Shown: positions 1 to 64,000, counted from the stretch's first letter. The stretch: DNA of 64,000 nucleotides from Candidatus Bathyarchaeota archaeon (GCA_963833575.1 CAWHXY010000008.1:128001-192000); one strand, 5' to 3'. Program-made: numbers and translations. Notes: generated by a model from the sequence alone, not told the origin.

Positions 1-1
1 A

Positions 2-250
2 AGCGCTGAAACTCTTTTCAAAATTCTCAGCGGCAACCTAACTCACGGTCACCCTAAAATGGAGTTTGTTCTTGTTAATAGTGTCGCAGGATTAATGGTT
101 GGTGGAAAAGCGGATGACTTTGAAAGCGGCATGGAGATAGCTCGAGAATCAATTGACAGCGGCGCTGCCTACAGAAAGTTTAAGACTTTGATTAAGGGTT
201 CAGGCGGAAATCTGCAGAAACTTGAGGAGTTGGAAGCAAAATATGACTGA
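2..250 (+). CDS. trpD: Anthranilate phosphoribosyltransferase, C-terminal part (5' end outside window)
   Basis: Frame open from base 2; C-terminal motif VLVNS..G...A.ESIDSGAA; overlaps trpC start. Confidence 0.85.
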   Translation, partial: SAETLFKILSGNLTHGHPKMEFVLVNSVAGLMVGGKADDFESGMEIARESIDSGAAYRKFKTLIKGSGGNLQKLEELEAKYD

Positions 251-1019
251 TTATCTTGACGTACTGGCTCGCGTTGCCCAAATTACCATTAATAGTGAAT
301 ATTATGAAAATCTAAAGCCAGCGGAAATCGTGCGGGTCAGTTTAAAGAAAGCAATTTTAGATTCCAAAGTTAACGCGGTTATCGCTGAAATTAAATCTGC
401 TTCGCCCTCTGCTGGACTAATCCGAAAAGACATTAACCCAAGTGTTATTGCAAAAGATATGCAAAAAGGCGGAGCAACAGCCTTATCGGTATTAACTGAA
501 CCAAAACAGTTCAGCGGATCCTTAGACGCTTTGGTTCAAACAAGAAAAGCAGTGAAGCTGCCCATCCTTATGAAGGACATAATCCTAAGCCCTCTACAAA
601 TTCAAGCGGCATCAAAACTCGGAGCCAACGCCGTCTTGCTAATTAAAGCCCTTTTTGATCGAGGGTACAGCGAGAAAAGTCTAGATGAAATGATAAATGG
701 GGCTCATCTACTTGGACTTGAAGTTTTGCTTGAAACCCACACCCTGTCTGAGTTTTGCTCTGTCTTGAAAACTGATGCTGATTTAATTGGAATAAATAAC
801 CGTAACCTGGCAACATTAAAAGTTGATTTGAACCAAACGAAAACAATCCTTTCGTCAATAAAACCTGAAGATAAAGTTATTGTTAGCGAAAGCGGAATGA
901 AAACGCCAAGCGACATACGTTTTCTCCGTGAAAGCGGTGCAGGTGCTTTCCTTATCGGATCAACGATAATGTCATCAGACAACGTTGAAGCGAAAGTTAG
1001 GGAGTTTGTGAATGCATAA
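243..1019 (+). CDS. trpC: Indole-3-glycerol phosphate synthase
   Basis: [31 protein letters not shown] and SESG motifs; ATG at 243. Confidence 0.95.
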
Positions 1020-2215
1020 TGAAAATAACCAATTATCCAGTTGACGGAAAATATGGGAAGTATGGTGGTCGCTTTGTTCCAGAAGTTTTGATGACTGCAA
1101 TTAAAGAGTTGGAAGAAGCCTACAAAAAAGCCTGCAAAGACCCCAATTTCCAAAAGGAACTTGAATGTTACCTATCAGAATTTGTCGGAAGACCCACACC
1201 ACTCTACTATGCAGAAAACTTGACTTCTAAACTTGGTGGCGCGAAAATCTACCTTAAACGCGAAGACTTGGCCCATGGCGGCGCTCATAAAATTAACAAT
1301 ACAATCGGTCAAGCATTATTAGCGAAGCGAATGGGCAAAACCCGCATTATCGCTGAGACAGGAGCCGGCCAACACGGCGTAGCTACAGCCATAGCATGCG
1401 CAGTCTTAGGATTAAAAGCTGAAGTATATATGGGCACAGAAGACTGCCAGCGCCAACGTCTCAATGTGTTTCGCATGAAACTTCTAAATGCCCAAGTGCA
1501 CCCTGTGGAAACTGGCTCAAAAACACTCAAGGACTCAATAAACGAGGCTTTTAGGGACTGGGTTACAAACTTAGAGAACACATATTACTTAATCGGTTCA
1601 GTGGTTGGTCCTCATCCATACCCAATGATTGTTAGGGATTTCCAAAGTGTAATCGGCAAAGAACTCAAAGAACAATTCTACAAAAAAGAAGGCAAACTAC
1701 CTGATGCACTGGTTGCATGCGTTGGTGGCGGAAGCAATGCAATAGGTACGTTCTATCCTTTTGAAGATGATGAATCGGTTAACCTTTATGGTGTGGAAGC
1801 AGCTGGCGAAGGCATATCGACAGGTAAACATGCAGCATCTCTCGGAGCGGGAACAGAAGGCGTCTTCCACGGGATGCTAACCTATATCCTCCAAGACAGT
1901 AACGGACAAATTCAAAACACAAGCAGCGTATCAGCGGGTTTAGACTACCCTGGCGTTGGACCAGAACACTCCTTGCTTAAAACAATCAAAAGAGCACAAT
2001 ACGTTTCAGCCACAGACAAGGAAGCAGTAGACGCCTTCCTAATCTTGTCTAAAGCGGAAGGAATCTTGCCCGCGTTGGAATCCTCGCATGCAGTAGCTTA
2101 TGCTATGAAGTTAGCTGGGCAAATGAAGAGAACTCAATCAATCGTGGTCACCTTATCTGGGCGGGGGGACAAAGATGTTGAAACCATAGCCGATTACATT
2201 GGAGCGAAAATATGA
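1019..2215 (+). CDS. trpB: Tryptophan synthase beta chain
   Basis: [11 protein letters not shown] lysine, [32 protein letters not shown]. Confidence 0.98.
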
Positions 2216-3024
2216 ACGCTATAAAGGAAGCATTCGCAAGAGCCAAGGCTCATGGAAACGGAGCACTCATAGGTTATATCATGGCTGGTGACCCAAACCC
2301 AGAATTTACACCCAAAATTGCAGATGCCCTAATCAAGGGAGGCGTAGACATTTTAGAGCTTGGTCTTCCCTTCTCTGACCCAATTGCTGACGGACCAGCA
2401 ATTCAAGCTGCAGGCGTACGCGCCCTAGCCGCAGGAACAACACCATCTAAAGTGTTACAGCTTGCTAAGGAAATACGTCAAAGCCATGATGTGCCAATTG
2501 TAATAATGACATACTATAACCCAGTTTTCAGAATGGGGCTTGAGGCGTTCTTCAGTTTGGCTAAGGAATGCAAGATTGATGGCGTTATAGTTCCTGATTT
2601 GCCAGTTGAGGAAGCAGGTGACTACAAAAAAGTATCAAACAAATTTGGCATAGACACAATTTTTTTGGCGGCGCCTTCGACCTCCAACGAGAGAATAGCG
2701 AGCATCATAGCTTGTTCTTCAGGTTTTCTGTATCTCGTTTCCCATTTCGGAGTTACAGGAACAAAAGCGGAAATAGAGGATTCAACTATTCAGCTAATCA
2801 AACGTGTTTTGCCCCTCACCTCTGGAAAAATTCCTTTAGCGGTTGGATTTGGGGTCTCAAAGGCCAACCATGTTAAGCAGATCATTTTGGCAGGGGCGGA
2901 CGGAGTAATTGTTGGAACCGCATTTATCAACATAGTCCAAACACATCAAAAAAACATCAACGTTCTCCTAAAAGAACTGCAAGCAACCACATTTCACCTA
3001 AAGAGAGCAACAAAAAATCATTGA
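2212..3024 (+). CDS. trpA: Tryptophan synthase alpha chain
   Basis: [30 protein letters not shown]; ATGA overlap with trpB. Confidence 0.97.
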
Positions 3025-3622
3025 ATTATTCATTTGAATTTGAAATTTATCAGATTAGCTTTGGATCTTCGGAGTTTTTATTATGGATGTTCACCACAAA
3101 TGCATATGGCTTGCATCTATTATCAGAAAAAATTACAGCGACAAGTAACGTGATATTATTTGTATTCATAGTGTAACAAGAGTTTATTGAATTTCAAAGC
3201 GTAGATAGGTATGAACCTTTTAGCTCATGTTGAGAGTAAGGCAATTTAATTCGGCTAATTTGTGTTGTCAAGTGTCATTTCTATTAGTTGAATTTCTTCA
3301 GTGATTTGAACTTCTTCTTTTTTCAACCTTGTTAGCTGTCTTTGTTTTGATTCCCTGTCATTGCTTCTTAGTATTTTTATCATTTTTGACATTTTACCAC
3401 CCCTAGTGTATATCGAATCGTGATAGTTACTACTATATTAAGCATTGCTGTTTGGTAAACTAACCGTATAAGTGAAGGACACAACTACACTTTCTAAAAC
3501 AAATTGGCTTTCTGCATTTGTGTAGCACACAAGGACACGTAGATCACTTATCAGAAATACTTATTAGTGCTATATAATATCGCAATATATAAGATATAAA
3601 AAATTATCAAAAGAACTTTAGA

Positions 3623-4468
3623 GTGAACAAAAAAATGAAAATCAAACAAAAACTCCTCCTTTCATACCTAATTATAATAGCCCTTTTTGTTGCAGCAGGT
3701 GCAACAATTACATATAATGCAATGCAAATGAATGAACTGCAAAAAAACGTGAAGCAGCAACAAGAGATAAACGACAACGCGTATAACTATCAACAAGGAC
3801 TTGACGAAAAACAGTTTGGCACCCTGATGTTCAGCACAGACCAACTACAAGAAGGCGAACGAATTGTTGTAGCTAGCGCAGACCAGCAAGCAACATCACA
3901 AACTTATCTATCAAAAGCCTTAAGCGCAAACACTGACCTTATCACCCAGTTTAATGATGTAATCGCGATAGACAATAACACAATTAACCCAGCAATCAGA
4001 CAAATAGTGCAAATATACAATAGCGATCTTAACTCTACTGCAAAATACCCTCAAATTTGGGACCAAATGACTGGTGTTATGAATGCGACAAATGTAGCTG
4101 ACCTTAAACTCGCTGCAATTAGAACAGACACCCAAGCGAACGTGCAAAACGCTGTTGCTACCTCCCAAAACTACTCTAACTTGAGCATCATCATCGCAGT
4201 TGTATTCATTCTTATCATAAGTGTAACTTCAGTGGCGTTGTCAATAGTAATGGGTAACCGTATCACTAACCCACTCAAAAAACTCGCAAACATCGCTGAC
4301 AAAGTAACCCAAGGAGATCTGGACCAAAGATATTACCTTAAACAAAATACGGACGCCAAAAACAGAGACGAAATAGATGACCTTGCTGACTCCTTCAAGA
4401 AAATGATAAATGCCTTCAGAATGCAAGATGCATTACTCAAAGAAGATGAAGGTACTGGCGCAAAATGA
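3623..4468 (+). CDS. Membrane sensor with extracellular helical domain and HAMP domain, no output domain
   Basis: N-terminal TM, second TM, then ITNPLKKLA...GDL...DEIDDLADSF HAMP signature ending about 15 aa before the stop; alternative ATG at 3635. Confidence 0.8.
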   Translation: MNKKMKIKQKLLLSYLIIIALFVAAGATITYNAMQMNELQKNVKQQQEINDNAYNYQQGLDEKQFGTLMFSTDQLQEGERIVVASADQQATSQTYLSKALSANTDLITQFNDVIAIDNNTINPAIRQIVQIYNSDLNSTAKYPQIWDQMTGVMNATNVADLKLAAIRTDTQANVQNAVATSQNYSNLSIIIAVVFILIISVTSVALSIVMGNRITNPLKKLANIADKVTQGDLDQRYYLKQNTDAKNRDEIDDLADSFKKMINAFRMQDALLKEDEGTGAK

Positions 4469-4689
4469 CTTTAGAACATGATTGTATAACAGTACTTACG
4501 AAACAAATGGGTCCAGCCGCCAAAGTTTTTTTAGACCGTCAATGTCGGCATCATTTAAGAAAAGAAGCATCTGAACTTCAGAAAGATGATCTTCCTGAAC
4601 TTGCAAAATTATGCTTCAACGGTGCTCAGACAGCGCTTGGGGTAGTAGCGGCCGAGAGCATAAAAAAAGGTATTCTGGCAATAGAGTAG
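4465..4689 (+). CDS. Small hypothetical protein coupled to the HAMP gene
   Basis: ATGA overlap; 74 aa helical protein with MGPAAKVFLDRQC motif; T-rich tract after the stop. Confidence 0.75.
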   Translation: MTLEHDCITVLTKQMGPAAKVFLDRQCRHHLRKEASELQKDDLPELAKLCFNGAQTALGVVAAESIKKGILAIE

Positions 4690-4819
4690 CCTCCAAAATT
4701 TTTTTCTTTTTGTTGATTTCTAAAAAAGAATCTCGAATATTATTGGTTTATAGCATTTATTTTGTTATAGGTGGTGAGAGTATCAGATTTTCGTTAACAA
4801 AGAAGTGACTTTCTAAAAA

Positions 4820-6004
4820 CTATTTAGCACTTAATTTGACTACGGGTTTTATTATTACTAATGATCCCTCTTTAACCGCCAATTCTTGGCGAATCGACTT
4901 AGGAATTTGAATTCGTCCTTTTCCTTCAAATTTTGAATCCTTTATGAATTTGAACTTACAATGAACAGATTTACCCAAAAGTATATCGTTTATTATTACC
5001 TCTTCAACTTCTCTATCGTCGTAAAACTCTTTCCATCTTTCGATCAAGCTATAATCGAAACGTACCATGTCACTTGCCATTAGACTACTAAAACTGGAGA
5101 GATCCTCAACTATTAATTGACAGGCGGGTGAATCATGTGAAAATTCTATTTTGTAATTCTTTCTTTCAACTTGCTCTTTCGTAGTGCTTTTTGGGGCCTC
5201 TTCTGCTGATTCATTGTCCGTTAGGGGTTTTATGAGAACCTTTGCTCCTTTTTTTATTTGTAAAGTTCGTTGCATCATTTCGGGAATTAAGACTACATTT
5301 CGTAGTTCGCTGTTTGACTCCTTTATTTCTTCAAATTTGCACTCGATGGTTTTTCCCGTGTTCGCTACTTTTAGCATTATTTTATGAATTTTGTTTACTC
5401 CGTAAAGTTCGGTCCAATGACCAATTATTATCAGGTCTAAGCGCACAATGTTATGAGAAGATGTTATCATATCTAATCTGCCAGTATTGTCCACTGCAAA
5501 TTCAGCGAATTCTGAACTTGTAAGCTTCGACTCTAAAGTTTCGCTTTGTTCGGAACTCAGTTTTGACTTGATTTCAACCGTTGGCTTTTGTTTAAGATTC
5601 ATCTGAGGAATTAATTCTATGGATTGATGTTCATTTAGTTCTGCGGTTTCTTTAGGTGGGTTAAGTATGAAGGGAGCCAAAACCTGCGTTAATTTATTGA
5701 TCGTTTCGTTTGTGGCTTCTTTGGACGCAACTGTAGTTAAGAAGTAATCGTTAATGCGGGTAATGTCTACTCTTCCGTTTGTGCTTTGGATGGTCATTGC
5801 CTGTATTCCACCTACAATTTTGGCTTTTTTGTTTATCTCTTCAAAAGCTTCGATTATTTTGTTTCCCTTTTCATCTTTTTCGTACTCATCTGAGACAAGA
5901 ATTTTGCCTTTTTTGAAAAAGAAAGCTTTTGATACGTCTTTGTTGGAGTTTCTTGTTTCTTGTAATGCCTTGGTTAACGCGAAATCGTTCGTGTTTTCAT
6001 CCAT
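4820..6004 (-). CDS. Hypothetical protein: roadblock-like N-terminus plus two tandem beta-barrel-like repeats
   Basis: 394 aa ORF; internal duplication VR.D...I..W.E.Y ... GK...CKF..IK.S ... IP...L..K.G..V.IKP. Confidence 0.7.
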   Translation of the reverse strand: MDENTNDFALTKALQETRNSNKDVSKAFFFKKGKILVSDEYEKDEKGNKIIEAFEEINKKAKIVGGIQAMTIQSTNGRVDITRINDYFLTTVASKEATNETINKLTQVLAPFILNPPKETAELNEHQSIELIPQMNLKQKPTVEIKSKLSSEQSETLESKLTSSEFAEFAVDNTGRLDMITSSHNIVRLDLIIIGHWTELYGVNKIHKIMLKVANTGKTIECKFEEIKESNSELRNVVLIPEMMQRTLQIKKGAKVLIKPLTDNESAEEAPKSTTKEQVERKNYKIEFSHDSPACQLIVEDLSSFSSLMASDMVRFDYSLIERWKEFYDDREVEEVIINDILLGKSVHCKFKFIKDSKFEGKGRIQIPKSIRQELAVKEGSLVIIKPVVKLSAK

Positions 6005-6219
6005 TTATTTAGATTCTCCCATTTTCCACTTTGAGCGCCTGTGACGTGTAGCGTTTAGCAAGTATTAATACATACTATTGATATGAATTATAAAAACATT
6101 GCCTTTACCCCCTGGCTTTTGAATTTGTGCAAGTGCTGAAACAGATGGGGTCAAAAAGAAGCCTGTAACATTTGTTAATATATGCGATACACTCTTTTGG
6201 GTGCACTGTTGATCAAAGA

Positions 6220-6573
6220 ATTAAGGAAAAAGAACGTTCACGTAACCCGGCTCCTTCAAGTGGAAAAAACTTTGCTTCACTGCTGAAAACCTTAACCTTA
6301 CAACAAGATTCTGCAGAGTCATATGCATGCCCCTGATGTTTAACAAAAATTGTTGAAGAATGACAGAAGTTAACAAAGAACCTGAAAAGCCCCCAGGGAT
6401 TAGGTGTTCCTAATGAAAACCCAAATAAAGATACTGGAGAATCGATTGCCTGCAACTACCCCCTTGGTTATTTAGAGGCAAGGGAGGCAGATCAAATTCC
6501 TGATGAATGTTGCGTTTGCAAAGATATTGTTGAATACATGCCTAAAAAATGGAAATGCAATTTTGATAAGTGA
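6220..6573 (+). pseudogene. Decayed Cys-rich zinc-binding protein, paralog of 6816-7160
   Basis: Manual translation gives LKTLTLQQDS..YACP*CL..EE* ... CNYPLGYL....QIPDECCVCKDIVE; two in-frame TGA and no clear start. Confidence 0.65.
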
Positions 6574-6815
6574 GAACCACCTTTTCTCAACTCATTTTAG
6601 GCTTTTTTGTCAAGCTTAAAGCAAGACCACTTTCTATTCTTCCTGTTCCGACAATAATTTGTATTTTCAAAATATCAGCCTCACCATATTCGGTTAACTT
6701 AACTGTTAAAGAGTCTGTTTTTGAAACACTAAAACTTTGGATTCACGCTATCGCTAAGATTAATGAAGCTCCTGCAAGAATTCTGCAAAAACTGGAAATG
6801 ATACAGACAAAGCAG

Positions 6816-7160
6816 TTATTTTTTGATCATACAATCAATTATTTCTGGGCATAACATACATTCGTCAGGGATTTGCTGTTTTCGTTCTTTCTCTCTTAGG
6901 TAGCCAAAATGGTATTTACAGTTGGATGACTTTTCTTGGGTTTGAACAGGCTTTTCCTCTTCGGCTTCAGTTTCAGGAGTAGCTGTATTTTCCAGTTGTT
7001 TTTTACTCTTAGTTTCAGTAACAGGTATTTCTTCTAAACAATAAGGGCATGTGTTATGAGGTATTTTTGAATCTTTTTGCAGATTTAATGTCTTTAGTGG
7101 TTTATCAAAAACTTTATTGCACGCCTTGTTAGGGCAAGTTATTGTCGTTTCCTCTTCCGT
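6816..7160 (-). CDS. Double zinc-binding-motif protein, 114 aa, first codon ACG (not in ORF track)
   Basis: Open frame TEEETTITCPNKACNKVFDKPLKTLNLQ..TCPYCL ... CKYHFGYL...QIPDECMLCPEIIDCM; GGGGT 8 nt upstream of the ACG, in-frame TAA directly before it. Confidence 0.7.
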   Translation of the reverse strand, partial: TEEETTITCPNKACNKVFDKPLKTLNLQKDSKIPHNTCPYCLEEIPVTETKSKKQLENTATPETEAEEEKPVQTQEKSSNCKYHFGYLREKERKQQIPDECMLCPEIIDCMIKK

Positions 7161-7333
7161 TTAATTTGACCCCCGAAAGACTTCCTTAATATTCAGCATT
7201 AATATGCAATATTAATATTTAATACTTACTATAACTCACACAAAAACATATTCTGTAGTATTGTTAGACACAAGCTTCGTCATACAACATTTCCAAAAGG
7301 ATTATCAACGCAGAGTAAAGAAAGAAAACAGGA

Positions 7334-7786
7334 ATGAAGCCTAAGAAAAAACTTTGTTGTTTCTTGCTCATTCTGTGCCTTTCAGTAGTTTTTGTTGGGA
7401 CTGTTAATGCGACCACAGAAAGTCTCAATATCGAGGCTGGAAAAGATTATGTTTGCAAAATAGGCCTCGTATCCGAAGACAAAATTCACTTGACTTTCGT
7501 AACTATAGGCCAAACATCATGTTTTTCAATAGTGTTTCCAAACTCAACGGTTTTGAACCTCGGAGAGACTGATCAATACTCCACCAGTTTTACTTCAGAC
7601 ACAACAGGAACATGCGAACTGCACTTTTGCAACACTAATTCATCAGAATCCTCACTTGTTTCCCTAAACTATGATGTAGAGCATTATATTCTTGGAATAC
7701 CTGAAATGATATTCCTTCTATTAGCCATAGCAGTTCTTTTGATGTTCATCTTAACAGGTTACGTCGTAATGGGCAAATATACGTAA
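7334..7786 (+). CDS. Secreted single-pass membrane protein, beta-sandwich, possibly p24/GOLD-like
   Basis: Signal peptide, beta-rich core with SFT.DTTG.C.L.F.N pattern, C-terminal TM. Confidence 0.65.
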   Translation: MKPKKKLCCFLLILCLSVVFVGTVNATTESLNIEAGKDYVCKIGLVSEDKIHLTFVTIGQTSCFSIVFPNSTVLNLGETDQYSTSFTSDTTGTCELHFCNTNSSESSLVSLNYDVEHYILGIPEMIFLLLAIAVLLMFILTGYVVMGKYT

Positions 7787-8666
7787 TTTGAAAAAATGAG
7801 TACGATAGCATTAACAGTGAAGAGCAAAAAAGGAAAAACATTTGAAAGTAACTTACAAATTAGTTTGTATGAAGCTGAGCCAGACCTGTAAAGTTTGTTA
7901 TTTTAAAGATGATATTCTCGGGGCCTTTTGGTCTCATGTAAGTAACTGTAACATAAACCGTATTCATGCTAAAGTCAAAGTTTCATAAGTGGAAAATGAA
8001 TCTTCAGTTTGGCGCTCATACAGTTTACTTTGAGCTCATCGATGAAAACATCAAAGCCTTTTTCGTCGTAGCGGCAGTATTGGGAAAATTTTTTCTTTAA
8101 GATCAGTCGCAAAAAACACGGCTTCTTGAGTTGGCTTTTCAGCCCTTTAGGTGATAATCCGAGTCTCTATAATCTTTGAAGTATTATCGAAAATTTTGTT
8201 TTATCTTTTCTTCGCATTAATTTTAAAAGAGTCTTTAACAAAGGCTTCTTCAACTACCTCAAAAACTAAATCTTTTCTGTCTAATGGACTCCAGAGTTCT
8301 TTTTGAAAACTGTTAGCTTCAGAAATTTTTTGTGTCCTCGTTTTGCATTCCTGAAACAAAGTTGTATAATTTTGAGAACTAAAGATTTATGAAGCTATAA
8401 TCAATATTATTTGATCAACGCATTATCTTTGGTTTTGCTTATGGCTAACTCAATGGATCTACAGAAATTTTAGCGTTATCTTGATCACAGTTTTTGATTT
8501 TTTGATGAAGGTTGAACTATAAAGATCGTGCAGCGCTTGTGGCGAAATCATTGGTAGGGATTAAGAAATGCAAAGACTATAATCTAATATATTGAAGCGA
8601 GCAAGTAATGGAGATACATTTATTAATTTTCCTTATTCTAAGTGCGGAAAAGGTCCACCTAATAGA

Positions 8667-8903
8667 ATGAATAAGAAGAATTCAGATCAAAGGTTGCCGT
8701 TGGTTGTTTGCGAATGCGGCTTCAAAATACTTATAGTTCCAGATTTGGATGAAATGGTACGCAGTATTGAAAATCATGCTGCAACACATGAGAAAGACGA
8801 GACTGAACGGGAAAAGGCGGTAGCGGAGCATTGTCGAATAGAAGAACTGTTAACCCAAAGAGTCATTATAGCAATTACCAAAAAAAATCCAAATCAGCAT
8901 TAA
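8667..8903 (+). CDS. Small CxC...Hx3H zinc-finger-like protein
   Basis: CECGFKILIVPDLDEMVRSIENHAATH; ATG at 8667; paralog at 9675. Confidence 0.6.
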   Translation: MNKKNSDQRLPLVVCECGFKILIVPDLDEMVRSIENHAATHEKDETEREKAVAEHCRIEELLTQRVIIAITKKNPNQH

Positions 8904-9105
8904 TAAAAACATTGCATGGTTTCTCCTTAGGCCATTTTGTAAGATAGATAGCTATGTCAAGCAAATTTTGAAATCATTTAATTATCAGTTGATAACAGAT
9001 CCGGAGATTGAAGCTGTTCTTACAAAATCAGTCTGCAACTTCAAGACTCAAATCGCAAACCTTTATATATAAAAATGTCGGAAGTTTATTCAAAGGTTTC
9101 AGAAT

Positions 9106-9372
9106 ATGCCATACAGTACACTGAAGCTGTACATTGACATAATTAAGACGTTAACCGAGCGCGGTCCATTGAGTATTCATGAATTGGCATCATTTTTAAA
9201 AGTCAAGCCCACAACGTTGAAGGCCCCTATTAGCTTCTTTACCGATCAAGCGATGATTAAGGAAAAAAACAACAACTCGATTGTGACTTACGTGACCACT
9301 AAACGTGGTACTCAAACTCTAAGATTTTTTAAGATTCAACCCTTACTAAAAGCAAGAATAGATGAGCCCTGA
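9106..9372 (+). CDS. Winged helix-turn-helix protein
   Basis: IIKTL..RGPLSIHELA...Y.TTKRG...L pattern; TATA-like TTTATATAT upstream. Confidence 0.7.
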   Translation: MPYSTLKLYIDIIKTLTERGPLSIHELASFLKVKPTTLKAPISFFTDQAMIKEKNNNSIVTYVTTKRGTQTLRFFKIQPLLKARIDEP

Positions 9373-9674
9373 TTCTAAGATTACGTTTAAACAGCTTCAT
9401 CCTCATATATCTTGCAGCGCGTGAGGTTTTTCCTAAAATTGTCAAAAATGATTTTTGGTAAAAGTGATTATTTTCAATGCAATGGGTTCCCGAGATTGTA
9501 AAGTCATATCTATCTTTTTGCTCCTTGTCCATTGAGAATTATCCAGAGAAGCGGTAATAACAAAATTGTTAATTTGAATTCACCTAGCTTGGTGAAGCCT
9601 AACGAACAAAACAGAGAACTGTGCTTCTTAAAAACCGTTATTTATCATAGAAGCATGCTCTTAGAACTATTCAG

Positions 9675-9905
9675 GTGATAAAAATAAAAGAACAAAAAAA
9701 CAAAATACAAACTCAAGAGTTGTCCGAAGAAACAAATAAAGAGAATCCCTTTTTTCATTGTACTTGTGGAACCAAAATTTCAATTGTTTCAAATATGTAT
9801 TTGATGAGCAAAATCATAAACCGTCACTTAATAGAGCATAGACGGGTATATGGACCTGACGAAATTTTAACAGAAATAATAAAAGCTCTTTATGCTCAAG
9901 TCTGA
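9675..9905 (+). CDS. Small CxC...Hx3H zinc-finger-like protein
   Basis: CTCGTKISIVSNMYLMSKIINRHLIEH, same spacing as the 8667 protein. Confidence 0.55.
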   Translation: MIKIKEQKNKIQTQELSEETNKENPFFHCTCGTKISIVSNMYLMSKIINRHLIEHRRVYGPDEILTEIIKALYAQV

Positions 9906-10235
9906 CTTAGGCAAACTACATGACAAATAGTCAAAATAAGGTAGCAGGTTCTATGATTTCAGGAATTTCGGAAATGTGCTGAGCTGAAAGAAACCGGAGA
10001 GATAATTAGTGAAGATATCAATCGAAATCTTCCTGAAATTGTCGAGAAAATCGAAGCAATGATTTATCTTATGAAAGAACTTTTGCTCAAAAATGAGACA
10101 AAAGAAACAAGAAATGAGATTGTTGCTTTCTCATCCAACATTTGACTTTTGGTCAAAAAATTTTTTGAATACGATTTTAGCTTGTCAAAACTCCTTTGAG
10201 AACTTGATAACACGTTCACGAAATATTAAAAGATC

Positions 10236-10466
10236 TCAAAATTTTTGGAGTTTTGTTATTTCCTCTTTAAGTTCATCTATCTGCATCTGCATTTTAGCTC
10301 GTTCCTCAACGCTTTCTTCATCAAGCGTACATACATACAATGACAAACCTACAAACAATCCGGCGCCTATTAACGATTGAAGGGAAACTGAGATTATGTT
10401 TCCCCATAACAAATTGAAAACCCATAGCAATGTATAGATTGAAGCGGCCAATATTGCAATTTGCAT
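10236..10466 (-). CDS. Small two-TM membrane protein with coiled-coil tail
   Basis: Two hydrophobic stretches then QMQIDELKEEITKLQ. Confidence 0.45.
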   Translation of the reverse strand: MQIAILAASIYTLLWVFNLLWGNIISVSLQSLIGAGLFVGLSLYVCTLDEESVEERAKMQMQIDELKEEITKLQKF

Positions 10467-10721
10467 GATAAGTTCTATTTGAGCTGTTTCATTTTTAAAA
10501 CTTGTTAGAATCTACTGACAAAAGAATAAACTTAGAAAAGCGATGTTATATGTTTCAAATTTAATCAATTCGACATCAAAATTACAGTGAAATAAAGACA
10601 CTTCTTGGATGAACAAAAACTCTCTTTTCTTAAGTATTCCGATAAGAATAAAAACCCAAATCTACAATTAACTTAATAAGCGTAATTTTTTGTTTCTAAA
10701 GGCTGGAATAGAGGTGATTTT

Positions 10722-11051
10722 TTGAAAAAATTTATGATTTTATACATGGCATCAGTATCCGCGGAAGTGCAGATGAACGTGAGTCCAGAAGAGATGAAAA
10801 AAGGAATGGAACCTTGGATGGCTTGGTACAAGAAATGTGGAAAAGCAATCGTTGATCAGGGAGCTCCACTGGGAAAGAGCGAATGTTTAGACAAGAAGGG
10901 AAGCGCCAAGAACCTGATACAGGTAACAGGGTATACTATTGTTCAGGCAAAGGATATTGTTGCTGCGAAAGCCATGGTCACTAATCATCCACATTTAATG
11001 ATGCCAAAGGCAAGTATTGAAGTCCTTGAAATCATGCCAATGACAGTGTAA
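10722..11051 (+). CDS. YciI/DGPF-like dimeric alpha-beta barrel protein
   Basis: KFMILY..W.AW...G.PL...VTGYTIVQA..HPHL...IEV; GAGGTGA Shine-Dalgarno. Confidence 0.8.
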   Translation: MKKFMILYMASVSAEVQMNVSPEEMKKGMEPWMAWYKKCGKAIVDQGAPLGKSECLDKKGSAKNLIQVTGYTIVQAKDIVAAKAMVTNHPHLMMPKASIEVLEIMPMTV

Positions 11052-11285
11052 AATTGCTAGACAAGAATCTTCTCGATTTTTTACTCTAAAATTTTTTCCT
11101 TAGATCTGTCGTTTTTTGTGTGAGCAGTTGAAGTGATATTTTAAAGTGCGGCCTGCAATACTATCAAGCAAGTGCTATGTAACGAGACTAACGAGGCATT
11201 ATGAACAACCATATAATATTCTGATTATCGAAATACGCCTTAAAAGCTGAAAAATGATAAAAGTTTCACTGGGAAATAGACAGAT

Positions 11286-11846
11286 ATGGCAGAGAACCAT
11301 GGATCGAAAGATAAGTCAATGGAAGCTTTAGATTTCATAATCAATGTACTGAGAGAACATGAACAAAACTTGGACAAGTCGATAGATCAGTTGGCGACGG
11401 TTACCGAACAAATAGGTAACACAGAGACGTTAAACGCTACATTGGAAAAGGCCGAAGAAAAATTAGACAAACTTCTAAAAGAAGTAACGAGTTTAGTTGG
11501 CTTACTGACAAGCATACCTAACAAAGCTGTACCAACTGCCATGAAAGAACAAGGGCTTCAGACGCAGGTAGCACCTGTAGTATCGCCAGCTGTGTTTCAA
11601 GTAGGAATTTCTGCGATTTTAAATTGCTCAGCATGGGAAGATTTTCAGATCCTTGCAATTCATCCACAAACATTGACTTTTAACTATGATGAAAATGAGA
11701 AGGTTTTCACGGCTAATGCGCTTAAAGGAAACCAGATGATCACATACGCTGGTGCCCTTCCAAGCTTTCCATTAATTCTTAAAATATGGCTATCTGGAAA
11801 GTTGGACATAGCAGAACAGAATATTTTTGAAGGTTCATTGGCTTAA
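11286..11846 (+). CDS. Hypothetical protein with N-terminal coiled coil
   Basis: 186 aa ORF; EALDFIINVLREHEQNLD heptad region. Confidence 0.7.
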   Translation: MAENHGSKDKSMEALDFIINVLREHEQNLDKSIDQLATVTEQIGNTETLNATLEKAEEKLDKLLKEVTSLVGLLTSIPNKAVPTAMKEQGLQTQVAPVVSPAVFQVGISAILNCSAWEDFQILAIHPQTLTFNYDENEKVFTANALKGNQMITYAGALPSFPLILKIWLSGKLDIAEQNIFEGSLA

Positions 11847-12251
11847 CCAAAATAGTATACTTTTTTGGATAATGATTGTTCAGCGTTAAAATAACTGGAG
11901 TTCGCGAACTCCGTAAGTCAAGAAATCCACTGATTCTACTTTGTTTTGTTAAGGATGATTACTTTTCTGTAATCCTTTAGATTGATAGCTGAAACTTGAT
12001 TTTTCGTTATCTGTTGGATTTGCAAATTTGTATGCAAAGTCCCCAAGACTCATATCTTGGTTTGAACAGACGGTGCAAATTAGTTTTTCGCGGTCTTCTT
12101 GTCTGAAACTTAACTGGTTGTTTGAGTTTATCTGATATCCTGTTTCTTTGGCTGTTTTCATTTATTATCCAGACTGACATTTCTTCAATGTCAAGTACAT
12201 CGAATATCCAGCTTCTGATCTTAAGTGGTTAGACCAAAATTTTGCGAATAG

Positions 12252-12644
12252 TCAAATCTTTTTTCTCTCAATTAATTCAATAAGTGTTCCATCTGGGTCT
12301 TCAATAAAAGCAATTATTGTATTTGGATTGAACTTAAATGGTTCATCGGTAACCGTTATTTTTTCTTTTCGCATTCCAGCAATAGTTTTGTTGATGTCTG
12401 CAACTTCAAAGCCTAAATGGTCAAACAAGCGTTCTTCATATTCTGGCTGACTGAACTTCAGTTGATTACGGTACAGGGTTAATTCTAATTTGCAGCCTTC
12501 GCCTCTTGGATCTTGAAGGAAAGCTATTTCCGCGTTGGTCTGTTTGATCTCACGTCTGCTCAGGAGTTTTAAACCTAAAAACCGGGAGTAAAAATCGATG
12601 GATCGATCCATATTACTTGTGCGAATGCTTGCATGAACAAACAT
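12252..12644 (-). CDS. VOC/glyoxalase I family protein
   Basis: HASIRTSNMDRSIDFY, HLGFEVADI, FIEDPDGTLIELIE. Confidence 0.9.
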   Translation of the reverse strand: MFVHASIRTSNMDRSIDFYSRFLGLKLLSRREIKQTNAEIAFLQDPRGEGCKLELTLYRNQLKFSQPEYEERLFDHLGFEVADINKTIAGMRKEKITVTDEPFKFNPNTIIAFIEDPDGTLIELIERKKI

Positions 12645-12702
12645 TTCTTTTCACCTAATATTAAAGTTAAGAAATGAATGGGGGTTTTTTATAATCTTTT
12701 AC

Positions 12703-13122
12703 TTATTGACACCTTTTTGATTGTTTATCTAAGGTTTTGTTTACAAGTGCATCTGCCTTTTGAATTTGTGAATTGCTTCTTGGAACATTGACAAAACTTG
12801 TTTTTTTGAAGCTGCGTTTCAATTCTTGTACTCTGCGCCACAACTTTTGTAATTCGAGATTTTTCACGGTGTATTCGCCCCTGAGCTGTTTGGCAACCAA
12901 TTCGCTGTCAAGATGACAAATCACTTCTTCAACTTTGATGGTAATAGCGAATTCTAAGGCAACAATCAACGCGTTGTACTCCGCTTGGTTGTTGGTGTGG
13001 TTTCCTATGAAAAGGGAATCCTCGTGAATAACCGCGCCTGTATCCGTAACTGCAAGGTATGCTATTGCGGATGGCCCCGGATTTCCTCTTGCGCCGCCGT
13101 CACTATATAGCAGTAAACGCAT
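12703..13122 (-). CDS. rnhA: Ribonuclease HI
   Basis: DGGARGNPG, TNNQAEY, DSELV, N..AD.L catalytic motifs. Confidence 0.93.
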   Translation of the reverse strand: MRLLLYSDGGARGNPGPSAIAYLAVTDTGAVIHEDSLFIGNHTNNQAEYNALIVALEFAITIKVEEVICHLDSELVAKQLRGEYTVKNLELQKLWRRVQELKRSFKKTSFVNVPRSNSQIQKADALVNKTLDKQSKRCQ

Positions 13123-13362
13123 AATTATTTGTCCTCGCTTTCACCTTGACGTTAAAGAAACTAAATTACATGAAACATTGATAAAGAAATCGATGTAAGT
13201 ACAGATCCTTTTCGGCTTTCCCTTTTTGCACTTGCCGATTTTCAGCTTTCTTAAAATTTTTTAGACCCTTTGTTAGATTCAATCTTCGAGCGATTTGAAC
13301 ACAGAAGTAAGAAAAGCAATATAAAGCAAGCTTTTTCAGAATTCTACAACTTTCAATAGTAG

Positions 13363-13559
13363 TAGAAGAAGAAGTGTGCACCCACACGTTTTCTTCTTCT
13401 TTCTAACGCTTAGAAGAAGTAGGACAATCGCAGGGAGCACCGTGTCCTTCTTCTTCTATCAAGAGAAGAACAACACCCCGGTGCTACCACAAACTGTCGT
13501 TGTTCTTCCTTGAATAATTTAAGTTTCATAAGTCTGCCAAACAGCCCGTCGGGCAGATT
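13363..13559 (+). ncRNA. Candidate structured element: four consecutive hairpins with loop-loop complementarity
   Basis: Stems at 13364-13400, 13411-13458, 13459-13513 and 13531-13559 read directly from the sequence; TATAAA about 13320 upstream. Confidence 0.45.
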
Positions 13560-13745
13560 GACTATTCATTTTGATTTGAACTAATTTGTCATTACCTCTC
13601 ATTTTATAAAAATGTCTAATACTTTCTATTTTTGACTAAAATTGTCGAATAACGAACCTAGTTACAGATAAATTAATCCTTGATTAAGAAAACAAGCAAA
13701 AGAGTAAAGAAAAGAATCGGGCCAGAAAAAAATCAATTTCTTCTC

Positions 13746-14126
13746 TTATTTGAGCGACTCTTTCAAAGCAGAAAAGTAAGCTAACACCTGGCCAATTTGC
13801 TCTTCAGACATCGATAGAATAGTTTTAACGGCTGTTTTCTGCTTTGCTGATGAAGAAACCGCTATAGTGGCTAAAGCATAATCAAGGCTTGTAAAAAGGG
13901 GGTCCCAAGGAATGTTAACTCGTTTACCTTTCAAGTTGTATAACGCAAGGACAAAGGCGCTAGCCCTGCTTAAGCTATCTTTAAAGGACTGTACAGATTG
14001 ACCAATAGTTATGCTATCGTAATCTTTCCCAGATAGAAAACTCTTAATTACTGAGTAATTTTTTTCTAAATTCTGAATTTCCTCAATAAGATCTTGCTTA
14101 ATTTTAGCTTCGGTATTGTCTTGCAT
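13746..14126 (-). CDS. Hypothetical helical protein
   Basis: 126 aa ORF divergent from leuS. Confidence 0.7.
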   Translation of the reverse strand: MQDNTEAKIKQDLIEEIQNLEKNYSVIKSFLSGKDYDSITIGQSVQSFKDSLSRASAFVLALYNLKGKRVNIPWDPLFTSLDYALATIAVSSSAKQKTAVKTILSMSEEQIGQVLAYFSALKESLK

Positions 14127-14275
14127 GCTTCATCGCTTTGTTGTATGTGAAAATCAAGTAGATAAGACTTTTTTTCGTTTCACGAATTTTTTTGAGTCAT
14201 GATACAGAAATGTTAAGATCCAGTTAAAATCGAAAGCAAAACTCTTAATAGCCAATGACTTAATCAACAAGTTTC

Positions 14276-17158
14276 ATGAGCCAAACCAAGCAAATCGAGC
14301 AGAAATGGCACACCAAATGGGAAAACGCACATGTTTTTGAGGCTGATCCTGATCCAGAAAGAAAGAAAATAATGGTAACTTTTCCATTCCCATACATGAA
14401 CGGTCCATTGCATGTTGGGCATACCTTCACGGCTTCAAGGGTTGATGCTTACGCGCGGTTTAAGCGTATGCAAGGTTACAATGTGCTCTGGCCTTGGGCT
14501 TGGCATTGGACAGGTCAACCGCTTTTAGGAGCCAGCCAACGAGTAGCCAGGGGCGACGAAGCCTATGTTAAAGTGCTCCGTGAAGTTGACGGCGTACCAG
14601 AATCAGAACTAAAAAAATTCGTTGACCCCTTGTACATGGCTCAATATTACACTAATGAAGGACGATTAGCCGCCAAAGGCATTGGGTTCTCGATTGATTG
14701 GCGACGAGAATTCACAACTGTAATGCCTACATTCCAAAAATTTATCGAGTGGCAATACAAAAACCTTAAAGAAAAAGGCTATGTTACCCGGGGAACTCAC
14801 CCAGTAGTGTGGTGTCCCAAAGATCAAAGCCCAACAGGTGATCATGACCGCCAAATAGGCGAAGGCGTCACCCCAGAGCAATATACTTTAATAAAATATA
14901 AGCTGGGTGACAACACGTTTTTGCCAGCTGCAACTTTCCGGCCAGAAACCATCTATGGAATCACAAATATCTGGATAAATCCAGATGCCGAATATGTTGA
15001 AGCAGACGTTAATGGTGAAAACTGGATTGTTAGCCAAGAAGCCTCTGAGAAACTGAAAGAGCAACAAAAGAAAGTTCAAGTCAAACGCTCATTTAAAGGG
15101 AAAGAACTTATTGGCAAAATCTTTGAAAATCCAGTTACTAAATGTAAGTTTCCAATTTTGCCGGGGTGGTTTGTGGACCCTAAAACTGCTACAGGCATTG
15201 TTTACAGTGTGCCGGCACATGCACCATACGATTGGCTTGCGCTTAAGGATTTGCAGGATAAGGCTGAAGTGCTTGCGGAGTTTGGCATTGACCCAGAAAT
15301 GGTCATGCAGATAAAGCCTATTTCGATAATCAAAGTTGAAGGTTTGAGCGAGTACCCGGCAGTTGAAATAGTCAAGCAAATGGGCATAAAAGATCAGCAT
15401 GACCCTAAAGCTGATGAGGCAACAAAAGCAATCTACAAAAAAGAGTTTCATAGCGGAGTTTTAAAAGAGAATTGTGGACCTTACGCTGGAAAAACCGTCC
15501 GGGAAGTCAAAGACACCCTTATTGAAGACTTTCGTAAGCTCGGCGTCGCCGACTGCATGTACGACTTGCCAGAACAAGTGGTTTGCAGATGCATGACCCA
15601 ATGCATAGTAAAGATTCTCTCAGATCAATGGTTCCTAAACTACTCGGACCCCGAATGGAAATCAAAAGCAAAAGAAGCCGTAGCAAAGATGACAATTTAC
15701 CCAGACTCTGCAAAACAATCCTTCTACACTGTCATAGATTGGCTTAGAGAATGGGCATGCGCAAGAACAACAGGGTTTGGAACACCACTGCCATGGGGGA
15801 AAGGCTGGATAATCGAAACACTAAGCGATTCTACAGTTTATATGGCATTTTACACAATTAACAATCACATAAAACAAAACAACATCAAACCCGAAACTTT
15901 AACGCCTGAGGTCTTCGACTACATTTTCTATGGAAAAGGAAATCCAATCGAACTTCAAGAAGCAATTGGAATAAACACTTCTTTACTAGACGCGATGCGA
16001 AATGAATTTTTATACTGGTATCCATTCGACCTTAGAAACTCAGCTAAAGAACTAGTCCCAAACCATTTGTCCTTCTGCATCTTCCATCACGCTGCCCTGT
16101 TTCCACCTGAGCATTGGCCAAAAGCCATCGGAGTAAATGGCATGCTTATGGTCGAAGGACAAGGAATGCACAAAAGCAAAGGCAACTTCATAACAATGAA
16201 AGCTGCTGTTGAAAAGTATGGAGCCGACGCCACTCGATGTGCATTGTTATTGGGAGCGGAAGGCATGGATGACCCAGATTGGCGCACAGAAAACGTTAGC
16301 GATTTACAGGGTAAGTTTGAGGCGCTGATTACTTTTGCAAGCGGAATAATGATTTCTGCCAAAAAGGATGAGAACACGACGCTTGAACGTTGGCTTATAG
16401 GTAAACTTCAGCACCGAATAGAAGAAGTTACAGCAAGCTTGAATGAGCTCAAAACACGAACCGCATTGCAGACTGCATTGTTTGAAACTTGGAATGACCT
16501 GCGCTGGTACATCCAACGGAAAGGCAGAAGTGACGCTAAAGCGTTGCGTGAAGCTGTGATTGTTTGGCTCAAATTGCTTGCACCTTTTGCACCTTTCATT
16601 ACAGAGGAACTTTGGAGTCAAACAGGCGAAGCGGGCTTTATCAGTGTCACATCGTGGCCGGTTTGCGATGAAGCAAAAGTGGATGTGGCGGCTGAAGAAC
16701 AGGAAAACTTCGTAACTGATTTAATGTCAGACACATCAAACATACTAAAAGCGATGAAGATTACACCTAAACGTGTGTGTTACTACACCGCTGCATCATG
16801 GAAATGGCAAGTGTACCTAAAGATTTTGGAGAAGTCTTTATCTGGGGAAGCGAAAATTAACGAGTTAATGAAAGAATTTGCCACAGATAAAGATTTAAAG
16901 CCACGTATGAAGGATATTGCCGGGTTGGTTCCAAGAGCAATGAAAGCTTTAGCTAAACTTCCAAGCGAGAGAAAAACTAGCATTTTAAAAATTAAAAAGG
17001 TGAATGAGAAAGAACTCTTGGAAAACTCGGTTTGCTTTTTGAAAGAACGATTCAAAGCTGAAGTATCGGTTTACAGCGAAGATGACCAGACGCGCTATGA
17101 CCCTAAATGTCGAGCATTAATGACTATGCCTTATCAACCAGCAATATACGTTGAGTAA
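14276..17158 (+). CDS. leuS: Leucine--tRNA ligase (archaeal type)
   Basis: FPYMNGPLHVGH (HIGH), MHKSKGN (KMSKS-like), ETLSDSTVY. Confidence 0.97.
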   Translation: MSQTKQIEQKWHTKWENAHVFEADPDPERKKIMVTFPFPYMNGPLHVGHTFTASRVDAYARFKRMQGYNVLWPWAWHWTGQPLLGASQRVARGDEAYVKVLREVDGVPESELKKFVDPLYMAQYYTNEGRLAAKGIGFSIDWRREFTTVMPTFQKFIEWQYKNLKEKGYVTRGTHPVVWCPKDQSPTGDHDRQIGEGVTPEQYTLIKYKLGDNTFLPAATFRPETIYGITNIWINPDAEYVEADVNGENWIVSQEASEKLKEQQKKVQVKRSFKGKELIGKIFENPVTKCKFPILPGWFVDPKTATGIVYSVPAHAPYDWLALKDLQDKAEVLAEFGIDPEMVMQIKPISIIKVEGLSEYPAVEIVKQMGIKDQHDPKADEATKAIYKKEFHSGVLKENCGPYAGKTVREVKDTLIEDFRKLGVADCMYDLPEQVVCRCMTQCIVKILSDQWFLNYSDPEWKSKAKEAVAKMTIYPDSAKQSFYTVIDWLREWACARTTGFGTPLPWGKGWIIETLSDSTVYMAFYTINNHIKQNNIKPETLTPEVFDYIFYGKGNPIELQEAIGINTSLLDAMRNEFLYWYPFDLRNSAKELVPNHLSFCIFHHAALFPPEHWPKAIGVNGMLMVEGQGMHKSKGNFITMKAAVEKYGADATRCALLLGAEGMDDPDWRTENVSDLQGKFEALITFASGIMISAKKDENTTLERWLIGKLQHRIEEVTASLNELKTRTALQTALFETWNDLRWYIQRKGRSDAKALREAVIVWLKLLAPFAPFITEELWSQTGEAGFISVTSWPVCDEAKVDVAAEEQENFVTDLMSDTSNILKAMKITPKRVCYYTAASWKWQVYLKILEKSLSGEAKINELMKEFATDKDLKPRMKDIAGLVPRAMKALAKLPSERKTSILKIKKVNEKELLENSVCFLKERFKAEVSVYSEDDQTRYDPKCRALMTMPYQPAIYVE

Positions 17159-17286
17159 TCGTAAATTTACTTTTTTCTTCATTGTTAGATTTGAATTCAA
17201 TGTGGATGAAAAGCAATTTAGAGCAGCCAAACAGTAAATCCAATGCACAACAAGCAATCATTTGATAGCAAGAGGAAAGTGACTTA

Positions 17287-18249
17287 ATGGTTAAACTTGA
17301 TCACTCATTAACTTACGAGATAAAACCAGTTTCTCCCTTCAACTTTGATCTCACCGTTCGGAAGCCGGCAGGATGGCCTTTGTTCACACCATTGGAAATT
17401 TACGATAAGGGCAATCTCTGGACCGCTGTGCATCTGAATGATACGCTAATTGGATTAATTCTCACTTCAAGAGGCACCGTTAAGAATCCGCGCATAGAAG
17501 CAAAGATATTCTTAAAAAGCAAGACATCGAAGGAGAAACTCGATAAAATAAAGAAGACGTTGGTGCATAGTATTGGCGCGGACGAAGACCTTTATGAATT
17601 TTATGCGCTGGCAAAGAAGGATCCGATCCTAAAGTATGTAGTCGCTGATTTGTTCGGCATGCATAGTACTTCTTCCGGAGACACTGTTTTTCCAGATGCA
17701 CTTCTAGCAATACTTCTCCAGATGGCTCCGCTTAAAAGAAGTAACGAAATGATGAATTGTGTGATTACAAAATTTGGGGAGCAAGCCGAATTTGACGGCA
17801 AATCAATCTATATTTGGCCCACGCCAGCAAATCTAGTTAATCTAAATCCTGAAATATTTTCCAAATCCTGCAAGATTGGCTACAGAGCAAAGCGCATCGT
17901 AAAACTCTCCGAAAAGCTGACAAAAGAAGATTTTCCTAAACTTCAGGAACTAGAAATGCTGAGTGCCGAGGAAGCAAAAAAGAAACTTCTGGAATTGCCA
18001 GGCATAGGCGATTATTCTGCTGATATAATAAATCCACATGGGGGATTCCCGATAGACGTCTGGTCTGCTGAGGTTTTTGGCAAGCTTTTCTTTGGTAAGG
18101 AGCCAGAGAACAACAGGCAAGCTGTCGATGAAGTAAAGAAGGAAGGCATCTTGAGGTGGGGTAAGTGGTCTTGGATGGCTTTCTTCTATATAGTTCAAGA
18201 CCTTGAAAACCTGTCTAAAAGACTGAGCATAAAGCTTAGGCTGGCTTGA
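17287..18249 (+). CDS. HhH-GPD DNA glycosylase (AlkA/Ogg-like)
   Basis: LLELPGIGDYSAD helix-hairpin-helix followed by FPIDVW. Confidence 0.85.
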   Translation: MVKLDHSLTYEIKPVSPFNFDLTVRKPAGWPLFTPLEIYDKGNLWTAVHLNDTLIGLILTSRGTVKNPRIEAKIFLKSKTSKEKLDKIKKTLVHSIGADEDLYEFYALAKKDPILKYVVADLFGMHSTSSGDTVFPDALLAILLQMAPLKRSNEMMNCVITKFGEQAEFDGKSIYIWPTPANLVNLNPEIFSKSCKIGYRAKRIVKLSEKLTKEDFPKLQELEMLSAEEAKKKLLELPGIGDYSADIINPHGGFPIDVWSAEVFGKLFFGKEPENNRQAVDEVKKEGILRWGKWSWMAFFYIVQDLENLSKRLSIKLRLA

Positions 18250-18296
18250 TTTTAAAAAACAACGTCAGTTTGGAGAAAAGTCTTTTTATTAGTTTT

Positions 18297-18695
18297 TTAG
18301 CTGCTTGCTTCTTGAGGGGCTTCTCGGTTTTTAAGTTTTTCTTCAAGAAGCATTAGTAGTTCTTGAGGCTTCACAGGTTTAACCAAGTAAGCATCAGCAC
18401 CTTCATCAAGCGCTTTAACGCCGGTTTCCAATGATGGAAAACCAGTAATCATTATTTTAACTGTGTGTTGGAGTTGTTTTTTGAGTTTAGCAAGTAAGTC
18501 CGTGCCATCCATATCTGGAAGTCTTATGTCAACTAATGCTAAATCATAATGGTGATTTTCAGCTTTTTCTTGGGCTTCTTTTCCGGTTTCTGCGACATCA
18601 ATTTCGTAGCCGCTTTTTTGAAGAATACGTGTGAATGTTCGAAGTATTGACTTATCGTCATCAACAACAAGTATGGTTTTCTTAGATGTGTCCAC
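18297..18695 (-). CDS. Single-domain response regulator (receiver)
   Basis: ILVVDDD, VDIRLPDMDG, ITG, YLVKP; probable GTG start at 18695. Confidence 0.92.
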   Translation of the reverse strand: MDTSKKTILVVDDDKSILRTFTRILQKSGYEIDVAETGKEAQEKAENHHYDLALVDIRLPDMDGTDLLAKLKKQLQHTVKIMITGFPSLETGVKALDEGADAYLVKPVKPQELLMLLEEKLKNREAPQEASS

Positions 18696-18964
18696 TTTAG
18701 TCAAACCTTCATTATTTGAACATGTGTTTTTCTTCAACTTCAATAAGTTGAATGATAAGCTGTCGAAGTCTTTGCAACCTTCAAACCAAACACTGCTTGA
18801 TTTAAGGCAACAAGATTTCTACCCTTTTTTTGGGAATAATTTAAAGATGTTTTTCGAGATTAATAAACGCTATCCCCTTTGTCAATTTAGCATAACTTTT
18901 CTTAATAAAAAATCAATAAGGTTATTAAAAAGAAAAACTTCATAACAGTTAGATCTGAAAATTT

Positions 18965-20422
18965 TTGATGACCCAATCTGTTTCTTACAAAATCACTTCA
19001 GAAATACCGCCTAGCTACATGCAAAAACTATTCGACTACATATACAGCCAGTATTTAGTTCCGCAAAAAAAGAGATTTAATGATATTTCCCGCGAAACCT
19101 CGAACAAAGGTGACTTTCTCTCATACACTATTGTTGATGCAGAAGGAAAGCAGCTTCTGAGAGTGGAAGCTAAAAGCGGAAACCCCATAGAACTAAAATT
19201 AACGCCTATTGATCCAACAGTTTCTCCACAAGTTATTGAGGAAGCAAAACAAGACATCATTATTTCAACTCAAATATTTAGGGAAAACACTAAGAAAGCA
19301 ACCGTTTATTTTGCTTGGAGAGAAGGAGAAGAGGTAGTCCCAGAGGCATATACGAAGCCTGAAAAATCTTTCAATCGTCTTTTCCTTGAAACACAAGTTT
19401 TGTTTTTTATGGTATTCATTGTTTTTGGAATAGGAATTTTCATAGCTATAACAACGTTTTATCCTGCGTGGTTCTGGGTTGCACCGATAATTCTTATTGG
19501 CATACAAGCAGTTTTTGTTTTTTTCTCCAACAATTTTATTGCAAGAACAGCTGATTGGAAAATCACTAGAGAAAATCCGATTATTCATTTCTTGGAATAT
19601 TATTTGCCGGTTAGTGAAGAGGCAGATTTTAACAAGAAATATTCCCGAGAGCAGCTTTTAGCTATCAAGAAAGAGATTTATGATGAAATACTCGCTAAGC
19701 GAGGTGAGATAGATCCTGTTGAAGCTCAGCAGGTTTTCTTAAAGCATGGTGTGCCATGTCAGCTGGAGAATTTGAAAGCTAAAAAAGTTAATGTTTACGA
19801 AATGGTAAAAAATATTGCTGATCGTTTCCGTTTTCCGATGCCTAAGATTGTTGTTTCAAACACTATGGTTCCTAACGCTGCAGCTTCGGGACCAAGCCCA
19901 AGCCGTGGATTGGTTTTGATAACAACTGGGCTTCTTGTTCAACTTGAAGAAAACGAGATTCTCAGCGTTCTAGGTCATGAATTTGGTCACTTAAAAGGTA
20001 GAGACCCATTAATTCTCTATGGGTTAGTTTCCGCGGAATTTCTGTTTCGCTTCTATGTGTTGCTTCAGTTTTTCCCAATAGTTTTCACAACATTGCTGTT
20101 CTTTGTTTACTTCTGGGCTGTCATGGTTGTCATATTCTTTATAGCAAAATTCTTTGAAGCCCGAGCTGATTTAGTCTCCGCCATTATGGTTGGGACGCCG
20201 CAAGTTTTAGCTGGCTCACTTGAAAAAATTGGTTTCCAACGGTTATTGTATGAGCGGACGCCATCCTATCGTTTTCAAGAATGGTTAGGGTTAGATCCTC
20301 ACCCACCTATTTACTTTAGAGTGAACCGGTTAGAGAATCTGTCCTCTGAGGAAATTAAGCATCCACTACTTCGATCAATAAGAGACGTTACAAAGGGATT
20401 CCTTGCAACATTACGAAGCTAA
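18965..20422 (+). CDS. M48 (HtpX-like) membrane zinc metalloprotease with long N-terminal extension
   Basis: PNAAA.G, HEFGH, E.RAD and HPP...R motifs; four TM segments. Confidence 0.88.
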   Translation: MMTQSVSYKITSEIPPSYMQKLFDYIYSQYLVPQKKRFNDISRETSNKGDFLSYTIVDAEGKQLLRVEAKSGNPIELKLTPIDPTVSPQVIEEAKQDIIISTQIFRENTKKATVYFAWREGEEVVPEAYTKPEKSFNRLFLETQVLFFMVFIVFGIGIFIAITTFYPAWFWVAPIILIGIQAVFVFFSNNFIARTADWKITRENPIIHFLEYYLPVSEEADFNKKYSREQLLAIKKEIYDEILAKRGEIDPVEAQQVFLKHGVPCQLENLKAKKVNVYEMVKNIADRFRFPMPKIVVSNTMVPNAAASGPSPSRGLVLITTGLLVQLEENEILSVLGHEFGHLKGRDPLILYGLVSAEFLFRFYVLLQFFPIVFTTLLFFVYFWAVMVVIFFIAKFFEARADLVSAIMVGTPQVLAGSLEKIGFQRLLYERTPSYRFQEWLGLDPHPPIYFRVNRLENLSSEEIKHPLLRSIRDVTKGFLATLRS

Positions 20423-20679
20423 AATTTCATTCGTTTGATTGATTGCGAATGAAACAGTTTTTCGCACCTTTTTATCAGCTTGGTTTGGGTTGTTTTTTGT
20501 TTTAGGGCGTAAAATAGTTGCAGGTTGCGTCTAGAATTGTCCCTAATTGTCCGCAGATAATCGAGCTTATTGTCGATTGCTGGACATGACCTTTAGACTG
20601 TATTTGGAAGTCGGTGCAAATTTGATCAACTTGCTTTACACTGCTTTCTTAAATTAGGCTTTGAAGGGTCTGCAGGTTG

Positions 20680-20735
20680 TGTGCTAGTTTGTGCCAATAT
20701 GTGCTAGATTGTGCTGTTCTGTGTGGATTTGTGCT
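20680..20735. repeat. Six TGTGCT-type motifs at exact 10 bp period
   Basis: TGTGCT 20680, TGTGCC 20690, TGTGCT 20700, TGTGCT 20710, TGTGTG 20720, TGTGCT 20730. Confidence 0.8.
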
Positions 20736-20859
20736 TTTCGTACGAAAGTAATGCATGTTCAAGGAGGCTTAGCTCGAATTAACTTAGCTTTTTCACATGG
20801 GTTTTCTCGAAACGCTTATCCGTTTGTAAGATTTACTTTAATTTGGTTTTTGGAGCGTC

Positions 20860-21810
20860 TTGCCAATGAGTTATTCGGTGCAGTTAATTAGCCCACAGGA
20901 AAAAGACAAACTCTTCCAAGTCTATGAGCAACGTTTACTATACACGAGCAAAGCTGATGTCTACGGTTGCTGCATTAAATTGTTAACCGAGTCTGAAGAA
21001 ACTAGAAATGAATGGGAAGACAATTTCTACACTGCAAACGAAAACACCCGATCCCATGGACGATTAATTGAAGTTAACGAGCCAGGTCAGCCTTTAAGCG
21101 TAAAATATGATCCCTATACAAAAACCGCTTTTTTAGTTAACGTTGACTATTATGGCTGGATAAAAAGCATTGCGCTTGCCATAGCCGGAGATGTACTAGA
21201 AGATGAGCACAGAATTTATTCAGTTCATGGCGCCGCAATAGATGTAGGCTGCCTTGGTGTTTCAATAATTGCTCCTTCAGGCACAGGTAAAACAACACAT
21301 TCTTGGGGTTTGTTGCTTCTTCAAAATGCCCGATTAATCTCTGACGATTGGTACTTTGTTAGGCTCTCAAGTCATTTGCCTTTAGCTTTTGGCTCAGAAA
21401 AAAACTGTTACATAGATGCTGACTTAGGCAAGATTTGGAATAAGTATGAGAGTTTGGTTGACAAAGCAAAGTTTGACAAAAGAGGCAGGGCAATCGTAAA
21501 TGTCCGATGGATTGTAGGAGGGGGCGGCGTGATTCCAATGGAAACCCTTCACAAAATAATTCTTTTGAAAAGAGACCCCAAAGACAAAAACATAGTGACT
21601 CGCCTAAATTCCGCGGAAGCGTTAAAGTTCATGCTTGACCATAATTTTTGCAATCCCCACCAATTAGTAAAAGATGAACGCAAAGTTGAGTTAAGAAAAA
21701 CTTTCTTCCAAAAACTCTTTGGACAAACTGATGTTTACCTAGTAAACACAACAGGAACCCCGCAGGATACCCAAAAAGAGATTAGAAAGTTACTTTCTTT
21801 GAAAAAATAA
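20860..21810 (+). CDS. HPr kinase/PEPCK-like P-loop protein
   Basis: HGAAI...APSGTGKTT...LISDDW motifs. Confidence 0.8.
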   Translation: MPMSYSVQLISPQEKDKLFQVYEQRLLYTSKADVYGCCIKLLTESEETRNEWEDNFYTANENTRSHGRLIEVNEPGQPLSVKYDPYTKTAFLVNVDYYGWIKSIALAIAGDVLEDEHRIYSVHGAAIDVGCLGVSIIAPSGTGKTTHSWGLLLLQNARLISDDWYFVRLSSHLPLAFGSEKNCYIDADLGKIWNKYESLVDKAKFDKRGRAIVNVRWIVGGGGVIPMETLHKIILLKRDPKDKNIVTRLNSAEALKFMLDHNFCNPHQLVKDERKVELRKTFFQKLFGQTDVYLVNTTGTPQDTQKEIRKLLSLKK

Positions 21811-21857
21811 GCTATTTTTATGCAAAGAATAATAAAGCTCAACTGTCGAGTTACCAA

Positions 21858-23162
21858 ATGTTTGAAGGAGGAACAACTCGTTTGAAGCTAATTTATGTTG
21901 CAATTGACGGCATGGGAGACCTGCCGATCAAATCTTTAAGCAATAAAACACCCCTTGAAGCAGCCGAAACTCCTAACATGGACGCTCTTGCAAAAAACGG
22001 TAAAATTGGACTGATGTACTCAGTCAAAAAAGGTGTTGCGCCTGAGAGCGATGTTGCAGTCATTTCTCTTTTAGGCTATGATCCCTTCAAATATAGCACT
22101 GGCAGAGGCGTCATTGAGGCAGCTGGCGCAGGGTTGAAAATGAAAGATGGCGATTTAGCGTTACGATGCAATTTTGCAACTTTAGGTCAAGGAAAAAATA
22201 TTATTGACCGTCGAGTGGCAAGAAGTTTAACCACTGAAGAAGCAATCGAACTAAGCAAAGCTGCTAACGAAGAAGTTAAGCTTGAATCTTACCCGGCTAC
22301 GTTTGAGTTTCGACCCACATTAGGGCATCGGGCAGTTCTGCTAATAAGGAGCAAAGGGAAACCTCTTTCAAGTAATATCACAAACAGCGACCCTGCCTAC
22401 ATAGTGGTTAATGGTTTAGGCGTGGCTCTCTCGAAGGTTGATATGGTGCTGAAAACCTGTGAACCCACTGATAACACGGAAGCGGCCAAAGTCTCCGCTG
22501 CCTTGGTAAACGAATTCATCGATAAAACCCATAAGCTATGGGATGCTCACCCGATAAACTTGAAGCGGGCTACTGAAGGCAAGCTGAAAGCCAACGTCGT
22601 TCTAACCAGAGATGCAGGGCATCTTCTTCCAAAATTCTTCAATATAAACGAAAGGTATCATGTTAATTTTGCCTGTTTGGCGGATATGCATGCCGAACGA
22701 GGCATAGCTCAGCTAGCGGGAATGGACGCCATGCTTTTGCCTCCGCCTTCAGGCAACCTACAAAAAGACTGCGAAATAAGAGTCAAAGCCTTACTAGACA
22801 TTCTGCCCAAACACGATTGTTTTTATATTCATCTTAAAGGTCCAGATGAACCTGGTCATGACGGCAACTGTGTCTTGAAAACACAAATTATTTCGGCGAT
22901 CGATAAGTACTTTTTTGGGCCATTGCTAAATCAAATTTCGCTAAAAGAAAACCTTATCTGCATAACCACTGACCACGCCACGCCATGCGCACTAAAAGTA
23001 CACAGTGATACTCCAGTTCCAGTGCTGATTTCAGGTGACAAGATAGAAGGCGGCAATAAAGCAGTAAAGTTCTGTGAGAAAGAATGTGCAAGAGGAAGTC
23101 TAGGCACAATAGATCGCGGTTGCGAATTGATGCCAAAACTCATGGACATAATAAAAAAATAA
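21858..23162 (+). CDS. apgM: 2,3-bisphosphoglycerate-independent phosphoglycerate mutase (archaeal type)
   Basis: DGMGD, TPLEAA.TPNMD, PESD, DEPGHDG, TDHATP...H. Confidence 0.9.
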   Translation: MFEGGTTRLKLIYVAIDGMGDLPIKSLSNKTPLEAAETPNMDALAKNGKIGLMYSVKKGVAPESDVAVISLLGYDPFKYSTGRGVIEAAGAGLKMKDGDLALRCNFATLGQGKNIIDRRVARSLTTEEAIELSKAANEEVKLESYPATFEFRPTLGHRAVLLIRSKGKPLSSNITNSDPAYIVVNGLGVALSKVDMVLKTCEPTDNTEAAKVSAALVNEFIDKTHKLWDAHPINLKRATEGKLKANVVLTRDAGHLLPKFFNINERYHVNFACLADMHAERGIAQLAGMDAMLLPPPSGNLQKDCEIRVKALLDILPKHDCFYIHLKGPDEPGHDGNCVLKTQIISAIDKYFFGPLLNQISLKENLICITTDHATPCALKVHSDTPVPVLISGDKIEGGNKAVKFCEKECARGSLGTIDRGCELMPKLMDIIKK

Positions 23163-23198
23163 TAAATTTAATGTCCCTCAAAAAGGATGTAAGGAAAA

Positions 23199-23534
23199 AT
23201 GGCTTACTTAAAAGAAGAAAAAGAAAACATCGAAGTTTTGTATCCGCTTAATGTGATTTGGGAAGCTATACCGAAAGTTATTGAGAAGCTTGATTGGAAA
23301 ATAATGGAAAAAGACGAATCTTTACATCATCTTAAAGTTAAAACTAAAGGTGCGTTCATATCCTACCCGTCAACCCTCAAAATTGACTTGTCGATAATAG
23401 ATGAGAAAACAACTAAAATGTCAGTTGTGGCTGAGACTCCTGTGACCACAATTACTTCCGTGGCAGATTATGGCAGGACCAGAGAACGCATCGACCAGTT
23501 TATTACAACCCTTGCAAAGCTAACAGGCAGTTAA
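23199..23534 (+). CDS. Hypothetical protein
   Basis: 111 aa ORF with AGGA upstream. Confidence 0.75.
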   Translation: MAYLKEEKENIEVLYPLNVIWEAIPKVIEKLDWKIMEKDESLHHLKVKTKGAFISYPSTLKIDLSIIDEKTTKMSVVAETPVTTITSVADYGRTRERIDQFITTLAKLTGS

Positions 23535-23542
23535 ACCTTTTT

Positions 23543-24511
23543 TTACTCGAGTATTTGGGACCGCTTGAAGGCATACCATGCAATTACTAGGAAAACAACG
23601 ATGTACGCAAATGCCACTCCTATTGAGCGTAAAGCAATCAAACCGATAGATTCACTATAGAGAAGTGTTGGTGGCTGTATTGGGTTACTTAAAACGTTTG
23701 TATAAGTAAATAGGACTGGAGCGTTCGGGAAAAGAATTGATTTAACCATATTTGAGCCGATGCTGTCTGTTCCACTCGAAGTTGACGTCACGGTGTTTAT
23801 TGTACGATTTGCTATGGTAGTACTTTGACCAGCAGTAACATTCAAAGTTCCCGATGGTCCAGCGCCAGGAAGATAGTTTAACCCGCCTACAACTCCAGCG
23901 TTGCTAGAGAAACTTGCAACTACGCTTACACCTAAAAATAACGCAATAAACAAGCCCAAAGCAGTCAAAAGTGCAAGTAACGAACTCTTTGAAATACAGC
24001 CAGCAGCCAAAACTATGGCTACCCAAATAAAAGTGCTAACTATATCGCCTACCAAAGCAAGAGGCACAAGATAGAGGCTGTTTTGTGGTCCATAAACCAA
24101 GATGCCCCCAATAGTTGAGTAACTAAAAATCACAACATAAGATGCCAATATGACTATAAACGTTGCGAACAGTTTTCCTAAGAAAACCATTGTTCGAGAT
24201 ACAGGCTTTGTCAATAAGGAAACGATTGTGCCGCTTTCGTACTCTCCTGAAATACTGTTCATAGCAGTTACAATTCCAAATAGAAAGAAAGTGAAACTTC
24301 CACCACTAAACGTGGCTGCGAAGTAGGGATTGTGCCCAACGTTCAGGAAAGCAGGCAATGCTAAATCTACTGTGGCTAAGACAAAAGCTATTACAAGTGC
24401 TGCAATGAATTTTTTCTTGCGTATGTTCCAAAGCATTTCATATCTTACAATTGCCCAGAAACGAGTAAACCAGCTTGGATGAGCTCTAATAGCTTTTGAC
24501 GTTGTTGTCAT
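23543..24511 (-). CDS. ABC-2 type permease
   Basis: ISGEYESGT...LLTKPVSR...FLGK motif; multiple TMs. Confidence 0.9.
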   Translation of the reverse strand: MTTTSKAIRAHPSWFTRFWAIVRYEMLWNIRKKKFIAALVIAFVLATVDLALPAFLNVGHNPYFAATFSGGSFTFFLFGIVTAMNSISGEYESGTIVSLLTKPVSRTMVFLGKLFATFIVILASYVVIFSYSTIGGILVYGPQNSLYLVPLALVGDIVSTFIWVAIVLAAGCISKSSLLALLTALGLFIALFLGVSVVASFSSNAGVVGGLNYLPGAGPSGTLNVTAGQSTTIANRTINTVTSTSSGTDSIGSNMVKSILFPNAPVLFTYTNVLSNPIQPPTLLYSESIGLIALRSIGVAFAYIVVFLVIAWYAFKRSQILE

Positions 24512-25455
24512 TGGATTTTTCCTCCTTGGTCTTTGGTAATGAGTTGAAGGAATACATCTTCTAAATTGGAGGCTTTTTGACTCATGCCGACAATTACTCC
24601 TCCAGCAGCGGTTACTGTTTTGGAAACTTGTGCTCGCATATCATCGCGAGTATTTACTTGAATAAGCAAGGTTTCACCACTTTTCCACGTGCCCGACACA
24701 AAAGGCAACTTCTTTACTGCAGCAATAGCCTCATCTGACAAGTTGACTAATTCTATATGAATAATCGGAGATTCTGAAATCATGCTTGAAACGTTTTGAA
24801 GCGTATCTGATGCCAATACTGAGCCCTTATTAATGATGGTGACATGATCGCAGATTTGCTCAACTTCAAAAAGCAGGTGTGAAGAGAGAAAAACAGTTAT
24901 GCCTTCTTTTGAGATTGTTTTAACAAGTTCTCGAACTTCAACCATCCCAACTGGGTCTAAACCAATGCTTGGTTCATCCAAAACTACAAGTTCTGGATCA
25001 TTAAGCAGTGCTTGGGCGATGCCGATTCGTTGTTGCATGCCTTTGCTGTATTTTCCTATAAGATCATTTTCTCTGCCTTTCAAACCAACCATATTTATTA
25101 ATTTAGGGATTTGTTCTATGCGTTGCTGCGCAGTCATTCCATACATTCTGCCATAAATATCAAGCAACTCGGCACCTTTGAGGTGCTTTGGGAACTTGGG
25201 CAACTCCGACATGTAACCAATGTGTAAACGTGAATCCGCGTCGTCAACATGGACTTCATCCCCTAACACCTTAACGAAGCCACTGGTGGGTCTAAGTAGG
25301 CCTACCAGAATTTTGATTGTAGTTGTTTTTCCTGCTCCGTTTGGACCCAAAAAGCCGTGGATTGTGTTCTTCTGAACTTTGAGGCTTAATTTGTTCACTG
25401 CAGTTAAGGAACCGAAGCATTTTGTTAAGTCGGTTGTTTCTATCGCGTAGTCCAA
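24508..25455 (-). CDS. ABC transporter ATP-binding protein
   Basis: GPNGAGKTT, YSKGMQQR, LDEP, SSH. Confidence 0.95.
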   Translation of the reverse strand: MDYAIETTDLTKCFGSLTAVNKLSLKVQKNTIHGFLGPNGAGKTTTIKILVGLLRPTSGFVKVLGDEVHVDDADSRLHIGYMSELPKFPKHLKGAELLDIYGRMYGMTAQQRIEQIPKLINMVGLKGRENDLIGKYSKGMQQRIGIAQALLNDPELVVLDEPSIGLDPVGMVEVRELVKTISKEGITVFLSSHLLFEVEQICDHVTIINKGSVLASDTLQNVSSMISESPIIHIELVNLSDEAIAAVKKLPFVSGTWKSGETLLIQVNTRDDMRAQVSKTVTAAGGVIVGMSQKASNLEDVFLQLITKDQGGKIQ

Positions 25456-25629
25456 GACAAACGCTTCCGCTTAATACTTTAATGGGATTTTGATATAAGC
25501 TTTGACTTTCATCGTTATCGCTCACCACCCATTTTAGCAACTAAAAACAGTTCACTAGTTTCTATTAACTGTGGAAAGATATTTGAGTTCTTCGATTACA
25601 GTAACTAATAAAATTTAGCGGTGTAAAGC

Positions 25630-26043
25630 ATGACCAAAAAGCCTCCACAAATCATTTACAAAGGAAGAAGCATTGGCATCGTAATTTTAACTGCTGCTCA
25701 ACTGCTTATAGGAGCCATACATATCTTCTTTGGGTTGCTACTTTTCGCGTTCGAGGTCTCTATTTTGCAAGCTACGCTAGCTTATGATGTTTACACAGTG
25801 TTTTTCGGCTTGTTGACTTTAGTATTTGCAGTATTTATTTGGCAAGGCAAAAAATCAGGATGGATTGGCACCATAGCGGTTTCCATATTCGTCAGTGTTG
25901 CTGATGCTTTAACGCTCCTGAATTTACCAAGCATTCCAGGAATACCAAAATTCGCAGCGCCAACCGAAATAGTGTACAGCATTATCGTCATGTTTTACTT
26001 GCTCAGGAATAATGTTAGAGAAAAGTATTTGGCGCAAAAGTAA
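25630..26043 (+). CDS. Four-TM membrane protein
   Basis: Four hydrophobic segments, W.GKK.GW loop. Confidence 0.75.
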   Translation: MTKKPPQIIYKGRSIGIVILTAAQLLIGAIHIFFGLLLFAFEVSILQATLAYDVYTVFFGLLTLVFAVFIWQGKKSGWIGTIAVSIFVSVADALTLLNLPSIPGIPKFAAPTEIVYSIIVMFYLLRNNVREKYLAQK

Positions 26044-26211
26044 TAATCAGGTCATTTTTATCCATTTGAGAATCTGAATGGGATTCTTTTTGGGGTGCCT
26101 TCAAAAAAAGTTCCTTAGAGTAACTAAAGAGTAGGCAGCATAGACTTAATGGTCTTAACTTAACAGAACATTTCAATATCGCAGTTCAAAAAAAGAAAAA
26201 GAGTGGAAGGT

Positions 26212-26592
26212 TTAATCTATTTTCCACTTTTTGGCTACCTTCACTATGAGGAACACGATAAGTGCCACAAAGATGAAGGTAATTAGCGCCACTAAAAAGT
26301 CGCCGATGCCAAACGACTGCTTCGTAACTGAAACTGCATATGTAGCCAAGTTTGACATGCCTGGAATAGCTAAGCCTAAGAGCGGAATAATGAAGTCTGC
26401 GACAACCGCCTTAACCACAGCACCAAGATACAAACCTAAAACGAAAGCAACAGCTAAGCCAAGAACTTTGTACGACGATAGAAAGTCTTTGAATTCGTTC
26501 CATAAGCCTTTTGGCGGGACTGCCGCTGGAGCCTTTTCTAAGGCAGCGGTGATTTTCTTTAACTCTGCTAAAATTTCATCTTCTTTGTCCAT
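26212..26592 (-). CDS. mscL: Large-conductance mechanosensitive channel
   Basis: EFKDFL...VLGLAVAFVLG...D.I.P and G.FL.A.I.F. Confidence 0.88.
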   Translation of the reverse strand: MDKEDEILAELKKITAALEKAPAAVPPKGLWNEFKDFLSSYKVLGLAVAFVLGLYLGAVVKAVVADFIIPLLGLAIPGMSNLATYAVSVTKQSFGIGDFLVALITFIFVALIVFLIVKVAKKWKID

Positions 26593-26668
26593 TAAAATAC
26601 CCTGTGATTATTATGGACTCTGCGTTTTATAAGATTTGGGATTCAACGAATGGGGCTAATAATTGGTG

Positions 26669-27079
26669 TTACCCAGCTTTTTGTTTGATTGTACTCAAAT
26701 AAGATGTCAAACTTTCTATACATTGGATTTCTCGACCAACAAAAGCATGTAACTCCTTCCAATATCGCGTGTTTACTTTAACTTTTACTCTCTCTAAGTT
26801 ATGTTTCAGTCTCAGAGTGCCTTCTTTGCCTCTTCGGTCGAAATCTAAGAGAAGAATAACTTCATGTGCGCCGAGTTGCTCTATTTCTTCGGTTGCTTGA
26901 AGAAAGGATTTTCCTCCAGTCTTGATCGTCACGATTCTGCCGTTTATTCCTAATTCCTTCAGTGTTTCAGCATCTTTTTTGCCTTCAACAACAATTGGTT
27001 TGCCTTCGGTTGATTCTTCAGTTAATTTGGCTATAATATGCTGAATTTTCTCCTCTTTCTCTTTGAGCCTATCGGACAA
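26669..27079 (-). CDS. Small Toprim domain protein
   Basis: IVVEGKKD and DFDRRG motifs. Confidence 0.9.
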   Translation of the reverse strand: MSDRLKEKEEKIQHIIAKLTEESTEGKPIVVEGKKDAETLKELGINGRIVTIKTGGKSFLQATEEIEQLGAHEVILLLDFDRRGKEGTLRLKHNLERVKVKVNTRYWKELHAFVGREIQCIESLTSYLSTIKQKAG

Positions 27080-27084
27080 AGGTT

Positions 27085-28173
27085 TTACCTTGTAATTTTA
27101 GCCTGCCGCACCGTTTCTAAACAATCTTTAGCTTCACTATTATTTGCAAAATATCGCCTAACAGGCTCCAATATATCTGCAAGTTCGGTTGCAACGCCAT
27201 TCTTCAAGTCCATCGGATGAAGTTTACCTTCTGCGTAGACTGATTCGAGCTCTTGGAAGCTTTGAAGCTGTATGGTTCCTCCAAATTTTGCTGGACGCTC
27301 AATTGTGAAGACTGGTTTTTCTCGGAAGATAATGTATTTACAAATGTCAAGTATTGGATTAAATTTGATGGTTTTTTCCGGACAGAAAGCTTTTGCCATT
27401 TTCTGCTTTATTTCTTCAGGAGAATCATAGATGAAAATGCAAGTTTGAGGTTTGCTCTTTGACATTTTGGCTGAAGCTACTGCTTCTTTTTCTTGCCCTT
27501 CTGGGATTGGCCAAATTTTAGGTTTCTCTAAACCCTGAAGCAAATGGTGGTGAACACATGTGGGTTTCCAGCATCCTATTTTTTCACCTATCTCTCTTGC
27601 AACCATGTTTGCTTTTCGCTGGTCCATGCCTAACTGGCAAATTTTTACCTTCATATGAAAAATGTCTGCTACCTGCATTGGAGTGTAGAGGTAGTCTGAA
27701 ACGTAATGGGCCTCGGTTTCTTGTCTTCCCGCAATTTCTAATGTTCGGGTAGTCCGGGCTATGGTTAGGTTTTTTGCAATGATGACGGTTTTAGCCCAGT
27801 AGTCAATGTCTTTGTAGAGTTCATCTGAATAGATAAATTCAACTTTGTCGCCAGGGACCCCAAGAGCCAACCACGAGTGTCTAAAAAGGTCGGCTGCTTT
27901 GCGGATAAGAGGCAGGTCGCCACCAAGTTTGTTATTTAGCCATGCGTGCCATGTTGCCAAAAAAGCTTTGAAATGGATGCCTGCCTCAGCGAAGTCTTTC
28001 ATTTTATACGCACAAATAACGCCAGTTCCCAAATGCGCCAAACCAGAAGGTTCCCAACCATTATAGGCTACGGGATGCTCTTCTTTTTCAAAAAGGCTAC
28101 GCAAATCTTCTGGTGTAACAACTTCTTCCGTAGGCGGTCTGCAGATTAATTCAACTTTCTTTTCTATGTCCAA
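27085..28173 (-). CDS. tyrS: Tyrosine--tRNA ligase
   Basis: YNGWEPSG.AHLG, Y.PMQVAD, GMDQRK, KMSKS. Confidence 0.95.
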   Translation of the reverse strand: MDIEKKVELICRPPTEEVVTPEDLRSLFEKEEHPVAYNGWEPSGLAHLGTGVICAYKMKDFAEAGIHFKAFLATWHAWLNNKLGGDLPLIRKAADLFRHSWLALGVPGDKVEFIYSDELYKDIDYWAKTVIIAKNLTIARTTRTLEIAGRQETEAHYVSDYLYTPMQVADIFHMKVKICQLGMDQRKANMVAREIGEKIGCWKPTCVHHHLLQGLEKPKIWPIPEGQEKEAVASAKMSKSKPQTCIFIYDSPEEIKQKMAKAFCPEKTIKFNPILDICKYIIFREKPVFTIERPAKFGGTIQLQSFQELESVYAEGKLHPMDLKNGVATELADILEPVRRYFANNSEAKDCLETVRQAKITR

Positions 28174-28445
28174 ATTGCACGCATCTTCCCTGTGTTTCCT
28201 ATTTCTAATGTAAGTGTGGAACTTAAAAATTTAGTACATCTTTATGTATTTAGCTTATCTTTGGTTCAAGTTTGCATTGTTTCCACTAGATAAATAAGAA
28301 ATGATGGTTGTGGGATATGACAAGAAGAACAACAACAGATGGAATTGCCATTTTTGAACAGTTTGTTTTCGATTGCTTTTTTGATTTAGGGTTTGACAAT
28401 GTATTCATTTGTTTTTTAGTTTAAATTAATTCACGTGAAATTTTA

Positions 28446-28477
28446 TGTGTATTCATTAACCCGTGGGAAAAGGTCAT
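28446..28477 (+). repeat. Cassette-boundary element, C type (weak copy)
   Basis: AACCCGTGGGAAAAGGTCAT, 4 bp from the stop codon at 28482. Confidence 0.55.
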
Positions 28478-28481
28478 TGAC

Positions 28482-29255
28482 TTAGTTAGTGGTCTTTCGA
28501 TCCCTAAGCACCACAACAATAAACAAAACTGAAAGAAACAATGGCAAAATTGCTAACAAGGGAATCTCTGGAACGGTAGGCGTTGGAGTTAAGGTAGCTG
28601 TTGGAGTTAAGACAGGTGTTGATGATATTGTTGGGGTTGGATGAGGAGATGCAGTGATTGAAGTAGAAGTTGACCCGTTGGCTATGGTTATGGTTTGTGT
28701 GTTGCTCCAACCGCTTGATTGACCTGTAAAGTCTTCAGCACCATAAAGGGAATAAGGGGAAGGAACCGTTATCCAATACCCTATTGTTGCTTCTACTTGA
28801 AAGTCCACTTCACCACCAGCAGTAACTTGGGTCCAAATTGGAGCGTATGAACCATTATACAGGGTCACCTCATAGCTGATGACCGTGTATTCAGAATTAC
28901 TCGCAGGAACCCATGTGGAAATTGTATTCCATTCGTTGCCGTTGCTGAAATGTCCTTCTTCCTGAACGTTGTACGTCAAGCTAAGTGTGGTGCCGTTCTC
29001 AAGAGCGTTCGCATTAAAAGCTTGGTTTAGAATCACAATCTGCACCGTGTCGTTGGCATACGTGTGCGTTACGGTCGCTCCAGTATCTGTATTTGTTGTG
29101 TTCACACTGTAAGATGATTAAATGTATGTTACACTAAACTCTGGAGCCGATGGTGTGGGTATCGACTGAGCAAATGCGGGTTTAACGATTATAAGACTTG
29201 AGACAGCTAAGAGAACAATAAGAATTAATGAGAAACTCTTGCTGATACTGCCCAT
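28482..29255 (-). pseudogene. Secreted surface protein with Thr/Pro linker and PEF-like C-terminal anchor, interrupted by in-frame TAA
   Basis: MGSISKSFSLILIVLLAVSSLIIVKPAFAQSIPTPSAPEFSVTYI* (stop 29118-29120) continues in frame into ORF 28482-29105 ending VPEIP-TM-RDRK. Confidence 0.75.
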
Positions 29256-29356
29256 GTTTAGTATTAGGAAACTGTAGACGATAAAAGGCTGCTCGTAAAA
29301 CTCTCTTGACTGAAATTAGTCAAATTTTCTTGACTTGGAGTGTTTACGATTGGAGT
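29253..29356 (-). promoter_or_regulatory. Shared about 100 bp upstream module (copy 1) with AGTCAA-N6-TTGACT-N6-AGTCAA array and TATA-like TTTTAT
   Basis: Near-identical to 35980-36082; both end exactly at an ATG. Confidence 0.8.
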
Positions 29357-29443
29357 TGAACTCAAACCCTCCGGCGATTTAGATGGGGAATCAGATTGAA
29401 CCCACACTCCTATGGAGACATCACATGCATTTCCCCTTTTTTT
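29355..29443 (+). repeat. Cassette-boundary element, A type with GTTGAACTCAAACCCTCC extension
   Basis: GGGGAAT..TTGAACCC..TGGAGACATCACATGCATTTCCCC-T7. Confidence 0.8.
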
Positions 29444-29446
29444 GTT

Positions 29447-29689
29447 CTAAGAAGAGTTCTGTTTTGTTTTTTTGCTTCTTAGCAGTTTCATATAGAACTT
29501 TCCAAATAAAGAGATAACCAAAACAATCCAAACAGAACTGATTCCAAATCTAAACACACCAAATGTGATTATGGAACTAGACAATAGGAACCCCAAGAAT
29601 ATGTCAAACAAAATAGAACCCAAAACTGCAACTGAAACATACTTTAGAGTACTCAGCATTTTAGAACGGGATGTTACGGGATTTTCCAT
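29447..29689 (-). CDS. Small two-TM membrane protein
   Basis: 80 aa; tail RSKKTKQNSS shared with 33863-34165. Confidence 0.65.
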   Translation of the reverse strand: MENPVTSRSKMLSTLKYVSVAVLGSILFDIFLGFLLSSSIITFGVFRFGISSVWIVLVISLFGKFYMKLLRSKKTKQNSS

Positions 29690-29836
29690 CGAAACAATCT
29701 CTAATACTTACTTCTTTACACCTTGCTTAAAAGATTTTAAAAATCTCTGCTTTTCGCTTTTTGGAATTTTTGAACTTTTCCCTTTATTGAAGGGCGCCGA
29801 GCTGACATTGCTTAAGGATTTTTTCCGTCAAGATGG

Positions 29837-29870
29837 TAGGAGACTATACGCTCAACCGTGAGAAAAGGTT
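29837..29870 (+). repeat. Cassette-boundary element, C type
   Basis: TAGGAGACTATACGCTCAACCGTGAGAAAAGG; left flank similar to the 34220 copy. Confidence 0.7.
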
Positions 29871-29915
29871 AGTCTATGGAGTTGCTGATTTTCTTCATTT
29901 TTCCAGCCGCCGATA

Positions 29916-30437
29916 TCACGTTGAAGTGAAAACTGGACGGTTAACATAGCGTAACCGCGAATGCAATGCTTCTACCCAATCACTCTTACTTACGTTAAAC
30001 GCTAGTTGGGCTTTGTGTATTGCTTTGCTTTCACTATCTGTTTCTGTTTCCGATGAGAAAATGAAGTCTGTCAGAAAACGTATGTTCGTGGATTCCTTCA
30101 GTGCCTCTAATTGTTTTAGCTCTGCAAACGTTAGGTCAAGTTTGAAAACAATTTGGGTTTTCACATTACTTTTAAGGCTGATGGTTGTTTTCTTAGGAAT
30201 TAGTTTGCCAAGATATAATTCTCCGTTGTCATTTCCCATGTAATTTATTTTAACGTCAAAATTGCTCAATTTCAGAATTTTTTGTGACGTAACAAAAATA
30301 TTAGACGTTGAGAACTTGCCTTCCAAATAGAAATCAAAAGCGAAATTAAATCCTGTACGAATGGCACCCCAATGTCTACTTACAGAAAGAAAAGCAATAT
30401 CTAGTAATACGTCCGAAATTTCAACATAAGCAGACAT
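29916..30437 (-). CDS. Hypothetical beta-rich protein
   Basis: 173 aa ORF between two boundary elements. Confidence 0.65.
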   Translation of the reverse strand: MSAYVEISDVLLDIAFLSVSRHWGAIRTGFNFAFDFYLEGKFSTSNIFVTSQKILKLSNFDVKINYMGNDNGELYLGKLIPKKTTISLKSNVKTQIVFKLDLTFAELKQLEALKESTNIRFLTDFIFSSETETDSESKAIHKAQLAFNVSKSDWVEALHSRLRYVNRPVFTST

Positions 30438-30490
30438 GAAATTTCATCATTCTAAATAGATTTTGTATTACTTAATAATTTTGCTATATA

Positions 30491-30520
30491 TGGGAGGTAC
30501 ATCCAATCGTGGGAAAAGGG
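30491..30520 (+). repeat. Cassette-boundary element, C type
   Basis: TGGGAGGTACATCCAATCGTGGGAAAAGGG. Confidence 0.65.
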
Positions 30521-30541
30521 TCTGAGAGTAGAATTGGAAAG

Positions 30542-31166
30542 TTAGCTTCCAATATTAAGATTGATGGTTCTGTTGCCTGCTGGTGTGTAAACGTGGAAGT
30601 CGCCAGCGTAATATGTTGCGGGAAATTCGATTCCGTCGTTACCCCAAAAGTAATCTATTGTTACATAGTATGTGTGTTCATTTTCCAGATTAACAGAATA
30701 GACGTTATTGTTATAGGCTGATGGATTTGTTGAAAAAGTAAAAGTGCTTGTGGCATTGGTCTTTTCATCTGCAAATTTTATTTGGCGAACAATGTTTCCC
30801 ATTTTATTTACGAATGCCCTGCCAGAAACAATAACTTTAGCACTTAAAACCGAAACAACACAAAGCGTTCTGCATCAATCCTCGCCCTGCCGCTGTCACA
30901 ATGACAGAGTAGTTGCCTGTGGGAGTAGAAGCTGGAGTATTCATAGTTAGAAGGCTCGTAAAGTTGGATGTTCCCACTTCTGGCTCAAAGATTATGCTTT
31001 CATTTGCTTGTGTCATATTACTTAGATTGCTCACTTGACCTGTAAGGTCTGAAATTTGACTATTTAGAGTTGATATTTTGTTATTATAGTAAACTATCGT
31101 TCCAGCAATTGCACTTACAAAAAGTATAACAACTAACAAAAATGAGGCTATTATTTTCTTATTCAT
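30542..31166 (-). pseudogene. Membrane-anchored surface protein split by a frameshift near 30860-30890
   Basis: MNKKIIASF-TM-coiled coil-TPTGNYSVIVTA in one frame; CVVSVLSAKVIVSG...MGNIV continues in another frame. Confidence 0.6.
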
Positions 31167-31256
31167 TCTTACCGAATAAATCAATATCATAAGTGCTTTT
31201 AGTTCTACTCATGGAACATACTGTTCCTTTCTTGGAACGCCGACAGGTAATTCAGG

Positions 31257-31344
31257 GTTGAACTCAAACCCTCCAGCGATTTTAATTGGGGACTGGCTTG
31301 AACCCTCCAGTCAGTGGAGACATCACTCCGCATTTCCCATTTTT
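31257..31344 (+). repeat. Cassette-boundary element, A type with GTTGAACTCAAACCCTCC extension
   Basis: GGGGACTGGCTTGAACCCTCCAGTCAGTGGAGACATCACTCCGCATTTCCCA-T5. Confidence 0.8.
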
Positions 31345-31368
31345 CAGGACCTTTGTTCCAAGATTATG

Positions 31369-31830
31369 TCAAAGTTGCAGTCTCATGCTGTGTCCGGGTT
31401 TGAAACCAAAGGTTTCATACAGCGATTTTCCTGCCTCTGAAGCATCAAGATTTACTCTGTCGTAGCCATGAGCCCTACACCAAGCTATGCCAGTTTCGAC
31501 AATCAGTCGAGCTACACCTCTTCTCCTAAACTCCTTCTCCGTATACAAAGACATCAAATAAGGCACTTCCAAGAATCTGCTGATGGGCAAAGGCGGCTGT
31601 TCTCTAATCCAAATGCAACCACTACCTGCTACCTCCCCTTCCTCTGTTTTTGCGATGAAACCCACAAGTTTGTCCGATGACAACTTTTCCCTAATCCACT
31701 CCAGCGTACGCTCTTCTGTTCCGGTCGCGGACATTACCCGTTCCGGATGAATATCACACCACAGACTCAATCTGTGCTTAACCAGAATCTCAGTATCATC
31801 TAGAGTAGCATATTGAATGTTAAATCTCAT
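31369..31830 (-). CDS. GNAT family N-acetyltransferase
   Basis: LYTEKEFRRRGVA acetyl-CoA motif; ASEAG..LYE.FGF. Confidence 0.9.
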   Translation of the reverse strand: MRFNIQYATLDDTEILVKHRLSLWCDIHPERVMSATGTEERTLEWIREKLSSDKLVGFIAKTEEGEVAGSGCIWIREQPPLPISRFLEVPYLMSLYTEKEFRRRGVARLIVETGIAWCRAHGYDRVNLDASEAGKSLYETFGFKPGHSMRLQL

Positions 31831-31964
31831 AGCTAGACTTTTCCCAAATTATTCTTGATGATGAAATGGACAAGTTGAGTTTAAATCTTGTTCAAAACTG
31901 AACTAATGATAGTTCGTTTAGATTCAAGTTTAAATCATTTCAGGGACCAAACAAGAGAAAAACA

Positions 31965-32018
31965 GGGGTTGATTTGAACCCCTAAGAGTGGAGATGTCAC
32001 TTGCATTTCCCCTTTTTT
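31965..32018 (+). repeat. Cassette-boundary element, A type
   Basis: GGGGTTGATTTGAACCCCTAAGAGTGGAGATGTCACTTGCATTTCCCC-T6. Confidence 0.8.
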
Positions 32019-32104
32019 GTTTAAACAGTTTGGCGCTCCAGTTTTTAAGTAAGGGCATGAATGCGATTTAGTTAGTAACTTTCATGTGATTTGTTTACAA
32101 CCTA

Positions 32105-32383
32105 CTATTTTTTCAATTCAATTAGCATTTTTAACACCAGTTTAAGTGCAGAGTCGTAGCCATCGCAATATTCTTTGCTCGGGTCTTTATCCGCATAGGT
32201 TCGCTCCACAATTTCTTTTCCAATGCCTTCATTAGTTAACTGGATTGAGCCTTCTTTAAGCCATATCAAAGCATCTACATACCCGTGTTCTGAGTCTGAA
32301 AGCTCATCTGTCACAGATGATTCTGCCTTCTGCCTGATTATTTCATCAATCTTTCCTTTTAACTCGTTCTCAACCTTGCTCAC
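32105..32383 (-). CDS. Small acidic helical protein
   Basis: 92 aa; internal duplication GYVDALIWL / GYDSALKLV; GGTGA upstream. Confidence 0.7.
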   Translation of the reverse strand: MSKVENELKGKIDEIIRQKAESSVTDELSDSEHGYVDALIWLKEGSIQLTNEGIGKEIVERTYADKDPSKEYCDGYDSALKLVLKMLIELKK

Positions 32384-32682
32384 TTCTTTTCACCAATTCG
32401 ATTACCTGTTTGTCATAGAGTTAAATAGCTGCCGGCTAACCCAGCGCGCTTCACTAAACCTTAACAAAAAACGCTTGTTAGAACCTTGCTCTTTTCTGTC
32501 AACTTTCAGCAAACTATGCAAAGCGCTAACTGGCTTTAGACATTTCGTATACTCCCGTTGTATTAACTATAAGAATTAAGAAAACTACCGTCCGATTCAT
32601 ACGATAGGGTTTGACAATGTATTCGATGAATTTTTAGCTTAAATTCTTCTATGAATTCAATGAAAAATAAATCGGTAAGCTT

Positions 32683-32727
32683 AGGTTTGATTTGAACTCC
32701 TAAGGACAAGTAGAGATTAACCTTCCT
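32683..32727 (+). repeat. Cassette-boundary element, degenerate A type
   Basis: AGGTTTGATTTGAACTCCTAAG..AGTAGAGAT; left half matches the 31965 copy; abuts the histone stop. Confidence 0.6.
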
Positions 32728-33204
32728 TTAATAATAGTCGAAGAACAATTTTCCTGTGATTTTTCTAGTCGCAGTTTTAATATCTTCCGCTTTAATGGTT
32801 TTTCTTCCAGTCTGCATAGCATAATCGAGTGCTTCTTTAGCAATCTTGACTCCGATTTCTTCAAGTGCTTTTGCAAGTTCTTTTGCTGCTGCTTCACTTA
32901 CTCTGTCAGCACCAGCTTTCTTACACAGCCTGTGCATGGGCGCCACAGCTATTTCTAATTCAGTCATAACGACATCTCCAAGTCCTTTTTTGTTTTTTGT
33001 TAACGCAACCCCTGCTATTATTATTTCAAGCTTCGGCGTTTCCATTGGTTTTTCAAGCTTTTTCATTTCTATAGGCGTTTCAAGCTTTGGTTTTTCAGTT
33101 GGCATTTCAAGCTTAGAAACTTCTGTTTTTGGAGCCTTAAGCATCTTTAACTGATTTTTTGATGTTTCGGTATCTTTCTCGGTTTTTTTCTTGTCGTTAG
33201 ACAA
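32728..33204 (-). CDS. Archaeal histone with long N-terminal extension
   Basis: APMHRLCKKAGADRVSEAA...GRKTIKAEDI histone fold; probable TTG start at 33204 after AGGAGA; internal ATG at 32967. Confidence 0.88.
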   Translation of the reverse strand: MSNDKKKTEKDTETSKNQLKMLKAPKTEVSKLEMPTEKPKLETPIEMKKLEKPMETPKLEIIIAGVALTKNKKGLGDVVMTELEIAVAPMHRLCKKAGADRVSEAAAKELAKALEEIGVKIAKEALDYAMQTGRKTIKAEDIKTATRKITGKLFFDYY

Positions 33205-33281
33205 AGTTAGTCTCCTTGATATAGTCATTAAAATAGATTAATAATATTGTGTTTTGAGTTATCAAGTATTTTCAACTTTGG

Positions 33282-33338
33282 TGGGAATCCGATTGACCCA
33301 GTCAGGTAGAGATGTCACCGGCAAACTCCATTTTTTTT
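33282..33338 (+). repeat. Cassette-boundary element, A type
   Basis: TGGGAATCCGATTGACCCAGTCAGGTAGAGATGTCACCGGCAAACTCCA-T8. Confidence 0.7.
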
Positions 33339-33432
33339 CTGGCATTTAGTTACTATTTGGAGCTGGTGTATTAGTCCTGTCTCGAATCTGAGTAGCTTTT
33401 AATAGACAGAATAATGCCCTATCATACATAGA

Positions 33433-33774
33433 GTGGAAGACTTGCTGTTTAAACACAAGAGCGTTGTTAAAGTCGACTTGGCGGATTTAGATGGCGAAAA
33501 AGAGAATCTCGCCAATTTCTTGCGTAGCCACTTCAAATTAAATTCATCAATAATTCCTAAAGGCTTAGAACTAAATATGGACGATGTTTCGGCTTACTCA
33601 TTGGCAAGAATGGTTAACAAGTTTGTTTATCACAAGAATCTAAACAGCACACATTGGGTTACAGTGGAAAATAACACGGTCAAAATCAATAAGTTCAAGG
33701 GCACCACTAAGAAAAAAGAAAAACACGAGAAAGGCATGCCCCATCAAAACATTACACAAAGTTGGGGACTATGA
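33433..33774 (+). CDS. Ribosomal protein eL22 (L22e)-like protein
   Basis: LANFL...K and S.YSL..MVNKFVYHKNL....V pattern resembles eL22 FL.ERIK and SKRYLKYLTKKYL.K.NL; basic tail. Confidence 0.55.
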   Translation: MEDLLFKHKSVVKVDLADLDGEKENLANFLRSHFKLNSSIIPKGLELNMDDVSAYSLARMVNKFVYHKNLNSTHWVTVENNTVKINKFKGTTKKKEKHEKGMPHQNITQSWGL

Positions 33775-33803
33775 AACGCTTTTCTTCACTATTGCGTTGT
33801 CTT

Positions 33804-33858
33804 AGGTGTAGATATACCCTCCAAACAGTGAGAACTTCACCCGCATTTCCACTTTCTT
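33804..33858 (+). repeat. Cassette-boundary element, hybrid (C-like left half, A-like right half)
   Basis: AGGTGTAGATATACCCTCCAAACAGTGAGAACTTCACCCGCATTTCCAC. Confidence 0.7.
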
Positions 33859-33862
33859 AGTT

Positions 33863-34165
33863 CTAAGAAGGGTTCTGTTTTGTTTCTTTGCTTCTTTGAA
33901 GCCTAAAGATAAAGTAGAGATTTACTGCAAGAACAACCCAAAAGAACAGAAATGGCGCATTCAGCACATTTGAATAAGCGACTGGATAGAAAAACATGTT
34001 AGGCGAGTAATGAGGAGAAATAACAATAGGAGACCAAATACTTACAACATTATTGTTGCCCCATTGATTTATAGTGTTCCAAACGCCATAACTAAAAACA
34101 ACATAAAGTAAACTCAACAAGAGATTAGCCAAAAGCATTAACTTTAGCTGTTTTGACGTATGCAC
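33863..34165 (-). CDS. Small two-TM membrane protein
   Basis: 100 aa; tail RSKETKQNPS. Confidence 0.65.
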   Translation of the reverse strand: MHTSKQLKLMLLANLLLSLLYVVFSYGVWNTINQWGNNNVVSIWSPIVISPHYSPNMFFYPVAYSNVLNAPFLFFWVVLAVNLYFIFRLQRSKETKQNPS

Positions 34166-34219
34166 TCAACATAGGCAATTGTTTTGACCTTGCTTAAAAG
34201 ATTTTTTAAATCAAGCGTA

Positions 34220-34253
34220 TAGGAGACTGTACATCCAAGCGTGAGAAATGCAT
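34220..34253 (+). repeat. Cassette-boundary element, C type
   Basis: TAGGAGACTGTACATCCAAGCGTGAGAAATGCAT. Confidence 0.7.
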
Positions 34254-34362
34254 GCTTTGGAAGCAATTGGTTGTCCAGAAAACTGGACTAAACTTTCTTA
34301 GAGTTATTTTTTGGTCTACAAAAGAGGGATTAAATAACTTGGATACATGACAACTTTGAGGC

Positions 34363-35220
34363 ATGGCAAACGTGGAAGACCAAAGTCAGGTTGAACGTGA
34401 CAAGCAACAGGCTGAAATATTTGATGCATTAGGACATCCAACACGTATACAAATACTAAAAGTTCTAAGAGAAGGAGCAGTTGGTTTTGCAGAATTGAAG
34501 AAGAAAACAGCCATTGAAAGTAGTGGACACCTACAGCACCACTTAACCAAACTCAATGGATTGATAAAGACCGATGAATATGGCAAATACTGTTTATCCG
34601 ATGAAGGAAAAGATGCGTTGCTTACCGTTCAAGCAGTAGAGAATGCATCGCAAAAAGACGAAACAAAAGAGAAGGTGAATAGACGATATTTTGGCAAAAG
34701 ATTAAGCTTAAAACCAGTTGCCATTATACTCATGACTCTATTAATTGCAAGTACAGCAGTTGCAATATATGAATACAATCAAATAGTACTTCTTAACAAC
34801 AGAATTAATGATTCGAACAATGGATTAGTCCTGAACAATGCAGGTTATTTGCCGGGGTCTAAACTATACGTCATTTCAGCAAACGCCAGTTATGAAACAA
34901 TTAATGGAAAAGGATGTTTTGTAGTTGATGCCACTGTGAGAAATGACTACACTTCCCAAGAACCACCACCGATGGATAATTCGGGCATTAACAGTACAGG
35001 AACAGCTTATTTCGGCTTAACCGCTATAATGTACGAAGGACACAAGGTAATCTCTTCAGAAGATATAACTAGTGTCGGTTCTTCACCATTAGGAGTACCT
35101 CAGAATAGCTTAGAAAGCGGTCAAACTGACGTAATCCAAATTGATATGGCAACGTCAGACCATACCATAGATAGCTATTCAATATTCCTCATTGCGATTG
35201 CAGGGTACCCAATCCCATAG
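34363..35220 (+). CDS. Membrane-tethered ArsR-type wHTH regulator with extracellular domain
   Basis: IFDALGHPTRIQIL..F.ELKK..SSG.LQHHL.KL, central TM, beta-rich C-terminus. Confidence 0.85.
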   Translation: MANVEDQSQVERDKQQAEIFDALGHPTRIQILKVLREGAVGFAELKKKTAIESSGHLQHHLTKLNGLIKTDEYGKYCLSDEGKDALLTVQAVENASQKDETKEKVNRRYFGKRLSLKPVAIILMTLLIASTAVAIYEYNQIVLLNNRINDSNNGLVLNNAGYLPGSKLYVISANASYETINGKGCFVVDATVRNDYTSQEPPPMDNSGINSTGTAYFGLTAIMYEGHKVISSEDITSVGSSPLGVPQNSLESGQTDVIQIDMATSDHTIDSYSIFLIAIAGYPIP

Positions 35221-35280
35221 TAAATGGGAGAAATGGATAAAAATAAAGACTTCTCGCAATAGTTTCTTGACTAAAACTAA

Positions 35281-35982
35281 TCAAACTTTCTTGACTGAAA
35301 TTAGTTCCTTACTATTCTGATTTCTTTTTCTAACTGTTATCAAGTATCCTGTTCCAAAAGCTACTATTAACGCGCCGATTATCAGTAAATATGTGATAGT
35401 TGTGTTCCAAGCTGCTCGTAAACTGAAATAGTAATCTGGAGGATAATAATTGAGGCTTGTTGCTAAATTTATAGCCAATATGGATAGCCCAAGTAGCATT
35501 ATAGTTGCTCCTCCAATTATTATGATATAACCAACTTTACTTCTAACTTTTGATCCGGCAATTATTCCAGAGATAATAAAAAACACACCAGCCATCAAAA
35601 AAGAGAAGAAACTAAGTGCCCAATATGTTTGAAAATCGCTCCAACCTATTCCGAATTCACGTGTGCCTATTAGTGCTACAGCCAATTTGTACGCTTCAAT
35701 ATTGATTAAGGTGAACCCAACAGTTATTGATGCGTAACTCCATTTGTTTCTGATATTTCTTAAATAAACTGTTCCTATAACTACAAAAAATGCTCCAGCT
35801 ATAAGACAGAAAGAAATAATCGGAACGGCAAATTCGTAAAAAGCAGTATAATTGAGATAATTACTATTGTTGATTTGCAATTCAAGCAAGAACGTAGCTA
35901 TTGCAAAAAAAACCAGTAAAAAGCCTGTAACTGAAGACACGTAACCCCATTTATTTCTAACCTTCATTTCCATGGTTTCCAT
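35281..35982 (-). CDS. Six-TM membrane protein with threefold internal repeat
   Basis: Repeats KVRNKWGY / NIRNKWSY / KVRSKVGY each followed by two TMs. Confidence 0.75.
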   Translation of the reverse strand: METMEMKVRNKWGYVSSVTGFLLVFFAIATFLLELQINNSNYLNYTAFYEFAVPIISFCLIAGAFFVVIGTVYLRNIRNKWSYASITVGFTLINIEAYKLAVALIGTREFGIGWSDFQTYWALSFFSFLMAGVFFIISGIIAGSKVRSKVGYIIIIGGATIMLLGLSILAINLATSLNYYPPDYYFSLRAAWNTTITYLLIIGALIVAFGTGYLITVRKRNQNSKELISVKKV

Positions 35983-36082
35983 GCTTATATTAGGAAACTA
36001 TAGGCGATAAAAGGCTGCTCATAAAACTCTCTTGACTGAAATTAGTCAAAGTTTCTTGACTTAGCTTATTTACGCTTGGAGT
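35980..36082 (-). promoter_or_regulatory. Shared about 100 bp upstream module (copy 2)
   Basis: Near-identical to 29253-29356. Confidence 0.8.
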
Positions 36083-36097
36083 GCTCCCTACAGGAAG

Positions 36098-36370
36098 TTA
36101 ATGATAATATTTCCATAAAAATAGAATAGTTCCAATTATTCCGCCTATAAAAGAGAAAATGCCAAAAATTATGATGGAAGTACCAGCCCAATATGCTGGT
36201 GTGATTCCGTTTCTCATGGGACCAAACATTGAATTAAACATCGAGTTATTGGGCTGTGTGTACGTATAGCCAAAAAGAGCAATAACCGAGGAGCCAACGA
36301 TAAACGAGAAAAACCCTGTAGCAACAGCCATTAAACTAATAGTGCGAAGTCTGCCCTGCTTCAATTCCAT
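36098..36370 (-). CDS. Small two-TM membrane protein
   Basis: 90 aa, two hydrophobic segments. Confidence 0.6.
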   Translation of the reverse strand: MELKQGRLRTISLMAVATGFFSFIVGSSVIALFGYTYTQPNNSMFNSMFGPMRNGITPAYWAGTSIIIFGIFSFIGGIIGTILFLWKYYH

Positions 36371-36449
36371 TTTTCGCCTTCAGCGATTGAGATGATAGAA
36401 CTATTTGTGGCTTAAATGGGCATCTGAGAATCCATAGGCATAGCAAGTA

Positions 36450-36504
36450 GGGGAACGCATTGAACCAACATCGAAGTGAAGACATCACCCGCATTTCAAT
36501 TTTT
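36450..36504 (+). repeat. Cassette-boundary element, A type
   Basis: GGGGAACGCATTGAACCAACATCGAAGTGAAGACATCACCCGCATTTCAA-T5. Confidence 0.75.
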
Positions 36505-36553
36505 GTTTGATTTTTGCCTGAATTTGGAAATTTAGTACATTTTTTTTTCAAAT

Positions 36554-36808
36554 TTACCATATTTTAGGCTTAATCCTTTTTGTCAAACGAATCATGTATC
36601 TTTTCTTATCGACATTTTTTATGCGGCTGTCAATTAGTCCTTGTTTTTTTGCTTCTTCTATAACTTGGTCAAATGAAACGGGCTGAGGATTTTCTGTTTT
36701 TTTGTTTGTTATAATTATCCAGATTTCGTGATATCTATTTTTGTTTTCTTCAAGAAACTCTCTAAGCGCTGTCAACCTTTTGGGTTCAAAAGTCACTGAT
36801 TCAGCCAA
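36554..36808 (-). CDS. Short protein resembling the N-terminal half of YdeI/OmpD-associated proteins
   Basis: LREFLEEN....EIW....KK....V.F...IEEA...G.IDS....D.....R pattern. Confidence 0.55.
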   Translation of the reverse strand: MAESVTFEPKRLTALREFLEENKNRYHEIWIIITNKKTENPQPVSFDQVIEEAKKQGLIDSRIKNVDKKRYMIRLTKRIKPKIW

Positions 36809-36830
36809 GATTTAACACTTCCATTTTTTA

Positions 36831-37044
36831 CGGGCTGTTTGTCTCCCATGTAACCTAACACTTAACCTCATTGCTGAGCGTTGCTTTTAGCTTGGCTAAG
36901 TTCTCTCGGCATGGGATTTTTTAGCGCCCGCGTCTCACCTGTTCCATAATTGGGTAGAACCCAAATCGTCATAGGCGCAAGATTTGTGTTTCTTACGTTC
37001 CCTCTGTTGAGTCCGTCGTTATGGGTGCTCAATATCGGTGAGAC
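36831..37044 (+). ncRNA. Candidate two-domain structured RNA, 214 nt
   Basis: CGGGC/GCCCG and GTCTCACC/GGTGAGAC closing stems, several internal hairpins, G-U pairs favour the + strand. Confidence 0.5.
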
Positions 37045-37093
37045 AATAAGAGAAGGTGAAGGGGTGAATTTATTTACTTTCTTTCTTGCAAGG

Positions 37094-38569
37094 TTAAGTT
37101 GAAGGGCCAGAATTGGTTTTTGACATTTTGGGCTGGATTGGCTCTTTTTTCTTGCGTTTTGCAACAGTTGAAATGGCGGCAACTATTGCTATGACTATTA
37201 CAACGATAATAACGGCTAGAATCATGTGTTCGTTTGAAATGCCGACTAAGACCGAAGCACTTGTTGTTTGTGTCCACCACTGGTTCACTGAAGATGAATT
37301 GAGAGGTGATACATCATTTTGCAGGTCTATCTTGGTAAAACCACCCTGCTGCCCAGCTGGAAGCGTAAGAACCTGATTTGTTTGTACAGTTATGGTGTTA
37401 TTTGTGATTGGATCGATGAAAACCACCGGTCCATCGATAACCTGAACCGCCGTCTCTGAACTCGAAACATTCACCGTATACTCTGTGTTTTCTCCCGCAA
37501 GTTCTCCCTGCGGTACGACTACAAGGTGCGACACTGTTTCTTTTACGTATGCGATTCCATTTGGTATTAGGAAAGCGCCTCCCTCGACAACAAGAGCAAC
37601 TGCTGCCGCTGGCAAAATTGCTTCGCTAAAAACCGCAACTGCTATTGTCGCGTCTATTGGCATCGAAATTAGCATATCTTTAAACTCGCTGTAACCGTTT
37701 GGGAAAATAGTGCCTGTCGACACTGGCGGATAAACTAAATATGCGATCTGATTATCTGGGGCAGGTTCGGAAGTAAGAGATACCCACCCTGCATCGCTGT
37801 TTGCTCCTAAGTACACGGTTCCTCCTTGATTAGGCGAGTTAAAACCGATAATTCCATTGTCGCCTGTCAGAATTTCAGTTCCAGTGGGTATTTGACCTGA
37901 AGACAAAGTCGTATTTCCATTTGCTGTTTTGGAGTATGCTGACTCTTTAATTGATCCAATGTTACCGTAAAAGCGGCTGGCCAATGGCTGACCTGTCGTT
38001 GTTGGAGAAGAAGTAGGAGTCAGGGTTGGCGCTGAAGTTGTTGAGCTAGTTCGGGTAACGACTATGCCGTTTTGATCTGTTGTTTCAGAGGTTCCAGTTA
38101 GGGTTGCCGTTATGATGTCAGTTGTGAAGGTTCCAACTAAGTGTTCCTGAATCTGGCTTGCTTGCTCATCAACCGAGAAGCTTTAGCTTGAAACAGTTCC
38201 TGTAAACTCAATAGAGTCACCACCCGCAGGCGGAACGCCAGATATGCCGTACGTTTGCCAGTATGTGTTGTCAGTAACCCATTTTGAGGGATTAAAATAA
38301 AGAATAATTGTAATTTGACTGCCTTGTTGAGTTATGTCCATTGCAAACGTGGCAGTTACATCATTCATTCGAGCGCTTGAATCGGAAGGATCCATGTCAT
38401 AATAAGTACCAGAGACTGAGCTACTCCATGTTCCACTTAGATCTCTAGCGGGCGTGAGCTGAGCAAACAGGGGAGTTACCTCAATCGAAAATAATAATAA
38501 AGCACAAATTGATAGGGTCGCTATTTTAGTAGAATTAAAGAATGATTTAGAAATTCTATTTTTTTGCAT
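37094..38569 (-). pseudogene. Secreted, C-terminally anchored surface protein interrupted by in-frame TAA
   Basis: ORFs 38183-38569 (signal peptide) and 37094-37984 (C-terminal TM) are in one frame, separated only by TAA at 38183-38185. Confidence 0.75.
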
Positions 38570-38796
38570 GTAATTCCAGCTATAGCCCTAATAATGTTTT
38601 TCAGATGTTTGCTGGTGCGAATAAATAACTTATGAATTATGAAGCAGTCTTACCCAAACTGAAGACCAATCAAGGAAAATCGAATTTGCTTTCTTTCCGT
38701 AAAAGAAGTACCCATCCCGTTTTATGAGGTTCAAACGTCCATCCACGGGTAAAGATTTAAGTGGGACAATTATGATTTATGTGCAAGGTAATTTAA

Positions 38797-38958
38797 ATGC
38801 CAACTCACGGAAGTTTATCTAAAGCTGGAAAAGTAAGGTCTCAAACGCCTAAAATCCAAGGGACGCCAAAAACAGCGCCAAGCCCAAAAACCCGAAACAG
38901 ACGCAATTATGAGAAACGGACGATTCTGCAAAGGAAAGCCGGCCAAAACTGGATGTAA
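38797..38958 (+). CDS. rps30e: 30S ribosomal protein S30e (53 aa, not in ORF track)
   Basis: [20 protein letters not shown]...RNRRNYEKR. Confidence 0.95.
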
Positions 38959-39042
38959 GCGAAGAAGCAAAACTTGTTTTTTCAATCCCTCACTTCTCTT
39001 CGACGTTCGTGTTGTTTATTTATCACTTAACTAGATCTTATT

Positions 39043-40653
39043 TTGGTATATTCGACATTGACAGATAAAAAAGCGCTTAGAGAAATCATAACCACGCTTA
39101 TGGAAATGCCTAATCCCACGCGTGAGGATGCTAATCGGCTAAAAATAAAAACTACAGGCAAATACCAACTTGAAGAGATTCCTTCAAACGCCGATTTAAT
39201 TTGTCTTCTAACCGCAAAAGAAACAAAACGGCTCTTGCCTATTTTGAGAAGAAAAACTACCCGAGGCATTTCGGGCGTAACAGTTATCGCTACCATGACT
39301 AAACCTTATCCGTGCCCACAGCCTGAACCATGCGCTTATTGCCCAGGCGGACCAACCCAAGGCTCTCCGCAAAGCTACACAGGACATGAACCAGCAGCCA
39401 TGCGTGGAAGCCAAAACAACTTTGACCCCTACCAGCAAGTCATGAGCCGAATTGAACAACTCACAGCCATCGGGCACAAAGTAGACAAAATAGAATTAAT
39501 CATCATGGGTGGAACATTCCCAGCTACACCCACGGAATATCAAACTTGGTTTATCCAGCGCTGCCTTGACGCGATAACATGCAAAACGTCAGCAAGTTTG
39601 GAGGAGGCGAAGGCAAACGCTGAAGTGAGCAAAACCCGCAATGTCGGCATAACTGTGGAGACGCGTCCTGACTGGGCAAAGCAACCCCACGTTGACGCGA
39701 TGCTTGACATGGGAGTTACGCGAATTGAGCTTGGCGTCCAAAACCCAGATGATGAAATTTACCGTTTAGTCGGAAGGACACACACTGTAGCCGATGTGAT
39801 CGATGCAACGCGTATAGCCAAGGACGCTGGACTGAAAATTGGTTATCACTTAATGCCTGGAATGCCCGGGTCTAACCCCAAAAAAGACATTATAGCATTT
39901 AAAAAAGTCTTTACTGATTCAACTTTCAAACCTGACATGATAAAAATTTACCCGTGCCTTTGCATAGCCGGTACGAAAGCAAACGAATGGTATCAACAAG
40001 GTAGCTACGAGCCCTACACAACAGAACAAGCTTCAGAAGTAATAGCTGAAATCAAAAAATTCATCCCGCCATGGATAAGAGTAATGCGTGTTCAACGCGA
40101 TATTCCGTCACGCCTTATTTTGGCTGGAGTTAAGAAAAGCAATCTTCGTCAACTTGCTAATGACGAACTTCATCAGCAAGGAGGCAAATGTCAATGCATC
40201 CGGTGTAGAGAGGTTGGACATAGACTGGCAGTTGACCATATGAAACCGGACTTGGAAAAAGTCAAAATCCAATCCCTCATCTACGAGGCTTCAGAAGGCA
40301 AAGAAGTCTTCATTTCCGTGGAAGATTTTGAAAACAAAATTCTCTTAGGCTACTTACGCATGCGCGTTCCATCCCCAAAGGCTCACAGACCAGAAATCAC
40401 TGAGACCCCCTCAGCGATTGTTCGGGAGCTTCACGTTTATGGTCCACTTGTTCCAGTTGGAAAGCATGCGGCAGGCGCTTGGCAACATAAAGGGTTTGGC
40501 GCAGAATTGCTAAAGGAAGCTGAACGCATGGCACGAGAAGATTTTGGTTTGAAAAAGCTTTTAGTCATAAGTGCATTAGGAACAAGAAGATATTACAGGC
40601 GTTTCGGGTACGAACGCGACGGAGTTTACGTTTCCAAAAAACTGGAGAATTAA
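39043..40653 (+). CDS. elp3: tRNA uridine(34) acetyltransferase Elp3 (radical SAM plus KAT)
   Basis: CP..PC.YCPGG, MGGTF, ETRPD, RELHVYG, QHKGFG. Confidence 0.96.
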   Translation: MVYSTLTDKKALREIITTLMEMPNPTREDANRLKIKTTGKYQLEEIPSNADLICLLTAKETKRLLPILRRKTTRGISGVTVIATMTKPYPCPQPEPCAYCPGGPTQGSPQSYTGHEPAAMRGSQNNFDPYQQVMSRIEQLTAIGHKVDKIELIIMGGTFPATPTEYQTWFIQRCLDAITCKTSASLEEAKANAEVSKTRNVGITVETRPDWAKQPHVDAMLDMGVTRIELGVQNPDDEIYRLVGRTHTVADVIDATRIAKDAGLKIGYHLMPGMPGSNPKKDIIAFKKVFTDSTFKPDMIKIYPCLCIAGTKANEWYQQGSYEPYTTEQASEVIAEIKKFIPPWIRVMRVQRDIPSRLILAGVKKSNLRQLANDELHQQGGKCQCIRCREVGHRLAVDHMKPDLEKVKIQSLIYEASEGKEVFISVEDFENKILLGYLRMRVPSPKAHRPEITETPSAIVRELHVYGPLVPVGKHAAGAWQHKGFGAELLKEAERMAREDFGLKKLLVISALGTRRYYRRFGYERDGVYVSKKLEN

Positions 40654-40655
40654 GC

Positions 40656-42020
40656 ATGAGTCAACTTGAAAATTCAAATTACACTGGCGCAGCAATTGAC
40701 GCCCTAAGAAAAGCAGACTGTGACATCGGCGACATAATAAAAGTTACCAGCAAAGAAAAAACCTACGAAGGCATCCTAATACCCCGCTCAGAACTAGGCG
40801 AGGGCACTGTTGTAATTGTTAAGATGAAAAGCGGATACAACATTGGTATCCGGGTAACGTCAGAAGTCAAAATCGAAAAAGTTGGAAAAGGCTCAAAACC
40901 CGCCTTTGCATCACCTCCCTTGCCAAAACAGAATCCTGCTTTGCCGCATGTTGTCATAATGAGTACGGGGGGAACAATCGCTAGTCGAGTGGACTACCGA
41001 ACGGGAGCAGTTCGCTCAGCTATTTCTGCAAGTGACCTTTACGGCGTGGTCCCTGAACTCTCCGACATAGCAAAAGTTGACACAGAAATCGTTTTCAGCC
41101 TATACAGTGAAAACATTACTCAAAAGCATTGGAAAGAACTTGCTGAAACCGTTGCTAAACGAATAGAGTCAGGCGTTAACGGCGTGGTAATTGCCCATGG
41201 CACCGATACAATGGCTTACACTTCAGCTGCTTTGAGCTTTGCGCTGCAGAATCTGCCTGTTCCGGTTGTGGTTGTTGGCGCACAACGTTCATCTGACCGT
41301 CCAAGCAGTGACGCAGCAACAAACCTCATTGGTGCAGTGAAAGCCGCCGGAGAAGGACCCTTCGCTGAGGTAGGTTTAGCTATGCATGAAACAGTTTCAG
41401 ATATTGCAACAGTCGTTCACAGAGGTACTAAGGTACGAAAATGCCACACCAGCCGAAGAGACACCTTCAAATCAATCAACGGGTTCCCAATCGCCCAAGT
41501 AAAAGATCAAAAAGTTACCATGCTAACAAATCAATACCAGCGTCGCGATTCCTCAAAGAAGCTGATACTCAAATCAAACTTCAGCGAAAATGTTGCGTTA
41601 GTCAAATTTTATCCAGGTCTAGATTCAGGAGTAATCGACTATTATGTCAACAAAGGCATAAAGGGCATTTTGCTTGAGGGCTCGGGCTTGGGGCATGTTA
41701 GCAAATTTTGCTTTGATAGTATCAAAAATGCTGTTGCAAAAGGCGTTGTGGTTGCGTTGGCTTCTCAGTGCATTTGGGGAAGAGTAAACATGAATGTGTA
41801 TGATACTGGCAGAGATTTGCTCTCTTTTGGTGTAATCCCAACAGACGATATGTTCCCTGAAACAGCCCTTGTCAAACTAATGTGGGTCCTTGGACAAACC
41901 GACGACGCTCAAGAAGCCATAAAACTTTTCAGAACTAACATTGCAGGGGAATTCTCCCCAAGAACGCTTCCGCAAGAGCGCATAGTTGAAGGAGGAGAAA
42001 AAAGTGGCAATCGATTATAA
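40656..42020 (+). CDS. gatD: Glu-tRNA(Gln) amidotransferase subunit D
   Basis: STGGTIASRVDYRTG, HGTDTM, GAQRSSDRPSSD. Confidence 0.97.
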   Translation: MSQLENSNYTGAAIDALRKADCDIGDIIKVTSKEKTYEGILIPRSELGEGTVVIVKMKSGYNIGIRVTSEVKIEKVGKGSKPAFASPPLPKQNPALPHVVIMSTGGTIASRVDYRTGAVRSAISASDLYGVVPELSDIAKVDTEIVFSLYSENITQKHWKELAETVAKRIESGVNGVVIAHGTDTMAYTSAALSFALQNLPVPVVVVGAQRSSDRPSSDAATNLIGAVKAAGEGPFAEVGLAMHETVSDIATVVHRGTKVRKCHTSRRDTFKSINGFPIAQVKDQKVTMLTNQYQRRDSSKKLILKSNFSENVALVKFYPGLDSGVIDYYVNKGIKGILLEGSGLGHVSKFCFDSIKNAVAKGVVVALASQCIWGRVNMNVYDTGRDLLSFGVIPTDDMFPETALVKLMWVLGQTDDAQEAIKLFRTNIAGEFSPRTLPQERIVEGGEKSGNRL

Positions 42021-43899
42021 AGCAATAGGATTAAAAGTTGGCTTAGAAATCCACCAGCAGCTAAACGTCAATTCAAAACTCTTTTGCAGTTGCCCGCCTG
42101 AACTCTTCAAAGAGGACCCAGAAACAACTTTTCTGCGGCGATTGCGGCCAACACAAAGTGAACTTGGACAAATTGATCCCGCCGCTTATTTTGAATTCCA
42201 AAAAGGCGTAAAAATCCTCTATGAAGCCAGCAAAAGCAGCTCCTGCCTTGTCGAAATGGATGAGGAACCGCCGCACCCCATAAATTTGGATGCTGTGGAA
42301 GTGGTTTTAACTGCTTCTTTAATGATGAATATGCAGCCCGTTGATGAAGTTCATGTTATGCGCAAAACAGTCATTGATGGGTCAAACACTACTGGCTTTC
42401 AGCGTACTTGCATCATAGCTTTGGATGGCTGGATTAAGGTTGGAGAAAAAACTATTCCGATGCAAGCAGCAAGCCTTGAAGAGGATGCAGCGCGCAAAAC
42501 AGGCACCCAAGATGAAGGCAAAACTATCCGTTATCGCATTGACCGTTTAGGAATACCGTTAATTGAGGTGGCAACAGCTCCTGTGATTTACTCACCCATG
42601 GAAGCTCAGGAAGTTGCGTTCGCAATTGGCCGGATTCTGCGTGATACTGGTAAAGTGATGCGAGGTCTGGGCACTATACGCCAAGATCTTAACGTGTCTT
42701 TGCCAAATGGCGCTCTAATAGAAATAAAAGGTGTCCAGGAACTTGAGTTAATCTCTAAAGTTGTTGAGTACGAGGTTGAACGGCAACTTGGGCTTATTAG
42801 TGTAAAAGAGGAACTGGCTAAGCGAGGGATCAAAGCAGAGGATCTCAAGCAAGAATTCGTTGACGTTACCGAAATTTTCAAACAAACAAAAAGCAAAGTT
42901 ATCCGCAAGGCAGTGGATAGAAATCAGAAGGTAATGGCTGTTAAATTACCAAAATATGGTGGATTGCTGAAACGTGAACTTATGCCTGATTTTCGAGTTG
43001 GAACCGAACTTTCAGACAGGGCAAAGTTCTGGGGCAGAGTCGGCGGAATATTCCACACAGACGAAATGCCCAATTACGGCATAACCCCCGAAGAAGTAGA
43101 CGCTCTCCGCAAAGCAACTAACGCAGCCGGATCAGATGCAGTTGTTTTTGTTGCTGACACAGCAGAAAACGTTCTGGATGCATTAAAAGCAGTTGTTGAA
43201 CGAGCACAAGAAGCATTAACGGGAATTCCTGCCGAAACACGAACAGCAAAAGATGATGGGACAACAAGATATATGCGGCCAAGACCTGGAGCAGCCAGAA
43301 TGTACCCTGAAACCGACATTCCCCCAACATCAATAACAGAAGAACTAGTAACAACGATTCGCAATAATCTGCCTGAGCCTGCAGAAAAGAAAGTTGCTCG
43401 CCTCATCAAGCAGTATGGTTTAAATGAAAAGTTAGCCAAACAGCTTCCTGACTCAGAATATAACCTTCTTTTTGAGCAAATCGTTAAGGAAACAGGTGTT
43501 CAGGCCTCAACCGTGGCTGCATTCTTAACTGAGACTTTGAAAGCTCTTAGACGAGACGGCATCCAAGTCGACCTTGTCAATGAAGACCAAATTAAAAACA
43601 TCTTTGACGCGATCGGTTCAGGAGAACTTGCAAAAGAAGCCATAGCAGATGTTTTCGGTTGGCTTTCGAAGAATGAAGATAAAACCGTACAGGATGCAGT
43701 GCAAGCGTTGGGTCTAAAAATGTTCACTGAAGCGGATCTCATGCCGATCATCGACCGAGTAATATCCATAAACAAGCAACAGATTGAAAAACTTGGCAAA
43801 AACGCCAACGGCATGATAATGGGCGCTATCATGAAAGAAGTTCGAGGCAAAGCTAACCCTGAATTAGTCACTAAACTTTTGAAAGAACGCCTCAAATAG
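42004..43899 (+). CDS. gatE: Glu-tRNA(Gln) amidotransferase subunit E
   Basis: GLKVGLEIHQQL, DGSNTTGFQRT, RMYPETD; GTG start at 42004. Confidence 0.97.
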   Translation: MAIDYKAIGLKVGLEIHQQLNVNSKLFCSCPPELFKEDPETTFLRRLRPTQSELGQIDPAAYFEFQKGVKILYEASKSSSCLVEMDEEPPHPINLDAVEVVLTASLMMNMQPVDEVHVMRKTVIDGSNTTGFQRTCIIALDGWIKVGEKTIPMQAASLEEDAARKTGTQDEGKTIRYRIDRLGIPLIEVATAPVIYSPMEAQEVAFAIGRILRDTGKVMRGLGTIRQDLNVSLPNGALIEIKGVQELELISKVVEYEVERQLGLISVKEELAKRGIKAEDLKQEFVDVTEIFKQTKSKVIRKAVDRNQKVMAVKLPKYGGLLKRELMPDFRVGTELSDRAKFWGRVGGIFHTDEMPNYGITPEEVDALRKATNAAGSDAVVFVADTAENVLDALKAVVERAQEALTGIPAETRTAKDDGTTRYMRPRPGAARMYPETDIPPTSITEELVTTIRNNLPEPAEKKVARLIKQYGLNEKLAKQLPDSEYNLLFEQIVKETGVQASTVAAFLTETLKALRRDGIQVDLVNEDQIKNIFDAIGSGELAKEAIADVFGWLSKNEDKTVQDAVQALGLKMFTEADLMPIIDRVISINKQQIEKLGKNANGMIMGAIMKEVRGKANPELVTKLLKERLK

Positions 43900-43981
43900 G
43901 CTGTTTTTTCATTAAAACCAGCACTGAGCCGCAAATCCTAAAAGGTTTAGCATAGCTTATAGAATAAAGAGGCTCATTCTA

Positions 43982-44452
43982 TTGAAGCACATTGAAGCGC
44001 GTATAAAAACTCCATTCGGAGAAGTCATAATTGAAGGCGAAAATCCCCAAGATATACTTGACATGTTGGGAAATATTCCAGAAAACTTCGTTGAGAAATT
44101 ATCCGATTTTGTTTCAGATAAGCTAACACCGTCAGGGGCACAATTAAAAGGAATCGTTGAATCAACAACTGAAGGACCAGTAATAGTTACACGTGAAAAC
44201 CTCACCCATTACGAAGCAGTAGGATTGATTCTATATGCTTCTGACGAAAGAAAAAACACAGCCTCACAAATCCAGAAACAGTTGGAAAGCAGCGGAATAA
44301 AAAGCATGGTTCCCGCACGATTAAACGAAATGACTAAACGGGGTCAAGTCTTCAAGCCCGATCCTAACAAGCCAGAGTTTAAACTTACCATCCAAGGCGA
44401 GAAATGGGTTGAAGACGAAGTGCTTACCAAAATTAGAGGCAAAATGAGTTGA
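43982..44452 (+). CDS. Hypothetical protein with C-terminal winged helix
   Basis: ARLNEMTKRG.V.K...FKLT.QG.KWV. Confidence 0.75.
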   Translation: MKHIEARIKTPFGEVIIEGENPQDILDMLGNIPENFVEKLSDFVSDKLTPSGAQLKGIVESTTEGPVIVTRENLTHYEAVGLILYASDERKNTASQIQKQLESSGIKSMVPARLNEMTKRGQVFKPDPNKPEFKLTIQGEKWVEDEVLTKIRGKMS

Positions 44453-44961
44453 GTGGAAAAACAGAAAAAGTGCAAGTTCATCTTAAATATAAAGAGCTTG
44501 AAGAGCAGTTTGCCGCTGAACCTCAAGAAGCTTGGTTATTGATTAACCAGTTTTTCAAAAATTTTATTCCTTCTTTTGAAATTGCTCAAAAAATCTGGCT
44601 TAACATCGACCTGCAACAGCTTGCTAAAGACCTAGACGGCATAGCGGCGTTTTCAAGTGACGGTGCAAGCTTGCTGATCCCTAAAAACAAGTTAACTGAC
44701 AATGACACATTGTCGATTTGGCTTACAGCGCATTATCTTGGACACAAACTTGGAATGGTTAACAATGATGCTTTATCGAAAGATGAATTGCAGATGAAGC
44801 TTGGAAAAAGCGGAAAGATAACCAGCACCCGTTTAGGAGAGCTATCGAAAAACGGACTGGTGCAGAAGACCGTTGATGATAAGTTTAGAATAGCCATTAT
44901 GGGTGTTGTTCAAACTCAAAAGGAAATTATTCCTAAAATAAAATCCAAAATGAAACCCTAA
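44449..44961 (+). CDS. Hypothetical protein with C-terminal winged helix
   Basis: TRLGELSKNGLVQK....FRI...G; 4 bp overlap with the upstream gene. Confidence 0.75.
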   Translation: MSGKTEKVQVHLKYKELEEQFAAEPQEAWLLINQFFKNFIPSFEIAQKIWLNIDLQQLAKDLDGIAAFSSDGASLLIPKNKLTDNDTLSIWLTAHYLGHKLGMVNNDALSKDELQMKLGKSGKITSTRLGELSKNGLVQKTVDDKFRIAIMGVVQTQKEIIPKIKSKMKP

Positions 44962-45033
44962 TTTTCTCCACAAGAAAGAGCCTAAGAAAAATATATTTAC
45001 TTGCGTGCTACACTTTTTTGTTGAGGTTAACTC

Positions 45034-45285
45034 ATGAATTTTGCGATGTTAATGGCTATAATTTACTCAATTCTAAGCAGCTTGAATCTTAGTTGGTTGA
45101 ATATACCTTTACTTATCGCTCTAGTCATTGTCGGTCTGATAATAATAATTCTGATAAAGCTGTTTTTGGTTCTGATTCCCGCAATAATTGTTGCTGCTAT
45201 CGTGTACTTCCTCACTGGCGACCTGCTGTGGACTGGCATTGCTTTCCTTGTAGTTGCACTCATATCGATAGTAGCCAAAATATAG
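45034..45285 (+). CDS. Small very hydrophobic membrane protein
   Basis: 83 aa, almost entirely aliphatic; GAGGT upstream. Confidence 0.7.
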   Translation: MNFAMLMAIIYSILSSLNLSWLNIPLLIALVIVGLIIIILIKLFLVLIPAIIVAAIVYFLTGDLLWTGIAFLVVALISIVAKI

Positions 45286-45389
45286 CTCCAAACACTGAAG
45301 ATCCAAAACCCAAAACCATTTTTTCTTATTATTTGAGTTTGTAGTGGAAGAGGTTTTGTTGAATATCGTTACCGCCTGCTTGTTCGAAG

Positions 45390-45710
45390 CTAAACCAATG
45401 GGTGACTTGATACATCTTTGAAAGCAAGTCTTTCAGGTTCTGTTCCCTCTTCGTCTGTTCTGCCTTTTTCATCGAAGGGTGTTACTTTTCGTCTGCTTAC
45501 GTTATAGGTTAATATTTTAGTGTCGTCTGCTTGAATTTCATCTAGTAGAGCCATAGTTTTTGTAAGAAGAGAATCAAAAAGACTTTGGTTTGGCAATTGA
45601 ATACCGCTATTCCGTAACCAATCACAAGTGACAGCAAGTTGCTCTAATAATTCCATATTTAACTGAGACATTCGTTTGAGCTCCGTCAAAGAATCAATAA
45701 TTTCTGACAT
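45390..45710 (-). CDS. IS passenger hypothetical protein; reads through the left inverted repeat
   Basis: ATG at 45710, 4 bp after the upstream stop; stop lies outside the element. Confidence 0.6.
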   Translation of the reverse strand: MSEIIDSLTELKRMSQLNMELLEQLAVTCDWLRNSGIQLPNQSLFDSLLTKTMALLDEIQADDTKILTYNVSRRKVTPFDEKGRTDEEGTEPERLAFKDVSSHPLV

Positions 45711-45714
45711 AGAA

Positions 45715-46125
45715 TCATGTTGCAAGGTCGTTTTCCGCCATTTTCCGTTTATATGCTTCCATACTTTTTCTCGTTTCTTCAATTTGTTTCTTAAACTGCT
45801 TAGCAAATTCAACGGCTGAAGCAATTTCTTTCGAATTGACTTTTGCACCTAGGTCTATGGCGACTTCTTCAAGCCATTGCATTCGATGGTCAAGATTTTG
45901 AACCGAATAATTCAGTTGTAAGGCTAATCTTTCAAAGTTATCCCATACATCTTCAAACTCTTGGAATGCTATCTTTCCTATTACCCATTTTGTCGGATTT
46001 TCGGATGTAGTTGAATGTATTCTCCGTTCGCATGTTGTTAAAAATCTTTTATTGATCGCTTTTCTTTCCCCAAATACACGCTCGATTTCTCGTTCTTTTT
46101 CCTCATATTGTTTATCATCAGTCAT
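45715..46125 (-). CDS. IS passenger coiled-coil protein
   Basis: ATG at 46125 overlaps the RHH stop (ATGA). Confidence 0.7.
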   Translation of the reverse strand: MTDDKQYEEKEREIERVFGERKAINKRFLTTCERRIHSTTSENPTKWVIGKIAFQEFEDVWDNFERLALQLNYSVQNLDHRMQWLEEVAIDLGAKVNSKEIASAVEFAKQFKKQIEETRKSMEAYKRKMAENDLAT

Positions 46126-46280
46126 TTCTTGCACTTTTCCTGTTTTGCTATCCAATCTCTTACAGCTTGATCTATAAGTTCGCCAAGCGAGATTTCGCAA
46201 TCTATAGCGGCTTTTCTTGCCTCTTTCCATAAGTTAGAATTAACTCGGAGAGAGGTTACTATTTCTTTTTTATCATCCAT
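46122..46280 (-). CDS. Ribbon-helix-helix (CopG/Arc-like) protein, 52 aa (not in ORF track)
   Basis: MDDKKEIVTSLRVNSNLWKEARKAAIDCEISLGELIDQAVRDWI; GGTGA Shine-Dalgarno. Confidence 0.8.
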   Translation of the reverse strand: MDDKKEIVTSLRVNSNLWKEARKAAIDCEISLGELIDQAVRDWIAKQEKCKK

Positions 46281-46297
46281 TCATTTCACCATCAATA

Positions 46298-46388
46298 ACT
46301 ACATAGTATTGTAGTATTTATGTTTTTGTAGGTTTGTATATATGTTTATATGAGTGTGTGACTAATACTACAAAGTAGTGATGTAGTA
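46298..46388. promoter_or_regulatory. Divergent promoter with two ACTACA...TGTAGT inverted repeats (putative RHH operators)
   Basis: ACTACA-N6-TGTAGT at 46298-46315 and ACTACA-N9-TGTAGT at 46367-46387 flank a TATA-rich core. Confidence 0.6.
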
Positions 46389-47503
46389 TGCTAACAAATG
46401 AAAGAGAAGAAAGGGGTCAAGCAATCGCACAAGGCAACGGGCAAGTAAGACGCATAGACCAAGATCACTATGCTGTAAAATCGCAATCTCAGCATGGCGA
46501 ATATTGGGTTAGTAGAGTAGGTGAAGAATGGTTATGCGAATGCCCAGATAATCATTGGCGACACACTATTTGCAAGCACATCTACGCTGTTGACTTCTCT
46601 ATTCAGCTAAGAAAAGAGGTTTTAGCGCATGGTCAAGTCATTCAAGAGGTTAATATTTCAAACTGCCGTTTTTGCGGTTCAAGCAACCTAAAGAAAGACG
46701 GAGTAAGAAAAAACAAATGTGGCACAATTCAAAAATTCTTTTGCCGAGACTGCAAACACTACTTCACAGTTAACATAGGCTTCGAGCGTATGAAACATAG
46801 TCCTCAAGCAGTCACAAGCGCTATGCAACTGTACTTTTCAGGTGAAAGCTTAAGAAATACTCAGAAATCGCTTAAACTGTTAGGTGTTGAGGTTTCGCAT
46901 AAGACTGTTTTCATGTGGATAAAAAAATACTGTAATTTAATGCAAGAGTACGTTGAAACTCTCAAGCCAAATGTGAGCGACACATGGAGAGCCGATGAAA
47001 TTTTCATAAAGATAAGTGGGAATCAAAAATATTTGTTTGCTATGATGGATGATGAAACAAGGTTTTGGATAGCTCAAGAAGTAGCAGAAACAAAATATCA
47101 ACATGATGCAAGAATCCTGTTGAGAATGTCCAAAGAACTGATGGATAAGAAGCCTTTGACTTTCATAACTGATGGTTTAAAGTCTTATAATGAAGCGTAT
47201 AAACGTGAATTTTTCACTAAGCAGAATCCGAGAACTCAACACATTCGACACATAACTATCAGAGGCGATAAAAACAATAACAAAATGGAACGGTTAAACG
47301 GTGAAATTCGAGACAGGGAAAAGACTATGAGGGGATTAAAAATCAAAGAGACACCAATTCTCAAAGGCTATCAACTATTCCATAACTACATTAGACCACA
47401 TCAAGCATTAGACGGCAAAACACCTAGCGAAGCGTGTGGAATAACGATTGAAGGCAAAAATAAGTGGATAACTTTAATTCAGAACGCCAGTAAGAAAAAT
47501 TAG
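46388..47503 (+). CDS. IS6-family DDE transposase with N-terminal SWIM and zinc-ribbon domains
   Basis: CECPD..CKH (SWIM), CRFC..CRDC, WRADE, ITDG..SY, NNKMER, HNYIRPH. Confidence 0.92.
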   Translation: MLTNEREERGQAIAQGNGQVRRIDQDHYAVKSQSQHGEYWVSRVGEEWLCECPDNHWRHTICKHIYAVDFSIQLRKEVLAHGQVIQEVNISNCRFCGSSNLKKDGVRKNKCGTIQKFFCRDCKHYFTVNIGFERMKHSPQAVTSAMQLYFSGESLRNTQKSLKLLGVEVSHKTVFMWIKKYCNLMQEYVETLKPNVSDTWRADEIFIKISGNQKYLFAMMDDETRFWIAQEVAETKYQHDARILLRMSKELMDKKPLTFITDGLKSYNEAYKREFFTKQNPRTQHIRHITIRGDKNNNKMERLNGEIRDREKTMRGLKIKETPILKGYQLFHNYIRPHQALDGKTPSEACGITIEGKNKWITLIQNASKKN

Positions 47504-47799
47504 GGTTTTTTAGATTGCCCTTCTATCATTCCTTCGATATGTGCTATTCTTTCGCCTTGTTTTGATATTGTATCATTTAATTTATGTAGCCTTTCAAGAA
47601 CTATGGCGAACAATGATGCAGAAGCTATGAATCCTAAATCAAAGCTGAATGTTATTCCTTCGGGGTCAATGTTGAAAACTGCTTTCAATATTCCAAAGCC
47701 TTTCAAGAATAGAATTATGATTAAAATTCCAGCGATATAATAGAGGTAATGGCTATAATCTTTCTTCTTTTTCTTTATTTTTGGCATTTCTACACCCAT
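47500..47799 (-). CDS. IS passenger two-TM protein with coiled-coil tail
   Basis: 99 aa; ERIAHIEG tail; convergent with the transposase. Confidence 0.65.
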   Translation of the reverse strand: MGVEMPKIKKKKKDYSHYLYYIAGILIIILFLKGFGILKAVFNIDPEGITFSFDLGFIASASLFAIVLERLHKLNDTISKQGERIAHIEGMIEGQSKKP

Positions 47800-47852
47800 A
47801 GCCTAAACCTCTTTGTAACAAAATAAGATTTTCCAAAGAAAAGAGAAAAATT

Positions 47853-48050
47853 TTACTTCTTTTTGTTGGTGTCAACAGTTGGCAAGTCAAAACGGTTTGG
47901 TGCGCTTAGCCATTGGTCAACGTTTCTGGCTTGTGGCGCTTTCAAACTTCGATCAATCGCTTTAGCATGACCACTTCTGTTAGCCTGAACCCTTCTTGCA
48001 TGCCTAATCTGACTACCATAACCCGAACCACTTCTTCCACGATAACTCAA
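47853..48050 (-). CDS. IS passenger small basic Arg/Gly/Ser-rich protein
   Basis: 65 aa; GAGGTTGA upstream of the TTG. Confidence 0.6.
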   Translation of the reverse strand: MSYRGRSGSGYGSQIRHARRVQANRSGHAKAIDRSLKAPQARNVDQWLSAPNRFDLPTVDTNKKK

Positions 48051-48200
48051 CCTAAATCAACCTCAATAGAAAAAACAGACGAAAAGTAACATGGATAGTC
48101 AACTGACGGAGAAGTAACAGAACCGTCTTTCATAATGCTTTTATATTTGGTGAGGGGTTCATGGATAATACAGCAATATACTAGGATACGGTAATAAGAT

Positions 48201-48446
48201 ATGATGATGGAACCAAGTAAAAAACCGTTGAATGTTCTCATAAAACAGTTGCACGGAAATATCGAAGTTGTTCTCAAAAACGGTTACGAATATAAAGGAA
48301 AAATGATAAAGTGCGACGGGCACATGAACATTCTTCTTGAAGGCGCCAACGAATTAAAAGACGATCAACTAATGACAAACTACGGCAACGTTCTTCTACG
48401 CGGAAACAACATTCTCTATATAGTGCTCGACGCCAACAAACATTAA
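48201..48446 (+). CDS. Sm-like (LSm/SmAP) protein
   Basis: KPL..L, VVLKNG.EY.G....DGHMN..L, LRGNNI. Confidence 0.95.
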   Translation: MMMEPSKKPLNVLIKQLHGNIEVVLKNGYEYKGKMIKCDGHMNILLEGANELKDDQLMTNYGNVLLRGNNILYIVLDANKH

Positions 48447-49342
48447 AAAATTAAACTTCTAACCTTTCCAGTTACATAATCGTAGGCTTTTTCAGCCACT
48501 ATTTTTAAATTGAATTTTCGGCTGAAAAAAGTAATTAGGTTTTTTAGATCTCGCTCAAGAAGTTCCTGGGCATTAGCATGATCAGCCATAACATATTGTG
48601 GCCAATCAATAATGAGGATATGCCCATCCGGTCTTAGAATGATGTTATATTCGCTAAGGTCTGCATGTATAACGTGCGCTTTCAGATAAGCCCTTCGTAC
48701 GTTGCGTAATATTTCTTTGAATACTTTCTCGGGCTTTCCAATTTCCGAATATTTTGATAGTTCAGCTCCTTCAATCATTCCCATGGCGATTACATGCCTG
48801 TTATGGCTGATGGGTTCAGGAACTGAAACACCCTTTTTGTAAACAAGCTGCATCGCCTGAAATTCTTTTTCAGCAGCTATATGCGATAGAAAAAGCCAAG
48901 ATGAGTGTTCCCGTGCATAACCCCTTTTTCTTCTTGTTTGCCTAAAACTAATTCTGCCAAGCCTGTGAAATTTTACTGCTATCCGTTTCCCCTCCGAGTT
49001 TAATGCATCGTAGACATCGGCTTCTTTGCCTACACCTAAGATTTGCCCGAAAGAACTGATAACTCCTGCTTTAACTAGAGTATTTATTGCTAGGCAATCG
49101 TAGCCTACATAATTTAGAGTATGTCCAACGTAGGCTCCTTTTGTTTGATAGATTAAGCCTAGCTTGTGTATTTTGCTCAGAGTGAATTGGATGCGGTCCA
49201 TGGGCAGCTTAGCGTATTTTTGTATTTGTTCGGTTGGTACAAATTCACGTTTGCTCATCGCAGATTCAATAATGTTGAGAATTCTGAAATCTTCGCTTTC
49301 CAATTCCCTAAATACTTTGACTGCTACTTCAGCACTTGACAC
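48443..49342 (-). CDS. rio2: RIO2-type Ser/Thr kinase
   Basis: N-terminal wHTH, GVGKEADVY, KFHRLGRISF, HADLSEYN, IDWPQ. Confidence 0.93.
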   Translation of the reverse strand: MSSAEVAVKVFRELESEDFRILNIIESAMSKREFVPTEQIQKYAKLPMDRIQFTLSKIHKLGLIYQTKGAYVGHTLNYVGYDCLAINTLVKAGVISSFGQILGVGKEADVYDALNSEGKRIAVKFHRLGRISFRQTRRKRGYAREHSSWLFLSHIAAEKEFQAMQLVYKKGVSVPEPISHNRHVIAMGMIEGAELSKYSEIGKPEKVFKEILRNVRRAYLKAHVIHADLSEYNIILRPDGHILIIDWPQYVMADHANAQELLERDLKNLITFFSRKFNLKIVAEKAYDYVTGKVRSLIF

Positions 49343-49487
49343 AGCAATAACATAGTTGCTTTTATCTATAAAGCCTATAGGCTGATAATATGGGGTGATT
49401 TTGGGCTCGACTTATATTGGAGTACTGTGTGATTATGAAGTTGTACAAAACTCGTAATAGTTAATTGAACATGTACGGTTCTGAAAC

Positions 49488-50210
49488 ATGTCGGTAGATC
49501 AAGAAAACATTTCAAAGATACTTTCAATCCTTTCGCATCCTTTGCGAAGAGAAATACTAATTAATCTTAGCGAAAAAGGCGAATCATCTTTTACTGATTT
49601 GCTAAATTTGCTAAAGGTTGACACAGGTAAACTTAGCTTCCACCTTCGCTCGCTGGAAGTATTCATAGAACAAACACCTAGTGGCAAGTATAAGCTAAGC
49701 AGGGCGGGAGAAAGTGCAGTAAGGGTAGTACATGATATTGAAGGTTGGGCAGAAGTTGCTGATGTTCAAAGAAAGGAGAGTCATCTTCCGCTTGCTTCTT
49801 TTAAGAAGAGGTCTGCTGCTTTCTTAATTGATTTTGCTTTGATTTTGGCTATAACAGTGTCAATCTTTTTCCTGCCTCAAGTCCTCTCTTTATCTCTAGA
49901 TAAAATTCTGAATGGGGGAATCAGTGTGATACTTTTCACTACAATAGGGTTGCTTTGGCTTTATTCTACTCTGCTGGAAGGATTTAATGGCCAGAGCTTA
50001 GGCAAACGCATTAACGGTTTGAAAGTTGTTAGAATTGATGGAAAAAAAATGTCTTATGACCACGCCGCGGTGAGAAACTTTGGAAAAGTCTTACCTTTGC
50101 TGCCGTTTGACTTAATTTATGGTTGGCGAATAAAAAACTCTGCATTCATGAGATACTTTGACAAGTTCGCTGGCACTACAGTCATTGATCTGCGTTTTCA
50201 TGTTTCCTAG
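49488..50210 (+). CDS. ArsR-type HTH fused to an RDD membrane domain
   Basis: LSHPLRREIL..SFTDL..GKLSFHL, then KR..AFLID, GQSLGK...LKVV, DKFAGT.V. Confidence 0.85.
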   Translation: MSVDQENISKILSILSHPLRREILINLSEKGESSFTDLLNLLKVDTGKLSFHLRSLEVFIEQTPSGKYKLSRAGESAVRVVHDIEGWAEVADVQRKESHLPLASFKKRSAAFLIDFALILAITVSIFFLPQVLSLSLDKILNGGISVILFTTIGLLWLYSTLLEGFNGQSLGKRINGLKVVRIDGKKMSYDHAAVRNFGKVLPLLPFDLIYGWRIKNSAFMRYFDKFAGTTVIDLRFHVS

Positions 50211-50272
50211 ATTTTCAAAGTGTAAAATCTTATTTGCCCCATAGGCATTATTCTTTTATGGTAGCACTTCAT

Positions 50273-50737
50273 ATGAGCGAAACAGATCTTAGGGTCTCAA
50301 AAATCAAAGATGGCACGGTCATTGACCATATTAGAGGCGGATACGCATTGGATGTCATTAAGATTTTAGGAATAACAGGTAAAGAAGAACGGGTCATGAC
50401 TATAGCCGTTAATGTTCCAAGCAAACGCGCCTTAGTAAAAGACATAGTGAAGATTGAGGATCGAGCTCTTAACCCTCAGGAGGTTAACAGAATTGCTTTG
50501 GTCGCACCTCACGCATCAATTAACATCGTTCATAATTACAAGGTAGTCAAAAAGGTTGAGGTAAAGCTTCCAAATGCAATTGAGGGCATTATTAAATGTG
50601 TAAATCCTTGTTGCATAAGCAACAGCGACGAACCCATTCTCTCAAAGTTTTATGTTAAAAACGAAGAACCTCTTTTGCTCAAATGTCATTATTGCGGCTT
50701 CACTTTGGAACAACTTGATGTTCTCCGCCAACTCTGA
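50273..50737 (+). CDS. pyrI: Aspartate carbamoyltransferase regulatory chain
   Basis: KIKDGTVIDHI, KDIVKIE, C.NP.CISN, CHYC. Confidence 0.95.
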   Translation: MSETDLRVSKIKDGTVIDHIRGGYALDVIKILGITGKEERVMTIAVNVPSKRALVKDIVKIEDRALNPQEVNRIALVAPHASINIVHNYKVVKKVEVKLPNAIEGIIKCVNPCCISNSDEPILSKFYVKNEEPLLLKCHYCGFTLEQLDVLRQL

Positions 50738-51158
50738 GCAATCTTTCCTGAGCCAACTCAAACAATCTTTTAAAATCTATTTCATCGAAGCTTTTTCCTG
50801 TACCTATTGTTGGGCATTCAGTTGTAAAACTGAAAACGTGCAAAACTTTGTCGTCGTCAAATTTTAGTTCAAAAGGATAAAACATACAAATTAACGGTCT
50901 TAGCTGGTAGATTATACATAGATTTTCTTTTAGGAAAACACATTTGCCTTCGATTGTTTTTTTCATTTCATAACAATACGGAAGTTTATCGTTTATTTTC
51001 ATAGAGAAATCAGTTACTATGCTCGAAGTTTGTGAAGCTATTCGTTTTGCTTCCGAATCTAAGAGAAGAATATGTCTTGACTTTTGATTCGTGTCTCCGC
51101 AACATAAGCCGCATCGGTTGCATTCGAATCGCATGTTAACTGGGTATATGAATTCCAC
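50700..51158 (-). CDS. YkgJ-family cysteine cluster protein
   Basis: CNRCGLCC, CVFL...C.IY..RPLIC..YPF, CP.IG. Confidence 0.88.
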   Translation of the reverse strand: MEFIYPVNMRFECNRCGLCCGDTNQKSRHILLLDSEAKRIASQTSSIVTDFSMKINDKLPYCYEMKKTIEGKCVFLKENLCIIYQLRPLICMFYPFELKFDDDKVLHVFSFTTECPTIGTGKSFDEIDFKRLFELAQERLLRVGGEHQVVPK

Positions 51159-51209
51159 TTTTACTCAACGACTAATGTTGAAGCAAGAGGCATAGAAAAA
51201 ACTTCGCTA

Positions 51210-51539
51210 TCACTTTTTGATTTCTTCAGGCTGTTTAACGCGGTGTCCCTCCCCATACTGAAATGGGCGATTAAGGTTTTTCTCAAGTTTCTTTTTGAAC
51301 ACTTCGTCCATGTTCATGTTTGGGCAGGCTAAACGGCTTGCATCCAAAATGTAAAATATCACATCAATAAGCTCTTCTGCTATTTTCTCTTGCGGTAAAC
51401 CTTTTTTCCAAGCATCACTGGCTTCGCCAAGTTCTATGAAGGCAAAAAGCAATTTCTTAGGAATGTCTTCAGGTTTGTTGTAGAAACCTTTGGCTAGTAC
51501 AAGAACTTCAATTTCCTTTTTCATCTCTTCCAATTGCAA
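51210..51539 (-). CDS. MazG-like nucleotide pyrophosphohydrolase
   Basis: ELGE...EELIDV.FY acidic metal motif. Confidence 0.8.
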   Translation of the reverse strand: MQLEEMKKEIEVLVLAKGFYNKPEDIPKKLLFAFIELGEASDAWKKGLPQEKIAEELIDVIFYILDASRLACPNMNMDEVFKKKLEKNLNRPFQYGEGHRVKQPEEIKK

Positions 51540-51893
51540 TATTATTTACCTCTCAGGCTTCAAAATATGGCTCCATAGATATTTAGCTCTTAGTTTTTCA
51601 TAACTCACTGACACGTCATACTTAGAACCCGCAAGCTATGTGATTACATTATCACAACCACAAATTTTTATTTCTCAATTAATCTCCTAACATACTGTCA
51701 ACAAACATTATGAGTCGTTTGGTAGGCAAACCTGCTGCCATGATATGGCTCCGTTCCTAATTTGCACTATGGGGCTTAGGCTCCCAAATGTGTATTTCTG
51801 GGCATCCTCTTAGGTAGCTTGAATGCCTGCCAGACGGCACCTCGCATTAACCCAAATTTTGAATAGCTTTTTCATATTAATTAATTGGGAAAG

Positions 51894-53135
51894 CTAGTTT
51901 TTTGGTTTGAGCAGAACTGTTGAAAAACAATCTTCGTCAAGGTAGGTATTTGCAGCCTCAATTATGTTTTCACTTGAGACGGCTTTGAGTTTAGCTATGT
52001 AATTCACCAGTGATTTTTCGCTCTTAAATTGTATTTCCATATAAGCAAGAATGTCCGAGGATTGTTGAGGATTGTCCATTCCTCTAAGAATATCGGCTAT
52101 GATCAGGTTTTTGCTTCTTTCGATTTCCTCGACGGGTACCTTTTCTAATCTCAACTTGGATAATTCCTTAGTGATTAAATCCTTGGCTTTGACCAAATTT
52201 TTGTTTTTTACAGCGCAGTTAACGTTGAAATAACCCCAATCTAAACCCATATTATGGTCCGAATTAACATCGTAGGTTAACGCATTCTTCTCCCTTAGTT
52301 CTATAAATAACCGTGAACCAGCGCCTCCACTTAATATTGCGCTGATCAAATCTAGCGTGGGTCCATCTTTATGACTTGTGCAAACTGTTCGTGCACCTTT
52401 ACTTAGGTAGGTTTGAGATATTCCAGCTTTCTTCTCTACAACTAGAGGTTTAGGCTTTCCAGATTCTACAGGATTCATATTTCCTGAAGGCGTTTTATCA
52501 ACTGTTTTGCACTCAAACATCTTCAGAACTTCTTTGGCGGCTTTTTCAGAGAAATTTCCGGTTAATATCAATATCATATTTTGAGGAACGTAGTTCATTT
52601 CGTGCGCATTGCTCAAATGGTTCAAGGTTAGTCGCTTTATGGTTTTCGGGAAACCCCCAACCGGGTGCTTTATTGGATGCACTTTAAACAAACTCTTAAG
52701 CAGCAATTCTTCAACTTTTTCTGTTGGGTCATCTGAGGCTTCGCAAAGTTCATTGAGAATTATTTTGCGCTCTCGATTAAATTTTTCTTCTTCAAAACAT
52801 TTGTCAAAAAGTAGATCTGAAATGATATGAGACCCTTCAGCCACTGCCTCAGGTAGTGTATTAATTGTTGTCATCATGTACTCGCGTTCTGTGTAAAAAT
52901 CTAAGATTCCACCAGAGTTCTCAATATTCCTAGAGAGGTGAATACGTCTGGCTGAACCTCCAGCAACCATGTGCTCAAGAAAATGGGCGGATCCAGCAAT
53001 TTCCTCTGGCTCGTGATTTGATCCATATTTAACAGCGACAGATAACTGTGTAGTATTTGCAGATTCCCGTGGAAAAAGTAGCACTCTTAAACCATTTGAA
53101 AGTATGTTTCTGCGCCAAAACATGGCAGTAGTCAT
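51894..53135 (-). CDS. M16 family zinc peptidase
   Basis: LSNGLRV, G.AHFLEH, SRLF.ELREK.AL.Y. Confidence 0.92.
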   Translation of the reverse strand: MTTAMFWRRNILSNGLRVLLFPRESANTTQLSVAVKYGSNHEPEEIAGSAHFLEHMVAGGSARRIHLSRNIENSGGILDFYTEREYMMTTINTLPEAVAEGSHIISDLLFDKCFEEEKFNRERKIILNELCEASDDPTEKVEELLLKSLFKVHPIKHPVGGFPKTIKRLTLNHLSNAHEMNYVPQNMILILTGNFSEKAAKEVLKMFECKTVDKTPSGNMNPVESGKPKPLVVEKKAGISQTYLSKGARTVCTSHKDGPTLDLISAILSGGAGSRLFIELREKNALTYDVNSDHNMGLDWGYFNVNCAVKNKNLVKAKDLITKELSKLRLEKVPVEEIERSKNLIIADILRGMDNPQQSSDILAYMEIQFKSEKSLVNYIAKLKAVSSENIIEAANTYLDEDCFSTVLLKPKN

Positions 53136-53340
53136 ATCTCAAATCAAACAGGCGCTTCTAAAAAACGTTGACGCCAAAAACCGTAGGACGATTGTTTCGC
53201 AGCTACTCTTCTAATTAAAAGTTCTTAAGAAGATGTTTTAACAAATATAAGATTTGAGAGTTATGTTTTTTGATGAAAAGAGCAAAAACCTAGATCTATT
53301 AAATCAAGAAACAAGAAAATGTAAAAAAGATCATTCTCCG

Positions 53341-53688
53341 CTAGTTTTGTTCTCTTTCCAAATGGAAATGATGCAGAAATCTGTGGAAGATTGGAGCAGC
53401 AAAAATCGCTACAGCAACCAAAACAACTAATCCACAGTAAAGAGCGTATATGCCTGCGAATATTTTACTTGCATCCGTTTGCAAAACGCCTACTGGACCC
53501 ATTCCACCCATTAACATGGCAGCGTTTAAGAAAGAATCAACCCATGAGTAGCCTGCAAAGACATAGTAACCAATCATTCCGATCAATAGCGAAACGATGA
53601 TGAGGCTGAGAGAAATCAATGCATACTTGGCTAAACGCCTGAGAAATGCTCTTCTTGGCAAAAGCTTTTCGTGGTGATGTTCAAACAT
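53341..53688 (-). CDS. Small two-TM ion-channel-pore-like protein
   Basis: TM, W.DSFLNAAML.GGMGP re-entrant segment, TM; His-rich ends. Confidence 0.7.
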   Translation of the reverse strand: MFEHHHEKLLPRRAFLRRLAKYALISLSLIIVSLLIGMIGYYVFAGYSWVDSFLNAAMLMGGMGPVGVLQTDASKIFAGIYALYCGLVVLVAVAIFAAPIFHRFLHHFHLEREQN

Positions 53689-53797
53689 TTTAACTTGACC
53701 CTTACTTGGTCAGCTATTTACAGTAACATTTAAAAACAGTTTCGGTTAAGCAAACTTTTAATCCGATACCAACAATGAAGCTTAAAGCTGATTCATA

Positions 53798-54064
53798 ATG
53801 ACTAGAGTAAAGTGCAAGAAATGCTCCGCAGTATTTGAACAAGGTTTGAGCGGAGCAGCTTTAATGCCACATGTAGGTCCGCTACACTATGTTAAATGTC
53901 CTTCCTGTGAAAAAAGAAGTTGGCTAAACGTCTATTCATCGGTTAAAGATCCAGTAACTTGGCCTCCTGAAGAAAAACAGCCAGTGCAGACTGCCCAGCC
54001 CTCGCTGTCTGAGGACGAACTGGAGAAGAAGCGTATAGAAGAATCCAAATACGAAAGATCCTAA
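53798..54064 (+). CDS. Small zinc-ribbon protein
   Basis: CKKC ... KCPSC...SW. Confidence 0.75.
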   Translation: MTRVKCKKCSAVFEQGLSGAALMPHVGPLHYVKCPSCEKRSWLNVYSSVKDPVTWPPEEKQPVQTAQPSLSEDELEKKRIEESKYERS

Positions 54065-54091
54065 ATCCGATTAAACGCCGGAGATGATTGC

Positions 54092-55021
54092 ATGATTGAT
54101 ACTGAAAACCTAACCCGAAAATTCGGCAACCTAACAGCTGTAGATAATGTCACACTACACGTTGAAGAAGGCGAGGTTTTCGGTTTTCTAGGACCCAACG
54201 GAGCCGGCAAAACTACCACTGTCCGCATGCTTTGTTGCCTAATTGGAAAAACCAGCGGACAAGCAAGAATCGGCGAATACTCAGTGGACAATGAATCTGA
54301 TTGCCTCAAAATCAGAAAAATTGTAGGTTTTTTACCTGAAAACGTGGGATTATATGATAGTTTAAGCGCTTACAGAAACCTGGACTTTTACGGAAAACTC
54401 TATGAGGTGCCAGACCAAAAGCGCCAAGAAAACATTGGACGACTTCTTAAACTGCTGGGAATTTGGGAGCGCCGAGAAGATGCAGTCGGCACATTCAGCA
54501 AGGGAACCAAACAGAAAATTGCTATTGCAAGAGCCCTAATTCATGAACCACAAGTACTGTTTTTAGACGAGCCAACAGCGAACCTTGACCCAGAAGCCGC
54601 AAAAACCGTAAGAGACTTCATTTTAGACCTTAAAAAAGAAAGAACAACCATCTTTCTTAACACCCATAATTTAGATGAGGCAGAACGCCTTTGTGACCGC
54701 ATCGCAATTTTAAAGGGCAAACTTATCGCGGTTGATTCTCCCAAGAACTTGGAGCACAGCCTCTATAACAGGAAGACTATTGTCCATTTAGAAAGCGTTA
54801 CAGATGACGTTGTTGCTGCTGTCAAGCAGTTGGCTGCAGTTAAAAACTTTAGAGTGAGCGATAACAAGTTGATTCTTGACATTGATAATCCTGAACAGGA
54901 AAACCCTGATGTTGTCAAATCAATCGTGCAAGCAGGCGGGAACATCCAATACGTTACGGAGTTGCGTTCCACGCTTGAGGATGTTTATTTAAAATTGATT
55001 CGGGAGGCATCACAAAAATGA
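54092..55021 (+). CDS. ABC transporter ATP-binding protein
   Basis: GPNGAGKTT, FSKG.KQK, LDEPT. Confidence 0.95.
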   Translation: MIDTENLTRKFGNLTAVDNVTLHVEEGEVFGFLGPNGAGKTTTVRMLCCLIGKTSGQARIGEYSVDNESDCLKIRKIVGFLPENVGLYDSLSAYRNLDFYGKLYEVPDQKRQENIGRLLKLLGIWERREDAVGTFSKGTKQKIAIARALIHEPQVLFLDEPTANLDPEAAKTVRDFILDLKKERTTIFLNTHNLDEAERLCDRIAILKGKLIAVDSPKNLEHSLYNRKTIVHLESVTDDVVAAVKQLAAVKNFRVSDNKLILDIDNPEQENPDVVKSIVQAGGNIQYVTELRSTLEDVYLKLIREASQK

Positions 55022-55773
55022 GATTATGGAAGTCATGGATTGTAACGCAAAAAGACCTTAGCGTTTTCAAGAAAAACAAGTATGTGCTTTATTCCCTAGT
55101 TGCCATGCCCGTGATAATGGGTGTCGTGCTACCCGTGATTTTTATTTTTGCCTTGAACGCACAAATTTCGTCCCCCCTCGTAACGGCTACTATGGCCTTG
55201 GCTGCGGCTAACCAAATTGTGAACATTGCCACAATGTACCTAGTACTTATCGCCTCAATTCTCCCCTCCATTATCGCTTCTTACAGTTTTGTCGGAGAAA
55301 AAATCGAGAAAAGTCTTGAGCCCTTATTAGCAACTCCCACAACTGACGGCGAATTATTACTTGGCAAAAGTCTAGCCGCTTTCATTCCATGTATAGCCGT
55401 AACTTATCTTGGCGCAGCAATCTCTGCCCCAATCATAGATTACTGGTCCTACACAAGACTAGGTCTTATCTTAATCCCCAACCTCTACTGGATTTTGGTA
55501 ATAGGTGTAATAGCACCCCTTTCATGCATAATGAGCGTTGAAGCCAACATAATTGTGTCTTCAAAAGTGAACGACATCCGAGCGGCTCAACAGTTAGGCG
55601 GGTTGGTTGTGCTACCGTTAGTTTTCATTGTGATTTTTGCTTCAACCAGCGCTCAACTCTCCATATGGCTTGCTATTGCGGTCTCAGTTGCCCTAGCTGT
55701 TGCAGACGTCGCGCTGTTTTATTTGAGTAAAAAAACCTTCCAAAGAGAAGAAATACTGACAAAGTGGAAATAA
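55018..55773 (+). CDS. ABC-2 type permease
   Basis: SFVGEK.EKSLEPLLATP...LLLGK; six TMs. Confidence 0.9.
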   Translation: MRLWKSWIVTQKDLSVFKKNKYVLYSLVAMPVIMGVVLPVIFIFALNAQISSPLVTATMALAAANQIVNIATMYLVLIASILPSIIASYSFVGEKIEKSLEPLLATPTTDGELLLGKSLAAFIPCIAVTYLGAAISAPIIDYWSYTRLGLILIPNLYWILVIGVIAPLSCIMSVEANIIVSSKVNDIRAAQQLGGLVVLPLVFIVIFASTSAQLSIWLAIAVSVALAVADVALFYLSKKTFQREEILTKWK

Positions 55774-55842
55774 CTCTATACCCATCCAAGATAACTTAAG
55801 AGATTTCACTCGTTTTCCATATTTTATCATTTTGTCTTTCGA

Positions 55843-56556
55843 TTACGATCCTTTCTTTACTTCTCTGTCCTCTTCCGGGTAATGGCTACTATCACAAAAC
55901 GGTTTATTTGTCGACTTTCCACAACGGCAAAGGGTCACGCGATTTCGTACCTCGTAAAGATTTCCGTCCGCTGAATAGATTGGTATTCCTCCGCGAATCC
56001 AAAATGGTCCACCGGTTCCTATGGCCGGGTCCTCAATTGCACAGATAGATTTCTTTAAAACAGGTTCAATCGTTACGTCGGTTTTTTTATCTGTAACCAC
56101 AAGCCTGCCTGAGGGGCAATCGCAACTATTCTCAATTACGTTTTTCTTAGCTTCAGGTTCGTTTGATCTCTGCACTACATCCCAAACGTCTCCACCCCGA
56201 TGACAAAAACGTGCAGACGCACAAAGAATCTCAGCATCCTTCAAGAGCAATTCTGGACTATCAATCTCTTTCGCCATTTTATCAAAAGGTTCATTATCAC
56301 TCATTTCTGTCCCGTCAAAACTAATTTTTGCATGTGTGCCATCACAAAATGGTTTATTATTGGATTCGCCACACCTGCACAAGGCATAGTTTTCAGAGGT
56401 TTTCAGCTCTTCTCCGACAACCCATCTGGCTGGTATTCCCTGATTGTTACATTCTATTGTGGCAACCATCAAAGGAATTCCGCCTAAACATATGTATGGA
56501 CCGTTTTTTGTTACTTTTATTTTGCAGTCTTCTTTAGCGCCTAAACTTCCTGACAA
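55843..56556 (-). CDS. CDGSH iron-sulfur domain protein with central ferredoxin-like domain
   Basis: LCRCG.S.NKPFCDGTH, C..ARFC..CPSG.L, LCRCGKS.NKPFCDSSH. Confidence 0.9.
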   Translation of the reverse strand: MSGSLGAKEDCKIKVTKNGPYICLGGIPLMVATIECNNQGIPARWVVGEELKTSENYALCRCGESNNKPFCDGTHAKISFDGTEMSDNEPFDKMAKEIDSPELLLKDAEILCASARFCHRGGDVWDVVQRSNEPEAKKNVIENSCDCPSGRLVVTDKKTDVTIEPVLKKSICAIEDPAIGTGGPFWIRGGIPIYSADGNLYEVRNRVTLCRCGKSTNKPFCDSSHYPEEDREVKKGS

Positions 56557-56845
56557 AATCTTTACCCACTTTTACTGAATTGAGAAGATAGTAATAAGCT
56601 TGCTTTTGCTTTACACACGCATATATAGAATATGTTTCGACAATTTACTTGATGCAGTCCTCAAATTTACATTTGCTCAACATATTGCTCGAAAAGGAAT
56701 GGGTCTTAAAGCAATCTTCGATTGTCCACACAAACAGCTCATACTCCGACTGTTGTTTACATTAACAGGCGTTTGAATGCAGCTATGTTTATATATAGCT
56801 TGTTTGCCTAAACAAACGTTAAATAAATCAGGATGTGAGACTTGT

Positions 56846-57319
56846 TTGGGCGTAAAATCTAAGGAAAGCCCAATAAAGAAAGTAGACGACATTGATCTCA
56901 AAATTATTCGAACACTGGAAGAAGATTCGCGAGTAAGTTTGCGTAAACTAGCTCAAAAGCTTGGTTTGACCCCCAATATTTTGAATAATCGAATCAAAAG
57001 TTTGGAACAAGGAGGCGTTATTAGAGGTTACACACCAATCGTAGATGCCACGAAAATGGGCTATATGCTAACCGCTATTATAATGATTCAAGTTGAAGGA
57101 GATCACATGGTTGAAGTCGAAAATGAAATAGCCAAAGAAAACAACGTTCTCTCAGTCTACGACATAACTGGAGAATATGACGCGATCGTCTTCGCAAAAT
57201 TCCGAGATAACGCTAGTCTAAATGCTTTTTTAAAGAAATTACTTACTGAACGCTACATCAAAAGAACTACTACTTTGGTTGCCCTTAACGCCATAAAGGA
57301 ATTTAGCAAAATAATTTAA
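56846..57319 (+). CDS. Lrp/AsnC family transcriptional regulator
   Basis: DDIDLKII..L..DSR.S...LA..LG, RI..LE..GVI.GY, ITGEYD; probable TTG start. Confidence 0.92.
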   Translation: MGVKSKESPIKKVDDIDLKIIRTLEEDSRVSLRKLAQKLGLTPNILNNRIKSLEQGGVIRGYTPIVDATKMGYMLTAIIMIQVEGDHMVEVENEIAKENNVLSVYDITGEYDAIVFAKFRDNASLNAFLKKLLTERYIKRTTTLVALNAIKEFSKII

Positions 57320-57439
57320 TCCAAGATTTTTCGCATCCAACATCTATAGTATTACCTGTCGAAGTTGCTAAAATAAAAAAACAGAACTGCAAATTTTAAT
57401 AGCCTTCAACAAGTACTCTATCTTGAAATCAAGGGAAGG

Positions 57440-58120
57440 GTGTTTGGGTTGAAAAGGTTCAAAGGTATCTTGGTAGTAGGAGAAAGAAACATTTTCTCCG
57501 ACCTCACACAAATCTTTGGCATCGCCATGGAAGCTAACACAATTTTATCAAACATGTTTAAAATGGGCTATGAAGAAAAAGGATTAACCGAATCCATGCA
57601 TGCAATGCAGTTGCTTGAAAAAAAATCTGATGAAATAGCCTTCAAAATAAGTGAAGATATCACAAGTGGCGCTATTAGCCCCAACATAATAGACAACCTT
57701 CTCGAAAGTGTGCAAACGGCTGACGACATAGTTGACACATACTATTACCTTAGCAGAGAACTAAACCGAATGGCAAGAGCATATTCAGCGGGCTTCCAAG
57801 AACACCATACTGATTGGGACTCTGTTTATGCAAATATTCTTGCCCTCGCAGAAAAATCCCTCCTAAAACTCAAACAGGCACTTTCCACATCCGATATGTC
57901 AGAAATTTTGCGGACGAGAAAAGAAATTGAAGACATTGAAGAACAAGGTGACGACATAAAGGATCAGGGATTTGATAGGCTTTACAGTTTCGCGCCGAAG
58001 TTGAACTTTCTAGAATTTTACCACTACCAGGAGCTTTTGCATAAATGTGACGATATTCTTGATTCATGCGAAGACTTCTCCGACCTTATTGTATCAGTCG
58101 TTACTTCAATCCTCAAGTGA
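57440..58120 (+). CDS. DUF47/PhoU-like phosphate transport regulator
   Basis: Duplicated E...D motifs (LEKKSD, IEEQGD; DDI.D); directly upstream of the PiT gene. Confidence 0.85.
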   Translation: MFGLKRFKGILVVGERNIFSDLTQIFGIAMEANTILSNMFKMGYEEKGLTESMHAMQLLEKKSDEIAFKISEDITSGAISPNIIDNLLESVQTADDIVDTYYYLSRELNRMARAYSAGFQEHHTDWDSVYANILALAEKSLLKLKQALSTSDMSEILRTRKEIEDIEEQGDDIKDQGFDRLYSFAPKLNFLEFYHYQELLHKCDDILDSCEDFSDLIVSVVTSILK

Positions 58121-58127
58121 CATCAGA

Positions 58128-59042
58128 ATGCTGTGGCTCTCAATTGCAGTTTTTATATTAACCTTTATTGCTGTCATGTTAGTTTCAGGAAACAACCTGT
58201 CAGCCTGTGTCGGTCCCGCCATAGGCTCAAGAATCATAAGTAAACGATTCGGCATACTTCTTGGCGCATTAGGTTTTTCGTTTGGACTCATTGTCCAAGG
58301 TGCAGGAATGACTAAAACTGTAAATACACTACTGCCAAATGGGCTTCTACAGTTTCGAGCAGAAGCTTTGCTGGTGGCAATAATAATTTTTGTTATTGCC
58401 GACTTAATTAGAGCGCCGATTTCTCTTAGTATGTCACTAGTCGGGTTATTTGCCGGTCTATCCATTGCAACTGGTGTTTTCACAAACGGCATTTATGTGA
58501 CTGAAGTGGTTGCCATGTGGGTTGCGGCGCCCTTAATCGCTATAGTTTTTGCATTTTATCTTATCAGGACAATTAATAGGACTACGCCAAAAAATGTTTG
58601 GCAAAGGTTACAGACTTACAAGATTTTGCTTATTATTTTAGCGTTTTCTACGTCATATGTTCTAGGGGCAAATACTCTTGGGTTAATTGTTGCTACAGGA
58701 GGTTTTGATTTAACAACTGTTCTACTGGCAATTATTGCAATATTTATCGGGGCATTTTATTTGAGTGCTGGAGAAATTCGCAGAGTTTCGCAAGAGCTCT
58801 TTCTAATGAGGTACCCAAACGCTATGACTACGCTTTTGACTTCAACGGTTCTTGTTGAGGCAGCTACAATTTTTAATATTCCACTTTCAAACACTCAAGC
58901 TCTGTCTGCAGCGGTTTTAGGAACAGGAATCTCTTACAGATCCAAGTTTGTTTCACTTAAACCATTCATAGTGATAGTTTTGAGCTGGATAGTTGCGCCT
59001 TTGCTAAGTTTTGCAATTGGGTTGTTTATAGGTTCCATTTAG
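58128..59042 (+). CDS. Inorganic phosphate transporter (PiT family)
   Basis: GNN.S..VG and GAN..G signatures, P.S.S / PLSNTQ; probable ATG at 58128. Confidence 0.85.
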   Translation: MLWLSIAVFILTFIAVMLVSGNNLSACVGPAIGSRIISKRFGILLGALGFSFGLIVQGAGMTKTVNTLLPNGLLQFRAEALLVAIIIFVIADLIRAPISLSMSLVGLFAGLSIATGVFTNGIYVTEVVAMWVAAPLIAIVFAFYLIRTINRTTPKNVWQRLQTYKILLIILAFSTSYVLGANTLGLIVATGGFDLTTVLLAIIAIFIGAFYLSAGEIRRVSQELFLMRYPNAMTTLLTSTVLVEAATIFNIPLSNTQALSAAVLGTGISYRSKFVSLKPFIVIVLSWIVAPLLSFAIGLFIGSI

Positions 59043-59319
59043 TCACTAAATTGTTTTGATTGTGTTTTGCTAAATCGCCCATTTTAAATGTTCAACATAT
59101 CAGGGTTTTACTGTAAAATAGTCCAATTTATCATAAAAGTTATGAACATTTATTAACTATCTTTATATTTGTCTGGACATATCAATTGGTAAAATTAAGT
59201 TGGTGTTACTATTGAAAAAAGATTCCAAAATCAGAAGAAACATTGAAGAACTGATCATTTTGGACGCTCGAGGACAGCCACACAGCATCTTCCAAAAAAG
59301 AATTCCGGGGGCAAATTAA

Positions 59320-60825
59320 ATGGCAACTAACCAGCAAAACGCAACCGGACCCCAGATGAAAAAAACTCTAAGCCTCTCAGGGCTAACGATAAACGCCATG
59401 GCATTAATCGCTCCAGGCGCTTTCCTCTGGCTTACTTTCCAATTACAAGCTGCACAGGTAGACCCTTCAGGAGTCTCTACAGCTCCAGACATATGGACTG
59501 GTCTGGCCCTAGCATTGGTATTGTCTTTCTTGACTGCCGCTTCCTACTCATATCTATCCCGCCGCTATCCAGACGCTGGCGCAGGCAGCTCATACTACTT
59601 TGCTCAACGCGCTTTGCTCGACCGAGGCAGCAGCAACAAAACAGCCCGAAGCGCAAAGTTCTATGTTGGATGGCTCTCACACCTTTACTACTGGGTGTAC
59701 CCAGGTGTCATGGTGGGAATGATGGGATTCTTCATAACATACATTCTGTCAACAGTCGGCATAGTCATAACTCCGCTAACTGAAGTTGCAATTGTAGTTG
59801 TGTTCGCTGTTCTCGTAGGCTTAATAGCATTCCGAGGAATCAACGGCTCCACCCGAACCAACCTTATGATCAACATCGCGCAGATCGGCATGCTAGTCGG
59901 CGTAACAGCTCTCGCACTTGCATATCGCTTCATAAACCCGGATCATTTGACGTACACCTTCGCGAACCCTGCTGGCCCACTAATACCAAGCAGTGCAAGC
60001 CACATGCTCTTTCAGGCAACCATCGCGATACTTGTCTTAGTCGGCTTCGAATCCGTAACCGCATTTACTGGTGAAGCGAAGAACCCCAAAGACGTCCCAA
60101 AAGCAATTATGCTTTCGCTCGTCATTCAGGGCGCCTTCTGCTATTTGTTGGGATTCTATGGAGTGCAAGCATGGATGAACTCACACTATTCATTTGCAGC
60201 GGCCGCAGCTTCCAACTCTCCAATAGGCGATATGATAATTCAATCGGTTAACGGATTATTTGGTGGAGGCGGCTTCATTGTAATGCTGGTCGTTGCTGCG
60301 ATTGTTGCAACAGCGATATTGGGCACAACTTTATCCTGCATGAACACAGGTGTAAGAGTAACATATGCTATCAGCCGCGACACCGAAGTTCCAGAACCAC
60401 TCGGAAAACTCAACCCCAGATACGGTACTCCTGCCATCGGCGTATGGGTAATGACAATCGTTACAGCTGGAATAGGCGCATTCGCAGTCCTGTCCCTAAC
60501 AAACCTAACCGCTATGACACTACTATCCAACTTCGGAACATTCCTACTCTACGGTGTAACTTGCATTATAGCACTCTACGCACTGGCTCGAGAAAAACGC
60601 TCAATACTAACCAAATACATAATTCCAATCGCAGGCTTTGCAGCAAACGTCGTCATGCTAATCACAGTCGTCTGGCTTGGAGTCATAGGTGGAGGCGCTA
60701 CTCAAACTGCAGCTCTAATGGCATTAATAATAACTGCAATATGGCTCGCGGCAGGATTCGGATACTTCGCACTAAACTCACGAAGCAAGGAATCAAGAAT
60801 ACTACCATTCCCAGGTGGCAAATAG
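59320..60825 (+). CDS. APC family amino acid permease
   Basis: About 12 TMs; YP.AG...Y, GFE....GEAKNP, R..YA.SRD..P. Confidence 0.92.
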   Translation: MATNQQNATGPQMKKTLSLSGLTINAMALIAPGAFLWLTFQLQAAQVDPSGVSTAPDIWTGLALALVLSFLTAASYSYLSRRYPDAGAGSSYYFAQRALLDRGSSNKTARSAKFYVGWLSHLYYWVYPGVMVGMMGFFITYILSTVGIVITPLTEVAIVVVFAVLVGLIAFRGINGSTRTNLMINIAQIGMLVGVTALALAYRFINPDHLTYTFANPAGPLIPSSASHMLFQATIAILVLVGFESVTAFTGEAKNPKDVPKAIMLSLVIQGAFCYLLGFYGVQAWMNSHYSFAAAAASNSPIGDMIIQSVNGLFGGGGFIVMLVVAAIVATAILGTTLSCMNTGVRVTYAISRDTEVPEPLGKLNPRYGTPAIGVWVMTIVTAGIGAFAVLSLTNLTAMTLLSNFGTFLLYGVTCIIALYALAREKRSILTKYIIPIAGFAANVVMLITVVWLGVIGGGATQTAALMALIITAIWLAAGFGYFALNSRSKESRILPFPGGK

Positions 60826-60945
60826 ACGTATCTAACATGAAATCCTAAAAGCAAACCAACAGAATGTGGCTCGCTTTAAATCTCCAAACCTTTTTTATTG
60901 GGCTATCTTAAAATACATTCTTTGAATATTTTAGTCGGGAAAATT

Positions 60946-62619
60946 ATGTGTGGAATCGTAGGAATCTTTAACATCGTTGAACCAGTGCCTCAAGCACGGG
61001 ACAAGGCTCTCAGGATGGCTACAAAAATTAGACACAGAGGCCCAGATTGGAGCGGCATTTACAGTGACGACAAGGCCATTCTTGCACATGAAAGACTCTC
61101 CATCGTGGACGTTGAACATGGTGCACAACCATTGTTTGACAAACTCAACGGAAACGTTCTCGGCGTAAACGGAGAAATCTATAACCACATTCTTCTTCGC
61201 CAAAAACTAAAAAAAGAACATTTATGGCAAACAAAGTCGGATTGCGAAGTAATACTGTACCTTTACGACGAGTATGGTCCAGAGTTCTTGAATATGCTAA
61301 ACGGTATGTTTGCCTTTATCTTATATGATAAGAAAAAAGGGAATTATTTTGTCGCTAGGGACCACATTGGCATTATTCCATTGTATGTAGGTTGGGATAG
61401 CAAAGGAACTTTTTATGTGGCCAGTGAAATGAAAGCCCTAAATGACTTCTGCACAGACATCAAAGAGTTTCCGCCAGGACACTATCTAATCGGTAATGAC
61501 AAAGATTTTGTTAGGTGGTACAAACCTGCATGGGCAGAGAAAATCCCAACCGAAAGGCTGTCTCTTCCAGAATTAAAGAAGGCACTGGAAAAATCCGTCA
61601 AGGGACAAATGATGTCAGACGTTCCCTATGGAGTTCTTATCTCAGGCGGGTTAGATTCTTCGCTAATAGCGGCCATCGCATCTAAATACAGGAAGAAAAG
61701 GGTTGAAACAGGCGACAAAGAAGAAGCATGGTGGCCACGCTTACACTCATTCGCAGTAGGTCTGGCAGATTCGCCTGATCTGAAATACGCCAAAAAAGTC
61801 GCAGATTACATCGGGACAGTCCATCACGAGATAATATTTACTATACAAGAAGGCTTCGACGCTATACCAGACGTCATTTACCATTTAGAGACTTTTGATG
61901 TCACCACTATTCGAGCTGCAACGCCCATGTATTTAATGGCGAGAAAAATAAAATCGATGGGCATCAAAATGGTTCTTTCGGGTGAAGGTGCAGACGAAGT
62001 TTTTGGAGGCTATCTGTATTTTCACAAGGCACCAAATGCACAAGAATTCTACGAAGAAACCGTTAGAAAGCTTTTCATGCTTAGCAAATACGATTGCTTG
62101 CGGGCTAACAAAGCGACAGCTGCTTGGGGCGTTGAAACACGAGTGCCATTTTTGGATAAGGAGTTTTTGGATTTTGCAATGAGCTTTGACCCCATAGAGA
62201 AAATGTGCTCTGGAGACAAAATCGAAAAGTACGTTCTGCGAAAGGCATTTGAAGGATATATTCCTGCTGAAATTCTTTGGAGACAAAAAGAACAGTTTTC
62301 CGACGGTGTAGGTTACGGCTGGATAGACTATCTCAAAAAATACGTTGAAAGTTCAGTAACTGATGAAATGTTAAAGAATGCTAAAAATAAGTTCCCTGTT
62401 CAAACACCATCATCAAAAGAAGAGTATTACTATAGGCAAATATTTGACAAATACTTCACCTGCTCGACTGCTGCATTAACTGTTCCTGTCGGCCCAACAA
62501 TTGCCTGTTCTACTCCTACAGCCTTTAGATGGAGCAAAGAATTTGCCAAAATGGCTGACCCATCAGGCAGATCCGTTAAGGCACATAAACAAACATTAAA
62601 CGAAAGCAAGAATCACTAA
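60946..62619 (+). CDS. asnB: Asparagine synthetase B (glutamine-hydrolysing)
   Basis: MCGI Ntn cysteine, HRGPD, NGEIYN, SGGLDSS, SGEGADE. Confidence 0.96.
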   Translation: MCGIVGIFNIVEPVPQARDKALRMATKIRHRGPDWSGIYSDDKAILAHERLSIVDVEHGAQPLFDKLNGNVLGVNGEIYNHILLRQKLKKEHLWQTKSDCEVILYLYDEYGPEFLNMLNGMFAFILYDKKKGNYFVARDHIGIIPLYVGWDSKGTFYVASEMKALNDFCTDIKEFPPGHYLIGNDKDFVRWYKPAWAEKIPTERLSLPELKKALEKSVKGQMMSDVPYGVLISGGLDSSLIAAIASKYRKKRVETGDKEEAWWPRLHSFAVGLADSPDLKYAKKVADYIGTVHHEIIFTIQEGFDAIPDVIYHLETFDVTTIRAATPMYLMARKIKSMGIKMVLSGEGADEVFGGYLYFHKAPNAQEFYEETVRKLFMLSKYDCLRANKATAAWGVETRVPFLDKEFLDFAMSFDPIEKMCSGDKIEKYVLRKAFEGYIPAEILWRQKEQFSDGVGYGWIDYLKKYVESSVTDEMLKNAKNKFPVQTPSSKEEYYYRQIFDKYFTCSTAALTVPVGPTIACSTPTAFRWSKEFAKMADPSGRSVKAHKQTLNESKNH

Positions 62620-63008
62620 CTTTCGGAACTGAACCATCCCTTGCTTCCAGAAACGATAGATTAGCAAAAACACACATTTTTCCATCTTTTCCACAGTTTC
62701 CTAAAAAAAGGTCCAGAAATTATAAAAAAGTGTGAACAAATCACAACCAATCACAATTAACCTTATATAAAACTGTAAATATGGACTAAGTTATAAGGGA
62801 GAAAGGAGGTAAATTAGTGAAATATCTAAAAAATAGCTTTTCGCTAGGAAAAAACAGAGGATTCCACAATTTACCTTTTTGGACTTGCAGATAATTATGT
62901 TCAAATCAAATTGTATTTGTATGCACTGTATTGCCTTGGCAGGTTCTTGTGTAAGCCATTTGCCAATAAGTGATTGCAACTACGCACTTAAAGTGGAGAA
63001 GGAATAAA

Positions 63009-63299
63009 ATGGAGAGATTCTTAGCTTCAGTCAACATTTTCGTCGAATCAACACAAATGGATAGCGTTTTAGCCGCGCTATCGAAACTTAAAGATATCGA
63101 AGAAGTCTACGAGGTAGCGGGCGAATATGACATTGTAACCCTAGTTTCCACTTCCACGCTAGAAGAATTTCGCGATATTTTACAGAAACATATCATGAAA
63201 ATTAAAGGCGTAAAAAGCACCATAACTACTATAATACTGCATCCACATAAGGGGCGTAAGTCCCGCCTAGGAAAAAGCAGCTTAACATCAGCCACTTAG
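63009..63299 (+). CDS. Lrp/AsnC ligand-binding (RAM) domain protein without HTH
   Basis: VYEVAGEYDIV...I.GVKST.T; ATG after AGGA. Confidence 0.85.
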   Translation: MERFLASVNIFVESTQMDSVLAALSKLKDIEEVYEVAGEYDIVTLVSTSTLEEFRDILQKHIMKIKGVKSTITTIILHPHKGRKSRLGKSSLTSAT

Positions 63300-63351
63300 T
63301 TGGGGATAGGAGCAATAGTGAGTAGAAATGTTTTTTGGAGTTTCGGATTAA

Positions 63352-64000
63352 TTGATCGATGCAGTTCAGGCGTTATCAGTCATTCTCATTCTTGGAGTAA
63401 CCATAGTCATAGCCAAGCTAATAGCGCCATACATAACTGGAGTATTTAATCGAAAACCAAGCCGCTTAGATAGAGTACTCAATCCGATAGAGAACTTCAT
63501 CTACAAAATCACAGGCGTAAACTCTGAACAAACGATGGGTTGGAAGCAATTCTTCCTCGCAGGTTTATTGCTAAACGTTGTCATGATGGTCATAGGCTTT
63601 CTTATTCTTGTCTTTCAAGGCAATTTGCCGCTTAATCCAATGGGCTTTGGTGGTGTACGCCCCGACCTTTCTTTTATGCAAGTCGCCTCATTTGTTACAA
63701 ACACGGATCTGCAACATTATAACGGTGAAGCCACCTTTTCAATTTTGAGCCAAATGAGTGTTCTCCAATGGCTTCAATTCACATCAGCCATTACAGGACT
63801 ATGCATGGGTATTGCATTTATTCGTGGACTAATGGTTGGCTCCAAAGATATGGGTAACTTTTATGTTGATTTCACAAGGTCCATAACAAGAATTTTCTTG
63901 CCACTCGCCATAATAGCTTCGATTATTTTTCTGGCTTTGGGCGTCCCGCAAACCTTCAATGCGTTAACTACTGTGAAGACTATCGAAGGAGCTACTCAAT
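63352..64000 (+). CDS. kdpA: Potassium-transporting ATPase subunit A, N-terminal part (runs off window)
   Basis: Manual translation P.EN.IYK..GV...MGWKQ, QG.LPLNP, SFVTNTDLQHY.GE, GNFYVD.TR. Confidence 0.93.
   Translation, partial: MIDAVQALSVILILGVTIVIAKLIAPYITGVFNRKPSRLDRVLNPIENFIYKITGVNSEQTMGWKQFFLAGLLLNVVMMVIGFLILVFQGNLPLNPMGFGGVRPDLSFMQVASFVTNTDLQHYNGEATFSILSQMSVLQWLQFTSAITGLCMGIAFIRGLMVGSKDMGNFYVDFTRSITRIFLPLAIIASIIFLALGVPQTFNALTTVKTIEGATQ

Follow-up and report, generated by a model that had tools for sequence, protein, structure and literature searches.

Integron-like arrays of small gene units in Bathyarchaeia: probable junctions of serial integration at tRNA genes

In Sulfolobus, where SSV-type integrases act, cargo is kept between tRNA-derived direct repeats after integrase loss, and the integration of SSV-type elements splits the integrase gene. 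Islands of the Islander type, which tyrosine integrases build, are described as entering a tRNA gene in its 3' part and regenerating it, with the displaced fragment marking the far end (PMC4383910). For the tycheposons of Prochlorococcus, successive insertions are reported to push older elements inward and to leave partial tRNAs and decayed elements dispersed over the island (10.1101/2020.12.28.424599). CIMEs are presented as decayed elements without an integrase but with att sites, which are stacked through the site-specific integration of newcomers at a resident att site (PMC5704250), and archaeal MAGs are reported to harbour integrons with attC sites (PMC9668308).

The locus studied here lies in a 64,000-nt stretch of DNA (the window; CAWHXY010000008.1:128001-192000) from a Candidatus Bathyarchaeota archaeon (GCA_963833575.1, hereafter G000). 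A preliminary description had proposed gene capture with a site type of its own. Site-specific gene capture is partly upheld; the site is not wholly new, since its left half derives from tRNA 3' ends. We consider it probable (about 0.68) that the copies of the element are junctions, each composed of a displaced tRNA 3' end and an element arm, from the serial integration of tiny units. On this best reading the units are cargo without an integrase, and tandem accretion at tRNA genes, instead of an integron platform, accounts for the integron-like layout. If the reading is true, the locus consists of tiny mobile gene units that were stitched serially into an archaeal chromosome to form a chain.

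The island between tyrS and an 84-aa gene

The array in the window lies between tyrS and a gene encoding an 84-aa protein, within 13-nt direct repeats (Table 1), the left of which overlaps the presumed tyrS promoter region. Homology to the tyrS flank of relatives stops at 28236-28242, and one copy of the 13-nt repeat is present at the relatives' empty site (L056). The island is variable and missing from most relatives: at least 11 genomes of the genus, and also contigs of one metagenome run, have tyrS next to the 84-aa gene without it. No recombinase gene was found within the island and no tRNA gene in the window (ARAGORN, default settings).

The view of the cargo as shuffled was also supported: single-gene pieces of the island turn up elsewhere beside different genes, at identities above that of tyrS. 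The unit encoding the 173-aa protein (29845-30519) has 87% identity to G023:C8, the GNAT unit (31351-31912) 88% to G013:C6, and the 113-aa unit (33333-33819) 81-88% in four other loci. The 92-aa unit (~31987-32010 to 32665) has 87-93% identity at 11 loci spread over nine other genomes, in which tyrS identity is 75-77% (89% in G044). The gene at 28482-29255 is split into 207-aa and 45-aa ORFs, and its paralog at C7:628703-629527 (82% identity) is one 274-aa ORF. A 95-nt upstream repeat (D1) precedes the membrane-protein genes of 34363-36370.

Table 1. Features of the island and its borders, in window coordinates
Feature	Position	Strand	Basis or score
Left 13-nt direct repeat AAATTTAGTACAT flanking the island	28227-28239	+	sequence reading
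C-type copy 1 (…CCGTGGGAAAAGG)	28446-28474	+	core search vs shuffles
Surface/secreted protein gene, Thr/Pro-rich linker, C-terminal membrane anchor	28482-29255	-	ORF calls and paralog
A-type copy	29377-29447	+	R1 E 6e-18
80-aa small membrane protein, paralog of 33863-34165	29447-29689	-	no Pfam family
C-type copy 2	29837-29869	+	left boundary of 173-aa unit common to G023
173-aa cargo protein	29916-30437	-	no Pfam family
C-type copy 3	30491-30520	+	core search vs shuffles
Cargo ORFs, 86 aa (30542-30802) and 117 aa (30837-31190)	30542-31190	-	ORF calls
A-type copy	31279-31346	+	R1 E 1.6e-15
GNAT acetyltransferase, 153 aa	31369-31830	-	Pfam domain search
A-type copy	31964-32025	+	R1 E 4.4e-13
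92-aa cargo protein	32105-32383	-	no Pfam family
Degenerate A-type copy	32676-32730	+	R1 E 0.23; left half recognisable, module lost
Histone-fold protein, 166 aa, repetitive N-terminal extension	32728-33228	-	Pfam; 27-nt tandem repeat D4
A-type copy, divergent genes either side	33277-33340	+	R1 E 5.9e-8
113-aa cargo protein	33433-33774	+	no Pfam family
A-type copy, convergent genes either side	33805-33863	+	R1 E 6.1e-9
100-aa small membrane protein	33863-34165	-	ORF calls, paralog comparison
C-type copy 4 (looser match), divergent genes either side	34220-34250	+	alignment
Winged-helix (DUF7347/HTH_20) membrane protein	34363-35220	+	domain search
Membrane proteins, 233 aa and 90 aa	within 34363-36370	-	ORF calls
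Last A-type copy	36443-36511	+	R1 E 6.4e-14
Right 13-nt direct repeat AAATTTAGTACAT	36528-36540	+	relatives' homology resumes at 36519-36564

Position, conservation and folding of the copies

The whole window was scanned with a sequence-only covariance model (R1, filters off), which recovered the A-type copies and confined them to 28283-36511. Six strong matches, all on the + strand (E-values 6e-18 to 6e-8), and a weak seventh (~32676-32717, E 0.23) were obtained, with no match of E <0.09 outside that interval and no A-type copy adjoining the housekeeping genes of the window. The sequence GTGGAGAYRTCACNNGCATTTCC, with up to 3 mismatches, occurred three times versus 0 in 100 shuffles, and the C-type core CCGTGRGAAAAGG three times when one mismatch was allowed, versus a shuffle mean of 0.13; a fourth, looser C-type copy is located at 34220, and the four share the + strand. 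The preliminary description was thus correct on the positions of the copies (six strong and one weak A-type, four C-type), on their common orientation regardless of gene direction, on their restriction to a region of ~8.3 kb of the window and, for G000, on the A-type consensus. Its treatment of the A- and C-types as one related family could not be upheld, as no alignment or model joins them.

The opposite strand of an A-type copy consists of an A-run, a ~24-nt module GGGAAATGCGGGTGAYRTCTCCAC, ~7 variable nt, and a tRNA T-arm with the 3' acceptor. The order-wide consensus is GGGGtGGGATTTGAACCC-n7-GTGGAGATGTCACCCGCATTTCCC-T6, in which the module is the best conserved part, and every good copy ends in the T-run. 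The copy at 29377-29447, made up of a decayed tRNA 3'-end remnant (opposite strand), the conserved module and a T-run, touches the stop of the ORF at 29447-29689 (-); C-type copy 1 lies 8 nt from the stop of the ORF at 28482-29105 (-), and the T-run of the last A-type copy is ~17 nt from the right direct repeat.

Such positions would also be expected of a regulatory or terminator-type element (REP-like, or a small RNA gene with a U-run) that clusters through duplicated gene flanks. Thirty-four of the 35 G000 matches are intergenic relative to crude gene calls, 9 of the 11 window copies of both types lie 0-90 nt past the stop of a minus-strand ORF (those at 33282 and 34220 are flanked by divergent genes), a T-run closes each good copy, and several copies were duplicated along with a paralogous small membrane-protein gene. 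However, the T-run is mostly on the strand opposite to the gene that it follows and therefore cannot terminate that gene, no copy stands by the housekeeping genes of the window, and a left half corresponding to real tRNA genes with their flank is left unexplained by a regulatory motif. No conserved fold was detected by RNAalifold, a two-helix model was 66.9% paired versus 64.2% in shuffles, the T-arm helix 65.3% versus 64.5%, and folding z-scores were between -2.3 and +0.6. Rfam likewise gave 0 matches over the window at gathering score, and none for the elements to E 10 over 28300-36700. A regulatory origin is accordingly considered quite improbable.

One gene per site, co-oriented copies and the lack of an integrase nearby are equally the layout of a canonical integron array (CALIN), here with divergent attC sites. 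When 10 copies were folded as single-stranded DNA, z-scores ranged from -2.29 to +0.57 (8 of 10 between -0.9 and +0.6), with no hairpin beyond shuffled controls, and no paired bases or covarying stem appeared in the alignment of 29 copies. The RYYYAAC…GTTRRRY pair is missing from the consensus, in which ATTGAAC is one base off and the 3' end is GCATTTCCC followed by the T-run. Moreover, the sequence is conserved here, whereas attC sites conserve structure, and the tRNA-derived half is without counterpart in attC. The sites are therefore not attC-like, as had been stated before, and the canonical attC/CALIN reading is refuted for the features tested, its probability being close to negligible.

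A MITE/REP-type repeat was rejected on the lack of terminal inverted repeats or a palindrome, of any maintained inverted feature (the 6-nt GGGGAA/TTCCCC pair was 69% paired, not above shuffles) and of a visible target-site duplication around the copies. A known structured RNA or tRNA gene was rejected on the Rfam and ARAGORN results.

tRNA 3' ends and arrays among relatives

The left half of A-type copies is the 3' end of tRNA genes, and this origin concerns the DNA itself. Among 78 copies from loci of relatives, at least 45 gave a local score ≥13.5 against the 3'-terminal 40 nt of a G000 tRNA, while the maximum over 300 random 60-mers was 12; of 24 copies in a further set of arrays, 13 scored >12 against tRNA ends. 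The tRNAs matched were Pro, Ala, Leu, Glu, Cys, Gly and others, with some matches extending to the CCA end. On its tRNA side, the copy also includes a few bases following the tRNA gene. In Cys-type copies the downstream flank of the gene is present and CCA is absent, and 8-10 nt of this flank are part of a 37-nt repeat common to C1, with integrase, core and tRNA-Cys, and to C5:108622, with flank, core and a module-like sequence. In G000 itself the likeness is weak, with 5 of 29 copies above the control maximum. Because the window array has a weak tRNA likeness of its own and no tRNA gene, its tRNA origin rests on family homology. A site whose left half is a tRNA 3' end corresponds to the junction left by tRNA-targeting integrases.

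The element family extends over an order of Bathyarchaeia, where its arrays are co-oriented, with one strand for all copies in 24 of 24 loci with at least two copies (some loci overlap) and in each of five G000 clusters. The genes nearby face either way, 29 in opposite and 19 in the same orientation on the T-run side. Five of the eight array regions retrieved have an intact tRNA gene at the end where one was predicted, oriented as predicted in line with the copies (tRNA-Leu(TAG) in G021, G013 and G012, tRNA-Ala in G020 and tRNA-Cys in G002); several arrays begin immediately 3' of such a gene. The G000 copy C4:465241 lies 2.7 kb 3' of tRNA-Leu(TAG). No intact tRNA gene is present at the end of the window's own array, and most G000 arrays are away from tRNA genes, which runs counter to the best reading.

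Empty and occupied sites could be compared in a single example, at tRNA-Leu(TAG). The native flank directly follows the tRNA gene at the empty site in G012, whereas in G021 the tRNA gene is followed by 663 nt (GNAT gene, A-run, module), a decayed 30-nt tRNA-end copy and then the flank, with a common flank of 306 nt at 84% identity. The pair thus differs by the segment between the repeats, which, together with the tRNA likeness running past the gene end and the tRNA genes at array ends, is a feature of an att junction. The cargo 3' of tRNA-Leu varies, being GNAT in G021, flavodoxin in G012 and nitroreductase in G013, where two small ORFs precede the nitroreductase gene. On the best reading, the A-type copy is a recombination junction, neither a gene nor a folded site.

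The arrays could alternatively belong to a true integron-like system, in which the module would be the site, the T-loop/T-run the crossover region, and a dedicated recombinase would shuffle cassettes between any two sites whatever the tRNA, with tRNA ends as building material. The order-wide conservation of the module and the arrays away from tRNA genes are consistent with this, as is the mixing of tRNA identities within arrays (L109 has a perfect Pro(GGG) end close to tRNA-Ala, and L105 has both Leu- and Ala-type ends), which would not be expected from serial insertion at one tRNA gene. The tRNA-like half joined to the 92-aa unit changes between genomes, and in several comparisons identity edges fall at the T-run (K3/K4; the 92-aa unit in L038, L041 and L042; position 31351 for the GNAT unit and 33333 for the 113-aa unit). 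A recent C7/C6 duplication reaches 100% identity only past the T-run and has differing element bodies, so that the crossover may sit at the module/T-run border. The units are also very small, with a median copy spacing of ~1.3 kb, many gaps of 0.4-0.8 kb, 14 of 32 spacings <800 nt, and some units geneless (134-nt spacing on C7). However, no recombinase co-occurs with the arrays, no circular cassette or other free circular form of the units was seen, and the sole mapped precise insertion is bounded by a tRNA-end repeat, as in classical integration. Module borders could equally result from homologous exchange between near-identical 30-nt stretches. We therefore regard a dedicated integron-like system as doubtful. 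The module and the 7-nt spacer are not conserved well between copies of the 92-aa unit; this divergence, the C7/C6 boundary and the lack of a free circular form also speak against the preferred reading of serial integration.

Integrases, proposed mechanism and known systems

Five PF00589 matches were found in G000, none within 20 kb of the window array, and no integrase lies beside the arrays of the complete genome G003. The C1 integrase adjoins tRNA-Cys and its reading frame is broken near the catalytic Tyr; together with a 163-aa integrase fragment in G002, it is all that fits the expectation of an integrase beside the tRNA, and the first genes after tRNA-Leu in G021, G012 and G013 include no integrase gene. 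Four R1-positive genomes of the genus are without a C1-type integrase at E 1e-10, and five of five R1-negative genomes have one. No co-variation of this family with the element was found; this and the G003 result are also counter to the best reading.

Under serial integration, a tyrosine integrase would place a circular element within the 3' portion of a tRNA gene, the gene would be restored by the tRNA-end copy that the element carries, and the old tRNA end would be displaced to the far side, abutting the element arm (module and A/T-run), in which the module may be an arm or a candidate binding site. Repeated insertion at one tRNA end or at displaced ends would lead to head-to-tail stacking and to a co-oriented array, each unit being cargo plus module. 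The units have one or two genes, which may face either way, and lack an integrase of their own, suggesting that they were moved by an integrase encoded elsewhere, in trans, or that their own was lost. The window array is probably a piece of such an array that reached the tyrS locus and is now away from any tRNA gene. This explanation applies to the A-type copies; the C-type copies fall outside it.

Unlike SSV-type elements, no split integrase is indicated here; the module has an ATG, but the spacer length varies between copies. Integrons and CALINs are similar in having 1-2 genes per site, co-orientation, unrelated accessory cargo, integrase-less arrays and reused cassettes. They differ in that the sites here have no attC fold or boxes and are sequence-conserved and half tRNA gene, the cassettes have their own upstream regions and either orientation, and neither an IntI near the window array (none of the five PF00589 matches of G000 is within 20 kb) nor an attI platform was found. 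Accretion at att sites with loss of the integrase resembles the CIMEs of Firmicutes; in the cited account, however, these are decay products of large ICEs/IMEs, few per site, whereas tens of minimal units per genome, sharing one arm motif, are present here. Compared to Islander islands and tycheposons, the units are of ~0.4-3 kb with 1-2 genes, none of them for an integrase, replication or excision, the ~24-nt module and A/T-run abut the fragment whatever the tRNA, the arrays mix tRNA identities and many are far from a tRNA gene, and the hosts are Bathyarchaeia. They agree with both in that array heads bear intact tRNA genes, that the displaced tRNA ends are co-oriented and that the mapped insertion is bounded by a 30-nt tRNA-end repeat.

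Element copies and gene content of the island

The A-type copies that the preliminary description had placed in the intergenic gaps were recovered there by direct-repeat finding and by our own alignments. The whole window was also scanned, with filters off, using R1 (A1/R1), a sequence-only covariance model of 29 copies from the source genome G000 (2.75 Mb in 8 contigs), in which the window is C8:128001-192000. All six strong matches were on one strand, as had been claimed, and a degenerate copy gave a weak match, while no R1 match below E 0.09 was present outside the island, in line with the claim that housekeeping parts carry no copy. The module motif occurred three times in the window at no more than 3 mismatches (0 in 100 shuffles), and the C-type core three times at no more than 1 mismatch (shuffle mean 0.13). 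The stop codon of a minus-strand ORF lies just before 9 of the 11 copies, so the position past stop codons also held for most of them; the other two copies lie between divergent genes. The proposed kinship of A- and C-types was not confirmed: nothing was found that ties the two together as one family.

Features of the window, the other G000 clusters and the tRNA genes heading arrays in relatives
Feature	Position	Strand	Remark
tyrS	27085-28173	-	left of island, with a Toprim protein gene
13-nt direct repeat	28227-28239; 36528-36540		on both island flanks
41-nt repeat	28387-28427; 32605-32645		85% identical
Surface protein gene	28482-29255		broken relative to paralog
95-nt repeat	29262-29356; 35223-35317; 35988-36082		copies 91% and 60% identical
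Strong R1 matches (A-type, n = 6)	29377-29447; 31279-31346; 31964-32025; 33277-33340; 33805-33863; 36443-36511	+
Degenerate A-type copy	near 32676		weak R1 match
Fourth C-type copy	34220		looser
Histone-fold protein	32728-33228
27-nt tandem repeat	33024-33114		in histone-fold gene
84-aa gene	36554-36808
Two paralogous small membrane proteins	island
ORFs of 173, 86, 117, 92 and 113 aa	island		without Pfam family
GNAT acetyltransferase	island
Winged-helix membrane protein	island
Two further membrane proteins	island
G000 clusters (n = 5)	C8 21.9-27.5 kb; C8 77-80 kb; window; C7 627.7-631.8 kb; C6 74.8-82.3 kb
tRNA-Leu(TAG)	G021, G013, G012		array head
tRNA-Ala(TGC)	G020		array head
tRNA-Cys	G002		array head

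The surface-protein gene consists of ORFs of 207 aa and 45 aa, and its paralog on contig C7 (628703-629527, 82% identical) is a single 274-aa ORF; the split either marks a pseudogene or results from misassembly. Start codons on the minus strand at 29255 and 35982 have the 95-nt repeat just upstream; its 60% copy (35223-35317) overlaps the 3' end of ORF 35281-35982 and precedes no start codon. Recurring GTCAAGAAA / TTTGAC words and a TATA-like CCTTTTATCG within the repeat make a shared promoter or operator the probable function. The first copy of the 41-nt repeat (TAGGGTTTGACAATGTATTC…) has no gene behind it; the second stands upstream of the gene for the 92-aa protein, and the G045 copies of the 92-aa unit conserve it. 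The 27-nt tandem repeat lies in an N-terminal extension of the histone-fold gene and encodes a repeated …PKLE… motif.

An HMM of six C-type copies matched only the window, the relative G023 and three weak copies of mixed orientation on C7, and no likeness of the C-type to any tRNA was seen by eye. The weak copies (C7:9423-11772) have a 496-aa tyrosine recombinase (C7:19451) ~8-10 kb away. In sequencing run X1, one contig joins window 34203 to 28459, and its inserted letters also occur in the weak copy C7:11772-11725.

The 12 kb around the island were searched in 30 genomes of the genus. In 11 of them (G001, G003, G011, G012, G016, G017, G020, G022, G041, G042 and G045), tyrS lies directly next to the 84-aa gene. 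The gap is 1.25 kb in G013 and 5.4 kb in G044, where a different island, lacking A and C copies and carrying other genes, occupies the tyrS site. Compared with the relatives, the island begins at 28236-28242 and ends at 36519-36564; its flanking direct repeat is AAATTTAGTACAT, and the empty site of G003 holds one copy of the closely similar AAATTTAGTATGT. In contigs from a peat metagenome, 28236 is connected to 36563 across 24 other letters and 28239 to 36577 across 35, and of the two DNA runs, X2 gave contigs of the island-less form only; no RNA run was listed for the island. The region between tyrS and the 84-aa gene is thus a variable island. An integrase of G023 near a homolog of the 84-aa gene was considered as part of a same-site island and rejected, as it stands in another context, beside tRNA-His.

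Structure tests and the tRNA-derived half

The element family is neither attC-like nor a folded RNA. RNAalifold predicted no pair on 29 copies, and ten copies folded as single-stranded DNA gave z-scores of -2.29 to +0.57, in agreement with the preliminary judgement that these are not attC sites. For two proposed helices (outer and inner), 66.9% of cells were paired versus 64.2% in shuffles, with 31 of 500 shuffles as high. The T-arm helix on 78 copies was likewise not maintained (65.3% paired versus 64.5% in shuffles), which fits decaying or hybrid fragments. Rfam models, applied at gathering score to the full window and at up to E 10 to the island, matched nothing on the elements. ARAGORN at default, intron and relaxed settings yielded spurious tRNA calls only, at relaxed settings; a C/D-box small RNA was rejected because box-like strings occur in only one copy, and a short ORF because spacer lengths between the conserved blocks vary from copy to copy. 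A possible resemblance to an ORB-like origin box was also considered.

The order-wide consensus is GGGGtGGGATTTGAACCC-n7-GTGGAGATGTCACCCGCATTTCCC-T6, and its left half, reverse-complemented, corresponds to the T-arm and the acceptor 3' strand of a tRNA. Left halves with 25 nt of flank were scored against the last 40 nt of 44 G000 tRNAs, and at least 45 of 78 copies scored 13.5 or more (300 random 60-mers: median 7.5, maximum 12). The tRNAs matched were Pro, Ala, Leu, Glu, Cys, Gly, His, Ser and Arg, several up to the CCA end, with identities mixed within arrays. Read in L068, L023, L100, L016 and L103, the likeness runs out within the T-stem or slightly 5' of it (about positions 46-52). The copies of G000 itself resemble tRNA weakly, with only 5 of 29 scoring above 12. 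The commonest G000 subtype resembles the tRNA-Cys end, and in this subtype (11 of 29 copies) a further conserved stretch, AAC(T/W)NNAAC/TCCTC…, was observed on the tRNA-like side.

On contig C1, the order is integrase, 37-nt core, tRNA-Cys; at C5:108622, flank is followed by the same 37-nt core and then by module-like sequence with a T-rich run at its end. Just outside this Cys-type junction, two PIN-domain toxin/antitoxin-like gene pairs were recognised by eye (L116 8773-10457, G000 C5:106700-108500). Retro-derived tRNA copies, made through a primer-binding site or template switching, were rejected as an origin, because no CCA has been added to the Cys- and Leu-type copies, which continue into gene flank. 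Since Cys-type copies have the gene's own downstream bases where CCA would be, the tRNA-like half arose at the DNA level, as att sites do, rather than through reverse transcription. Further copies of the tRNA-Leu(TAG) 3' end with no module alongside were found at L108 3574-3623 (50 nt, 98%) and L106 4987-5015 (29 nt, 97%), and therefore other element families use the same tRNA end.

Insertion at tRNA ends and travelling units

Eight regions were fetched for several R1 matches each, one of them also for an integrase fragment. In five of the eight, an intact tRNA gene stands at the end, and in the orientation, predicted by serial integration; in G000, one copy lies 2.7 kb 3' of tRNA-Leu(TAG). 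The cargo just past tRNA-Leu is a GNAT gene in G021 and a flavodoxin gene in G012; in G013 it consists of two small ORFs and then a nitroreductase gene. No integrase is among the cargo just downstream in these three genomes. Three stacked units follow tRNA-Leu in G013, the first ending in a 50-nt Leu copy without module and the next two (~0.9 and ~0.6 kb) in a module and a Leu-type fragment.

One insertion was mapped between relatives. In G012, tRNA-Leu and its native flank read …CCCACCCCCTGCACCA|ttatgttaaag…. In G021, the left junction has the tRNA sequence of G012, then ttatgcgcaag…, the GNAT gene, the A-run and the module, and the right junction reads GGTTCAAGTCCCGCCCACGCTACCA|ttatgttaagg…, beyond which 306 nt match the G012 native flank at 84%. 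The insert measures 663 nt and holds one gene between imperfect 30-nt repeats of the tRNA end, an arrangement that reads as the signature of integrase-type insertion of a single-gene unit. The smallest unit mapped is one gene in less than 0.7 kb.

Four cargo units recur outside the window. Eleven loci in nine other genomes share the 92-aa unit (window ~31987-32010 to 32665) at 86.8-93.1% identity, and in six of these loci the non-coding flanks are part of the identity; tyrS of the genomes sharing it is 75-77% identical (89% in G044). The 173-aa unit, running from C-type to C-type, is also present in G023, the GNAT unit in G013, and the 113-aa unit in four loci. An R1 match lies beside the 92-aa unit on the stop-codon side in five of the 11 loci and on the other side in one; none was found in the remaining five (L041, L044-L047), of which L041 has a degenerate copy visible only by alignment and an R1 match ~1 kb away. 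The tRNA-like halves adjoining the unit vary between genomes. The mapped G021 insertion would place the crossover within the tRNA end, whereas several identity boundaries lie instead at the T-run, most clearly in a recent C7/C6 duplication that is 100% identical for ~390 nt from right after the T-run, while the element bodies differ.

A recombinase co-occurring with the element, which the preliminary description had anticipated, did not emerge. No recombinase gene is present in the island. G000 has five PF00589 matches, no serine recombinase and one Y1 transposase, broken and 22 kb from the C7 cluster. The C1 integrase beside tRNA-Cys (C1:152-1445, L111) ends …TKTSKTL, and the usual …LLGHKNIKNTLIYTQL motif with the catalytic Tyr continues in another frame, through either a frameshift or a sequencing error. 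Its family, which includes homologs with open frames of 424-443 aa, showed no co-variation with the element; G000 also has integrases of roughly 480-496 aa. In G003, a complete genome, every copy is more than 30 kb away from any integrase.

Distribution across the order and comparison with known systems

Iterated nhmmer found 29 copies in G000 at E < 0.01 and 35 at E < 0.1, of which 34 are intergenic by crude gene calls; singletons occur in addition to the five clusters, and within each cluster the copies are co-oriented. R1, the kind of model the preliminary description had envisaged building from the copies, was scanned over G000 and its relatives and matched in 26 of 41 genomes, with hits in 19 of the 24 that belong to the genus and in 7 of the order's 16 genera. 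An exact 21-mer pattern gave 46 stretches over the genomes of 185,579 species, of which ~28 carry Bathyarchaeota or Bathyarchaeia in their titles; the rest is close to the ~17 estimated by hand arithmetic for chance. An exact-pattern scan of viral contigs gave two stretches, neither an R1 match. In 44 loci of relatives, R1 found 78 copies, on a single strand in all 24 loci with at least two (some loci overlap). Genes near the T-run side were in opposite orientation in 29 cases versus the same in 19. Adjacent copies were spaced by a median of 1.3 kb (32 intervals, 14 below 800 nt, smallest 134 nt). The module is a simple sequence marker for variable gene arrays across an order of Bathyarchaeia, which are abundant and uncultured and whose route of accessory-gene gain is poorly known.

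The observed feature is real, and its mechanism class is ordinary, though its form is unusual: minimal, conserved order-wide and integron-like in outcome. We favour tRNA-targeted site-specific integration with accretion, at a probability of roughly 0.7. It is a good deal less likely, though worth stating, that the arrays form a tRNA-based functional analogue of the integron in Bathyarchaeia, in which integrase-less single-gene cassettes of hundreds of bases are exchanged in trans. Each cassette would then carry a minimal attP made of the tRNA T-arm/acceptor mimic, the ~24-nt module and an A/T-tract; chromosomal tyrosine integrases would capture, stack and exchange cassettes, both at the ends of tRNA genes and at displaced ends in other places, and the shared T-loop or module would let sites of unlike tRNA identity recombine. 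The small units may have been born small or may be decay products.

In the literature searched, we came across no sub-kilobase single-gene units, and no case in which displaced fragments of many tRNAs all abut one shared arm module. The archaeal integrons reported to date have canonical IntI and attC, with no mention of tRNA or Bathyarchaeia in the text (PMC9668308). Under integration with accretion, the nearest parallels are displaced tRNA fragments as standard island end-markers (Islander, PMC4383910), tycheposons, where elements are stacked with partial tRNAs between them and remnants deeper in the island (10.1101/2020.12.28.424599), and CIMEs, remnants that lack an integrase but retain att sites, together with accretion at resident att sites (PMC5704250). 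If the units are only decay products, the arrays are an ordinary, though unusually tidy, case of island accretion; if they move in trans, archaea would have a candidate for a minimal integration system, and integron-like gene capture a second and independent route, with tRNA ends in place of folded attC sites.
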